From Haliotis cracherodii (taxonomy: Eukaryota): a stretch of DNA of 64,000 nucleotides. Shown piece by piece: positions 1 to 64,000 of the stretch. Each line of letters begins with the position of its first letter. The stretch's first letter is position 1. The notes beneath the pieces were generated by a model. The model was not told where the DNA came from and ran no database searches. It saw only the letters and a list, made by a program, of their open reading frames with translations. Where the stretch lies: contig NW_027266264.1 in the NCBI RefSeq assembly GCF_022045235.1, forward strand, positions 11,966,001 to 12,030,000, in the 5' to 3' direction. Made by a program: the position numbers and the translations under genes.

Positions 1-112
1 TCTGAAAATTTCAAATATGCCAGAGGTACACACACACTTGCCTATACAGCACAATGGTAAAATGACCCACATGCATAGCAATATTGCATACCGAAGTAAG
101 TTAGGTGCCAAT

Positions 113-1082
113 AGTGTGCACAATGGAAAGGGCATGGGCGTACCTATGGAGGTCCCAGAAAAGCTTAATGTCAAAAGTAGCAGAAGAGACCAACAATAAG
201 GGTTGCATAGACGTCCTGACATCCGTGTCGGCTGCAGCAATCACTTTATCACTTTATCCTCTACCCTGTACTTGTTTGTCCTGTATGAGCATGCTTGCGT
301 TGGTATCCACTGACAGAGCAACTGAAGTGAAGGGGAAGTCATATTGCGGGTATTTGGCGGAAGAATCACTGGTTCTGTCTAACGATCCTATGATAGGTAA
401 TGAAGCAACAGCCAAGTCCAAAACATCTTGAAGTTGCTGCAGTTACTTGGCAAATGGCAAAGAGAGAGTGTGGATTGAATCCTTTACCATCTACCATAAT
501 TTCCAAAACGGTGCAAATCTTTGGTCACACAGGATCTGGTGACGTAAAAAGTGGGGGTCAAGGTGACCCACAATATTTAATTTTGAAAGGTGCTTGGAGT
601 GTGCACAATGGAAAGGGCATGGGCGTACCTATGGAGGTCCCAGAAAAGCTTAATGTCAAAAGTAGCAGAAGAGACCAACAATAAGGGTTGCATAGACGTC
701 CTGACATCCGTGTCGGCTGCAGCAATCACTTTATCACTTTATCCTCTACCCTGTACTTGTTTGTCCTGTATGAGCATGCTTGCGTTGGTATCCACTGACA
801 GAGCAACTGAAGTGAAGGGGAAGTCATATTGCGGGTATTTGGCGGAAGAATCACTGGTTCTGTCTAACGATCCTATGATAGGTAATGAAGCAACAGCCAA
901 GTCCAAAACATCTTGAAGTTGCTGCAGTTACTTGGCAAATGGCAAAGAGAGAGTGTGGATTGAATCCTTTACCATCTACCATAATTTCCAAAACGGTGCA
1001 AATCTTTGGTCACACAGGATCTGGTGACGTAAAAAGTGGGGGTCAAGGTGACCCACAATATTTAATTTTGAAAGGTGCTTGG
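113..1082. repeat. 485-bp direct tandem duplication (113-597, 598-1082)
   Basis: Two apparently identical copies giving duplicated ORF translations; AG microhomology at the junction. Confidence 0.95.
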
Positions 1083-1985
1083 AGGCAATGTGAGGTTCCT
1101 CTAAAGTAATGAAATGGTGTAGTGTACAGTACATTTAGAGCCTGGAATGAATCAGTTATGTGGACAGTGGTCATGAATGATGGATGAAATAACAGACACC
1201 CACATCTCCTCTTGTTGTGCTGAAGGTACTAAGAATATTGGGATGCAGATTTGTGTGCCGGGTAAAACCCTGGTTCCTGTTACCAGGAGATGAACGACGA
1301 CCATTAATGTCGGACAAGCGATCACCAGCCCCGTCAGTGGGTGACATGGAACCCAATCAGATGAAACTCAAAAATCTTGTTTCATGAATTTCAATGAGAC
1401 CAGTGACTCTCAGACACCAAGTGACATTCAGGAGAAAAATTAGGCTGAGGCATGCTGCAAATGACGACCAGACTCTGACACACAAAGTCTCAGCAGCTCC
1501 CTAGACTGCCACCACTAGAATGCTGATGACAACCACCATCCCGCCAGGTTACTGGACTTCGTCACTCATCGAGTTGCAATTGACAACAACGGCTGTGCCA
1601 ACAGCTCATTGAACTGCAACCACATATCCTGCTGCAACTCATCATGCTCCAATTGACGATGGACAACATCCCACCAACTCATGTCTGCAACCTCTCGACA
1701 CTGTCATGTGAAGTCCAGACGATGGCATCTCCAGATGGCTGGATGCTGGCGTAGACCTGGCCGACACACCAAGGCCTGGTAAACCTGCGCACAGAGATGA
1801 AACCCCTTGCTGCTGACGAATAACCCCACTACCCCTGCCGTAGATGTATAAGAGACCATCTCTTCAAAAGGAGCCAAAGCTATCGACTTCACATCATCAG
1901 TAGTCCCCAGACAGATAACGCAGGTCAAAAGATACCAGAGCAAACCACAACTCTGAATGCACTGTCGGAACGACAACAAGGAAGA
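113..1985 (-). mobile_element. Decayed DIRS-like (tyrosine recombinase) retrotransposon remnant
   Basis: Minus-strand peptide SFRQCIQSCG...CVICLG resembles the Cys-rich DIRS gag N-terminus; downstream GFNPHSL...NCS...QDVLDLA resembles the YR C-terminus; many stops and frameshifts; recognised from memory only. Confidence 0.4.
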
Positions 1986-2004
1986 GGGAAGTCAATACAT
2001 GTAA

Positions 2005-2317
2005 TGAGTGAGTGAGTGAGTGAGGTTTTACGCCACTTTTATCAATATTCCACAGGGTTAGAAACTAACAGTTTTTGTCCACTAGTCCTTATAATGATAA
2101 CATATAGCAAAACCCTTAAAATGGGCCAATTTCTACTAGTCCTTAGGATACCTTTACTATCGGGCAGTTTGGTAAGGACTACAGGACTAGAGCCAGCAAT
2201 ATCACGGCAAAGGACACCAGAAATGGGCTTCACACATTGTACCCATGTCGGGAATCGAACCTGTGTCTTCGGCGTGACGAGCGAACGCTTTAACCACGAG
2301 ACTACCTAACCAACCGC
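2005..2317 (-). mobile_element. SINE family A with a ~140-bp insert (2053-2192)
   Basis: Homologous to 9541-9695 in reverse; the insert starts CAGGGTTAG and has internal CTAGTCC/GGACTAG inverted motifs. Confidence 0.85.
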
Positions 2318-3229
2318 GCATGGCATGAGGGTAGCTGCGCTGTAGTGACTTCCAGTGGGACAGGTGTTCTGGTGCTGTGGTATAAAAATTAGAACAAGCA
2401 CAAAATTGAAGATGGTCTTAGGATAAGAAATAATTAACTCTTTCACTCAGAACAATTTCACTTAACCCATGAATCAAAAGCGTATTTCTGCAGGAGGGAT
2501 GGCCATGCCTCCCATATCTTTGGGTCAACTTTTCTAATGTTGGGGGTCACACCTAAAGCTAATTTTAAAGGACTAAATATTGAGACAATATTCTGTTGAC
2601 TTTCAGATGTCTAGCCCAAACATTTGCAGTAGATATTGTGTTAAATGATAAATTAGCTGAGCATACTGGACAGTAAGACAATGTACAGAGCTAGACTCAA
2701 GCTTCAGCATATATCTCCATTATATTACGATACCCTGGACCCATTCACAAAAGCGTTGTTTTGAATGCAGTTCGAATGACAACACCAAAAATTGTCATAA
2801 CATTGGTTACAGAAACTATGCATAGGGAACGTACTCAACTTGCATTCTTATGTACCCTCTCAGCTATAACTGTGAATGGATTAAAGCCTAGGACTTCCAT
2901 TCCCTCAAGAAAACATTTCTAGCTAGGAGTTCATTCTTATTCAAAGTAAAATCCTTTATCTGACAAGTATTGAGGGCTCTCTGAAATGAGGCTAGTATTT
3001 TTAATGTAGATCTATGCTGAAATTTTCTTACGAATAGTTGATTTGATGTGGAGATTGTGATGTCACTTCCACAACAAAGCTTTTGTGTCACACACAGGGA
3101 TGAGGGAGGGTTGGGTTGTTGTTTTTCAAAAACACTGAAGTTTAACCGGACTCTAGGGAACTACATCATGTACGGGTATTTTGCAAAGGCATGCATCCAG
3201 CATACATGTATTTCAATTATGGATGAAAG

Positions 3230-3462
3230 AGGTTTGTTTCTTGTTTAATGACAGCACTCTATTCCAGCTATACGACGGCGGTCTGTAAATAATCGAGTCT
3301 GGACCAGACAATCCAGTGATTGACATCAGGAGCATCGATCCATGCAATAGGGATACAATGACATGCATCAAATAAGTCGGCGAGCCTGACCACCCCACCC
3401 TCGCCTCTTATGACAAGCATCGTTTGCTGCAGACCTATTCTACCCCAGATCTTCACGGGTCA
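3230..3462 (-). mobile_element. SINE-like family B, full length
   Basis: Begins GACCCGTGAAGATC; shared core CAATCACTGGATTGTCTGGTCCAGACTCGATTATTTACAGACCGCCG; TSD GATGAAAG (3222-3229, 3463-3470). Confidence 0.88.
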
Positions 3463-3529
3463 GATGAAAGTGGTAATTTGAGTGGCCTGAAATGAATCCA
3501 ATTGAACATGGAACAGGATATGAACTATA

Positions 3530-3638
3530 CATACTGAAATAAGGGGTAAGTGATTATGAATATTTCTGGGGATTTTTCTTGTTTCTCATAGAAAAATCCC
3601 CCAAAATATTCATGATCCCTAACTCTTTGTTCAGTATA
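3530..3638. repeat. Long imperfect palindrome
   Basis: ATGAATATTTCTGGGGATTTTTCT / AGAAAAATCCCCCAAAATATTCAT, extending out to ATACTGAA / TTCAGTAT. Confidence 0.85.
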
Positions 3639-3914
3639 GCATAATGTGGGCAACAAGCCCAAAATGATGCCAGATGTGCCATGTTTCAAAATTCAACCAT
3701 ACAGTAGTTTGAGTTAAAGACCAGTAATATACTGTAAACAGATAAAGCTGCACAAAATATACAAGATGTCGCATTGATCAAAGAGAGTCTCCACATGAGA
3801 CTTGCCAATCAATACATTGAATCAACAACCATGATTCACCACTGTATCTCATTCATTGTTCAGATTTTGCATGTTCTTGTTTGGGTTTTTTTATGCCAGA
3901 ATCTCCATACTTAC

Positions 3915-4078
3915 ACATTTTGCTAATTGACAAGCCTTTTCTGGATTGTTGGCAATTTCATAGTAAAATACAGAGAAGTTTAGAGCCAGTCCTAATCTGA
4001 TGGGATGAGTTGCCTCCATTTTCGCTGCAGCCGTCTCATTTGCTTCCTTGTATGCCGTTTCAGACTTTTCTACAATAA
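3915..4078 (-). CDS. 14-3-3: 14-3-3 family protein, coding exon 3 (remaining exon(s) not found, presumably left of the window)
   Basis: tgcag|TT; [12 protein letters not shown]...[32 protein letters not shown]; donor gtaagt. The expected AFDDAIAELD...KDSTLIMQLLRDNL exon was not found in 1-3900. Confidence 0.95.
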
Positions 4079-4329
4079 CTGCAACAAAATAATCAATATT
4101 TAGCATGCAACAAAACACATACTTGTCAGCTTGTCCATATGTTAAAAATGTTAACATTGGAGTACTGACAAAGACCTTGTGATTGGAATCAGTATTCTTT
4201 TACATCACAGTCATCAATACTTATACCAAATCACACTGGACAAATACTAAAACTGAACAAGGAAGAGCAGTAGCTGATGCACACAAAAAGCAATGCACAG
4301 AATATTATGGGTTTTTCTTTTCTAAATTG

Positions 4330-4665
4330 TAAATTTTACAATAAATTGTATATTCATAATACTTATATTATCTCACATAATGCACTTCTTCCTTCTTTAG
4401 ATCCAAATGTGGAAATGTGCTTGAATGAAGTTTCCAGCTTCTAAAAACAATTCATCCGAACACAATGGTCACCATCCAAATAATCAGGTCCTGCACTGTA
4501 ATTCTGTGCGCTGTGACCAACCCAAGCTTACATACTTACTCCTGCCAAATCATTCTCTTTCCAATCGTCACACTGTGGTTACGTGTTTGTGTGTTAAAGA
4601 ATGGCTTGAGTGTTTTTTTCGTGGTTGCATAGTGTGAGATAGGATAAGTTTTAAAACAATTTCTT
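4330..4665. mobile_element. Small non-autonomous element with inverted ends related to 12780-13100
   Basis: ACTTATATTATCTCACATAATGCA (~4361) is inverted relative to TGCATAGTGTGAGATAGGATAAGT (~4626). Confidence 0.45.
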
Positions 4666-4808
4666 CACTGAAAACTTAAAGGGAACTTGTCCCAATTATT
4701 ACTTGTGCACATGATTCAAAGATACTACTAATGACAATTTGTAAGAAAAACAGCAATTTGTACATCAATGATGAAAAGGAAACAATTACAATATACATGT
4801 CAACTCAC

Positions 4809-4974
4809 CTGCCCTGTCTTCTCCTGATCTGACTTCGGCCAAGTACCGGTAGTAATCCCCCTTCATTTTCATATAGAAGACTCGACTATCATTCTTGTTG
4901 TCTTTACCATTGCCAGTCTTCACTTCAGAGGAATCTTCTTTTGTCTGGGGAATTAAGTGCTTATCCAGCAAATC
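4809..4974 (-). CDS. 14-3-3: 14-3-3 family protein, coding exon 2
   Basis: ttcag|GAT; DLLDKHLIP...[19 protein letters not shown]; donor G|gtgagt, phase 1, compatible with flanking exons. Confidence 0.95.
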
Positions 4975-7229
4975 CTGAAATGAACAATAAATATCAATAG
5001 TAACAAAAGCATGAAAAGCATAGTCATTCATCCCTCCATAATTTGCGGGTAGAAAATTTTCTTCTCTCTACCACTTATATCAAGCCCTGAAGTTACAAAT
5101 TATGCTCACTACACATAACAAATCCAAACAAAAGAAGGAAATAACCAAGTTCAAATGAAATTATGAATGCCTTTAACACTAGAAGAACAGGCCCTGAGTA
5201 GGTCTAAGTGATCCTTATGTTAATAAACATTCATGTTAAGTATAAAAGCAGTTTGTAACGTAAGCTGTAGGTTCCTGAGCAGACTACGTTTGAATTTTTA
5301 CACCTCAACTAGTTGAATTAAGACCTGGTGATGACCCCAGAGTGTGTTCATTCTAGTGTGTGGCATCATCGTGTATTTTCTGTAGGCTGCATGTGGCAGT
5401 TAGGCTTAAGGTTTCCAAAACACATCATGCTTTTACATGACGAACATTTGCCAACTCCTCCACTTACATGTGCGTTAACATTGAAAATTAGAAACATGCA
5501 AGCAATAAATCACAAAACATTTTCCCTTCCCACTGCCAGACACCTTTATTATCAGATCAGAGTGCAGTGAAATCGGCATCACTATTGTGAGCTTTGTGAC
5601 AAAGCTTTCAAGTAGATGTGCAGATTTCGGGTACTGAATAAGATTTATTAAGAACGGGCTTCTCGATTTGAACTTTATCTTTTGCATTTGGAAACACTGT
5701 TACTATTGACTTAATTACAAATTTAAATTACACTAATATTAAAAGGTTTTTGGTTTGTTCAGTGGGCCAATATGAAATTCAAGGACTCTGAAGAAATTTA
5801 AGGAGCAAAATTTCAAGATTACAGTCAGTAATGTGTTTTTTTTCCTTGACTTGCACTCGTAGTCATCATGGTAATGGCGGCAATCTTCGGTACTTGTGTG
5901 CCACTGTCACCTTATTTAATAACTTAATAGATGATACTAAAGTTTCAACCGCAGAATGTGATACATATTTTCAAGGCCACTAGTCCAAAATTTATTTTGG
6001 CATTATTTTCAGTAGATTAGTCTTAGCAAATGGATATTTTATTAGATTTGGGCTTCAGAGTTCATGAAGTCATGACCTCCAATCATCTGACTCATTCAAG
6101 CACTTCAACAACAAGCATAGGTTGTCATGAACCCATTTTAACCCAGAAACCATGTCATGGTATTGTAGGTGCAAGGCAATGGAATAAAGCTTGCTTCGTA
6201 ACTCGTATGCATACTGCTTCTTTCCAATCTGAACATACAAGCAACTAAGCACATTAACAGATGTTTATGTTATGATCAAGAGCATGTGCCATGAGTGTAA
6301 ATATCTGAACTGGACAGGAGACGTTCAAAAACATGAGTTACCAGGTTTAATAGTTCTGCATAACAAAGATGCCCCTTGTACAACATATCTGATGATCAAA
6401 TGTCTGAAGTTTAGAATTACTCCTTGGGTTACTAGCAAGGTAGGAGTAAGAGCACCATATCTTGCTGGAACAACAGATTTATGTCTCTGAGGTAGTCTGC
6501 AAAGACACAGATTTATACCTGAAGTAATGTGATCAATAATACTGGGATATAATTAACATTAAAAATTGATCAATCATAGTTTATTATGCTCCGAACATCA
6601 ACAACTACTATTGTTTCGGCAATAGGACATCTACCGCATTATAAAAGTTATCATATCCTTCAGATAAGTGGAAAATTCTTATATTTGACAGATTGATTTG
6701 CGAAGCACTGGTGCCCTTGTTTGAACAAGTGATGAGTACATTAAAATGTTAAGCCGTCACCAAGGTGACGAAATAACTATTTCAACCTGTCACCTTTCTT
6801 AGAATAGCTGTAAAGGCAGTAACGGAACAGACGACATACTACAAAATGAAATTCAAACATCAACACGACATGCAACAGTATTAATGTCTTTCTCTTAAGT
6901 TGTAACATGCAACAGCATTAAGAGACGTAACACATAGTTTGAAATCAATGGTTAAGAATTCAGTTTAAGACATTTTGAGGAAATGGGAATGGCAGCCCCA
7001 TTCACAACGTCCAAGAATCACATTCCTATAGGGCCCTGTGTGTTCGCGTTGGGGATTGAAATGGAACCAATACATACATTCAGTTAACTGAACTGAACAT
7101 TTGTGTAATCCACCACATACAAAGACCCGGAAACAAATGTCATTTTCACTTTAATAACGCAAGAATGATATTTTACGACCGATATACTTAGAACATCCGC
7201 CCAAAAAGGCGTTGCCATAGAGCACCTAC

Positions 7230-7562
7230 CAACACTTCCTCACAGATTTTTTTCAGCTCCTCTTCCACTTTAGTTCGGTAGGTTCTTGCCATGGCTTGCT
7301 TTCTTTCTGCACCTTCTCCCCCTGCCATATCACCTTTCTGTTCGATACTGCTAATGACCCTCCATGCAGAACGGCGTGCACCAACGACATTTTTGTATGC
7401 CACGGATAGCAAGTTTCTTTCCTCGTTGGAAAGAATGTCAGATGTCTTGCCTGTGCAGCACTCAACGCACTGTTTCATCGCTGCTGCCATGTCATCATAC
7501 CTTTCAGCCTGTTCAGCTATTTTGGCCTTATCAACAAACCTCAGTTTTTCAGTACTACCCAT
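7230..7562 (-). CDS. 14-3-3: 14-3-3 family protein, coding exon 1
   Basis: ATG at 7562; [30 protein letters not shown]...[33 protein letters not shown]...[14 protein letters not shown], diagnostic 14-3-3 motifs; donor TTG|gtaggt, phase 0. Confidence 0.96.
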
Positions 7563-8139
7563 TTTGACACTCTTTGGCAATGTTAAGTTTCTACTTCGGC
7601 CGACAGAAATTATCAGAACTGCTTCAAAATGGCGGATGGCGGGCCCTACTTTCGGCTGTCAATGACATAATGTATCACATCGCTCGGATTAATACTTTCT
7701 GACAAAAAAATGATTAAATATCTAAATTGCAGTTATAGTTTGATAACACAATATCAAAACACCATATATTACACAACTGATATGTTTACTATCAATCTCC
7801 ATATCTGTAAAATTTGGAACTATATTCCCTATTTACATCACTGATTTCCAAGAGTTATCTACCCTTAGATTCCTGCGCCATTATGGGGAATACAATCCCT
7901 TTCCCAGGGTAGCCTTGACGTCATTGTCTCCATGCCAACCAAGGAGGCAGGCACATTATATCCATATTAATATAATTTGTTTATGTTACTTATGTAAATA
8001 AACCATAACTGTATACATTTAGATACATAATGTTACATGAATTTATAAAATTGCGAAAGCGATAAAATGAGGGTTCCCATAACCCAATGCAAGCACTTGT
8101 CAACTTCCGGTGTTTTGACCACATGGTTAAACCTCGAAA
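7563..8139. promoter_or_regulatory. Bidirectional promoter shared by 14-3-3 and MRTO4
   Basis: Divergent ATGs at 7562(-) and 8140(+); YY1-type CAAAATGGCGG at ~7625-7635, palindromic CRE TGACGTCA at 7916-7923, ETS-type ACTTCCGG at ~8103-8110; locally raised CpG. Confidence 0.7.
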
Positions 8140-8167
8140 ATGCCGAAATCGAAACGTGATCGGAAAG
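8140..8167 (+). CDS. MRTO4: mRNA turnover protein 4 homolog, exon 1
   Basis: ATG CCG AAA TCG AAA CGT GAT CGG AAA G|gtagat = MPKSKRDRK, the conserved Mrt4 N-terminus; 28 nt. Confidence 0.92.
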
Positions 8168-8552
8168 GTAGATTTACTATTTTATCAATGGAATAGCGGA
8201 CGAAGGGCTCGGGATTAATGTTGAGCTTTATCTCAAAAAATGTTTTCATAAAATACATCTTGCGAATACCAGATGGGGGACAAGCCACCACATGATCAGT
8301 GTTCATTTCAGTTATGTTGTGACATAATAGGTCTACAGGCAAGGTTATGTGTCAGAGTAGGGTTTTGCGAATGCGCGGAGACATATTCTTAATTAATTTG
8401 GCTTACACGTCCGTAAATATTAATATTATCTGAACCGTAAATAAGTTGATTCCCCCAATGCATTAAACCCCTGCTTGATGTTCACTGCTGATGAGATGGG
8501 GCAGTGTCATGCCTAAAGCATAGGAAAAGTCTACTTATTTCATTCATTCGTG

Positions 8553-8787
8553 GTATCTCAGTGAGCTAGCACTATAAATCGGCATCAGTCCGGACTAGTA
8601 CAAGCAGACACACATACGCGTGCATGCCTGTCGCTATATACCGGGGTAAGTGCAATAATGTTGGACGCGACGTTGAACCCAATTTCGCCTCACCTCACAC
8701 ATTCGTGTCTGGTGTCCCCCGCCGTGATATTGCTGGAATATTGCTAAAAGCGGCGTAAAACCATACTCACTCCTTCACTCACTCACA
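8553..8787 (+). mobile_element. Two 5'-truncated SINEs in tandem (family D 8553-8699, family A 8708-8787)
   Basis: Homology to the 3' halves of 18047-18392 and 9541-9695; CATTCRTG at 8545, 8700 and 8788. Confidence 0.85.
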
Positions 8788-8875
8788 CATTCATGACAAA
8801 AAGTAGTGGAATAAGTTAAGATACATGGCATGACTTAAGTGGCGCAGCTACTAATGTTTAAGTGGTCGTTGTCAA

Positions 8876-9393
8876 CACGGGTACTACAGACATGTACCCC
8901 AGTTACTTTCGGTATACAGAAAAGTACCCTTACCAAAATCAGAACGTTTTCCAGTACGCAAAATGAGTGATGAGTCTGTATTCCTCAAACCAAAACTGGT
9001 TCATGCTGTAGTTCTGGATCGCCTTTCTGATTTTAAATGCATGTTGTGCATCGCTGAATTACAGTACGTACAGCACTGAGCACAAAACTGGTTCATGCTG
9101 TAGTTCTGGATCGCCTTTCTGATTTTAAATGCATGTTGTGCATCGCTGAATTACAGTACGTACAGCACTGAGCATGCTGAGTGCTAGCTTTTATATGACA
9201 CACTGGAGTGCATCTCATACAAGAGGATGATAGTTCCGATTCAGAATATGCTTATGAGAAATCTCTTCTACGCAAGCGTGCAAAGAACCAGTTGAACACA
9301 CTTATCCCAGGATACAGTTCTGTATTCTGATTTTTGTTAGGGTACATATCTGTATATGAAAAAGTACCTGAGTACATATTTGTAGTACCAGTG
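8876..9393. mobile_element. MITE with ~65-bp imperfect TIRs and CAC...GTG termini
   Basis: GGTACTACAGACATGTACCCCAG...AAAATCAGAA is inverted relative to TTCTGATTTT...GTACATATTTGTAGTACC; contains a 92-bp tandem duplication (8991-9082, 9083-9174). Confidence 0.8.
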
Positions 9394-9540
9394 CTCACCA
9401 AAAGCTTGAAAAGCCTTGAATTTGTACAAACTGACATATACTTGTTAATAGAAGCATTAGAGCACACAAAGATGGTAAGCAAGATTTATCACCGTGATAG
9501 AGTTGTGTGCCAAAGACACTGAAGAATTCATGACAGACTG

Positions 9541-9695
9541 GGGGCGGTGGGATAGCCTAGTGGTTAAAGCGTTCGCTCGTCATGCTGAAGACCCGGGTTC
9601 GATTGCCGGCATGGGTACAATGTGTGAAGTCCATTTCTGGTGTCCCCCGCTATGATATGGCTTAAAGCAGTGTAAAACCATATTCACTCACTCAC
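9541..9695 (+). mobile_element. tRNA-derived SINE, family A, full length
   Basis: A box TAGCCTAGTGG, B box GGTTCGATTGCC, (CTCA)n tail, 13-bp TSD TCATGACAGACTG (9528-9540, 9696-9708). Confidence 0.92.
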
Positions 9696-10164
9696 TCATG
9701 ACAGACTGTATGTATTTTTTTTGTTGGGTGAAAAATGAATCTTGTTGGAAAATGTGTGATGGTCATACTGCTTTTTATGTCTTACAACTAATATATTATA
9801 TGCTGAATTTATAAAATATTGACAGACTTAGGCTAATAACCCCCAAAAACCTTGTAAATGACAGTTGGTGGCCTTGAAAAGGTCTTGAATTTTAGTGTTC
9901 CATATCTGTGTGAACTTGTATGTATGTTATGAAGCTTTCTCACAGATTGGTCCAGAATTTTGCTTATTGGAACAAGGCACCTAATATGTTGAATACAGTA
10001 TCAAGCAAGTGACAGAGCCTGACCACCCAAACCTATGTATTCACCTTGTACAGCCAGCATAGCATGCAAGAGACCACATGCTTAGACTTTATCATTGGAC
10101 TTTGGAGGTCACAGGTGTCCGAGTTGTGTAAGGCACCGCAATTCCCTGTGCAGAGTTGTGTCCC

Positions 10165-10378
10165 TTGGTGATGCAAGCAACCCATGATTGCGGGCTCAAA
10201 TCCTGGTTCGCCCGATTATGTTTCTAGGTTTGTCAGCACCATACCTGTGCTCATGCCTTTCACCAAGGTGGTAAACGTCTGAGACCTGCATCACTTCGGG
10301 CTTTCCTCCCACATTAAACTGACACGCTGTGATATAACTGAAATACTGTTAAGAATACGGTTAGAAAAGCAATTAATG
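10165..10378 (+). mobile_element. SINE family C (V-domain/RUDI-like), old copy
   Basis: Degenerate B box; TTTCCTCCCAC...AAACTGAC...GATATAACTGAAATACTGTT tail reminiscent of molluscan V-SINEs; homologous to 24050-24531. Confidence 0.6.
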
Positions 10379-10823
10379 AAAAAGACCTTTTGACATTGTT
10401 CAAAGTGACGTTAAACTAGACCCCCTTGGAATATACCTGTTGAGCGACAATGAGTGGGGACTGTATCATTATGACTGCATAGTATGTTGAAGTTATAGCT
10501 TGTACAGTTCAGGATGTTACCATGGTTACTGTTTGCAGTACTCTGCACAGCAGTATGTCTTATTCCCCTCTGAGAACATGACTGCAGAACCAATCTTTGC
10601 AAATAGACTGGTTCCTGGCTGTATTTCTGTTGCATCATCTTTATTTTCTGTTGTGTATAAATTTACTCTTATGATCCTAAAGTCATAATATACTTGATAC
10701 AGGATATGTTTTTTCACTTTCAATGAAGCTATGGTAAATAAAAAGAGAAAGCTTTTCACTCTGGCCTTGCATATTTACCTCACAATAATTTGTGACCATA
10801 CTCATGAAATTTGTATTTTGCAG

Positions 10824-10882
10824 TTTCCTTGACACAGACAAGAAAAAAAGGATTAGAACTAAAGCAGAAGCTTGTTGAAGAG
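10824..10882 (+). CDS. MRTO4: MRTO4 exon 2
   Basis: tgcag|TT; (V)SLTQTRKKGLELKQKLVEE; donor gtatgt; 59 nt. Confidence 0.93.
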
Positions 10883-10955
10883 GTATGTATCAGCTGTTTA
10901 CTGTATTGTTTTATCAGGTTGGTGGGTTAGCCAAGAGGTTACTAACTCACTCAAC

Positions 10956-11215
10956 GACCCATGAAGATCAGGGGTATTATAGGTCTTCAGCAACCCATGC
11001 TTGCTGTAAAAAGTGACTCTGCTTGTCGTAAGAGGTGATTAAAAGGTTTGGGTGGTTAGGCGAGACTTGGTTGATGCATGTCGCATCCCATGGATCGATG
11101 CTCATGATGTCAATCACTGGATTGTCTGGTCCAGACTCGATTATTTACAGACCGCCGTCATATAGCTGGAATATTGCTGAGTGCGGCATTAAACAACAAA
11201 CAAACAACCAACCAA
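10956..11215 (+). mobile_element. SINE-like family B
   Basis: Begins GACCCATGAAGATC; same core; (CAAA/CAAC)n tail. Confidence 0.88.
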
Positions 11216-11389
11216 CCCAAGGCATGGGCATCTACTGACCAGCTTCCACCCTTGCCGAAATAGGCTGGAGTTATTTTCCATGCAGATATGTCTATATGCA
11301 TATATTTTTGTTATTTGTTTCTACATGCAACAAAATATACTTATATGCAATTACTTCTAAAATACTAATACTATTACACATGTACACAC

Positions 11390-13100
11390 AATGCCATTTA
11401 AAAAGTGGTCAAATGTAACAAATGTTATATTTGGGATAACTCTTTCTTTGTAAAGAACAGATCTGAGGGCATCTCTGAGACTGTGACTTCGATTGAACCT
11501 TCCACACTCACTCCTACTACAGTTTTGTCTACCTCGGCCGCTTGTCGCTCCACGTCTACTTCTCAACATTCCAGATCCCCTGTTCGACCTTCTAAACATT
11601 TTTATCCTGGGGATCGGTCATCACTGGATCTCCCCTCTTTCTCTCAATCAAAACTTGCACAGGTCCTGTTATTGGGATTTCTCTCATGTGGATCGTCGAT
11701 CCTCCGATAAGGATCAGTTTGTGAAAACTACGTTTTCTGGGGATAAGCTTTCCTCCACAGGTCGATCGCAGAACCCGAATCAATGATGTTATAAGATGCG
11801 ACAAACGCAAGATCGGGACCGGCAGTCTGGGGCTTGGCAATTTCATTTTATATTCATTCGGTTGTCCGCCGAGCCTGTTCCTTTGCTGGCCTACATGCTC
11901 AGGTGACTTTCAACCCTGTCGCCTCTACTTTAAGTAATTGTACTCTGGAAATCCAACATCCGAATTTGGGCCGTTGGTTCTCACACAAGTCTCCAAGACT
12001 CATCTGTGGTGGAACGTGTACCTGATCCAGTTTCCTTGTATTACGTCTCTCTCTATAATAACCCTTGGCATGATTGTTTGAGTTTTGTGGATATTGTCGA
12101 TCATTCCTCTTATCGTCTGAACCCATCGATTCAATCACTGAGACAGTGACATTATTGAGGGTTCGATGAAGTGTAAAAGAGATGCCAAGTTGGTTGGTCC
12201 TATCGTCCATAGGAGATAGTGATACACCTGTATTGTAGATTCCTACATTGTTTTCTTTTGCTTCACAATAACGCTCACTCACTTTGGTTGGTTGGTTTGT
12301 AGTTAAACGCCGCACTCAGCAATATTCCAGCTATATGGCGGCGGTCTGCAAATAATCGAGTCTGGACCAGACAATCCAGTGATTAATATCATGAGCATAG
12401 AGCCACGCAATTGGGATCGATGACATGCATCAACCAAGTCAGCGAGCCCGAACACCCGATCCCGTTAGTCACCTTTTACGAGAAGCATAGTCACCGTTTA
12501 CAGCAAGCATGGGTTGCTGAAGACCTTTTCTACCCCGGAAGCTCACTCACGTATGAACATGTAACACATATTGTACCCGACTTCACGTGTGTTCCTCTGT
12601 TCACGTGTCAGGGTCACAACTGTCTTTGGGAGTGTTTCATTCCTATCAACGAGCTGTGTCTAATGACACTAGACAGTGCTACTTAATATGGTTCTGTATC
12701 ACTGATTAGCTCCAGCTTCCTCGTGTATATCCTACAGTTGTTGTCTTTATGGACCTTCCAATGATGGGATAAAATGCACAGTGTGAGATAATTTGTATGT
12801 ATATGTTATACTTATCCTATATCTCACACGCTATATGCCCCACCTTCCGTCCCCGCACCACATTTCCTCTAGCCAATTTAAGGTCCAGAAAGAGAATGAG
12901 TTGGCTGGGCAAACGACATGTTGAGCACATGTTGGTCAACCAGCAAGAAAAGCTTGCATGACCCAGATTGCTAGGAGGTGACCATGGTGACGCTTGGAGT
13001 GTTTGGGGGAATTTTTTTTTAAGAAGCTTGAAATCTGTTTTTAGGCACAGTTCCACTTAGGTTTGAAAGAAGAGAAATGCATAGTGTGAGATAGGATCCC
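11390..13100 (+). mobile_element. Decayed DIRS-like remnant in MRTO4 intron 2
   Basis: Peptide ISFYIHSVVRRACSFAGL...FNPVASTLSNCTLE resembles a DIRS YR C-terminus; GTGTGAGATA / TATCTCACAC motifs in alternating orientation at ~12781, ~12820 and ~13084 resemble DIRS terminal/ICR repeats; interrupted by a SINE. Confidence 0.45.
12283..12540 (-). mobile_element. SINE-like family B
   Basis: Same core; 10-bp TSD GCTCACTCAC (12273-12282, 12541-12550). Confidence 0.9.
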
Positions 13101-13213
13101 TATTATAAATATATAATTTATTGCAAAAGTTACAATTCTAATGTGCCCCATGGCGGGGGATACTGATAAGATAATTTTCACCTTTTTTGAAATTTTGTAC
13201 TCTTATTTTCCAG

Positions 13214-13317
13214 ATTCGGGATACTGTTGACCGATATGCTAGAATATTCACATTCTCCGTACAGAATATGCGGAACATTCAGTTGAAAGATGTGCGACAG
13301 GAATGGAAACATAGTCG
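13214..13317 (+). CDS. MRTO4: MRTO4 exon 3
   Basis: ttccag|; IRDTVDRYARIFTFSVQNMRNIQLKDVRQEWKHS(R); donor gtaggt; 104 nt; not in the ORF track. Confidence 0.94.
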
Positions 13318-14734
13318 GTAGGTATTTAAATCTTTTACCCGTGGGGTAAGAAATAACCGAGTTCATAAAAATCTATGTGCACCAGGGCAAACATCACTTC
13401 ACTCATTGTTTACATCACTCTGATGGCATTGTTGACTTCATTTGAATCGTATTGTGATGTAAGGTTGGAATGACGTCACACAAGTAACGATGTCATTAGC
13501 TGAAAATTGTTGACATCAACAGTTGTGGTTATCAATGACAGTGGTTGTGATCAGGGCTTTTTCTAAAGGGGAGCTCAAAAGGATAAGACATAATGGGCAG
13601 TGTTCTGCCTGTAGATGTGAACTAGTGGGGAACGGGACCCTTTCAGCCTTAATATATGGGCTCATTTTCATAACGTATGGGGCCACATTCTGAGAGAACA
13701 TATAAGACTTAAGACCCCATGGTAACAGGTTATTGATGCAGAATCGCCATCAAATTGTTACGTTTGCGATACACAAATTTTTTGGATGACGTCTTTCTCA
13801 GATATTACGTATTGCAACAACAACGTCCAATGTCATATGTAATTAGCCTAATTAGTTTGTTTGTGGTCACTGTCTTTCAAGGTACTCATTACAAAATTAG
13901 AATGTAGCTTTGTTATTGAATTAGATTTAACATGATTCATATGACACATGACATTCTGTGTATCGCTAACAGAACTTGTGATCCGCGATTCTGCGATACC
14001 GGGGTCATTTAAAGCAGAAACATCTTTGGCATTATCAGAACTATATTTGCAGAAACGTGTAAACTGATTGGATTGAAATACTAATTTGAGCCAATAAAAG
14101 GCTCTGATAGTAAATTGAGACACACATGGCAACGAAAAGCCTGACATTTACATTCAATAATAGAAGCAGCTGTGATGTTTTGTTACAGTTAGTGACTCCC
14201 ATAATTATATAAATAAACCCATCTACATAAATGCGCCCCTTGTCCCACTGAGAGTATAATATCATGCGCCAATCGATAAAATATTGTGAGAATTCCATGA
14301 GACCGCTGTCTCGGCAGAACACTGAATGGGTAATATAGAAATTATTACACTCTCATATGCTGATTTAATCAAACTTGTTTAAGATTTCTTATATTACCCT
14401 CGCTCTCGCTAGGTAAATACGAGAAATCTGACTCTTGTTTCATAAAATGAGTATAACACACATCCTCGTATTATTATCTCTATATGCCAATTTCCAGAGC
14501 ACTGCACTAGTGTTTTCATTTAAGCCATTTTTAAGACAAGACATTTCGTGTTGCCATGCTGAAAGCCATGTCCTATTATTTGGGACAGAATGTTTTTTTC
14601 ATTGACAAAGTTAAGTATTCATATACAGTTAAAAGGGATCTCTAGATTTTGTCAGTCAGTTTTTTGACTGGTCCAGTCTCATTGATGAAGCTGGAATATT
14701 GCTGAGTGCAACATTAAGCTACTTTCTGGCCTTG

Positions 14735-17385
14735 TCATGCCACTGCTTGAACTTTGTCATAGCACTGTTCTAACCTTGTCCTGTCCTCATGACACTGTTC
14801 TAACCATGTCCTGTCTTCATGACATTGTCTTCATGTCACTGTCCTAACCTTGTCCTGTCTTCATGGCACTGTCCTTACCATGTCCTGTCTTCATGACACT
14901 GTCCTTACCATGTCCTGTCTTCATGTCACTGTCCTTACCATGTCCTGTCTTCATGACACTGTCCTTACCTTGTCCTATCCTCATGACACTGTCCTTACAA
15001 TGTCTATCTTCATGACACTGTCCATACCTTGTCCTATCCTCATGACACTGTCCTTACCATGTCTATCTTCATGACACTGTCCATACCTTGTCCTGTCATC
15101 ATGGTACTGTCCTTACCTTGTCCTATCCTCATGACACTGTCCTTACAATGTCTATCTTCATGACACTGTCCATACCTTGTCCTATGCTCATGACACTGTC
15201 CTTACCATGTCTATTTTCATGACACTGTCCATACCTTGTCCTGTCATCATGGTACTGTCCTTACCTTGTCCTATCATCATGACACTGTTCTAACCTCGTC
15301 CTGTCTTCATTGCACTGTTCTAACCTTGTCCTGTCGTCATGACACTGTTCTAACCTTGTCCTGTCATCATGGCACTGTTTTAACCTTGTCCTGTCTTCAT
15401 GGCACTGTCCTTACCATGTCCTGTCCTCATGACACTGTCCTTACCATGTCCTGTCTTCATGACACTGTCCTTACCATGTCCTGTATTCATGTCACTGTCC
15501 TTACCATGTCCTGTCTTCATGACACTGTCCTTACCTTGTCCTATCCTCATGACACTGTCCGTACAATGTCTATCTTCATGACACTGTCCATACCTTGTCC
15601 TATCCTCATGACACTGTCCTTACCATGTCTATCTTCATGACACTGTCCATACCTTGTCCTGTCATCATGGTACTGTCCTTACCTTGTCCTATCATCATGG
15701 CACTGTTCTAACCTTGTCCTGTCGTCATGACACTGTTCTAACCTTGTCCTGTCATCATGGCACTGTTTTAACCTTGTCCTGTCTTCATGGCACTGTCCTT
15801 ACCATGTCCTGTCCTCATGACACTGTCCTTACCATGTCCTGTCCTCATGTCACTGTCCTAACCTTGTCCTGTCTTCATGAAACTGTCCTTACCTTGTCCT
15901 GTCGACATGACACTGTCCTTACCTTGTCCTGTCGTCATGACACTGTTCTAACCTTGTCCTATCATCATGGCACTGTTTTAACCTTGTTCTGTCTTCATGA
16001 CACTGTCCTTACCATGTCCTGTCTTCATGACACTGTCCTTACCATGTCCTGTCTTCATGGCACTGTCCTTACCATGTCCTGTCTTCATGGCACTGTCCTC
16101 ACCTTGTCCTGTCTTCATGACACTGTCCTTACCATGTCCTGTCTTCATGGCACTGTCCTTACCATGTCCTGTCATCATGACACTGTCCTTACCATGTCCT
16201 GTCTTCATGACACTGTCCTTACCTTGTCCTGTCTTCATGACACTGTCCTTACCATGTCCTGTCCTCATGACACTGTCCTTACCATGTCCTATCATCATGG
16301 CACTGTCCTAACCTTGTCCTGTCATCATGACACTGTCCTTACCATGTCCTGTCTTCATGACACTGTCCTAACCTTGTCCTGTCTTCATGACACTGTCCTT
16401 ACCATGTCCTGTCTTCATGGCACTGTCCTTACCATGTCCTGTCATGGCACTGTCCTTACCTTGTCCTGTCATCATGGCACTGTTTTAACCTTGTCCTGTC
16501 ATCATGACAATGTCCTTACCATGTCCTGTCTTCATGACACTGTCCTTACCATGTCCTGTCTTCATGGCACTGTCCTTACCATGTCCTGTCATCATGACAC
16601 TGTCCTTACCATGTCCTGTCTTCATGGCACTGTCCTTACCTTGTCCTATCATCATGACACTGTCCTTACCATGTCCTGTCTTCATGACACTGTCCTTACC
16701 ATGTCCTGTCATCATGACACTGTCCTTACCATGTCCTGTCATCATGACACTGTCCTTACCATGTCCTGTCTTCATGGCACTGTCCTTACCTTGTCCTATC
16801 ATCATGACACTGTCCTTACCATGTCCTGTCTTCATGACACTGTCCTTACCATGTCCTGTCTTCATGACACTGTCCTTACCATGTCGTGTCTTCATGGCAC
16901 TGTCCTTACCATGTCCTGTCATCATGACACTGTCCTTACCTTGTCCTATCATCATGACACTGTCCTTACCATGTCCTGTCATCATGACACTGTCCTTACC
17001 ATCTCCTGTCTTCATGACACTGTCCTTACCATGTCCTGTCTTCATGACACTGTCCTTACCATGTCCTGTCTTCATGACACTGTCCTTACCATGTCCTGTC
17101 TTCATGACACTGTCCTTACCATGTCCTGTCCTCATGTCACTGTCCTTACCATGTCCTGTCTTCATGACACTGTCCTTACCATGTCCTGTCTTCATGTCAC
17201 TGTCCTTACCATGTCCTGTCTTCATGACACTGTCCTTACCATGTCCTGTCCTCATGTCACTGTCCTAACCCTGTGCTGTCGTCATGACGCTGTTCTAACC
17301 TTGTCCTAACCTTTTGCTGTTGTCATATCACTGTTCTTACTACTGTTTGCACCTTGTCCTCACCTTGTCATGGCACTGTTCTGAC
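14735..17385. repeat. 30-bp minisatellite (~85-90 units), consensus CATGACACTGTCCTTACCATGTCCTGTCTT, in MRTO4 intron 3
   Basis: Directly visible; occasional 29- and 27-bp units; degenerate at both edges. Confidence 0.98.
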
Positions 17386-17442
17386 AAAGCTCTGATAAAG
17401 TCAACTCCTGTTCTTTGAGGATGCTTCACTTCTGTTATACAG

Positions 17443-17592
17443 GTTTTTCTTTGGCAAGAACAAAGTCATGGCCCTGGCAGTTGGTCAGACCTGTGAGAAC
17501 GAGTATCGGGACAACCTACACAAGCTCAGTCTGCAGCTCCGAGGGCAAACTGGACTCATGTTCACCAACAAGACAAAGAAACAGGTTTTGAA
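17443..17592 (+). CDS. MRTO4: MRTO4 exon 4
   Basis: tacag|G; FFFGKNKVMALAVGQTCENEYRDNLHKLSLQLRGQTGLMFTNKTKKQVL(K); donor gtgcgg; 150 nt. Confidence 0.92.
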
Positions 17593-18046
17593 GTGCGGAA
17601 AATGTCAATTACTTTCAGCCAAACTGATTAAAGTTCTTTTATTTCTTATGTGCCATGGGACACTCACAAAGTTGTTGAAGTGTGCCCTGTGGAATTGAAG
17701 CGCACCACCAATAGGAATACCTTCAACGCATCTTCAGACTTGGGGAATGTCATTTCACCACAGTTAGATAATAAGCAGTTGCAATTGGAGACCTTCCTTT
17801 TCATTTGGACTGATAAATATGCTGAACCTCCAGGTTATTTTACGAATCATGAAGCCTGTAGATATGTTCCCTATACAGCTTTGTCCAGTTTAGTTTTGCG
17901 AAAGAACTTTTATCAATATACGCAATCACAAGTTTTTCTCTTCAGGCACCAAGAAAGCCATTATGATATTAACTGTGCCTTTGGATTCCAAACTGTGTAT
18001 GGCTTCAGCTAGTCACTTCTGTCCATTAAAAGTCTGTGTATGACAG

Positions 18047-18392
18047 AGCCATCTCCGTGGTCTAGTGGTAGAGCGTCCGCCCGGAGAGCGGAAGGCCCGG
18101 GGTTTGATCCCCGACCGCGTCATGCCAAAAGACGTTAAAAGATGGTACTTGTTGTTACCCTGTCTGGCGCTCGGCATTAAGGGGCTAAAACAAGGACTGG
18201 TCGGCTGGGAGTCAGTATACTGTGTCTGAGTGGGGTGTTCATGTTAAACTGCGGCATGGTATCTCAGTGAGCTAGCACTATAAATCGGCATCAGTCCAGA
18301 CTAGTACAAGCAGCCACACACGTGCATGCACGTCGCTATATAAGTGCAATAATCGTGGACGCGACGTAAAACCCCATTTCACCTCACCTCAC
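18047..18392 (+). mobile_element. tRNA-derived SINE family D (Meta/MESC-domain-like), full length
   Basis: A box TGGTCTAGTGG, B box GGTTTGATCCC, central CCAAAAGACGTTAAAAGATGGTACTTG...GGCGCTCGGCATTAAGGG block, (CACCT)n tail, 13-bp TSD CTGTGTATGACAG (18034-18046, 18393-18405). Confidence 0.9.
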
Positions 18393-18778
18393 CTGTGTAT
18401 GACAGTGTCAGTAGTTTTGTCACATGTCTGGTTAGACAGACCGTACCTTGGATCTGTTTCAGACAGTTTTCTGGACCCTAGCTTACATTCTTGTTTTGGC
18501 CTTAATCTTTGTCTATACACGAACATAACGTTTACACTTTATATGAATCGAGATATCAACACCGTGTGATACTTTTGAGTCTGTCCTGTTGCCACGTGTT
18601 ATGTGTCTAGATTTGCTAGACACATACCCATGCTTTTCGGTTTCACAGTAAGTGTTGTGCATTGCTTTACTGTCTGTTTACATCGGCAGGGACATAGTTG
18701 CCCATGAGAGTATCGGTAGATCATGCTTGCTTTAGTTTCATCAGAATGCTTGTCATCTATGGTGTTTGTTATGTACAG

Positions 18779-18930
18779 GTACTTTGACAATCTGCGGGTA
18801 CCGGACTACGCCCGGTCGGGGACGGCGGCCACACAGACGGTGGAGATAGAGGAGGGGCCCATCCCACAGTTCGCCCACTCCATGGAGCCACAGCTTCGTC
18901 AGCTCGGGCTGCCTACATGTCTCAAGCGAG
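18779..18930 (+). CDS. MRTO4: MRTO4 exon 5
   Basis: [14 protein letters not shown]...[25 protein letters not shown](G); AG/GT boundaries; 152 nt. Confidence 0.95.
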
Positions 18931-19031
18931 GTAGGGGACAAGGCCTGAGTGTTGTAGCTAGGGCAGTAGCTTGTTAACATGTTGGTTTATGGATCATGCT
19001 GTCACAGTTGTGTTTCTTTTGCAATTTGTGG

Positions 19032-19183
19032 AGTGAGTGAGCATAGTTTAACGCCTGTTATTCCAGTAATATCATGGCGTGGAACACCAAAAATGGGCTT
19101 TACACATTGTACCCATGTTGGGAATGGAACCCATGTTTTCGGCATGATGGCCGCTTTATCTACTAGGCTACCCCACTGCCCCT
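19032..19183 (-). mobile_element. SINE family A copy
   Basis: Reverse homology to 9541-9695, including A/B boxes and tail. Confidence 0.85.
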
Positions 19184-19951
19184 GCATATTGACTATATAG
19201 ATAGTTATTTTTACATCAATTTCGTTGATTTGAAATATCAGTAGTCATGCATGTCATCAAGTGAAAGGGACATTACCTGATTCTGATTTTTTATTCTTTG
19301 TTTTTGAGATCAAGGATTGTGGTGTTGGTAGGTTAAAAAAAGATCCCTTGGCACCTTGGCTGGAGTAAACAAACTATCAAGGATTCGTCATCCGAAATGT
19401 TTGAATTGATGTAATCATAATCATGACAGAGTTACTGCCCTTGTTACTTTCCTCGAACCCACAGCATATCATGTTGACTGGGGAAAAGCACATTTTTCCC
19501 CAAACAAATTAAGATACTGCAAATTAATTATGTGGAGGAACCACTAATGTTAGTAGAACTGTAATAGTTGTCACATTAGGGTGTGTAAGTAGTTGTCCTG
19601 TGTGTATTGTATGTAGCAGGTTTTGACAGGGTATGAGGAGCTGATGCTTATTACAGATAGTCCCCCAGGAGTTACCTCCCTTTACCTTGTGAGGTCTTCC
19701 CACAAACTGGTTGATTTTCTATCACAGCTGCAGTTCATTAAGAGTAAAGATACAGAGTATTTGTATATGACTGTTGAAGTGTTAAATTATTCTTTATGTT
19801 AGATAGATAGAGTAGTCTCAAATGTTTTGTGGCTTCATGGGATTTCAAGAGAAGTGGGGACTCGAGGTCAAAATAGGTTGTCTGTGACTCTTTTGTTGAA
19901 ATGGTCTGCAACAATATTACTGGACATTTGTTGAACTGAATGTTTTTCCAG

Positions 19952-20028
19952 GGGTGATTACGTTGCTACGCAACCACACTATCTGTGAGGACGGGGACGT
20001 GTTGACACCAGAACAAGCCCGGCTTTTG
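19952..20028 (+). CDS. MRTO4: MRTO4 exon 6
   Basis: ttccag|; VITLLRNHTICEDGDVLTPEQARLL; donor gtgagt; 77 nt. Confidence 0.94.
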
Positions 20029-20589
20029 GTGAGTAGTAGTGGTGATAATTAATCATGAACAAGAATTGACATGTCTTGCACTATGAGCTTGCTGTCTCAG
20101 TGTGCTTCATTACAATAAAAGGATAAAACTGTCCCAATATATACAACTCTAAAAAAGTAAAAGAACACCTGATTCCTTCATATGACCATAGTGAATCTGC
20201 CATGCCATTGTGTATCACCGCATCAATGTTAATCTTCAATATATACTACTCAAAAACAACTCTGCTCTGCAACCATGACAACACCAACACTGCTACTTAG
20301 GAACTGTATGTTAAAGTAAGAACCGGATGTATTCCTACACTGACTGTAGGAACAGTGTCAACAGTCGTTCAGAAACTCACCACCTAATTGGGCAGTAAAA
20401 AGATAAATATTGAGTTGTTATGTTTGTATGGATAGATTGGACTTAAATGTGTATTAAATGTATTGTTAGAACTGCATTTAAATCTACCAGAGTTCAACTG
20501 TAAGGTTGTGATCAAACCCTACACGCTACTTGATGGTGTAGTGATTGATGGACTGCATCCAATTTGGCAGTGTTCTTACTCTGTTTCAG

Positions 20590-20716
20590 AAACTGTTTGG
20601 CCACCAGATGGCGCAGTTCCACATCACAATAGAGGGGATGTGGAGTAATGATGGCAAGTGGGAAGTGTTCAATGCCAGGCCGGATCCAATTGTACCCACA
20701 AAAGTCACAGTCAAAC
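20590..20716 (+). CDS. MRTO4: MRTO4 exon 7
   Basis: ttcag|; KLFGHQMAQFHITIEGMWSNDGKWEVFNARPDPIVPTKVTVK; donor C|gtacgg, phase 1 matching exon 8. Confidence 0.88.
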
Positions 20717-20914
20717 GTACGGAGTTCCTCTCACTTGACATGATATTATGTGACTTGGTAGCTGCAGATGAAATGAAAATACTTTTCTTACAACAGATAG
20801 TCAGAAGAAAAGTTATGTTGAAAGTTAGTTAATGTCTGTGCCCTGTATTACTTTAGGCTATCAATCCACATTTAAGCTGGCACTGAAATATTGTTCAAAG
20901 CAGGGTTAAACCCA

Positions 20915-20949
20915 ACTCACTCACTCACTCACTCACTCACTCACTCACT
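20915..20949 (+). repeat. (ACTC)n microsatellite grown from a SINE tail
   Basis: Preceded by a SINE-type 3' fragment CTGAAATATTGTTCAAAGCAGGGTTAAACCC. Confidence 0.85.
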
Positions 20950-21067
20950 TAATGAAGTATGTTCTTCACTCAGAATATGAATAAATTTATGTAAATAAAA
21001 TGTGGTTTTTATCATGAAATTTGGGTAAATTTGTGCTGCATCTAATAACATTTTGAGTTTGTAAGTC

Positions 21068-21398
21068 CAAGCCTCAGTATTCAGCATCACAGTGTTGTCA
21101 TTGGTTACTTTGGGAATGACGCTTGGTTAAACAAGCCTCAGTATTCAGCATCACAGTGTTGTCATTGGTTACTTTGGGAATGACGCTTGGTTAAACAAGC
21201 CTCAGTATTCAGCATCACAGTGTTGTCATTGGTTACTTTGGGAATGACGCTTGGTTAAACAAGCCTCAGTATACAGCATCACAGTGTTGTCATTGGTTAC
21301 TGTGGGAATGATGCTTGGTTAAACAAGCCTCAGTATTCAGCATCACAGTGTTGTCATTGGTTACTGTGGGAATGACGCTTGGTTAAACAAGCCTCAGC
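21068..21398. repeat. 64-bp minisatellite, 5 copies plus a partial, in MRTO4 intron 7
   Basis: AAGCCTCAG recurs at 21069, 21133, 21197, 21261, 21325 and 21389. Confidence 0.96.
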
Positions 21399-21961
21399 TA
21401 ACCAAATTTGAGATGAGCTCCCAGCTCCTTAAGAAATCATACATAATTTGATTGTAGTCATACAAATATCAAGTGTGTCACGTTTGGATGTGATGTTGTC
21501 AGTTCCACCTGGATCTCCTTGTCTTTATGTAAAGTGTAAGTTGTCAGTGTAAGTTTGTAGGTACTAGGTACTAGGTACATCCATCATAAAGCAGTTTTCT
21601 AGCATTTCCGACAGTACTTTAGATACTAGGTACATCATAACCCTCACCAGAACCGCTTATGTTTTGGTCTCTGTGGCCATTGCTTGTTGTCACAAGGATA
21701 ATTATCTTTATAAACCTCCAGTGACGTCATCCTATTGTTCTCCAGTCGGGTTAAATCTCATAAACAGGGACGTTATAATGTCCCTGAGATTTTATATAAC
21801 ATCTCCAGTATTTTATAGGATATTCAAGTCATATTTGCTATATAATGTGTTATAATATCCGATGGATTTTATATAATGTCCTGGGTATTTTATTAATATA
21901 ACTTCCGTTCAGATTGTAACATGTAATGAAATGTAAAATCAAATGACAAATGTTTTCGTTA

Positions 21962-22030
21962 TATTCCCGAGGATCGAACTCACAACTCTCATATCTGTAG
22001 TCCAGTGAGTGTACCACAAGGCTACAGAGG
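21962..22030 (-). pseudogene. tRNA-like relic (SINE head or tRNA pseudogene)
   Basis: Minus strand TAGCCTTGTGG (A box) ... GAGTTCGATCC (B box) at tRNA spacing; acceptor stem not intact. Confidence 0.5.
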
Positions 22031-22171
22031 TGTTGATAAGCCGCACTGCTTTTTAGAATGATTCGTACCCCAGCAACAGATATTTTACACCTGTTTCCTA
22101 AGGTTCATGGAAAATATGTTCGAAACATAAAAATGTTGATAAATGTTGTTTTAAGGTTCAAATTCAGTTTA

Positions 22172-22295
22172 TAAGTAAGATGAAGCACTTCCCCTCGGGT
22201 TGTTATGACATTTAAAACCTTTTCCCTCGGAAAATCCCTCAGGATGCGGGTTTAAATATCATAACAACCCTCGGACGTGTTTTATCCTATATATA
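22172..22295. repeat. Long imperfect palindrome, probably the end of a DNA element spanning ~21700-22295
   Basis: GGGTTGTTATGACATTTAAAACC / GGGTTTAAATATCATAACAACCC. Confidence 0.8.
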
Positions 22296-22943
22296 ATGAC
22301 GAATTACCATGAAAATATATTTGTTGTGGCATATGTTTAGAAGAAATGTGGTTTTCAAGGTCATTTTGACAAAACACCATGTAGGATTAAGATAGTAGGC
22401 AGTAGTGAAGTCGCTCTAAAACATACTTGTGTTGGACCAAAAGTTTATCTGCATGACAGAGGTCAGGGTCAAAGGTACCATAGCAGGAGTTATGTCCCTT
22501 GTCGTCTTGATGTCCACATACAAACTGGACACAGTAATATATTTGTTTAAAATAATTCAATCGGTTTTCATCCTAGAGTGTGGTTTTAATAAATCAACAT
22601 TGTATATTTAGGAGAGTAAATAGGTTGGGTAATGACAGGCCGTCAGATTATATGTAGATGTCATTGATCCGTGTTTACACCCCAGCTGATGGGTTATTTG
22701 TTGGCCAGGAGTCATCTCTTAACAAGAACAGGTACTGACTTTAGACTTACTTAATACTCTTTTATATAGGCTGCCACATAGATGGGAATCTGGTTAAGGC
22801 GTTGGCTCGTCATGCCAAAGGGTTGATTTCTCTTGTGGGTACAATGTGTGAAGCCTTTTTCGCTCTAAGAAGATTTTACAACTGCTTCTTTCAATATATG
22901 TGACAGTGTTATCTCCCTTTGACCAGTCATATTTTTGTTGCAG

Positions 22944-23083
22944 CTCCTGAGAAGTCGGAGGAAGAGCTTGATGTGGAAGAAGATGACGACATTGCTGATG
23001 ACGATGATGATGATGATGATAATAATAACAATGATGATGGACAAGAAGATGACAGTGAAGATGATGATGAGGGAGAGGGTTAA
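22944..23083 (+). CDS. MRTO4: MRTO4 exon 8 (acidic tail, stop codon)
   Basis: ttgcag|CT; PPEKSEEELDVEEDDDIADDDDDDDDNNNNDDGQEDDSEDDDEGEG*; an acidic tail is typical of Mrt4; total CDS 837 nt, in frame. Confidence 0.85.
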
Positions 23084-23456
23084 AGATGATAAAATTCTAG
23101 TTCTAATTCTGGTGTTCATGTGTTGTGTGTAATCTTTGGGAATTGATGTAGAAAGTACAGTGTGATTTTACTGAGCCTTTCTCTGACCAAGAAGGCATTA
23201 CTTATCATCCAAAACTGGCTCCCACAGGAAATATCGCTAGGGTGAGATCAAACAATATCTGTACTGTAGATATCACTGCAATGAAATTGCATCACAATGC
23301 TTTGCAGACCATTGTGACGTCATTGGTTACCATGACGTCACAATGAAATGACATCACTAATGGCTCTGCTACTGAAGTTGTTAGCAGTACTTTTTACACT
23401 TAAGACACTGTTTATCACTTTCTACAAACTGAAAAATTTGGAAGAATGATGTTGGA

Positions 23457-23620
23457 AGATAAATAAAATCTCACCCTCATGTCTTTTGATATCAAATATA
23501 TAAACGTTCGTTGATAAAAGTAGAAAAAAACCTCGGCAAGCCTCTGAGTTCCCCCACTTTTATCAACTTGTGTTGATATATTTGATATCCAAAGACCCTT
23601 GGGTGAAATTCTCTATATCT
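23457..23620. repeat. Long imperfect palindrome downstream of the MRTO4 stop
   Basis: TCACCC..GTCTTTTGATATCAAATATAT..TTGATAAAAGT / ACTTTTATCAA..ATATATTTGATATCCAAAGAC..GGGTGA. Confidence 0.85.
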
Positions 23621-23732
23621 AAAATGTGTCATAGGAACAACAAAGTTGTTTTACACAATAAGATTTAAAGGAAGTCATTGAACATTCATTCCAAAACCAA
23701 GCTTACATTATCAGCTTATCTGAACTCAAAAC

Positions 23733-23856
23733 GGGGGCATTGGGGTAGCCAAGTAGTTAAAGCATTTGCTCGTCTCGTTGGCACAATATGTGAAGACCAG
23801 TTCTGGCGTATATTCCTGGAATATTGCTAAAAACGGCATTAAACCAGACTCACTCA
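23733..23856 (+). mobile_element. SINE family A, internally deleted copy
   Basis: GGGGTAGCCAAGTAGTTAAAGC head, GGAATATTGCTAAAA...ACTCACTC tail. Confidence 0.75.
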
Positions 23857-24049
23857 ATGCTGGTGTGCAGGAAGTGAATTCCTCTTTGACATATTTAGGT
23901 ATAGGTATTGCTTGATGACTTTCTTAGAAGTCACAAGGAGCTACCTCCAAGAAATATTGAACTCTTAAAATGTTTGTCTACTTGCAGAGTGTATACAGTT
24001 GATTAATGTGGGGCAGTATGGCCAATCTATAAAGGAGTTGCCTCCCTTA

Positions 24050-24531
24050 GTCATGACAGGAACCAACGATCCTGGGTTTGAGTCCCACATTTTCCCAGAT
24101 TATGATCCTTGGTTTGTCAGTACCATACCTCTGCTCATCAGCATCATTGATGTTTTCAGTAGAAATAACTAAGCCCAGCACCACTTTGGATTTCCTGATT
24201 CGGGGGTAGAAACGGTATCCAGCAACCCATGTTTGCTGTAATAGGTGACTATGCTTGTTGTAAAAGGCGACTAACGGGATCGGGTGGTTAGGCTCGCTGA
24301 CTTGGTTAATACATGTCGTCGATCCCAATTGCGTGGATCGATACTCATGATACCAATCACTGGATTGTCTGGTCCAGACTCGATTATTTCCAGTCATATA
24401 GCTGGAATATTGGTGAGTGCGGCGTTAGACAACTAACCAACCAACCAACCAAGTTTGGATTTCCTCCCACGATAAGCTGACATGCAGTGATTAAACTTGA
24501 AAACTGTTATTAACAACCCAACTCACTCACT
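24050..24531 (+). mobile_element. SINE family C copy split by a family B insertion
   Basis: GATTATG...GGTTTGTCAG(C/T)ACCATACCT shared with ~10215-10250; resumes TTTCCTCCCAC after the insert. Confidence 0.65.
24197..24453 (+). mobile_element. SINE-like family B nested in a family C SINE
   Basis: 12-bp TSD TTTGGATTTCCT (24185-24196, 24454-24465). Confidence 0.9.
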
Positions 24532-25513
24532 TAAATTCCATTTCACAATAGAATTAGACAATTCCAGTCACAGATTACTCGGGAATCTTACATTATATAC
24601 AGCCCACAGAAATATGGACTAACATTTGCTGTGCGGAGTTGTCTCCCTTAGTTCGGCCATGTTATCTTGGTTGATCAACCCCCTTACATACCAGCTGTGT
24701 TTGTATTTTCATTCAAGAAAGTATTAATATTGTCAGGTCACTTGATGAGATAAGCATGTGACTCTAAAGCACAAGTAAATGCCTTGCTGTCATCATACGT
24801 AATGTGACCTGTTTTCCGTTGGACATTCAGGAGTTTATTTAGACTCAGGTTCACTGGCTTAATCCAACATTCCTTGCAACAGTGACATACAAAGTTCAGC
24901 ATGGATATCAAATTTTCCGTTTACATTGGTGTCTCAATGCATACCATGTCAGATGTGGCCTTGTTTCGTGGCACAAGTTGAATAAGCAGTTTTGACAGTC
25001 CCCAGTCGAGTATTATCTGAACTATGTAGTGATAATGCTGATTTCAGTAACAGCAGATGGGCTAATGTTTAGTGAGCCACATCATGTGACTACACATGCA
25101 TGAAACCACCAATTGTCCTCTTACTTGGCATTTCCTGTTTGTGATTTCAGGGAAGTTAGATCAGTCAAACAGTAGATTTTTGAGAAATGTGAAAACTATT
25201 ATTGGATCAAACTGCTATATAATTCCCCACCCAAACAAAAGGGGATATAGAAATGGCACCGTCTGCCCATCCCTCTTTTCATTTTCAATGCAGAAAGCGT
25301 AAATCTTTCAATATTTGTTCATGAAACTTTGTATACACATCAGGCATGCACTCACTTAGTGGTACCTTTTGCACGTAATTTTGCAAGTGAGATAGTAGGA
25401 TTTATGTATTTTGCTGTATGGTAGTAGTAAATCGTGCCAATCTACAACACTGACCAGACAAACCAGTGATTGATATTATAAGCAAAGTCCAACATCTTAA
25501 GGTTACGATGGGA

Positions 25514-25842
25514 CACAATTTCGACATAATAAGCGGCCAGGGCGCTCTCAAAAGAATATTAGAATATTATTTTGGTGAAAAAAACAATGTTGAAAGATAA
25601 ATTTCGTGGTTTATGCTGACAGCCTGAAATATTTATGTACGATAGATATATTTTTCCAGAATTAAATGCCCATAATCAAGGGTGCATATAACACACGAGT
25701 GCGTATTATACGCTAATAAATAAGACTTTTGTACTTTGATCAATCGGAAGGGGTGCTAATTGGGATTTTTCACTTGCCAATATCTTAGCAAATGTCGCGT
25801 TGGGCGCTTATTAGTGCGTGGCGCTTATTACGTCGATTATGG
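25514..25842. mobile_element. Tc1/mariner-type MITE
   Basis: GACATAATAAGCG / CGCTTATTACGTC inverted ends, TA at the right flank; reverse-complement homologue of 63768-64000. Confidence 0.8.
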
Positions 25843-25969
25843 TAGGTCAAGTCTGAATAACAGATCTGATCAGGTCACATGATTTGTTTACTCATGTTAT
25901 CAACCACTAGTCTGCCTGGCCAAGATTTTATTTATCATGTGATTGCCTGCATGTTGTAGTGAGTATTTC

Positions 25970-26184
25970 AGTGGTTCAAATCCTGGCTGCATCATACCAA
26001 AAGCAATGACTGGTCAGTTCAGAATCAGAAAACTGTCTGACTGGGGTATCCATGTTAAACTGCGGCATGGTATCTCAGAGGGCTAGCACTATAAAACCAG
26101 TATTGGTCCGGATTAGTGCACACACGCATGTACGTCACACCTCTGTGGACGTGTACTTACGACAAAATCAGCATTCACTCCCTC
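25970..26184 (+). mobile_element. SINE family D, degenerate copy
   Basis: CATGTTAAACTGCGGCATGGTATCTCAG...GCTAGCACTATAAA shared with ~18240-18285. Confidence 0.75.
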
Positions 26185-26194
26185 TGTTACTGAA

Positions 26195-26427
26195 GAAGAC
26201 CCGGGTTCGAATTGGCCTTTAGCAACCCATGCTTACAGTAAAAGGCAACTAACGGGATAGGCTGGTCAGGCTGACAGACTTGGTTGATGCATGTCATTGT
26301 ATCCCAATTGCGTGGCTCGATGCTCATGTCAATCACTGAGTTGTCTGGTCTAGAGTCGATTATTTACAGAAGTCCATCATATAGCTGGAAAGTTGCTGAG
26401 TGCTGCGTTAAACAACACACAAACAAA
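26195..26427 (+). mobile_element. SINE-like family B
   Basis: Same core; 10-bp TSD TGTTACTGAA (26185-26194, 26428-26437). Confidence 0.88.
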
Positions 26428-26469
26428 TGTTACTGAACAGAGCATTATACTGGAGTTACAAAACACAGA

Positions 26470-29400
26470 GGGAAGGATGACAATACACCAGACTTTATTC
26501 CTCACGAACACATGACATTCATGAAATGATCCGATGCTACAGACAGGAAATAATCTGTACATCTACAACGGGGACTACAAAATAAGAAGAATCAATGGCT
26601 GCTGTAGGTGCAACAGAAAGAGGGTCCTCCCTGCCGCCTCCCACCACACGCGCGGGGACCGGAGGGAGGACCCTTGTCCTGCCAGGTAGTTCAGTTAACA
26701 CAGTCGGAGCAAGAACATATGTACTGTCATTACAATCAAAACTGCAGATATGATGAACGTAGCAATAACACTATGTGAGAGGCTCACCTAGGGTGACTAC
26801 GAATGGCCCCCTTGGACAGGGCTGGTGGCGCAAGATGGCGCTGTGGTTTCCTGGCGTCTCAAACCAACCAGCTCTGACGCAAAGGAGCCAGGAGTACAGA
26901 TGTAGTCAGGTCATTCTCCAATCGCACACAATTAACACATAATCCAAATACAGTAATCATATGAGATCAACAGCCCATTCCAGCCAACAAGCCTCGTAGT
27001 ATTATCACCATGTACAAGAATAAGATACCCGTTTAGTTTCCAAGATGGCGTCCAGGGTGGCCCAAGAGCATGCTTACAATATCCACAGAGAAAGCTGGTC
27101 GCTCTCATTTAGCTACAGCAGGAAGATGTGTGAGTTTGTTACTTAATGTGCAGTGAGAAGATACAATACCTATCAAAATAGGGATGAAGTATAACAAAGC
27201 AATATCTTTGTAATCTGTTGAAGCAAATCACCGGTGTCAACTTGATCACAATATGCTACTGAATGTATTACTGATGACAGTTTGGAATGGTTGGTTGCCC
27301 TTCAACAATACTTTCTCCAAAGGAATTAAGGAATGTTTGACGACTCTCCAATCTGTTAATTGTAAGATGAAATAGCTGGGAAAATTGACAAGAGTTTATA
27401 TGCTACAATGCAGAGATCTAACAAGATGGCACTTTCATGACTTGACTCTGGTTGGTTCTCTACCTCATTAACCATTTGGCACTCTGAGAAATGAAGTTAT
27501 TTTCCTTCCATGCTTGCTTTGTCTGAGTTTTGTTGACTTCAAAGTAAGTAGAACATGCTACAATGGCACCAACATGAGGGCCACACTGTATACATCCCAG
27601 ATCCGGTGTGTACACAGGGTGCACCCTCAATGTCGAACCGTTTCAACTCAACATTGTTTCATCACTGGCGACCCTGGACCCCATCTCTGAAGCTTGTTGG
27701 GAGGAAATAAGCTCAAATATTATCAGAATACTGTTATTTATGAACTTGAAACATACAATATGTGAAAACAATGGCAATTGTATATATAATATGTATATAT
27801 ATTTATACGTATATATGGGATGTAAATTTTTACATATAGTTTTGAGGCAAGGTTGAAATCCACTGTTAGAATGTTGCATATGTGATGAGAAAGAAAATAT
27901 GCCTTTGAAAGTTTAACAAAATTCTTGCAGCCAGTAAAGTGGGACATGTTCTCATATGCCAATGTTTCGAAATGGTCTGGATTTCTGCTCAATAGAGATT
28001 TAACTTGTTCAATGCCCAATACAAAAATCTTCAAAAGTTGCAGAAAAATACATGGATAAAAAGAGGAGAGGACTCAGTCATGAGGCAATAAACAGTGGTT
28101 AAACATCCATCATAGCTCACTGAGAGAGTTATCTCCCTTTAGAAATAAAACAGGGGCAGGCAGGTGGAGTGAAAGCAGATTAAGGGTTCAAAGACAGATT
28201 GGTGCATTGCATATATTTTATCACCCAAATGCACTTGCAACAACAAGGACAAAACTGGCTTGATAATTGCTTTAAAATACATACAGTGAAATGCCTAGGC
28301 ATGATTAGAAAGTAATTCATAAATTAATTAAGCTACAAATATACAATAATTATTCAACAGAAATCAGCAATAATCATTAGCTACAGTTATAAGATTGTGT
28401 CCGAGTGCTAACAGTATGATACATGTACAACAAACCGCACAGTGTGCTGGACTGGCCTTTGGTAAACAATGGACAAACTGCCCACAAATAGTTCATAATT
28501 CCCCACTAATATCCACAAACAGCTACAGCGTGAACCATCATTAGGTAAAACGTGTTTCCTCCAATCAAACTTACATGTTCATCTGAGCATGCCTATGACA
28601 TAATCATCTATTATTCAATTTAATTGTCCCACCAGTCTTTGAAATACCTGAAAATGCCATACACAGTTCAGCTGAATATGCAACATTACGACAGGCTCGA
28701 GAGCCCCATTACAGAACCTGTGAAAACGTACACAGAACAAAGGGTGTTATAATACTTGTCAGGGTCCCCAAACTCATTGATACAGGGGAATAGTATATTT
28801 CTCTGCCCCCAGATTTGAACAGATATTGAGCTATCAGAGGAAACATCATAAGAGTAATACTGAAGGGAAACGGCAGTTATCTCCCTTTGAATGAGTAACA
28901 TGAGCGAGACATATGGCAACAGTGAGAAAAATACCATGAGATATTAACAGGGGTGAAGGTTATTTATGCAAAACAGACTGTTGGTGAACCAACATGAGGT
29001 AGACGCTTAGTGAAACACTTGGAGAGAAAGGTGTATACAAGTATAACTTACTCTTGCAGAATATAACCAGACTGGCTGATCTCCATAACAACAAAATAAA
29101 TAGGATATATGTGTAGATATGATACATTCGATGAGGAAATCTGAGTGTTTCTAAATGATGCAAACCCAACTACCTTCTCATCATATTAACCAGTGTTGGA
29201 TGTGGTCCTCCGACCCAAGGTTTGACAGAAGCATATTTTGCAGTCGTTGAGAGTGGTAGGGTTGCCTTGGTAATGAGCTCTGGATGAAGTTATGTTTAAT
29301 ATCCCCTGAGTAGAAAATCGTAACAAGATGAAAGGTGATGAAGATGGCTTTGGAGTGTTTCAAATTCCTTCCATGAATGTACACCAATACACAACATATG

Positions 29401-31174
29401 TTTCATGACAAGAGGCTGAATGAACATGAACACCAAATCAAATATTTCACTTCCTTCTAAATGAATACCTAATCAAATAGTTACTAGCTGAAGATTTAGA
29501 ATTTGGACCGTTTCTCCCTCCATTCAGCCTCTCACTATCTGGTTGCAATTCCTCGTACAAGCATAATACATCTTATGCTAAAGGGAAAGGAAGAGGTGCG
29601 TAGGGGGAGACAATCAGCACAATACAACAGAAAAGATTAAAGCTTGAGAAATCAACAAATTATTGTAAGTCAATTGAGACGTGCACAAAGTGCTGAATCA
29701 TTGCATATTATCATCTCGGATTTGAACAACATTTTCAAATCTGGTAGACAGTGGCTATACAGTAAGCATCTACAAGTAATGACAAATTAATTAATAATGA
29801 ATTATGAGCACCGAGGAGAGGAATCATAAATTATAGTAACACTCATTATACCTATTCGGTATAAAGTCATAACAATTAGCTGACCAGGCAAGCTAAAAAT
29901 CAACATAAATTAAATGGCTAAACTACGACTACACATGCTAAAAGCCAAGTTATATGCAGCAGATAGGGTAACAAATGGCTCTCATCACTCTGTGTTGAGC
30001 TGTTCACTTCATCTGTTGTTCTCTACACCTTGCGAAATGGTAAGGCTACGTTTCCTATCTCCCAACTAAGTCCTGTGACTGATAACATATCTTTGGTCAG
30101 GATGTGTACTCCCGTGCCCGAATCATGCCTTCCCCATTTCACAGAGCATACAAAGGACAGCTATGCAGCACTAATTGGTGTAATTCATCTCCAAAACAAT
30201 ACTGATGTTAAAATGAAAATCATGTGTTTTCAACCTGAGCTTAACAATAAAAATCATGATTCCTTATGCATCAACCTGTGCATACAACACAAAGAACTCT
30301 ATGGGACTCCCATCAATAGTTTCGGCATGCAGCGCAGCTAAAGCTTGACTCTGCTACAATGTTACAGTGACTGGACCACAAGCTATATGTTCTCTCCCTG
30401 CAGGGAGCTAAGTTGACAACGGCTGTACCACAGGTTCCTGAAACCAGGAAGGACTAGGAGCACCTCAGTATTATAGTCCATGGACGCCAACTTGTGTACA
30501 TCTGTCCGAAGTGCCGGCCAACATGGGAAGATCATGAGGTAGTTAGATGACCTCTCAAGGTCACATCAGGGAGTCAACATGTGCCAAGCAGAAGATGAAC
30601 ATCCATCCGATGAGGCACGTGATAAAGTCCATACATTTTCCTTTCAGCCTCTTATGCCCACAGGGAACGCTGCTTTCTTGCACAGTTCAGGTTGTGTCTG
30701 TTATGGCTCTGCTACGTTTGTAACCAATTACATCACCAATGACACAGTGAATGTTCAGAGTGTGGCAAAATGATTGGAAAAAACAACTTGTTCAACAACA
30801 GTGAAACTAACATACCAACATCTGTGAACTGATTCAGATGGTCTTGGTGGACTAGTTAAATGGCATATCCTGCGCATAGTGCCCATATTTACATATATAT
30901 TATATCTAACATAATCTTTATACAGGATTAAATAACCTAGAATCTTAACAGATACAATCAAAACATGAAATAATGGTGAAACTGTGGAGTAACTGCAAGA
31001 ATCTGAATCACATGGTCAATGGTGCATACCAAATCTACATCGACTACCAAGACATTCTCGGCAGCCTTATCACTGTTACAAGTCCATTGCAGAATCACAG
31101 GATGAACATGGCGTGTCCAAGCATATTATGACAGACATACTATAAGCAAGCCATAACAGACAGTGCTTGACAGT
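26470..31174 (-). other. hb: Probable ~4.7 kb 3'UTR of hunchback
   Basis: The first canonical AATAAA I found on the minus strand after the stop is at 26499-26494; interval lacks recognisable TEs and has many miRNA seed matches; the end is inferred. Confidence 0.6.
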
Positions 31175-33358
31175 TTAGTTGTGTGCAGCTCTTGCGATGT
31201 GGAGGAAGAACTCCACCTTGTCCTTACTGCAGTGACCGCACATGTTGCACTTGTAAGGATCTTGGTAACCATGGTAACCCATGTGCATGGTGTACATGAC
31301 ACAGTCCCGGAATGCTATCTCACAGTAGTGACACTCAAAACTGTCAGCACCACGGAAGGGCTTCGTCTTGCTGTGGTTGAGAGCATTTAGGGACAGTTCG
31401 CTTGGAAGAGTGAGGGACTTGTCTGTCCTCAGTGGATGCAGTCCATTGGGGGGATTCTCTAACACAATTTCCCCATTCTGCACTGGGGCACCATCTGGTC
31501 CAGAGTCCTGCAGGATCTTCCATGCCAGTTCAGCTCCACGTCTCAGTGCAGATGTCATTGGTGGCTTCTGATGCCTCATGTACTCTGAAATCATGCGGGG
31601 CTTGCCTTCGTAATCTTTGGGCATATCGGCTTTGTTCATACCATTGTCAGGGCTTGGAGTCTCTCTTTGATCATTATTCTCAAAATTACTGTGACTGTCT
31701 CCATTGGGACTCTGGGGTTCTGGTTTTATGCCACTGTTAAGTATTTTCAAATTTTCGTGAATTTGTTCAAAGTCATTTTTATGTGTGACAGGGCTGGATG
31801 TAAGACCGTTTGCCATGTCTTCATCACCTTTGTGTGGAGGTGAAAATTTTCCTCTTTCAACCTTAAGCGAGCCTGGGCTTTCTCCTCTTCCATTTGGGCT
31901 ACCTTCAACTGACTGTGTTCTGGTTTCAGTAACATATTCTTGTGGAGGAACTTCACTGCTAGATTCTTCACTTTCACTATCATAGGGAGAACCAGATTGC
32001 TTCTCTTGGAGTTTGAGACACAAAGTGTCTAACTTGTATGCCTTGCCCTTGCGAGATCTCTTCCTAGGACTAGGTACTGCATTTTCTGTGGAGTCATTAC
32101 TTGAAGGGACATCAACTTCTTGGAATGGTCTCTTGATTGGCATCAGAGGTGTGTCATGAGGGAGAATATGATGCATACCACTCAAAGGTGAGTAGGCTGG
32201 TGGGGAGACTGATTTTGGTTTTGTGAGATCGAGTGGGGACTCTTTGCGTATCCTTGGAGTTACAGCACTACCACCACCACCAAACTTCAAGGTCATCTGT
32301 TTAAGAATGTCAGCACCTTCTACAGGCTCTTGAGGAGAAGTAGGATCCTGTCCATTTCTGGAGGAATATGCCAACTCAGGAAGGCTGCGACTGGTGTTTG
32401 GTTGATGTGGGTGACCGCCTAGCTGGTTAGCAGGCCATGAATGAGGACTGGTTTTGCTGGGGGTACTGCCTTGGTCAGTTTGGACATGGAGCATGGTATT
32501 GTGCCTTGATGTAGGAGTGACTACTCTGTCTGGTTTTGTCAAAGACCGTTGGCGAGCAAGGTGAGCTTTGAGATTTTGTTCATCCAACAGAGCTTCTGAA
32601 GAAATCCCAAACATGCTGAAGAGGTCCTGGTTTTCTCCAGCAGCATGAACCTTCAACACATGGGCATGGAGACCTTCTGGTGAATCTGCCTTGAAACTGC
32701 ACAAATTGCACTTTGTAGAGCCAGGCTCACCTTTGCTGTATTTTCCAGGGGATGATGATTGTGGTGACTGTGGAGGCCTCATCTGCCCAGGCATGTTGTT
32801 GACAGGTATGAGAGGTGGGGGTGGTTGCATACCATTCAGCAGAGGCCAGTAGGGAGCCATGAGGCCACTGTTCAACCCTGGATGCATGCCTGGCATGGAG
32901 GACTGAGGTAGGTGGAATAGAGGACTCATGAACTGGTCCATCTTGTCCTTTCTAGGACCTCGTGGTCCTCTTGGTGGGCCTCTCTTTGCCAGAAGTGATA
33001 AACCAGAGGTTTCTGGTTCCAGGCCTTGAGGCAAGCTCCCATCTGCATTTAATACTGCTGCAGGCTTGTGGTTATACTTCTTCAGGTGGAGTTTGAGACT
33101 ATGGCAATACTTAGTGGCGTAGGTGCAGTCTGCACAACGATACTGATACACATTGGTATGGGATTTCATGTGGCTGTTGAGCATGGATTTGTTGACACAT
33201 GAATAATTACATTTGTTGCACTTGAATGGCTTGGAGCCGAAATGATTACGAAGATGATATTCCAGATGATGTTTGTACTCTGTGACAAACGGACATCGTG
33301 GGCACTGGAGCAGCTTCTCCTCCTTGATGTGGCTGCGGGAGTGTTGCCAGAAGTCCAC
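31175..33358 (-). CDS. hb: hunchback, last coding exon
   Basis: [12 protein letters not shown]...[49 protein letters not shown]...[23 protein letters not shown] is the diagnostic hunchback finger block; basic box [12 protein letters not shown]; two C-terminal fingers; TAA at 31177-31175. Confidence 0.97.
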
Positions 33359-33604
33359 CTGAAAATACAACACACACATATATTTATTACAAAACAGACA
33401 CAGTGTCTCTTCACCTGGATTTAGAAGTATTTGCAAAATAATATATAACAAAACATTCCAAGTAATATATGAATAAATAAGTATCCTCAGTGTTAAATAA
33501 AGATGGTACCTCTGTCTTAAAACAAGATCAAACATCTGTGAGCCCGTTTTAATGACAACATCATTGGGATCATAATTTAAATATATACTAGTTTCAGAAG
33601 AGAA

Positions 33605-33759
33605 AGAGTGCAGTGGGGTAGCCTAGTGGATAAACGTTTGCCCATGTCGCCAAAGACCTGTGTTTCGATTCTCCACATGGGTACCATGTCCGGTGTTCCC
33701 CAATGTGAAATTGCTGGAATATTGCTAAAAGCAGCATAAGACCAAACTGACTCACTCAC
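33605..33759 (+). mobile_element. SINE family A in an hb intron
   Basis: A/B boxes, (CTCA)n tail, 11-bp TSD TCAGAAGAGAA (33594-33604, 33760-33770). Confidence 0.9.
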
Positions 33760-34087
33760 TCAGAAGAGAAGGCAACAATGTTGCATAAATGGAAGGGTAA
33801 TAAATAAAATTACATAGGTGACGGTAAAAGGATGAGCCTGGTAATGCCTTGGTTAACCGTTTGTTTCAGTTTCTGCTTAGCAAAACACTGAATGGTAGAA
33901 AAAGATATTTTTAATGACACCATTGATATTAAACAATTTTGAAAATCATCTGTCCGATCTTAAGAAAACAATTCAACTGAGATAATTAGAGAATTTTTTT
34001 AAAGAAATATCAACTTTCACTTTTCGAAATATATCTTATAACCACTTTGACATTTCAACTGACATTGCATCTGGTGAGAGAACATAC

Positions 34088-34311
34088 CTTAGTAGTAGAA
34101 GCAAAGCTGCACTGCTTGCACCGATACACTTTAGGTCTGCCAGGCTGCATCCTCTGCATCTTAGCAGTTCCAAAGCCGTCTGAATCACTGGAGTGGAAGT
34201 CTTTGATATGTCGCTTGAGTCTCCCCTCAGTTCGAGAAGTGTAGTCACAGTGTGGGCAACTGTACTCAAAGTGAATGCTCATGTGAGCATCAAAGTCATC
34301 TTTGCATTTTG
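34088..34311 (-). CDS. hb: hunchback, middle coding exon
   Basis: ttccag|; (A)KCKDDFDAHMSIHFEYSCPHCDYTSRTEGRLKRHIKDFH...PKVYRCKQCSFASTTK; donor gtatgt; phases 1/0 fit the neighbours. Confidence 0.94.
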
Positions 34312-35227
34312 CTGGAAAAAGGAAAAGCGACAATGAAGATTTCACATACTTTTGAGGCGAATAATTAATGCCGGAAAATAAACTCCCTGTAAAATTCATA
34401 TGAACTAAATCACCTCCAATCTGTTCTTTGTAACATATTTCTTGTCATGTTAAGACTGGTTGCCCGAAGTGAATTAATCTCCCTTAACATGCTACCACAC
34501 AAGCTGTCTAAACTGTACTAGACATGAAAAGACAAACATATTAAGTAATGCTGTCAGTGACACCAACACCTAGACAATCATGGATGTAATCTTCTCTGCT
34601 GACTTAATGCAAGGGGCTGCTCCATCCGAACTGGAGGACACCTTATTGATTAATGTGTGCAGCTTATGCTTACAAACCACGTCAAGGCCATACTTCTAAC
34701 ACTCCACAGTCACAAAACATGCTAATAACCATCACATTTTCATAACTCGATGTGAAATTGGATCTACATTCTGTCTAAATCGAAGAAAAAAGTAGATCAG
34801 TTTTATAAGGAAAAGTCATGACATTATCCTTCTTTGAAAAGAATCAATAAGATGTACAGTAATTCTTAACACAATATTTACACATTAAGCTATGATTTTG
34901 AAACGGGTTATTACAACCTCAAAAGATTTCCAAGATATTTTATTACCTGCTGTCATGACATTTTCAGTAGGACTGGGTATTTAGGAAGGATTCTTAATCT
35001 TACACAGTGACCACTAATATCTATAGGGAAACATTCCAGCTGTAAATTAGTTCCTTAATGCCTCAACAATTCAAATAAAAAAAGGAAATAATAAGAAAAA
35101 CAATAAGACCCAGTGTCCATATGCTCTGCCTTTAAGTTTTAATAATAGCATAACAATTAAACCTAAGAATTTGAAACTAAGCTGTGATATCAAACATATT
35201 TAACAGATGACTGTGTATTTCCCTCAC

Positions 35228-36183
35228 CTGAAAAGCTGCACAGATGACAGAAGTAGAGTCCTGTTTGTTTTGAGTAAGAGTTGAAAGTTGGAGAGGAGGG
35301 GTCTATAGACCTGGGGTTGGATGTCAGTGAGAATCGTCTGTTTCCAAGGTAACCAGGAGAAGCTAGGGGGGTGGAGGTAATTCCATGGAAGGAGTAGTTC
35401 TTGTAGTCTTCTGGTAGGAGATGCTCAGAGTTAGACTCGTTCAAGCCTGACCTGAGCCCTTCAGTAGAACTGTCCTCATCTGAATGGTAGGAGTCATTAA
35501 AGGAGCTGTTCAGATGAGATGTGTTCTGGGTCCCTTCATCCTGTTCTTGGGAGAATGACCCGTTGAGCACCAATTCCCCCTCTCTGCTGTCAGCTTCCCT
35601 TGTCAGTGAAGGTCCATCTGGATTAGCTTCACAATGTTTGTTGTACAAAGGGCTTCCTGACTCTTCCTTCCTTGGGTAAGGTGGCTCCTCTGTCACTTGG
35701 TCCTCCTCTGAAGGACGAGCATTGCCATAGAATGAGGTCGGAGCAGGGTGCTCAAGATCTGCCGCCTTGTAGCTGTTGTGGAATGATGGGTGCCCTGGTT
35801 TTCTGTCCGGCTCCTCTTCGTCCTTGTGAACCTTAGAGTCCGGGTTGGGAAGGTTGGAACTGTCAGTCTCTTCTCTACGGTAGCTGAACTTGTCACTGGG
35901 AGTCAGCGGGTGACTGTACTGGGGGCTTGAGTCCGACTGTTCCGAATCTCTCCTGGAATAAGTGGAGTCCGGGTAGGAGCAGAAGCTGTTCTGGTGGTAT
36001 AGGTTACTCAGCAGGGGCAGACCTGCATGTGCTTCATCTTTGTCCTGGCTATGGTTGGAGTAAGCAGCAGACTGGTTATGTGCAGTGTAGTGTGGACTCG
36101 TCTCCTCGTGGTTCACTAGACCGGACTCGGCTGACATCACCTTCTCAAGAACATCCGCCACCTTGGGTGAAATAGCATCACTC
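35228..36183 (-). CDS. hb: hunchback, first identifiable coding exon (first in-frame ATG at 36137, MSAESG...)
   Basis: Acceptor tttcag| at 36184; long S/P/E-rich ORF ending LYFCHLCSFS; donor G|gtgagg joins the next exon to complete a C2H2 finger. Confidence 0.88.
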
Positions 36184-36204
36184 CTGAAACACAAAGAAAC
36201 TCTA

Positions 36205-36595
36205 TGAGGGAGGTGAAAAGAGGTTTAACGCCATATTCAATATAATTGCCCATACAGTAAACTATGGTTATAACGAACTCAAAGGGACTACTAATTTTAG
36301 TTCGTTATAACCGTAGTTCGTTATAAGCATATATACAGCATAACTACAGCAAATATTCGGGACCAAAAAAGTCAGTTCGTTATAACCATCAGTTCATTAT
36401 AAGCGTGTTCATTATAACTGTAGTTTACTGTATTTACAATGTGCATGCATGTGTGCACTAGTAAGGACTGATGCCGGTTTAATAATGCTAGCCCACTAAG
36501 TTATCATGCTGCAGTTTAACATTGATACCCCACTCAGATACAGTATACTGACTCCAAGCCAACCAGTCCTTGTCTCATCCCATAAATGCCAATGA
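36205..36595 (-). mobile_element. SINE family D split by a MITE
   Basis: Reverse homology to 18170-18392 on both sides of the MITE. Confidence 0.75.
36255..36430. mobile_element. Tc1/mariner (pogo/Tigger-like) MITE
   Basis: TIRs CAGTAAACTATGGTTATAAC / TTATAACTGTAGTTTACTG, TA TSD, internal GTTCGTTATAA repeats. Confidence 0.9.
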
Positions 36596-39500
36596 CAATT
36601 AAACTGAAGAATGGCCTGTTCGTAGTACAGAACAACAGGGTAACCTATGTCTTTTGTCTGGGTGTCCTAATACCACAATGCTGTACAAAAACACTAACAT
36701 GTGCATAAAAATGATGAATGCAAATAAGTATACTTTATGGAAGACTACATAAAGCTCAATTAATAAATTATAAGGTTTCTTCAGTGATTGTTTAAAGCTC
36801 ATTTTGTATTTTTGTATTACTAAAGTAACGTGAATTAATGATAATGAATTAATAATTTCAAAACAAAGACGTAGACTAAGAATTGAATTTAGAGGTTTTC
36901 ACGGGAGAAAAGTACAATACACAACCTGGCCTGATCAAGTCTTGTCTTCAGTTTCAGAAGGTGAAAAGGTAGACTTTGGTTGCAATATAGATCAAACAAA
37001 GCCTCTTATTTAAAACTTCATCTGAATTAATAACAAATAGAAATAACAGAAATGTTTTCAAGCTGCAATGTATGAACATCCACTTCCTTTCTCCTCCTAA
37101 ATGTCAGGGATTTGAACAACCTTGACTAAAATGTTGCTTTCATTAGCTGAAAAAAGAATTTACCTATACAAATAGCACAAAATAACACAATACCTGATGA
37201 AATAAATATTATCCTAGTGTCAATCAAAAATTTGCACTTCAATCCTCATATTAGAAATGGAATGTTGTTTTAGAAAATGACATTAAAATTTGATCGCATG
37301 ACAATAACCCTAAGCGCAATTTGTGTAAACCTAGAAGTTATTTTCCTCTTTACAAAACAATATTTCATCCCTGACAAATTTTCTGAAGTTATTGCTGGAA
37401 ATATAATCCCAACAAAATGATTTTAAGTAGACTGTTCATGAAGGATGTCCCTGTCATTACACACTGCTTACAGGAATATACATAAAGAGAGATGTGATAA
37501 GATACATAAGAAGGTTTCAGTTTTTAATCAGTATCATGTTTCCTTTGCATTTTCAGATGGGTTGTAATATCACTAAACCAATAAATGAAGTTACTTTGTA
37601 CAAGAAACAAATCTTAAGAATCTGCTTTTCTTTTACTCTCAGAGAAATGTAGACATTCTAGCCTCGGGCAACAATAGTATCATTTTCTCAATAATTATAT
37701 GATTGAAAGATAATCTCCTTGAAGCATAATCAAATTAGAGAAGCATAAAAATCATAGGACTATTTTTTCCACTTTCAATCACCCTTGAAACTCAATCACT
37801 TGCTAAGCCTCTTCAAAGGTTAACTACTTTCTAACATATTGGGATGTTACATGGAAAATACAAGAAAACACCTGCGGTCAAAATTAAACCTTATCTTACC
37901 TTATAGTATGACATCTTATTAATCTAAGATGATCATCTACTCATGTAGGTGAACTAATTTGAAAAGAACTCATAGTTTCATCTTTCTTATGTCTTTTCAT
38001 GTTTCTAAACACCAAAATATTTTCATAGTTGAGCTTGTTTTTTATGTTATATCTCATACCAAGATCCTATTTAGAAAAGGAGAAAGCTTCTGCATATCTT
38101 TGAAGGAAAAGGAAGATATCTTGAAATTCCTTTCAAAATTTTATATTCTAACAATGACACTTACAGTCAAGGTAAAATTTGAATTTCAAAAGTCACAATC
38201 TTCAAAGTGCAGATTTGTTTGAGACCAGACTATGCATGCTCCACAAGATTCCCTGATTAAGAAACATCCATCATCACAACTCTAGAACATGCAAACAGAC
38301 AAATCTTGCTATATGTTTTATCCCCAGTCACAGCAAAGACTTCCACAAGACGACATTCTTATGAAACCAGACATCAAACGTCTGAAGCTGATAACTGCCC
38401 AATGTCATTCTACATAAGCTGAGGATAGGTCCATGTCGTATTCTCTCCTACATGCAACAAACAAAAGACAGAACTACACGTAGACTTAATCGAAGCCAGT
38501 AATCCAGCGGAGGACAGACAGCTCCCAGGAACCAACACTTGTATTTTGGAGTATTATTCTTTTCCTCATGCAATAAAAGAACTGAATCACCTTGTTCCTA
38601 TTGAACTGCCTGCATCATGGGAATTATTTCTATGCCTAATCATCTGTTTAACATGTAATGAATGAAATGAATTTGTATCCAGTAACTTTTCATGACATGA
38701 ATAGGATTGTTTCATTGGATTTCTATTGAAATTATTCATGTAAAAGGTAAACAGATTACTCTCTTTCAACCCTTGTCAGCGTTAATGCAAATATTTTAAC
38801 TGAATTACAACATAAATGCAACTTGTTTAAATTAAGTAAAGGATAACATTTCCAATCATTTCACAAATATTTACTTACGCCACTATAACATGTCCTCCAC
38901 ACCAGGAAAAGCCATGTCACTATGTTTGTGGCACTTTTAAGGACTATTAGGTGTGTCAGCTTTACCAGAATGAAAAAAACTCTCCTTAAACCCAGATATA
39001 ATAAACATTGGTCCATGACTTTTGTAACTTTATTGAATATGTATGACCCTTGCCAAAGTACATAAAGTGAATGACAGAGCTATAAAGGTTTATCTATTCA
39101 GCTCTACCTAAGTTTTCCTCATTTAACGAAGAATCTATACAAAAGCCATTTCAGGTCAATAAAAAAAGATCTGACCCTAGTGGAAAAAAGTACCTTTTGT
39201 TGCTTGAGCTAAAATATAGTCAGGCTTGGCTGAGCGGTGGTGACTGTCATTTTATCATTCATAACAAAGTAGGATCGTCAAAAAACATGTTTACAGGAAC
39301 ACCTAAGTCTTAAAGAATGCTTCTTTTGTCAGGTCAGCAACCAAGCATAGATGAATAGCTAGAAACATTTCTATGAGCAAAACTGAAGTTGGCATGACTG
39401 CACAAGTCACAGCATATCTTTGCAATCTTTTTAAGGGTGGGAATAAAAAGTTTGAAATTAATCTCTCATTTAAACTACCTGCTATTAATGGGTGACGTTT

Positions 39501-41299
39501 AGGTGGACTGGCCTTATCTGAATAACTTAGTTCAATAACCTGGTTTGGAAATCAATCAAGAAAAGTTACTCTTATTCTTGATATTTATCATTTAAAGTGT
39601 TAAACTCTTGGTGGTGTATTTTCCTTATATACATACTCAAATGTTAAATATCTTTGAAAGATACATTGATAATAACAAGCTGCTGACATGAGAGCTTATT
39701 AATTGCAAAGACATACTAAGTGCATCTCGGGTTCATTTAAAACTGGTTACTTATCACTGAATCCAACAACATATCAAATTTTAAACATTAACACAACATA
39801 TTTAAAGGTTGTTTTAAAAATAAAGTCAAAATACTACTCAACGTTTGCTAAGGACAACACTTTTCACTATAAAAGATTACTATGTTGGACCTTACAAATG
39901 TTGAGCAGTATATATACAAGTAATTAAATCATAAACTATACGTTTAGATATCCGTCCAGCAAGTACCAACTACTGCAAAAAAACAACAGTAATAATATAA
40001 ACCAAAAAGATACAAAAATCACCCTGAAAGGGTAAGTCCTAAATTCCCACTTTTGAAGAGTGCACCTTCTACCATACTCGATCAGATCACCCTGTATGAA
40101 GCAAATGGATAGCTGTATTGATCAAAATGATAATGTTTTTTATGCCATGTTCAAAGAATCTTCGACTCGAATCCCTGGAGTGATATGCACGCCAGTTACC
40201 GTTCAGTGGCTTCCACAACAACACAATAGAAGACATGATTTGATTCATTCCTTGCCTTTTGCCAATAGGACTTGCACAAAACCTACTGTGAATGCTTTCT
40301 TGAAAGGTCTTTCAATAAGGGGGCCGTTAAACTTGTATGTTTTTTCTTAAGTTATAAAAACACTTTTGTGCCAGTTAAGGGACTGAGGGAAGGTGGTATT
40401 CTCAACACCCCTAGTTCTTTCAATATAAGTTGAAATTATTCTGACATATCACTGGTTGCCATAACACCATTAGACTTTTTTGTTTACCAAGTGTATAAGA
40501 TATTTGATCAAAGTGCTTGTTGTGAGAAATAGGATAAGAAAGGTCACAGAGATAAGCTAGAACAGGTCACCCTCAAGGGCTACAGGAAACTTGTATAGTG
40601 GACAGAGTAGTATAAGTGGCAAAAAGCTTGTTCAAACACTCCCACCCTGCTCTCTCCATAAAACAATCTTGTGTGAACTTCAAACATGGCCTGCTCACCT
40701 GTCTTCATGTTAACACATGAGAAGTCAACAAGTAATATACACATCAAACTCCACACACAGCCCCTTACTGCATGGTATTCTCATAGATTTCAAAATAAAC
40801 AAGGAAAAAAGTTTAAGTATGAGATCACATGGCAAATATTGAAAACTAATGCATGTAATTCACTAGGGGTTAGTCTTAAGGGTCATATAGGAGATATTTA
40901 ATGGGACTGATATACACAGATTTCAGAAACACTGGTTTTATCTGGGGGTCAATTTCCTCCAATAAATTACTGAAGTTACATGTGTAACATTTTTCCTGTA
41001 AAAGATTAAACAACCTGATAAGAATCAAAGCCATAAATTAAATTCATGTGCATCTTATTATCATTCATTACTACCAATCCTGAACTCAGGTAACCAAATG
41101 TATTAGATATACACATACACTACAAACTCCATCAAATACACATGCCCTGTAAACCACCTGTAAGAGGGGCCAAGAATAAGTGACACATAAAAGTAAAAAA
41201 TTCAATCTAGGTGAATTTTTCACCATGGGACATTAGCTTACATTCATTCATTTTTTACATTTGTTAGTTTTGAGAAAAAAGGGTTTTTTCTAAAGATGT

Positions 41300-41605
41300 T
41301 TAAAATGGGTTTTTAGAGACAATCTATGACATACATACTTTTTGACATGACATACAGAACACTCTTTTTATCAACATTCATTACACCAAGCACCTGCGAT
41401 AATAACAATTAAGGCATCGCATCAAAAACATCATTTTTTCACAATTTTAGAGTAAAACATTATCTACCGATTTTGAAAATGTTTTTTTGTGAGAGACAAT
41501 CTATGACAATAATGACATACATACTTTTCGGAAGGAATGAGTATATCAATATTCATTGCACCAAGCACCTGCTATAACAATAATTAAGGCACCACATCAA
41601 AAACT
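41300..41605. repeat. Old imperfect direct duplication (~120-130 bp, offset ~177)
   Basis: GAGACAATCTATGACA...ACCAAGCACCTGC...AATTAAGGCA...CATCAAAAAC occurs twice. Confidence 0.8.
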
Positions 41606-44600
41606 TGATCACACATTTCAACCATGTAAATGTTTATTATCACTCTAGGCTTCTTATAGTAAAGTCTAAATTTTAATATCACAATCCACGAAAACAAACA
41701 AACATGGAAATCAATAACAAATATGTCACACGTTGAGCTTGTTAATTGTCAAAACTATAAATCAAGTTTTCTCCCTAATGGATTTGGAAACATGGATGAG
41801 ATAAGAAGATAACAAAATCTTGCCCAAGAGGTCACTGTTCACGACTTCAAAATACACAAACTGATGAAGAGAAATGAATTAATCACTGACCGTTTTGTCT
41901 CCCATGTCATCAGTGTGAGTACTGTTTTAGCTGGCTGGTATTTTCCTGCACAGTAAACACCTTGACGCTAATCAAGCCACACTGACTGTCATCACTCGAA
42001 GCGCTCCAATCACACAGCCACCTGAGTGCACGAATCAACCAATACCATATCCATGACCGAACGGTATTTTTTACCTGCCTAACGGTGACCCAGGACACGC
42101 CACTTCTGACCCTCGTAATGCAAGCTTGGGAAGTACGAGCCTCCCATTCAACCTTGCACAAACGATATTGAACACACCGACTGCTTTAGTCCAAGCCAAT
42201 ACATTATTCACTCCTGTCAGCGAGATAGTTTTTTACAAATCTGTCATTCAATACAAATATGACTGAGAAGTAATTGTGTAAAACTACACACTTGAGAAAG
42301 CATGGGTTTATGATTCTGTTCACATATACTATTTGGCAGAAAAGTTATTGTTTTACCTGGGTGGTGGCGAAACGGAGACCAGAGCTCAGATTGGACGTGT
42401 TGTAACGGGCTTTTTTTGTAATGTGATAAGTGTATAATGTATGTCAGTTGAAGTCAGGTGGGCATTTGAACCCGTCTGACCACGGACCGGGTGTATGTGT
42501 GGACTCAGACATACGATAAGCTCGACAAGATATCAGCAGAGCACTGTTCGGGATATTGTTCATCATACAACATAATCAAATACACTCAGCTTCGATAAAA
42601 AGCTGGAGGAAAGATTTTATGAAACACTTCCTCCTGAAACTAGCCTTCCACATCTCTATCCCCCCTTTCACAGATTGAACACTGGGAATACATTAACTAC
42701 AGGTTAAACAGTCCACATCAAGTGATAAACAAAATAAACGTTTCAATTGTTCAACAGCCCTTAACATGTGAGATGAACGTTCTAAAATATTTTTTTTGGC
42801 CCTGTGAAAAACAACATTCTTTCAACAACCAAAAAATGATGCATCCTTACTGTAACATTATTCTTTACATTTTACAGGCTGCATATTTCAAATATTAAGG
42901 AGAATATTTAATTATGTTGATAGCTCCTGGTTACCTTGAAGACTTTTTGTATCTCATTACTAAATCATGCATGGAATGAAGAATGAATACCAGAAAACTT
43001 TTTTCTGATTTTAATAAAACATTAAATTACAAGAAAATTCCTAAAACACCTTAGTAACTGTAAGTTATGAAACTTAAATATTTGCATGATTGTCAAGCCT
43101 ATTTTTTATTGTCAAGTCATAAGAGATAAAATGCTTAAATAGTAAATACATATATGTCGTACATAAAATATAATCTTATAGCAAATAAACCATTCAATTC
43201 TGAACAATTCATTCAAACACTAGTAGTATGTTCCTCAAACTTCTCAAATGGTCATAATATATCAAAATTAATTAACTTAAACAGTTCAACTTACAAGCAC
43301 ACCAATCATGAACCAAGAACTTGAGATAGTTAATGATATTTTGTTTAATGTAATTTTAAGGCTGACATTTTGATTGGTTCATTGTAGTGGGGAGAACTGA
43401 TATCTAAATTAAATTTCCTTAATGTTTTCCTTATTCCTCCTAAGGAGAGGAATAAGGCATTCCACAGATGAAGCACCCAGGAGTCTAGAGAACAGTACAA
43501 TTTGTAGAGAAGTGCTAGATGTTTATAGCATTGGCTGCTTCAAACAGAAATACCACAGATCATCCTTTGTCATGTTATACCTAATAAACGTATTGTTTTA
43601 ATTGATCATTAACTTGGTTTAAAGTAATGAAATAAACATTATCTTTCTGTACCAAATAATTAGGAAACATTTAATCTGATTTTACCGATTTGTGGATGAT
43701 AGCTGTAAGCTTAATTTAATTTCAGCTTAAATTTTGCATTCATGAAATATTGATGGAGGAACTTGAATTTGTCTTCCAAAGAATTAATATATGATACAGT
43801 CATAATGTTTTGATTAAAATCACCAGAGTGAAAGCTATTTGCCATTAAATAGAAAGTCACCTTCACGAATCTGTAACAGTGAAAGCTCTGGCCTATGCCA
43901 AGCAAGAGTTCTCTCCCTTGCACTAGGGATTCTTTTCATGGAAGACAATACTCTCTTACAGAATAGAACTGCACTGAAATGATTATATATAGTGTGTAGA
44001 AAAATAAAATTGACTAGAACGTGAGTGATGGCATTATTGCTTCAGTTACTATGAATTTAATTACTTAAAAATAAAATCAACATAGACTTTAAACAACACT
44101 TTTTTGATATTTCATAAGAAGCCACTATTCAAACATATCAAATGATTATTTCCCTTAGTACATAATATTTGTGTTATTTGTATAACTTGTACAATCAATT
44201 TTTCTTTAATTTCAAGTCATTTTCATTATAATGAATGTTCCTTATCACACATATGATAGAAGAAATATGTCATCTTACCTTTCATTTTCTTTTGAAGGTT
44301 TTTCAACACCCATTTTGTATTCCTTTTATCTCAAAAGAATTTTTCACACCAAGAAAACAATATTGCTAACCATCCTCCATGACATGTGGCCCAGGAGTAT
44401 GGAGCCGTCTTATGACTGAGCAGTTTATACCAGCGTCATTCAAAGCATGCATTCAACTGAGCATTGAAAACCCATAAACACCTACATCTGCTGCACTAAC
44501 AAGAATATTTAAATATTGCAACAAAATATGTCAGACAGTTCATTGACAATAGCACACAAGCCATCAAATAACAATTGGTAGAGCTCCTGAAAATAGATAT

Positions 44601-47600
44601 ATTGGACATAGCTGGGAATGTCGTAAAGCTAATCATCTCAAGCATCTTGTTTGAATTTCATCTAAGTTTGTTCTGAATGCTGATATGTTGACTTGCTATG
44701 TATAATATGCTTCCTCCCCATAAGCAATCTCTCACTTAACTCATTTAATTTAAGCGTTGAAGGTTTGAAACACACTAAGAAAATAAAATCAATAATAAAT
44801 TCGCAATATTTCTTTTTACACAAAATACATATTCAAACAGAACTTTAATTAATTTAATCCTATCAATAGCATATTTGAAATGCATAAAGATCAGATACAC
44901 AAATCTTGTTGCCATCACATATTTCTACTTGTTCAGGAAATTATTTCTTAGCAAAACAAAGCCCACAAATTTTAGCAGTTTATTCCTACAGGTATGCCAG
45001 ATGGTTAAGCAATCACGAAAATGCCAGTGGTCAAAGGATGCAGGGCTTACATAACGTTAAGGGCACCACTCCCTAGGCTAGCAACTGGTCAGGAGATAAA
45101 CAGCCCATAAAAGGGCAGTAGTGGTGATGTTTTACTAGATAAGACACATAACACTGCAAGCCCAGGCATTGAAATGACCAGTGTTAGGTAACAGGACCAT
45201 AAAAACTCTCCCTCGGCTATCCTGAGGGCAGGGCAGCTAAGTGCACACAAATCATTTCTGGCATCTATATTCCTGTGATTAAAAGCATGTCCAAGATAAA
45301 ATTTACTGTTAAAGACATCCTTGACCCTTCTGAATAGTTAGTTTTCAATAATAGGTGTTGAGGTGATAGTGTTTACGTAAGAAATAATCTCTGTAATTAT
45401 TCTGGCAATAAAACTGTTGACAGCAAACACTGGGTGCATGGGGCCCTTCAGGAACTCACATACAACTAAAATCATCCGATATATCAACGTTATCTTGGCA
45501 TAGATAATAACCCAGTCAACATGAACTTATCATATCATATCATATCACTGAATTTATACCAAGATCCTTGAAGAATAGTTTTAACTCATTTTAAATGATA
45601 ATTCATTTCAAAAATATGTCCAATTACAATTTTCTAATTTAAATATCAAAACATAAGAAAACAGTAAAAAAATGTTAACATTTTGGAGAACAGTAAAGTT
45701 GGAAGAGAGTCAAGAAAGCATTTATACTGAGAGCATCGGAGAGGCGCAACATCCAAACTGATCCCACCGTATGATGTCTAACTTAGATCAGCGGAATATT
45801 TAAGTCTAATGATTAATTTATCATGACCAAATTGGGTGGGACTGATGCTGCAGCTTTTCTTGACCAATGGACACTTAGAAGCTAGAACGACCTGTATACT
45901 CACTCCGATACTATTCCTGCCACCTTTTTCAGCTGTAGGCTCTCACACACAATGAAGAAAACAAATGCAAATCATATTTAAATTTGATTTGGTACAAGAT
46001 ACTAAGAAAGCTGCCAAATTTACGTTAGCTAATTTTGTATGGCAATTTTTGCAGCTTTATCACAGGAAACACTGCTGCTTATTTGAAGGAAGTGGCCGCA
46101 GTGCCATGAACAAAATACGGAGAATATTTCCTGATCAAGACGAGTATTTTCCTGATATTTTCCTTGTCTGCCAGGACACAGTGTTGCCTCCTTGATACCA
46201 TTCAGGCTTGTGGCAGAATAATCTATCATAAACAGTGATGTGCTTTTGCACTCTGGTCAAGTTCTTTTAATCAGAAAAAATACATCATCCATTTATCTTC
46301 ATAATTTGTTTATAAAGGATTATTATGTTGTTAATGTAATGACAATCTTAATATGTGCAACAGTTTTCTTACTAATTTCTACAGCACGATTTTACGCCTT
46401 TTTCAAATAAAAACGTTTTCAAAACTTTTTATTGTACCTTTTTAAATTAGAAACACAATGTCTAAGAGCTTGATTAAATAAATTTGAAAAAATTATAGAT
46501 ACTACTCACAGGGTCCTTATTTTGGCATGATGGATCCTCGATCTTTGATTAAACATGTTGTGAAGATTTGTGATGTTATATCAAATAAATGCAACCAAAC
46601 AGAATGTCAACAGCAATGACTTTCCCCAGTGGATTGTCAATCAGAATAATATGTACTCCTGATGAATAATTCATCTTACTCTTCCTACCAATACATTTTT
46701 GTGACAATATACACAGTGAATAAGTAATATTACCAGCAATATCTTAACAAATGATGGGAATGCTGGTGTGGGGAGGATGTGAATGGAGAAAAGGTCTATA
46801 CATAAGCGAGACTGATCATTTATGAAATGGTGGAATAATTCATCTTGGCTATTGATGGTGTTGTTTTTAGGTGTCACTGACACCCTGGCTCTCGCTACCC
46901 TGATTCAGGGATGGAATGACTACCAGCAAAGTCACACAGCTCATTATCAGCAGAAATGTTTGGTCTTTTCAGGTATGGAAGTGTTTGGAAAATGATATAC
47001 ACTGTGTATTGAATACTAAACACACACTGACATTCTCGGACTCAAATATGCTGGCCCCGTCAATCAAAGGATGTAACATTAGCTAATGCCATCTCTAAAT
47101 TTTTAAAGAAAGTAAATTTTTGTTATTCCCTTCAACAATTCCCATACATGTTTTGAAAATAGAAACATGAACTTCTTTTATTAAACATTCTTTTCCCTTT
47201 TTCTCCCTACAATCAAATATTTAATCAAGAACATACTAGCTATTCATCAAAGCAGTGATGAGGAGTTTATCAATATGAAAATTAATTCATTTTTATCCAG
47301 TGATATAAATCAAGATCAACGAAGTCCATTGTTATTCCCGAGATCTCCCTTTTCTCGCCCTTTCATGCTCATCAGTATCTGTTTCATCCATACTTCATCC
47401 TATGAGATCCCTTATAGCAAGTTAGCTTCTCAAGTTTCAATCTCCTTTCATAAAGGCATATGCTGCAACATTGAAACACTATCCCTTGTAAATATCACAT
47501 CATACATGAAGCTCTCCAGAGCAATGTCTTTTGTCTAGAAGATCACCCAGTACCTCCCACCTTCTTTATTCCTACATAATAGAGCAGATGATCACTTGGA

Positions 47601-50600
47601 GGGTTCGCCTATAGGATTTACCTATCTCACAATAAACAGCTTGAATAAAGCCATGGGCCTGTGGCGGAACAAGTGATTGTTAGAGAGGAGTGTGATAAGC
47701 GAGCGGGAAGCTTCATAGAGCAGCTAGGGTTTTTTACCCTTGAAAGCTGAAAAGATACTGGGAATGAATTTATAATGATACCAACCGCTTGAGAAATAAA
47801 AGATAAATTTAATGAGAATTTGTTACTTTAATAACAGGTTGGTTCTTAACAGATATTACATAATGTATGTGATTTGGTTTGAGTGAAAGGCACCAGAAAA
47901 CAAAACTGATTCAATTTTTAGAAACAACAGTCCGATTCGATTCTTGGTTGATGCTCTTCAAAAGGTTTTGTTCTTGTTCTTTGTCAAAATATGAGAGTAT
48001 TTATACAAATTGAACATAAACACTAAATCCCTTTATTTTGTCCTGATTTGGACAAATTTTCAATACAGACATGTGTATGTAAATATAGATGTATCATCCA
48101 ATCTTACAATCACACTTATATAAGCTCTTCTCTCACTGTGGCTGTATCCCCCCGTTCTCCCTTTCTCTTCCCCCTCCCTCCTTTCTACATAACTCCTCCC
48201 AGTACATCCTTCAACCTCCCTCTCCAAGCCCTGGGAATTTCACCATAAGTAACAGGACCCACTTGGACTCTGTATATCTCCATTTGCAAGCTCTGGTTCT
48301 TCATTACCATTAATACTGTTTTGCATAGGTCAAAGTTAGCGGTCAGCTTTGAAATCTGATCCTATGTTACAGCATGGCGGACTGACCATGCATGTGGAAA
48401 GTAGATATACTGGGACAGACCGGGGTCTTCATTCGCCAGGCTGTCGTTAGGGCCTCTAGACGATGATTAGTTCAAGATTTATTTCATATTTCCCTACTTA
48501 AATACATTAATAATCATTAAACTTGACTGACTATCATAAAGAATATCATTTCACCCCTAATGACAATAAATCATTGGATATATTCATATATTAATCATCC
48601 TGACTTAGCTTGCATATTCATATCAAAATAATCTTCCTTAATGAAATATATCATGACATTTGAAAGAAATGGATGTTCAATCGATATATTTATTGATTAA
48701 TGTATCTATCTTTTTTATATTACCTTCCCTTTCCAAGTATCTGCGCAAAACTTTATGACAAACAGGATCTACTTCAAGTTTGTATTTCACAAACTGCACT
48801 TTAATATTAAACATCCTGTTAAGTTCTCATGATGACTTGTCACATTATAAACAATTAACATAACATTGAGTCTGTGACATGCTTCTCTGTTGTTACACCT
48901 AAACAAGCCCTTTTCCTAGCAGCTTTCAGGAAAAGCTTTCACAGAACTGTAACAGGACTTCACATTTATAAGCATTCTTTTAAACTAATTGAATATCACA
49001 TTCCGTGAATCATATCCTCTCACGTTTTGTGTATATGTTTATCAATTCTTATTATCAATGTCTCTGAAATAAATAGGTTTATTATTTGAAACAGGTATAA
49101 ATGTCATATTATTGAAATACTATGGAGGAATAGCAGGAACATGAAACAAGAAAAAGGAAAGATTATGAACAGCTATGGGGGAAAAAATCAACTCAACAAA
49201 CGTTTTGGTCAACAGGATGACTCATGTTATTTTGGTCACGAAACATGGGCCAGAAAAGTGACCAGTGGCGAGAGAGCGCCAGTACTCATTATTCATGACA
49301 TTTATGGTAATAACAGCAAAATAATATTAGAGCTGTGACATTGGGAGCATGTCTTGACTAAAACATAGGGCCTACGTGACCAAACAAGCCTTATCATGTT
49401 AGTACTTTTCAACTGATAATTTTACTGTATTTAACATGCATAACTCTATGCTGGAACATCTGTGGAATAACTTGATGCTTTGTCCTACTCTGGTGCTAAA
49501 GGAATATGTACATTGGTGGAAATAAATAACTCTAGCAATTGTGACAAGAATGTCATTGACACATTTTCTAAAGGCTTTAATGGTGTAATTCTGCCTAGAA
49601 AAAATGATAATCCAATAGAATCAAAATCTTCCCTTTGATGTTCCTATCATCTATCAACAAAACATGAAGAAAACGTTTTCACAAACTCATACATACATGA
49701 TCAACTCTCTGGCACATCGGTGTAATTGTAGTTAAAATGTTAAAATCAACATATGCACCCATTCCTGTGGGAGAGTGTGAGCAAGACCTGTAGTGTTCTA
49801 CACAAGCTGACCCATAGGCTAAAGTTTATGCAGCACTCATATCTTATTTAGGAGTAACATGACATATGGCCAGGTCATTTTTATGCATTTACAGCTATTG
49901 TGATGTAACTTTGGCCAAACAATGAGCTAACACAATCACTGTCCCTGCTCTGGCCTTATCACTGAGAGTTTTACAACAGGGGACAGATGGTTACACCCAA
50001 TAAATCTTGGGCATCCATTCACAAATTCAAGGAAGTTACAAGATTTGTATATGGGATAATTAGGACCAATTGAATTTTATAAATAAAAAGGAGTTAATTA
50101 CTGTAAATGTTTTTATTGTAAAAAAAATTGTCGTGAAAGTATCATTGAAAAATTTATTCATATTACGTTTCAACACTTCTTTTTTATCGCAGACACTTAT
50201 TCATAAGAGGGAAAAAAAAGGACATGCAAATTACCTCTACTGTTTGAGCTTATGTAAGCATCTTTTTACACCTGATGAAGATGGAGTAAGTTTCTGTGTA
50301 CACTTTCATATATTTAGATTTCCTGATCCTCTAAATAATCCAACATTTCAGAAACCAGGTTTTCTACCTGTCAGACCATATAGTCCTTGCTTATTTAGAA
50401 AAGTTATATTGCGTGTACCTATACTGTCTGTCATCAATAGTATTGTAGAACTATTTGAGGAAAGACCATCACCTGTTCTGAGACAAAGTAGTCAGAATCG
50501 GCACCCTATGACTGAACATGACATCAGGGACAGATGGTTGCTATAGACAAGGTTTTTACCTCCACACAAAGCCCAGGGAGACCTAGAGAGCCCCAGGGAC

Positions 50601-53600
50601 TGTGATGTAACCCGGGAGGGGGAGCACCCCTATTATCTCTGTGTCCCTCCCCCTATTATCAGGCCATCCATCAAGCCAGTGCACTGACCATCTGCAACTG
50701 GCATCATCTGCATCTCTCATTACTGTTGTTTGGACAAAGCAGGACCACTGACAGAAATTCATTTACTTAATACACGCAATGGGGTCGTCTTACACAAATA
50801 AACAAGGGGCTGACATGCCTCATCTCCTAGACCCTGTAGTGACAGTGTTGTACACGTTTAGAGTGACAGGTTACAGCCTAGGTCTTTAAATTACTATTAC
50901 CACTGTTAGTTCTTCTAAATCATGATACAGAATCTTTAAATTTTCTTCACATTTTTCAGATGATGATCATGTTTAAGTTAAATGACAAACTCTTTCCATA
51001 ATCTTTAGATATCTCTGCTAAAACCTTAACTCATTCTTCACATTTTCTTTTATTAATAAGATATAAACTTATTCTTTTTTTCAACTACAATAAACTATGT
51101 ATAACTTTAAGGTGACTAACAAGTTATGAACAAAATAACAACTGTGAACCAGATAGAAACTAGTTGGTATTTTAGATAACTGACAATTCACAATCTGTGT
51201 CATTGTTGAGAAGAAGAATGATTGTTACCTTCTTCAAAATAGATTCGTCCCTATTATCAATCAGACTGTTACAGGCAGTTACTCATCACCAGAAAGGATG
51301 ACATAACCTGTTAGGCATGTCAAGTCCAACAGTGATGTACATGTCAGAAGATTCACTTGTCCCCATCGGAAATTAACGACATTTCATCCCGCTGTTCATT
51401 TTCAAGTTGTACTCACTTTATCAAAGCAGCAGCAGCAATAAACAACTTGTGACATGAACATGAATATACTTGTACATGTCAAGGTCTCCACTGGTGGTGC
51501 TTTTCCCTAATTAATGAGTCTACATATCACTGTCTTAATTGAATGCATTTGGGTGTCAAGAAATATGGACATCTTCAATCCTCTGGTGTTGTGAGTTATG
51601 CAATGTCTTCTTAACTAGTAGAACTTGATTGACACAGGCAATTCACAAAGTCAACCACATGATTTCAACTATGACAAGTATATTATGAGAACAAAGTGAC
51701 ACTATGTCTTCAGTTATGCTTTCACAACTCAGACTTTGAACCTACGTTTTTAATTATACTCATATATATTTCTGGGAGAAAATAATAGATATTGGGAAAT
51801 ATATGCTATCGGAACTATTGTATGCAGAGCTTTTAACTAGGAACATTAATCAGCAGTCTTATAGGTCATTTTTCTATCCCTTATTTGCGTATTTATGCAG
51901 CATAAATGATGCATTCAGGCATAATATATCTGCATAAATGAAGCAAATATAGATGAGAAAGATTCCTTTCTCCTAAAAGCTCCATAAATGAGATATTCCA
52001 TCAAGTCAGCCTGGCAGCCTGGAGTTTCTGTATAACGAGGTGCTTGTCAGCAAACAAAATGTTATAAAGAGGGGTGGTCAGTTATTACATGGCTGGACAT
52101 GCAGGCCCCTCATGAAATATTCAGTTTCCCCCTCCCCCTCTCTCCCCCATGTAATCCAACCAGCCCTATCTCCCTCCCAATGGCTATCACAGCTGACAGC
52201 ACATTTTTCTCTCTGACAGATTATGTAATACTACAGAGACAGTTAACCCACGACCTGCTAACTACAGTCAAACAACTTGCTAGGAATGTTTAGATTGTTT
52301 ATGGAAAGAATTCTCGGAATCTGGAATGTAGGTTTATTGCATGGTTGATCCATAAAACAAACAAATGATAAAACACATCCATTAAATCTGTTAAGTAGAT
52401 CTTATAAATCTCTTTTTCATACATTTGCAAGTTTATATGAAATATGAAATGACATTACAGCAAAATAATGCTGTTTCGTGAATGTTTTCCTGATTAAATG
52501 AGATAAACAATCACTTTCCCTCCTTCTTCAGCCAACAGTTCTGACCTGTATACAAGAAATAAGCCATGAGGTGAGCTTCTCATCAAATCTTACATCAGCT
52601 GAACTTATCACAAGCTTGCAGAATTTAGTGTTTACTTTGCTTAATGTAGTGTGGTTTCTTCACTCAGATATTATGCAACATTATTTCACAGCATTAACAC
52701 TTTCCCCCTTACTAATTTCATTCATTTTCTTCAAAGCCCCCTACACATGTTCCCTGTATGTTTATGGAGAACTCAACTTCAAAGAAAGCAAGGAACACTT
52801 CGCATAATAACATCAAAATAATGGAACATGAAGGTTATGAATTTAGCAGGTTGATGAATTATGCACAACCTTCCATACAAATGTCTGCTGGCAGCAAAGG
52901 GTTAAAGTGCACTTTTGTTGCCAGGGTACTTGAGGGAATCCCTTTATGAATATTTCCCAAGTTAATCTGAGAGAGCATGCAATTACTAACACTCACAGAA
53001 CCTGATTACATCACTACACAGAGAGGATACAGCATTCAACAGCTCAGATAATTGGCCAGATGTTAATTAACCCCCTAAAAAGTGATCATATTCTTTCTGG
53101 ATGACAGGAGTGTAGTTATATACCATCTGTCAGTGGAGGAGGAAATGTGCTTAGCTCGCCATGGGTTAATCCTCTGACGTAAGGGCTTGAGCGTGATCAC
53201 TTTAACACTCTGGGCTCACACAATATTCTTCAGCCTTTTTACAAACATGACATAATGTGGCAAATTCCACAGAAATTGATGTTAAATATTTGAACAGTGT
53301 ATTTTTGTGATAGCTTTTGAAAGAATGATTGAAAGGATTAATCTTAGTTGATATAAAAAGATTTGAGGGTGAATGTCATGAGGAAAAGTGAAAAAAATAA
53401 ATAAAGTAGAATAAATTTGTTGACCCTTAAAATAACATGATTAAGTCCTGTAAAAATAATTACAGAAAAAAATTTTTTTAGATCCTACAAAGTTGATAAT
53501 TACATTGCCTTTCAATTATTACTGGACTTATCAGCTTTTTGTTGATAAGAAATTTAGAGTAATTTATTACAACATGCTTTTTTCTGCATTGTTTCATTCC

Positions 53601-55087
53601 AGACAGATTAATAGAGGGGCATCTGATATTTTCACATAATTTAAGAACAGTTACAGCAGTTTTGCTGATTAAAAGTAAAAGTGCTTTTTTATAAGACAAG
53701 TGGGTTTTGAGTTCTCATATTTTAACCTTATCTAACAATATTGTATGTCTTTATTTTATCATAAACCAGTGCATTTAACAGCAGGGCTAACTTTAAGGGA
53801 TATATAATTAAACATCTTATCAATATGATTATAAATGTTCTTTCTATTAAAAGAAAATCACAAAATATGAATTCTTCATAAATAGATTATAATGAATGTA
53901 CTGATGGTTATTTAATATCTCTTTGATAATACATTAAGAACCTGTCATAGAGATATCATATAAATTTGATTTTCATAAGCTTTTCTTAGAAAATCCATAT
54001 CAAATTGTAATATGCATAGACTCATATCAAATAATACATTATAATTGCAAAAGGATTAAGCAATTGGATGTCTTGATGAATTCTATCTCTAATATTAATA
54101 TCTTTTATCAGTTACTGTATAATACATGTCAGGTAGTGTGGTCAGACATGATATTAAAATTAATTTTTGTACTATAAATTCATCTTCAACTTTTACAGTT
54201 TTAACCTTGAAAAAAAACATATAAACTATGTTTATTTTCTACAAATCTTAATGTTTTTATAAAAAGAATTCAGCTTATTCCCACCCCAAAACAGGCCTTA
54301 TCTAACTTGTAGTTGAACTTACAGCTCACCCATTAAAATACATGTATGTGCAAATGTAAGAAGCAATTTTTACCACAAGTCTTATGTGCATGAAACTCTG
54401 TACAGTTTATTTATTTCATGACTACACTATATGATGTATGTTTTAGATGATAACATACAAAAATAAGAATGAGTCCTCTATACATCTACTGCTGCCAAAG
54501 AACAAAACCATTTAAATTAAATAACATTCAGAATAAATATGAAACAAATAAATTATTTGAAAATACACAAGTATAAATTGTTTGAACATTCTCATTTGCT
54601 GCACATATATTAGTAAAACTAAGCATACATCCACTCTTAATTATTTTATTCAGAGACCCTATCAGTTAAAAAAAAAAATGGTCTCTGTTTTATATTAGCA
54701 GAAAAAAAAACATGCTTACATGCTTTAATTTATATGTCTGGTTTTTATGACTAAAATATTCTTGGAAACAAAATAGCAGTGATTTGATCCATGGGGTCAT
54801 AACAGATGTCAATAAAGCTGCATTTGTCTTGCACTTTTGCAAAAATGTTAACAATACAGAATAAATAGAACATCATTCAAATACATTTGATAAATTCAGA
54901 TAATTCTTGAAAAGATTTCATTTTAAACCATGCCAGGAATCAAAACAACTGCTAAAAACACGGACTCAAATAAAAGCTCAACTAAACTCGTGTGAACATG
55001 AACATAAACCGAACCATCCATTCACTCGAGTGGACAACAAGAATTCTCTCCAGCATATACTTGCAAAGTAACGTGATGCATCCTTAC

Positions 55088-55830
55088 CCATGCCATGATG
55101 TGTCTTTGCTGCTATAGTCACTAAAAATGTCCTTCATTTTGACAGTGGTCAGTGTTTTTCTGCAACTTCCTAGGTCAATGACGGAACTGTCCAGGCTGTT
55201 TACATGGCACAATCTAGCCACTGGTCATCCACAAGCTTTGGCTCTCTGACCATCCTTCCATCATCAACCAGAACAAAAAAATATGTTTGAGTAATGTCCA
55301 GTGTTCCTGTCCAGAGACTGTAATCAGCTGTCCAGGCTAGTGGTCAGCCTTGTGTCCATCTATCTATCTCCCTCAGTCAGCCAGCTCAGCCCAGCCGGCC
55401 AACAGCCATAAATAATGAGCAATAGCTGACCACTGGCTAGTGACTATAGCATCGTATTCACCAGTGGTGTTATTGCTGCATATACCACACTGACTGACCA
55501 CTGGGCTCCTGCCTGCTTGGCTATCTCTGCTGGTGTTCTTGTGTGGTGCAGGGCCAACACTTGTAGTAGTGGAATACGTGTTTTATTCCCTAACTGACCG
55601 CTCGGTACTGACCACTGTTTTTAACGGAAACAGCTCTGTTGACTCGCTTCGACCACCTGACCAGTGGTCACTTTGGTGTACAAGGAGATAACAGCACCTT
55701 TCCAAACACAACTGAAGAATGTTTAACAAACGAAGCAGATGACACCTTCTTTCCCTGATTAAGAATGAAATCAAAAGCCGATTGCGATATATCTACGTCT
55801 ATTGGCCGGAAAAGACGTCAGTTGACAGGA
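55088..55830 (-). promoter_or_regulatory. Candidate distal hb promoter and non-coding first exon
   Basis: On the minus strand, in order: CRE-like TGACGTC, ETS TTCCGG, CCAAT (55805-55801), TATA-like element ~55790, Inr TCATTC (55768-55763), then donor GG|gtaagg at 55088. Confidence 0.4.
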
Positions 55831-58800
55831 TGCAATAGCTACTGCTGTACGATGCTACTCTAACCCAAGTCACTCCACAATAGGAAATATTTTTAACATC
55901 ACTGCATTGACCAGTCACATGACTTCAAGCTGATAACAATATGACATAACCGTCTCTCTTATCAGTGGTCACTGCTCTGGTCAGTTCAACATTGTGACCA
56001 CTACATTGCTCCCACCAAAAAACACCCCAGGACATGCCACTTGACCAGAACAAGCCTGATTTATTGCACCTTTTTATTTACTCAAAGCAAACATTAACTC
56101 CACTAGGAAAAATCCCCAAATTACAGCACTCAGAGTTAATCTATCACACCTACCCAGTTATTGTGAAGCCTAAGGCACATATCACCTCCTGTATTGTATA
56201 GAGCAGGCTTACAAAGGACCTATCATTGAGCTCAATGCAAATCTCATCTAGTGGAAAAATTGAAATGAAAAACTTTATCATGATGATCCACCCCATAGGG
56301 TGAAAATCTGCTGCCATGTTGACAGATGGTATGCTGTATAATTATCTTACATACTAGGACATTTTTCAAACCTACATGTTCCATACTAAACCTAAACAGA
56401 AATATCTAATGTTCAGCATAAGACAAATCACACGTCTTATTCCAAAACATATATGTTGAGGGTACTGTATAATTTATTTTTGTCATTTTCAGCTTCTTTT
56501 CTCTGATGATACCAGTTAGTTCTTCAATTACATTAAATTTAATAGAACACAAATAATTTAAAGTACTTACACAAATGTTTAAAGAAATTACTTCAAAATT
56601 CAAATTCATTTTTAAGATATGTAAGACTCAACAAATTCTGTTAATTAATCAAGACAAAATATGATCAATAACTAATATGGAATACAACCTATAGAAAATT
56701 GGCCAGTAAACAGATGCACGTTACCGCTAGCGCCTAAAATGTTCTCTACTCACCACGGAAATCCACTCCTCATTATGTCCATTGTAGAGGAATGTACGTT
56801 AATGTTTGTACCTATTGTCTATATGTCTTGCTTGTGAATCAAAGATGAATTGATGATGAGAAGCTAAGCAAGTCGACTCACATTCAATACAGGCTCTTCT
56901 GTTGTCCTCCCCCCACATAAAAATGCCTTTATATGTTGCAAATGTCACTCACTCCAGCAGACTGGAAGGCTTTCTTTGAAATATATGACATGATTTTATC
57001 CTTCAAAATGTGAAATGGCCATTTATGTCCCTTGCATCAATTAGATGTGGAAACCAATATACTCTGAAGGTGATCGCCTAGCAGATGGATTTTCACAATT
57101 TCTACATTTTTTGACACTATTGGGGAAATGTTTATTAGGCCTGAAATTCTAGAAAGAGGGTACAGTGTCATTATGATGATTGGTCATTAGCAGGACTTCT
57201 AGTTACTGAGACTAGAAATAAACGAAATGACAGTTGGCAAAATATTCATTTAATAAGGACAGGATAGAACAATGTCATTTCTAATAGAATATGTCAGACA
57301 TACTCCAAGTCATGAAAACTCTGTATATGAAACCCAAAACAATGCAATATATTAGTTTAGAGCAAATGTGGGTGAAAATGTAATTTTGTCTATGATTTCT
57401 TGTGGACATTTTCAATTTCTTTGTCTTAATAGACTAATAAGAAATATCTAAAGGCCAATTCTACTCACTATGCATCTCAGGGTGTTAAGACCACTAATTA
57501 TACATTTTAGATGAAAAATATTAACAATGATAAGATATCAGTTATTGTCCCACCAGCATGATTAACAAGACAAATCAAATTAAAAATAAAATTGATTAAG
57601 AACTGAGAAAGTCAATGGAAATGTAAGTCTAGACATATAAGGGTATCTTGCAGTTTATTACATAACTGCCTGCTTATTGATATGATATTTCATAATCATC
57701 TTTCTCTAATTCAGTTAAAATAAAATGTTCTTAACATTAAGACAAAGGACATCAATTTGCAACTATTTTCAGGATGTCATATTGAAGAAATGAATTTTCT
57801 TTGGATTATTTTTACAAACACGGCATCAAATCTTATACCTATCAAAATGAAAGTAGTATTACATTTTTGAACTAGACATTGAAAAACAGCTCAACATCAA
57901 GTTTAACATGGAACTACATACAAAAATGATGCATGGTTAATGCTTCTTCCTTATATTAAGGTTTGCGAAAAGAAAAATCTATTTATTTCCTCATAATAAT
58001 GACTGTAAAAACATCAAATCCTACATATTCCTTCCTCTGTTGTTTTGTGTATGTCGTGAATATTCACATATTGCTTTTTCTGAAAATATCCTGAAATTTG
58101 ATGAGAAACATATAAAATGTTCATGTCAATATGAGAGTAATGTGTCAGCTAAGTATGGACCATTACTCGAGTTGGTTGTTATCCATCTCAATTCTGACTT
58201 GATTATTACAATGGAATAATGTAATAAATACATATACAAATAATACTGTACACTGTTTCTGGCATATTATTATTTTATTTTCAATATATCCTTGGGACGC
58301 TGACAACAGTGGTAATAACACAGCACCTGTTGCATTTTCACCATCACAAACATACTTTTTTATTACTCCGAAGACATTTATTTCTCATAACATCAGTCAA
58401 AAATAATTTTCTACATTTTATATTTTCATCATTAGTAAATATAAAATGTCAATGCAAGAGAATATCCAATCTCAATTATCCAACAAAACAGATTCCATTG
58501 GGGGGAAAAGGCAAAATACAAATGTAGCCGTGAAAAATATATGAATGGATCACTGAAAACCAGTGATGACACCAGGTGTTCGCACAAAGGGTACCCAATG
58601 TTTTGTGGGACTATCCTCTCATTGATGTTATATTATCAATGCTGCTAGGCAAGAACATCATAACAATGCCCAACCCAACATGTACCGTGTACTGTAATGG
58701 AAATACTGTTTCACTGAATAACATATTTCATAATAACCGGCTCAAATTAGTTGTATTAACAAAACCCTGTTGAAAAATCCACTTGGGAAATATCTTAACT

Positions 58801-61800
58801 AATATATATAGAACTTGTATTTGAAAATTAGTAAGAAACAAAATGAAACAAGTGATTATTCTTAACCAAGCCATCACTATACCTCATTGTTATTCGTCAA
58901 GAGATTTCAAACTGATGAAAGGTGGTTTGACTTTCTCCATCCGTTGTGTTGAATGTAGATGAAACCTGCCTGATATGACAAATAAGTTTGTGACGGAAGA
59001 TAAAAGTCCTTGAACACCACTCCCCTTGCTTGTACACTGTCAGAGGAACAAAACATATCTCAGCTGATTGAAGCTATGTTGAGGCCCACTTAGGGTTGCA
59101 GCAACGTGGCCGATGAACACCCGAGTAGCCAAACCCTCATTCCCCAAATAGTACTTGTCTGTGAAAGAAGACTTTGAGGTTTATGAGCAGAAAAACATAG
59201 CAATACTTAAATATAACTATTTACTGAAAATGAATAGTAGTAGTAGATTGTTTTGTCCACTGTTGGAGGATGATTGAATCACTTATCAAGGTTGTTGTCC
59301 TTGGTTGTTTAGATGAAACCTAAGAATGCTTTTCCCTTCAAAATGTCGTACATTGCTTTTGGGAACTTCAAATAGGCAGAATATTAACCACTGTGTGTCC
59401 CACAGACCAAGATTCCGAGGCAACATAACAACTTGTCAATATTCATGAAATCATTACAACTCTTAAAGATTAAATGGAATGTATACCATAATAAGAAAAA
59501 TGATACATATGCATAACTACTTTCTACCACTAGTACAGAAGCATAATTTCACAATTTCGTTTTTTTTACTTTTTATAATATTATCTTATAATTGAAAAAT
59601 GTAATACAAACCTTATATTGTAATAAAGTAAAAAAAATAGTTATCACAATTAATTGAAAATAGAATGATAAATGAGCAGCCTTAAGGCTAATTGTTCAAA
59701 CAGGATCTCCTGAACAGTCTAATTTTGTCATATTCATGTTTTTAGTGTCTCATGAATAGTGTTCCAAGTTTCAAAAATTAATTATCACATAATAATATCC
59801 ACAGATATCCTTAGAAATAACACTGACATTTCAATTTTTATGACTTTGTAATAATATCAATGTGTCATCATATCAATTCTTTTTACATTTTGATATTCCC
59901 CTAGAGCTTTTCAAACATTATCATTGATATCTCAAATACAAATATCCAATAATCTTCAGTGTAATGGACATAAAAGGACAGAAATCTCCATTGAAGCTGT
60001 GATTGTTATCCACAGTTTATTCTTGTAACTGTAGTCAATCATATAATCAAAGCAATAAAGCTGATTAGTTTCATTAAGAAACATATACAAACAGATATTA
60101 AAATCCTACCAGAAACATTTTACTACTAAAACAGGTCTTGTTTTCAGCCTGTCAAACCATTAACTTATTTAAGTTCACACATTTGTTTCACGGTCATTAA
60201 GTTACTTGGGATTTGATAATTTAAGATTTCAGTTACTTTCAGCATTCTTAGCTACAACCTGACTACACCCCATTGTCTTCTGACTATAACTGAAAATGAA
60301 ATTCAATCCAAAAATATCAATTTCCGCAAACACAGGTATGAACTATTCACGGATTAGCCTGCAAACTTTAACCCTAGTACAAAACAATGTCAAAGTCCCG
60401 TGTGCATCTTATTCAATAACAGCCCAGATTCCTGGCTACTGTAACATTTCCCAACCTTCACAGGCCTCAAGTGACATCATAGACCGAAGGAACCTTGGAC
60501 TCAATCAGCACGGACAGGCTTACACAAAATAGGATATACACCTCTTAACAATGGGATATAGACCCTTATCCCTGTTTTTAAATGCGTTATCATCAGACTA
60601 CCATATTTGTAAGGAGACGGAGCACACTACGAAATCAACATGGGTCAAAGGTCATCAGAAGATGCAACAGGGAGTGACATCCCTCCTGAACTGTATTTGT
60701 TTCCGAATCCGATCACGTTTTCACCACTGAAGTGTTTATTTCTCTTTGGGACATGCACTGTCATGTTCTTTATTGTATTGCCAAGTGTTTTGTTCTAATA
60801 ACATGAACCGGATCTAAAACTGAGTAAAGTGAACTTATCATCAAAGTCAGCTGTTTAAGTCTCACACTATTACACAAGCATAGCCTTGTTGCTTTCGCCC
60901 CACCTTTCAAAATTACAGACGGGAGTGAACTCTACACATTAATGTTTGTAAAAGTCAGTTCACTTTAGCAGTATTTATAATTATAATAAATGGCACTTTT
61001 TTAATCATTATTAAGTTTTGATATACTTTAAAGTGACTTCATACTTACTTTCCGACCAGTTTTGAACTGTTGCATGTTAATAATATGTTGTACAGCCCCC
61101 ATAGTAATATCCATAAATCAGCGTGTGACATAACCAAACTATTCTGCTATTTGACCCCCACTCAACCACATGGTAATATTTAGCTGATGTTGTATCACAA
61201 GAACATTGAGGCTAGGAAGATAATGAACTGAATAAACTGTACCTTTATGGAGCGGAACTGTTTAGAGAGCGACTGGCCACTGATTGGGTGAAGATGTGAA
61301 ATACATATGATATGAGTTGAAGGTATCAGTGGCAGTGTCAGTGATACTTGGTTTGGTCACGTTTTTTTTACCCTGTGACACATCAAAGGTCAGTGAGATA
61401 ATACACCTGTATCTTTCCCTAGGATGGGAAGTAATTATTTGCATTGCTGACCTGTACTGAATCACTGTTACCATTTACATGTGTGATGGGATTTAGAATA
61501 TTAAGACTTGAAATCTTGCACTGAAATTAACTGATTTTTGCCCTATTGTCATAAAAAAAAATTCATATACTGATAAAGTCTTCAAATTAAAAGTTCTCTT
61601 TACAGCCCAAATAAACATATACATATACCTCAAGATTTCCATTTAGAATATGTAAATCTATGTTGACGAATACATTTCAAAATAACAAAAATATTAACCA
61701 AGTTACAATTTATCATGATTTTTTTTCAGAATGACCTGAAAGTTTGAAAATGTATTCATGCTTTTTAGCATGAACACATTTTCAAACTGTTCAATGCATT

Positions 61801-63767
61801 GTTTACAAGGTAATACCAGCTTGTAAGCTGTATATATATATATACCCTGAGCTAAACAACACACATGCTGGGCGAGATAGCTGGTTTATAATCAAGATTT
61901 CAGGTTTATAATCAATTTACAAGTCACTCTATACTGACCTGTGATTGACCAGGCTAAAAATATGTCAAGAGGTGACTGAAATCCTATAAAACCGAAAAAC
62001 AGGAAACACAGAGAATCCACTGGTGATTATAATTCAGGGGTGTGTGTACCTATTTAAACAAATCATCACACTTGCCAGAGAATGTTTACAAGAAAAAAGT
62101 TGTGTGGCATGTGATATGCTGATGATATAGCTCAACATGGCTAATAGCAAGTATTTATTGATCTGTTCCCTGACTCACTCCCCTCTCTCTGACCAAACAC
62201 TCCTCCCAAAACATAATTTATTATCATGCGTCAGATGACCACACCAGTTGAGGGAATGTGGCAGATATGGGCATACATTTTTAGGTTGCATTAAAGTGAC
62301 ACTGGATGGTTCGAGCTTATTTTTGTATGACACAGCCAGTATACATTGGTAGAGTTACAATAAAGTGTTTACTTGATAGAATAAATAGCCTAAATATGCA
62401 CAACAGAGGTCATTTAGGCATATTTATTGTATCTAAACTAATTAATCTTTATTTAACACACTTAAACCAACTTACACATATTTGCCAAAGTCTTTTAAAT
62501 TAACATGCATTTATTGATAAAAACAAGTAAGTATTATCAATAAGAGTATGTATTATTTTCAAATTTGGAAAAAAAAAATGTTTTCAAGTAATATATATTT
62601 TTGAAAACTAACTAAACAAGTATAAATATATATGTTTTAGTGCAAAATACTACAGTAGTATACTGGATACTATAGCCTAACGTACATTCAAGCATGTTGA
62701 TATGTACACTGAAGTGTTGAGCTAAGTATAGATGATCATTAGCTGATATGTTGAACAATTATTATTTTGGTAGCGTTTGGTAGCAACACAAACAAAATAA
62801 TACCATCAGTGTTGCTGTCATGTCCTTAAAAATCAAACCAAATCACTTCGTATTCTAAACTCACTCAAAAGGACACCAGTAAAGTAAAGATTGAAAAATA
62901 ATCACCATAATAGTCCCTGAGAAGTTAATTCATGAGGCCTCTTCCACATTAATCCTCAGTGAGTGCCTCCTTGTCTGTTACACCAAGTAAACCACTCAAA
63001 CATCTCTATGTCATGTTTTCATAACACATCATATCCTCTAATGACATAAATCAACAAGTTTTTATCAGGTCCGTTTTTAATGGCAGGAAGTCTAAGGTCC
63101 TCTCCACTCGGCCAACGCTATTTTTTCATCTCTTTGTTATTAATTCATAATTCATACTTCATCTGTACTTGAAAGGGTAAAGGGTTTTCGAGTGCTCTTG
63201 TGCAGCAAAATATCAAAATCATTCAGTGCTGGCACCCACTATAGAATTCTTTCATAATAGGGTTCACAGCAATCGTACCATGGGAAAATTACCATGTAAT
63301 GTCTGAAGGAAAATTGTTGGCACAAAAACTGATGTGTGCTTTGTGAACCATGGCAAATGTTAAATACCAACACTGTATTTTGAGATGTTATAGGCCTGTC
63401 ATCAAAGTGAGTAGGTCGCAGAGATGAAGAGTCAAATGATGTAGGTAACAAGGTACATGTGTCAACATTCACATCACAACAACCATGGTCACTTCAAAAC
63501 TTTGTTCTACTTCCATCACAGTTGACTTGGCAGGTAGGCTGCCCCTTTACACCAAGTTTTCACCACCTACTGGATTCTACAGGATGGTAATTGTCTTTAA
63601 AGTTTATATTTGACTAACTGTGTTTTGTACACTTTATGAATAAAGTGTAAAAAACATGTTTTGACTAATGAATTTAATCTCACTGCTGTATCAAAATCAG
63701 AAAAACTCAAAACTTACACAAAAGATGAAATTTCCAAAAGTAAATCATAAAGCATCATAGTGATGTA

Positions 63768-64000
63768 CCGTAATTGACGTAATAAGCGCCCCGCTCTGAT
63801 AAGCGCCCACGACGATATTTGCTTATATTTTGGCTAGTGAACAATCCCAGTTAGCACCCCTTCCGATTGATCAATGTACAAAAGACTTATTTATTCACGT
63901 ATAATATGCACTTGTGTGTTATATATGCACCTTTAATTATGGTCAATTATATTCTGAAAAAATATGTCTGTCGTATATAAACATTTCAGGCTGTCAGCAT
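63768..64000. mobile_element. Tc1/mariner-type MITE, same family as 25514-25842, truncated by the window end
   Basis: TA|CCGTAATTGACGTAATAAGCGCC; shares TTAGCACCCCTTCCGATTGATCAA and CAGGCTGTCAGCAT with the reverse complement of 25610-25842. Confidence 0.85.

Follow-up and report, generated by a model that had tools for sequence, protein, structure and literature searches.

Short retroposons of 255 bp, the 'LP-SINEs', have been described from Haliotis and its relatives (Hdi_LP, Hmi_LP, Lsa_2 and Sgl_LP; Matetovici et al. 2016, PMC4758252). The ~70 bp at their 5' end are common to the 5' UTRs of Nimb-17_LMi, I-3_DR and RTE-9_CPB, and this head was proposed to act as a promoter, with Pr77 cited as an analogy (PMC4758252). 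In the accessible part of that report the head appears without a folded structure, the partner LINE is not identified, and how an LP-SINE is transcribed without a small-RNA head is left open. HDV-like ribozymes are found at the 5' ends of R2, RTE, Ingi/L1Tc (Pr77), R1, R4 and LOA elements (PMC5786205, PMC3383444), and Nimb/I is absent from the six LINE clades with 5' ribozymes listed in the available portion of PMC5786205. The xrRNAs of RNA viruses are found close to where the viral 3' UTR begins, sometimes as tandem copies, and the end that they protect lies directly at the fold (PMC8374639). That 2021 review, in the portion available, poses the existence of xrRNAs in cellular RNAs as a question.

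We analysed a window of 64 kb from Haliotis cracherodii (contig NW_027266264.1, positions 11,966,001 to 12,030,000), in which a sequence-only reading had reported five SINE copies of ~230–255 bp without a tRNA head, four of them with clear target site duplications (TSDs). All five copies were confirmed, and a covariance model of the SINE head returned exactly these five in the window, at 25–43 bits. Copy 1 (3230–3462, minus strand) is full length and has a single hairpin module and a decayed head; its 8-bp 5' TSD lies at 3463–3470 (minus strand), with the partner repeat at 3222–3229. Copy 2 (10956–11215, plus strand) combines a full-length head, the top-scoring one in the window at 43 bits, with a doubled hairpin module, and is the one copy for which no TSD was found. 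Copies 3 (12283–12540, minus strand, 10-bp TSD), 4 (24197–24453, plus strand, 12-bp TSD) and 5 (26195–26427, plus strand, 10-bp TSD) are 5'-truncated, falling short of the head start by roughly 7–12 nt, copy 3 inside the strand called S2a below; the module is doubled in copies 3 and 4 and single in copy 5. Two copies, at 3462 (minus strand) and 10956 (plus strand), begin at the head; the two longest copies had been read as sharing a start. The 23-nt hairpin module is likewise duplicated in three copies, as had been noted. Short matches to a LINE 3' end and to LINE ORF2 also occur at 8721–8785 and 20883–20938 of the window.

In copy 1, whose head spans 3385–3462, the elements of the fold can be placed one after another on the minus strand. 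The 5' part of pseudoknot A occupies 3444–3459 (S1a 3459–3456, loop-1 U 3455, S2a 3454–3448, S1b 3447–3444), followed at 3429–3443 by loop 3, with the conserved AGAAUA (3441–3436), and S2b (3435–3429). The P3 stem and its loop lie at 3416–3428 and the T-loop-like hairpin (G-UAARA-GG-C) at 3400–3414. Six of the seven S2 pairs, with one mismatch in the 7-bp stem, and all four P3 pairs are intact; the CCC of pseudoknot B is mutated, the hairpin is broken and the CTAAC 3' of it is deleted. The 3' tail of this copy (3241–3285, minus strand), followed by a (CAAA)n repeat, is related to the 3' end of two-ORF LINEs of the genome.

The family is large: one 20-mer from the head matches the 1.18-Gb source genome exactly at 18,000 sites, against none for the reversed control. 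Counted genome-wide with exact 31-mers, the doubled-module form outnumbers the single form, 8,924 to 1,369. A doubled-module genomic copy measures 251 nt before the repeat tail. The window SINE resembles the LP-SINEs in its TSDs, its simple-repeat tail, its length of ~255 bp and its ~70-nt head homologous to a LINE 5' UTR, to the extent that the published elements are described in the available part of PMC4758252, and the scallop 'Nimb-17 homology' block in supplementary Fig. S2 of that report shows the same motif as the window SINE head. The family and its shared head are already in print as LP-SINEs (PMC4758252); the window family is very likely this published mollusc SINE, with Hdi_LP its presumed counterpart.

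To locate the 5' end of the SINE, we chose 30 copies by a central 20-mer. Twenty-three of them begin at positions 1–3, and the 60 nt upstream of these 23 are unrelated to one another (26% mean identity), do not resemble the ribozyme described below and hold no common leader. In 19 of 45 TSD calls, counted by eye on a set biased to full-length copies, the first base falls within −1 to +3 of the head start. Because most copies start at the same place with unrelated upstream flanks, and the TSD calls agree, the head is the true 5' end and not the remnant of a tRNA head. A tRNA-derived SINE was also rejected on its promoter elements, with no A/B-box tRNA head seen. The heads of two near-intact genomic copies hold no A box, as had been claimed; a single exact B-box match lies at +163 in one of these copies and is absent from the other, and the window contains no tRNA gene.

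In three unrelated short-element families, the SINE (n = 36) and two repeat families from metagenomes (n = 22 and 24), the sequence common to the copies begins 6 nt ahead of the loop-1 U and 2 nt ahead of S1. These three families differ in their letters at the start and in the distance from it to the invariant AGAAUA, so the 5' end is tied to the fold and not to letters or to the AGAAUA distance. An RNA 5' end must be defined in each round of copying, because SINE copies would otherwise carry the flank of their master. The suggestion that the head replaces a Pol III promoter holds to the extent that something in the head must define the 5' end instead, though probably not by self-cleavage, as the LINEs below suggest.

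The head (~70 nt) is a real conserved RNA structure composed of two tandem pseudoknots and a T-loop-like hairpin. From 5' to 3' the layout is S1a, U, S2a (7 bp), S1b, a loop ending in AGAAUA, S2b, P3a, a loop (c), P3b, U, the hairpin GUCG UAARAGG CGAC, UAA and c'. We located the motif by pattern scans of virus contigs, metagenome contigs (at least 122 stretches) and genome bins, and grouped 150 motif-bearing sites into 42 clusters. In an anchored test of all 42 clusters, misses included, strands paired better with their own partners than with swapped ones for S2, P3 and PK2 (permutation p = 5e-5 each). An S2 score of at least 12 was reached in 21 of 42 clusters against 16% of swaps, and a PK2 score of at least 8 in 33 of 42 against 64%; all four pairs formed in 18 of 42 clusters for P3 (7% of swaps) and in 15 of 42 for S1 (11% of swaps). 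The viral copies alone (n = 7) gave permutation p values of 1.5e-4 for S2, 0.002 for P3 and 0.035 for PK2, and PK2 is weak or absent in three of the seven.

Covariation was also scored in alignment A3, whose 19 divergent heads were chosen and whose starts were set from the predicted S2, so that it leans toward structure for S1 and S2 and is more fitted than the anchored test; here 86% of cells were paired, with 90 two-sided changes, compared with 65% and 33 after shuffling, and slid-partner controls paired in only 34–43%. Two-sided changes occur at 7/7 pairs of S2, 2/4 of S1, 3/4 of P3 and 3/3 of PK2. The proposal of a structured RNA is borne out by these figures, as is that of a second pseudoknot crossing the hairpin, although its CCC is lost in the copy at 3385–3462. 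The first pseudoknot also exists, but in a different form from the one drawn from sequence alone: the covarying pairs favour a second stem of 7 bp, not 8 bp, with a single-U loop 1 and the register CCCG/CGGG in place of ACCC/GGGT, the register being judged by eye on A3.

The hairpin stem does not covary, an invariance that is partly ascertainment because the search patterns fixed the stem. A fifth flanking pair of this hairpin varies coherently (G-C, G-U, U-A) in LINE copies that were found by protein. The loop, G-UAARA-GG-C, has what we take to be T-loop spacing, which suggests a possible tertiary contact. Nested-only folding gives modest z-scores of −1.3 to −2.0. A covariance model of the motif (R1) scored held-out relatives (for example, L235, L282, L330, L331 and L336) at 48–69 bits and decayed copies at 31–45 bits, with pattern-selected chance matches at no more than 28 bits. 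Two metagenome subfamilies (the L292 and L252 clusters, 9 loci each) have lost the 5' half of pseudoknot A and keep pseudoknot B with a swapped CCAGG/CCUGG.

A paired change is also seen within the source genome: the 7-bp stem of an older-looking SINE subfamily (L395, L408, L411) reads GGGGA/UCCCC, against GAAGA/UCUUC in the main family. At locus L331 from a genome bin (602–681, minus strand), a hairpin of ~60 nt is inserted in loop 3 of pseudoknot A with the helices intact. A short frame downstream of that motif begins with an NVRG motif, which we take to be endonuclease-like.

The fold had been said to fit no known ribozyme class, and we agree. No Rfam family falls on the motif, either at the gathering threshold across the window or in E-value mode on decayed, intact, viral, metagenome-assembled-genome and LINE heads. 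On intact heads, the hammerhead, twister, twister-sister, pistol, hatchet and hairpin ribozymes gave no covariance-model match at E ≤ 5–10, nor could the HDV, twister, hammerhead or pistol topologies be fitted to it manually. The HDV-like class was rejected for the SINE head on its order of helices: the covarying order is a-b-a'-b'-d-c-d'-e-e'-c', as opposed to P1-P2-P3-P1.1-P3'-P1'-P1.1'-P4-P2' with an L3 of UCCNCGY in HDV, and no HDV-family model matched the motif.

To find LINEs carrying the motif, we used as query an ORF1 that adjoins a motif in a genome-bin contig (L335) and is 45% identical to ORF1s of the source genome; it gave 107 scored matches there. Among 20 two-ORF LINE loci examined from these matches, 19 have the motif upstream, at 55–67 bits, and the twentieth is 5'-truncated. 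These LINEs are 5.7–6.2 kb long, with the motif several hundred nt before ORF1. In the two elements scanned (L439 and L440), ORF2 holds APE, RT and RNase H domains and ORF1 has no Pfam match; judged from these domains, an ORF1 followed by such an ORF2 would be in keeping with a Nimb/I-group LINE. The SINE head is 80–83% identical over 63 nt to the motif of four two-ORF LINEs, and the SINE tail (copy L016) is 93% identical over 28 nt to the 3' end of L440. The SINE head was likely taken from the 5' UTR of the RNase H-bearing LINEs of this genome, which are candidates for the partner LINE sought, in its accessible part, by PMC4758252.

The LINEs start 57 nt upstream of the motif, which thus lies at +58, and these 57 nt form a minimal HDV-like module: a 7-bp P1 with G1-U, P2, P3, an L3 of UCCUCGU, P1.1 and the J4/2 C, with P4 nearly absent. 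Its top Rfam matches are RF02682 (E = 0.0026) and RF00094 (E = 0.17), both below the gathering score. TSDs end at ribozyme G1 in all four full LINEs. By its layout, the module is a predicted HDV-like ribozyme that would mark the LINE 5' end, placed at +1 to +57 like the 5' ribozymes of R2, RTE, Ingi/L1Tc (Pr77), R1, R4 and LOA as described in the consulted portions of PMC5786205 and PMC3383444. A LINE with a bipartite short partner is also found in L1Tc/NARTc (PMC5786205, PMC3383444). Unlike those systems, as far as these sources describe them, the SINE here is without the ribozyme and retains the next domain instead, and the helix order of the motif is not that of HDV. If these LINEs are Nimb/I, they would add a clade to the ribozyme-bearing ones given in PMC5786205. 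A near-identical 57-nt module is found at the exact 5' end of several hundred young two-ORF LINEs that differ in their ORFs (loci L418–L479, for example L439:865–921).

The ribozyme stays attached to the motif. By pattern, its adjacent end is kept in 557 of 597 LINE motif copies; by inspection, the ribozyme or a mutated form of it is kept in 38 of 38 copies, including 11 chosen for failing the pattern. None of these 38 starts at the motif, and the pile-up of starts predicted there was not seen. An HDV descriptor found its positive control and had no match upstream of 254 SINE, viral and metagenome motifs. Twenty-four SINE heads are preceded by the last 6 nt of the ribozyme; these look like chance, and none of the 10 inspected has a ribozyme. 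The sequence-only reading had proposed that the head itself cleaves. This is unlikely, because such a cut would remove the upstream ribozyme that LINE copies keep.

The motif also occurs in six RNA-virus-like contigs, on the coding strand, 4–196 nt past the last long ORF and 11–112 nt from contig ends that may be incomplete; two of them, L061 and L361, carry tandem copies. Five of the six were scanned with Pfam: four gave a viral domain each (A21 peptidase capsid, toti-like RdRP, noda-like capsid, tombus-like RdRP), and L061 gave none. A 212-kb DNA-virus contig (L063) has the motif between genes, ~140 nt before an ORF. By eye, a separate hairpin, placed like the last helix of the ribozyme in LINEs, lies just 5' of the motif in viral contigs L061, L062, L063, L064, L066 and L068.

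A loose viral scan returned 120 stretches that we regard as noise; these were excluded from clustering, and 21 of them served as model controls. Later viral scans added only L361 and a pair of phage-like contigs of the same sequence (L506:353–425 and L502:690–762), with a held-out match of 36 bits between genes, in a stretch rich in hairpins. In this one independent, pattern-found case, a possible prokaryotic-virus member, S1 (4/4), an 8-bp S2, P3 and a 5-bp PK2 can all be drawn by eye. A named phage collection gave no motif match. Among 12 loci matched in genome collections, five are chance-like (18–27 bits), and seven score 42–70 bits and lie at contig ends or in AT-rich, simple-repeat or LINE-like DNA. 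Given those surroundings, we rejected bacterial membership for the seven and read them as eukaryotic contamination. The prokaryote bins L326, L329, L330, L331, L334, L335 and L336 hold eukaryotic retroposon DNA, likely through host contamination or chimeric contig ends.

The head module is probably not a ribozyme. As its putative function we favour, by analogy with viral xrRNAs and with a probability of roughly 45%, a passive block to 5'-to-3' exoribonucleases that would trim SINE RNA from host transcripts. The fold is shown by covariation, and its distribution, its boundaries and the LINE architecture are observed; transcription, exonuclease resistance, ribozyme activity and mobilisation by these LINEs are what we infer. 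A SINE copy would be transcribed within a host Pol II transcript; decay of the XRN1/XRN2 type would remove the host leader and stall some 2 nt short of the first helix; and LINE ORF2 would copy the protected RNA of ~250 nt via its LINE-like tail, so that each new copy has an unchanged start. In the LINE, the 5' end would be set by the predicted HDV-like ribozyme, with the fold following as a second domain; for RNA viruses, the expected product is a stable fragment of the 3' UTR. That LINEs keep the upstream ribozyme fits a passive block and fits neither a cutter nor a start-site promoter. XRN1 requires a 5' phosphate, and a ribozyme cut leaves none.

The motif resembles viral xrRNAs (flavivirus 1a/1b/2, Tombus/Luteo, Benyviridae) in being compact, pseudoknotted, located in viral 3' UTRs and sometimes tandem, as these are described in the available part of PMC8374639, and the head fold is predicted to place a conserved pseudoknot at the protected 5' end. 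Compared by description, it differs from classes 1 and 2 and from Tombus/Luteo in having tandem pseudoknots and a T-loop-like hairpin in place of a three-way junction or the plant-virus stem-loop/pseudoknot layout. It also sits in cellular retroposons, none of which are listed in the accessible text of the 2021 review (PMC8374639). This unlikeness to the described classes counts against an xrRNA-like block, as do the lack of trimmed insertions among the 38 LINE copies, the weak PK2 of three viral copies and the subfamilies without the 5' half of pseudoknot A. Nor is there an evident reason for a ribozyme-bearing LINE to keep a second block. Somewhat more tentatively, the fold may represent a new class of exonuclease-blocking structure that has been exchanged between LINEs, SINEs, RNA viruses unrelated to one another, a large DNA virus and perhaps a phage.

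The position of the motif in LINEs and viruses could also be explained by a host-factor or ribosome-binding element, which would aid translation of uncapped LINE and viral RNAs and dock the SINE near LINE protein synthesis, as Alu docks via SRP9/14. The motif sits right behind the ribozyme on a predicted-uncapped LINE RNA and before ORF1, precedes an ORF closely in L063, has invariant exposed letters and occurs in viral 3' UTRs, where cap-independent enhancers occur. Such an element alone would leave unexplained why the 5' end is fixed in three families at 2 nt ahead of the first helix, and we regard this account as doubtful.

Cleavage just 5' of the fold, either by the fold itself as a new class of ribozyme or by a host endonuclease to which it is a signal, for example RNase P, would account for that fixed spacing as well as for the invariant core and covarying pseudoknots. 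Ribozymes are known from the UTRs of linear RNA viruses, mostly 5' and exceptionally 3' according to the consulted part of PMC13725137, and where the motif sits in viruses is therefore not in itself evidence against cleavage. With no Rfam ribozyme match on the motif, and with an upstream ribozyme that cleavage would strip from LINEs whose TSDs nonetheless end at G1, this reading is unlikely and would require the motif to be inactive within the LINE.

More improbable again is the 'LP' proposal of PMC4758252, in which the head serves at the DNA level as an internal promoter; the head might also have a role as RNA, in the manner of Pr77, whose dual nature as promoter and ribozyme is on record in the available part of PMC3383444. 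The 5'-terminal position in SINEs and some LINEs suits a promoter, but compensatory pairs and presence in viruses with RNA-only cycles, a start tied to a helix and not to invariant letters, and a module at +58 where no inspected LINE copy begins do not. Least probable is a binding site for LINE ORF1p/ORF2p that fixes the end of reverse transcription and the 5' junction, for which the 5' protein-binding region of R2 is an analogue and the LINE-like head and tail of the SINE speak, given that viral copies, which would have to be kept for another reason, preserve the pairs without LINE proteins and that reverse transcription in LINEs runs 57 nt past the motif.

The head is apparently an undescribed structured RNA module in a known SINE: in the open-access literature searched, we found no description of the fold, of its presence in viruses or of its location just downstream of an HDV-like ribozyme in the LINEs that are partner candidates. 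A ~70-nt fold with natural paired variants, next to an HDV-like ribozyme that serves as a built-in positive control, makes both the transcription of LP-SINEs and the existence of cellular xrRNAs testable. If an xrRNA-like block is indeed at work, RNA decay itself would carve short retroposons that have neither promoter nor ribozyme from host transcripts; this would be a third route to SINE RNA and an example of an xrRNA in cells. The sharing of one compact module by retroposons and unrelated viruses would mean that RNA parts pass between the two, and the fold could serve as a new RNA-stabilising part.

A dense cluster of LINE heads lies at about 20.9–21.75 Mb of G000:C2 in the source genome, with dozens of heads within 0.85 Mb, several of them nested in other LINEs, and is possibly a piRNA-cluster-like region.

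Follow-up and report, generated by a model that had tools for sequence, protein, structure and literature searches.

Whether the hunchback (hb) mRNA of a mollusc is controlled by let-7 is the question raised by a minus-strand gene in the 64-kb window of abalone (Haliotis) DNA considered here, the window being the whole stretch that was analysed. In textbooks, the control of hunchback by let-7 is a standard example of heterochronic regulation, but to our knowledge it is established only in Caenorhabditis. Its conservation has only been speculated on in reviews (PMC4973599), and a literature search for hunchback together with let-7 in molluscs, annelids or trochophores, or together with miR-100, found no earlier report. 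The original prediction for this locus held that the hb 3'UTR carries seed sites for let-7, miR-125 and miR-100. With some reservation, we favour the reading that the abalone hb mRNA, with a 3'UTR of about 4.7 kb and two canonical let-7 8mers, is a target of let-7 repression.

The assignment of the gene to hunchback in the original prediction is borne out by Pfam fingers, named hunchback matches, invariant columns and protein identity; the gene is the single-copy hb ortholog of a north-east Pacific abalone. The translation of the last coding exon has Pfam C2H2 matches for four middle and two C-terminal zinc fingers. The invariant hb signature, whose columns do not vary across 18 hb proteins, is present in the four consecutive middle fingers (Pfam zinc-finger matches at ORF residues 104-153), and the two C-terminal fingers end directly before the stop codon, as they do in bivalve, annelid and arthropod hb loci. 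This exon, which is preceded by the splice acceptor ...TTTTCAG|GTGGAC and was the only one used as a query, shows no difference from H. cracherodii (100% identity) and matches H. rufescens at 99.4%; its best named matches are the hunchback proteins of Haliotis asinina, Phoronopsis, Terebratalia, Owenia and Lingula, and arthropod hunchback proteins are also among its closest relatives. The locus is the single strong match to hb in the genome, the next best (E=1.6e-11) being a generic C2H2 protein. The features of the gene and of the candidate regulatory loci are collected in Table 1.

Table 1. Positions of hb exons, 3'UTR elements and miRNA loci (window coordinates unless prefixed by C4; UTR offsets are counted from the stop codon)
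Feature	Position	Strand	Details
hb N-terminal coding exon	35223..36182	-	Low-complexity, Ser/Pro-rich; tblastn H. rufescens residues 18-337, 99%
hb exon with N-terminal zinc fingers	34085..34318	-	tblastn H. rufescens protein residues 334-411, 98.7%; Pfam zinc-finger matches
hb last coding exon	31175..33355	-	726 codons plus stop (31175-31177); ORF and translation
Third sense-strand let-7 8mer, in hb CDS	32904..32911	-	Codons Leu-Pro-Gln of FHLPQSS
Putative hb 3'UTR, about 4.7 kb, single-copy	26478..31174	-	Contigs of X1, X5 and X12 continuous with CDS
Single Pumilio-type element UGUAAAUA	30886..30893	-	UTR +282
let-7 8mer site 1 CUACCUCA	30535..30542	-	UTR +633; duplex -16.6 kcal/mol; flank AU 0.48
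miR-125 7mer-m8 match CUCAGGG	29304..29310	-	UTR +1865; weak
let-7 8mer site 2 CUACCUCA	28995..29002	-	UTR +2173; duplex -16.1 kcal/mol; flank AU 0.58
miR-100 7mer-A1 match ACGGGUA	27026..27032	-	UTR +4143; weak; plus strand TACCCGT
Poly(A) signal AAUAAA, only one in UTR	26494..26499	-	Contigs of the putative RNA runs stop 6-16 nt past it
miR-100 gene	C4:28674690-28674761	-	355 nt upstream of let-7
let-7 gene	C4:28674257-28674335	-	Rfam let-7 55.3 bits, over cut-off; canonical mature UGAGGUAGUAGGUUGUAUAGUU
miR-125 candidate hairpin	C4:28651079-28651100	-	23 kb downstream of let-7, same strand

All four predicted seed matches were found at the positions originally given for them, on the sense strand of hb. 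The plus strand reads TGAGGTAG at 28995-29002 and 30535-30542, with T at base 30543 as written in the prediction, and the minus-strand mRNA reads CUACCUCA twice, which is the let-7 8mer: on the mRNA strand, each copy matches miRNA nucleotides 2-8 and has an A facing position 1. The context of site 1 is GC-neutral. In 5000 dinucleotide-preserving shuffles of the 4697-nt UTR, let-7 8mers occurred at a mean of 0.061 per UTR, close to the chance expectation of about 0.07 calculated earlier, and the probability of at least two was P=0.0018, which agrees with the earlier view that two such sites are improbable by chance, this nominal value being somewhat optimistic because let-7 was picked after reading the 64-kb window. 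Among 39 conserved seeds, let-7 is the only one with two 8mers in the hb UTR. For the other two miRNAs, the plus strand reads CCCTGAG at 29304-29310, directly upstream of an ATTAAA at 29300, and the mRNA continues after CUCAGGG with G, hence no miR-125 8mer; by shuffling, at least one site of at least 7mer class is expected with P=0.33 for miR-125 and P=0.10 for miR-100, so neither match goes beyond chance. The let-7 part of the claim of sites for all three miRNAs thus stands, whereas the miR-125 and miR-100 part, consisting of single weak 7mers within chance, does not, and 'all three' is an overstatement for abalone. These single 7mers may add weak input to hb, at a level indistinguishable from chance.

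It is possible, though in our view rather doubtful, that the let-7 8mers are as fortuitous as the miR-125 and miR-100 7mers, all of them arising in a long AT-rich UTR without a regulatory effect worth selecting. The random-level P values of the two 7mers fit such an origin, and so does the finding that 316 of the 65,536 possible 8mers (0.5%, the same order of magnitude as the shuffle P) occur at least twice in the UTR; furthermore, dozens of conserved seeds could have caught the eye when the sequence was first read, and both let-7 sites pair by seed only, without 3' supplementary pairing. Against this origin stands the P value of 0.0018 for the let-7 8mer if it is counted as specified beforehand, as does the fact that, from C. 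elegans hbl-1, targeting by let-7 was to be expected a priori for hb and for no other gene. A transcript with two 8mers for a miRNA that is expressed is, as a rule, measurably repressed.

A further argument against a chance origin comes from independent hb flanks of other phyla, in which these three seeds, but not their reverse complements, are enriched. Metagenome contigs of a bivalve, annelids and arthropods provided 29 non-redundant flanks downstream of hb, taken up to 3 kb from the stop codon. Within it, four flanks carry 8mers for let-7, three for miR-125 and four for miR-100, compared with shuffle means of 0.37, 0.29 and 0.39, respectively; the sum of 11 compares with a maximum of 5 in 1000 shuffles, the reverse-complement controls gave 1, 0 and 1, and comparison with random 8mer triples gave p=0.0016. 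The flank of a heterodont bivalve (L005) has one let-7 8mer and one miR-125 8mer. Some of the cross-taxon sites (+2968 in L005, +1279 in L043) come after the first AATAAA and thus may not belong to the UTR. The flanks of the main hb ortholog in nine gutless-oligochaete-like annelid clusters contained no let-7 site, and neither did the 3' flanks (295-735 nt) of four short hb contigs from marine arthropods. The let-7-hb link is therefore patchy, given the nine annelid clusters. The wider suggestion made earlier, of an old let-7-complex targeting of hb in protostomes, is independently supported by the 8mer enrichment in the 29 unrelated flanks. The only relatives seen differ by about 1% and are uninformative on site conservation, and a scan of genome-contig and viral-contig collections with the hb alignment found no relative.

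The UTR itself is outlined by contigs of three sequencing runs (X1, X5 and X12), which cover the region from 26478 or 26488 to 31500, unbroken from the CDS and with flat depth at single-copy level, and which stop 6-16 nt past the sole AATAAA. By contrast, a run of DNA size (X15) extends as far as 26398. The three runs were taken as probable transcriptomes based on contig sets of 88-116 Mb, compared with a DNA-like 1040 Mb for X15. Beyond 31500, X15 breaks after 2.2 kb inside an intron and the X1 and X12 contigs continue for 3.7 kb, approximately the expectation for a spliced mRNA with a 5'UTR of about 650 nt. These observations support a putative hb 3'UTR of about 4.7 kb containing all four sites, as the original prediction had assumed, on arguments that are indirect because the RNA nature of the three runs is guessed and contigs do not reveal true transcript ends. 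Depletion of AATAAA as a sign of a true UTR was not significant (1 observed vs 2.0 expected, P=0.40). A location of the sites within repeats or transposons was ruled out by the flat, single-copy depth and the absence of repeat families, and a search of the UTR stretch for repeat families and Rfam matches returned none. High-copy repeats start only below about 26480.

A prevalent proximal poly(A) site, either at one of the two ATTAAA variants within the UTR (29300 and 28624) or at a non-canonical signal, would leave most transcripts with site 1 alone or with sites 1 and 2, and would make the long UTR a minor or tissue-specific form, for example a neural one. Animals often have long 3'UTR extensions in neural tissue, and contigs are uninformative on isoform ratios. 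We nevertheless regard this arrangement as improbable, since the contigs of all three runs span the full 4.7 kb with even depth and end right after the single AATAAA. Moreover, let-7 site 1 is upstream of every candidate poly(A) signal, and at least one 8mer is therefore contained in every hb isoform.

That the TGAGGTAG words are instead a plus-strand feature, such as a let-7-like hairpin or an antisense transcript, is hardly credible: mature let-7 does begin with this very word at its 5' end and a short local hairpin is possible around 30535, but the sequence departs from let-7 past 9 nt, the let-7 gene of the genome is located elsewhere, on C4, and a plus-strand miRNA gene at the sites was rejected as no Rfam family, let-7 included, matched either strand of 26000-31400 at E<=1.

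Rfam models, a pattern search and folding indicate that the miR-100/let-7/miR-125 set is present in the abalone genome, as originally presumed, with miR-125 as a candidate. The miR-125 hairpin was found by a 22-nt pattern with two mismatches allowed and folds at -36.3 kcal/mol (z -2.4); it reaches none of the Rfam miRNA models, and the lin-4 model (RF00052) had no match over the whole genome. The minus-strand order of miR-100, let-7 and the miR-125 candidate fits a let-7-Complex, with a large gap of 23 kb before the last member. Levels of let-7 in other gastropods go up in late larvae and at metamorphosis. Expression of let-7 has been reported in H. iris (PMC13544226) and Rapana (PMC5714496).

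Based on these findings, abalone hb appears to be a real and plausible let-7 target, and we propose the following hypothetical mechanism, in which (i) let-7-loaded Argonaute would bind both hb 8mers by seed pairing and (ii) the bound let-7 would make the hb mRNA less stable and less translated at all places of let-7 expression. Repression of this kind would be the molluscan counterpart of let-7-family repression of C. elegans hbl-1. We infer let-7 binding, hb repression, its timing and any developmental role from the sites, and a role in larval competence, metamorphosis or neuroblast identity, as envisaged in the original prediction, is conjecture.

C. elegans hbl-1 has about eight let-7-complementary sites, whereas abalone hb has fewer, namely two let-7 8mers and one weak miR-125 7mer; conversely, the clustered miR-100/let-7/miR-125 arrangement kept in abalone is missing in C. 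elegans. The nematode gene is repressed via its 3'UTR by miR-48/84/241, let-7 and lin-4, and puf-9 also acts on this UTR (PMC8063082, PMC3353893, PMC4973599). Both systems share an orthologous factor, a long 3'UTR, several let-7 seeds, a lin-4/miR-125-type match and a Pumilio-type element, but genetic and reporter proof exists for hbl-1, while the link in abalone is predicted from sequence. Abalone hb would be a further instance of the known let-7-to-hunchback targeting.

The Drosophila let-7-Complex is induced at the larval-to-adult transition and co-targets chinmo, abrupt and broad-Z3 (PMC4979967, PMC7144073). The likeness to the proposed abalone system lies in co-encoded miRNAs of one locus having several sites on one temporal-identity factor; hb is not among the known fly targets, however, only the let-7 sites stand out statistically in abalone, and co-transcription of the abalone miR-125 candidate, at a distance of 23 kb, is hypothetical. 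Pumilio control is known for the hb UTR of the fly and the hbl-1 UTR of the worm (PMC1309705, PMC3353893). The Nanos response elements (NREs) of Drosophila hunchback are comparable in that hb is controlled post-transcriptionally via its 3'UTR, and the abalone UTR has one UGUAAAUA; nevertheless, one Pumilio-type 8mer within 4.7 kb does not amount to evidence of an abalone NRE, and Pumilio/Nanos repression is protein-based, spatial and maternal, unlike the proposed let-7 control. In the vertebrate retina, let-7, miR-125 and miR-9 control progenitor competence alongside the Hb-related factor Ikaros, so that one timing process involves these miRNAs together with a related temporal factor of the zinc-finger type, but a direct let-7-to-Ikzf1 link is merely speculated and Ikaros is not a strict hb ortholog (PMC4973599).

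Two let-7 8mers in a supported mollusc hb 3'UTR make it directly testable whether the nematode link is a peculiarity or part of an old bilaterian circuit, helped by the three-seed enrichment in bivalve, annelid and arthropod hb flanks, and farmed animals with staged larvae, such as abalone and oysters, suit such tests. We tentatively hypothesise, at somewhat less than even confidence, that let-7-complex repression of hunchback is a timing module inherited from the protostome, possibly the bilaterian, ancestor, in which the load-bearing member of the co-encoded trio has been swapped over time. Such a module would have persisted for over 500 million years. The load would fall on let-7 (together with miR-125) in molluscs and on miR-125 in clitellate annelids; in an arthropod clade miR-100 would act via two conserved sites with extensive 3' pairing, and in nematodes the let-7 family and lin-4 would do so. 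It would also provide an example of a target that stays under one miRNA locus while individual sites turn over.

A minor observation concerns the let-7 8mer in the hb CDS at 32904, which does not lie inside the conserved DGSLPQG motif, as had been considered, but encodes LPQ in a variable, poorly conserved stretch. Of the four plus-strand let-7 copies within the 64-kb window, the last hb exon thus contains three.

The abalone hunchback (hb) mRNA is probably, on balance, a direct let-7 target by way of two seed-only 8mers in its 3'UTR, through which the rise of let-7 late in larval life would repress it. The two let-7 words, the miR-125 word and the miR-100 word of the original prediction were all recovered by pattern match (see table). 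Read on the minus strand, which encodes hb, the two let-7 words become CUACCUCA, a let-7 8mer; the miR-125 word becomes CUCAGGG, a 7mer-m8 and not an 8mer because the next base is G; and the miR-100 word becomes ACGGGUA, a 7mer-A1. The main rival, chance seed matching, is a possible but doubtful explanation of the let-7 pair. It suffices for the single miR-125 and miR-100 matches, which are ordinary (P=0.33 and P=0.10, respectively), so that the proposal of sites for all three miRNAs in abalone hb is left unsupported. For the let-7 8mer, 5000 dinucleotide shuffles of the UTR gave a mean of 0.061 copies and P(>=2)=0.0018; let-7 alone among 39 conserved miRNA seeds has two 8mers there, and empirically only 0.5% of all 8mers are present twice or more. 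Since the UTR is single-copy sequence in which no repeat family and, on either strand, no Rfam match was found, the words are neither transposon-borne nor part of a let-7-like gene on the plus strand.

Features of hb and of the let-7 complex (window positions unless a contig is named; +n, nucleotides past the hb stop codon; C4, abalone genome contig with let-7; L, hb loci on metagenome contigs)
Feature	Position	Strand	Basis or remark
let-7 8mer word TGAGGTAG	28995-29002; 30535-30542	+	pattern match
miR-125 word CCCTGAG	29304-29310	+	pattern match
miR-100 word TACCCGT	27026-27032	+	pattern match
third let-7 8mer	32904-32911	sense	hb CDS; codes LPQ, variable stretch
Pumilio-type UGUAAAUA, one copy	30886-30893	-	282 nt past hb stop
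end of hb ORF with stop codon	31175-31177	-	ORF/translation; four middle hunchback fingers in ORF
further hb coding exons	36182-35223; 34318-34085	-	tblastn
first hb exon	near 55137-55027	-	tblastn, weak match
let-7	C4 28674257-28674335	-	Rfam 55.3 bits, cut-off 53.5
miR-100	C4 28674690-28674761	-	355 nt upstream of let-7
miR-125 candidate UCCCUGAGACCAUAACUUGUGC	C4, 23 kb downstream of let-7	-	hairpin fold
let-7 8mers, 4 clusters	L005 +2968; L016 +115; L043 +1279; L071 +399		
miR-125 8mers, 3 clusters	L005 +2130; L009 +164; L020 +537		
miR-100 8mers, 4 clusters	L022; L027; L055; L021		
flanks with miR-100 sites	L022:10657-11256; L027:3112-3711; L055:1367-1966; L021:3505-4104		

The finding depends on the extent of the hb 3'UTR, which was delimited by placing contigs of four sequencing runs on 25600-31500. 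Three contig sets are small (88-116 Mb, from three studies with three organism codes; their label 'RNA?' is a guess). In each, one to three contigs cover the stretch from 26478/26488 to 31500, unbroken into the CDS, and end 6-16 nt past its sole AATAAA (26499-26494, minus strand). The fourth, genome-sized set (1040 Mb) extends to 26398, the start of high-copy repeats. Past 31500, this DNA-like contig stops after 2.2 kb, within an intron; the contigs of two small runs (X1 and X12) extend 3.7 kb, as expected for a spliced mRNA with a 5'UTR of about 650 nt, given the tblastn-derived CDS length. Although contigs are no proof of transcript ends or isoform ratios, they give good but indirect evidence for a 3'UTR of 4697 nt (31174-26478) containing all four sites, as originally predicted. 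Shorter isoforms could arise at two ATTAAA variants (29300 and 28624); let-7 site 1 (+633) lies upstream of both.

The identity of the gene, analysed as separate exons and not as a joined spliced model, is supported by its last exon, for which the top named match is 'protein hunchback-like' of Haliotis asinina (92%), followed by hb from Patella, bivalves, Phoronopsis, Terebratalia, Owenia and Lingula, and then by arthropod hb. This exon is 100% identical to the H. cracherodii protein and 99.4% to that of H. rufescens, and hb is single-copy in the 1.18-Gb genome. RefSeq (entries P0121, P0128 and P0130) calls this ortholog 'RE1-silencing transcription factor-like' in H. rufescens, whereas the H. 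cracherodii entry reads 'uncharacterized protein' and the H. rubra entry 'MECOM-like, LOW QUALITY'; hunchback-like is its name only in H. asinina, so that a search by name would overlook the gene.

The abalone genome encodes let-7 (mature sequence UGAGGUAGUAGGUUGUAUAGUU), miR-100 (AACCCGUAGAUCCGAACUUGUG) and a miR-125 candidate in the 5' arm of a hairpin (-36.3 kcal/mol, z -2.4) that no Rfam model reaches. All three lie on one strand within G000:C4:28651079-28674761 (abalone loci L001, L002 and L084). The mantle of H. iris is reported to contain let-7-5p (PMC13544226). Next to miR-100, at L001 2541-3051, palindromic units of ~150-170 nt form an array with weak matches to plant MIR6140 on both strands.

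The four runs placed on the UTR diverge from the window by only about 0.4-1.1%, with no listed change in the sites, and are too close to inform on conservation. As a substitute, 18 hb proteins were aligned and the alignment was used to scan metagenome contigs; of the 80 returned loci, 42 included the stop codon, and these 42 formed 29 clusters with unrelated flanks. Best protein matches assign the clusters to a heterodont bivalve (L005), to annelids similar to gutless oligochaetes, which have two hb paralogs, to an animal resembling an onychophoran or a chelicerate (L016), and to termites, a hymenopteran-like insect and further arthropods. Within 3 kb past the stop, 8mers for let-7, miR-125 and miR-100 occur in 4, 3 and 4 clusters (sum 11), against shuffle means of 0.37, 0.29 and 0.39 and a maximum sum of 5 in 1000 shuffles; reverse-complement controls gave 1, 0 and 1, and a comparison with triples drawn at random from real 8mers gave p=0.0016. 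Related clusters have sites in common by descent, and on these DNA contigs the flank counted may extend past the UTR. The panarthropod contig L016 (6155-6381; best matches Euperipatoides and Tachypleus) has, in a flank of only 227 nt, a miR-125 7mer-m8 at +161 besides its let-7 8mer. The bivalve contig (L005:8035-14677; best matches Mactra, Mya and Mercenaria) has AATAAA signals at +177, +1414-1613 and +3806, and its sites, like that of L043, lie downstream of the first AATAAA, so that they may fall outside the UTR. No let-7 site was found in nine clusters of the main annelid ortholog. Annelid-like hosts (L067, L069, L071 and L074) have a second, more divergent hb-like gene with the C-terminus …FFLHLARAPHS; the let-7 8mer of L071 belongs to this gene.

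On four unrelated arthropod-like contigs, miR-100 seed sites occur in twos or threes between 200 and 520 nt past the stop, the distal one with long 3' pairing, AAGUUCGGUC.UACGGGUA (= AAGTTCGGTC.TACGGGTA), down to -27.6 kcal/mol. Judged from sequence, such pairing amid otherwise unalignable UTR is a signature of selected sites, and hb looks like a conserved, predicted miR-100 target in that clade, of which we found no published account. It is interesting that, at the gene-family level, different lineages have sites for different members of one miRNA locus. The miR-100 family of Caenorhabditis (mir-51-56) is genetically upstream of hbl-1. Repression of hbl-1 by the let-7 family and lin-4 is established there (PMC8063082, PMC3353893), and conservation of the let-7/hb link is a matter of speculation in a retina review (PMC4973599). 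In the full texts searched, which take in little of the subscription literature, nothing describes targeting of hb by the let-7 complex in a mollusc, annelid or arthropod. As a prediction only, let-7 targeting of abalone hb would add to the known let-7-hbl-1 type of control.

The lone Pumilio-type element is, by itself, no evidence for a Nanos response element. Directly past the poly(A) site of hb, high-copy repeats begin (25600-26480); the summed contig depth over them is 10^3-10^5-fold that of single-copy sequence in each of the four runs. Elsewhere, the window holds tandem arrays at 14826-17307 (30-nt unit x83, 89% matches), 21068-21397 (64-nt unit x5.2), 113-1084 (perfect 485-nt duplication) and 8991-9174 (perfect 92-nt duplication). 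In the distal UTR, CAAGATGGC(G/A), a YY1/Pho-like core at the DNA level that reads GCCAUCUUG on the mRNA strand, occurs three times inside 600 nt (26830-26838, 27040-27048 and 27421-27429, plus strand), against about 0.02 copies expected for a 9mer in 4.7 kb. The UTR also has three copies of CAUUGUAGCA (+816, +3612 and +3767).
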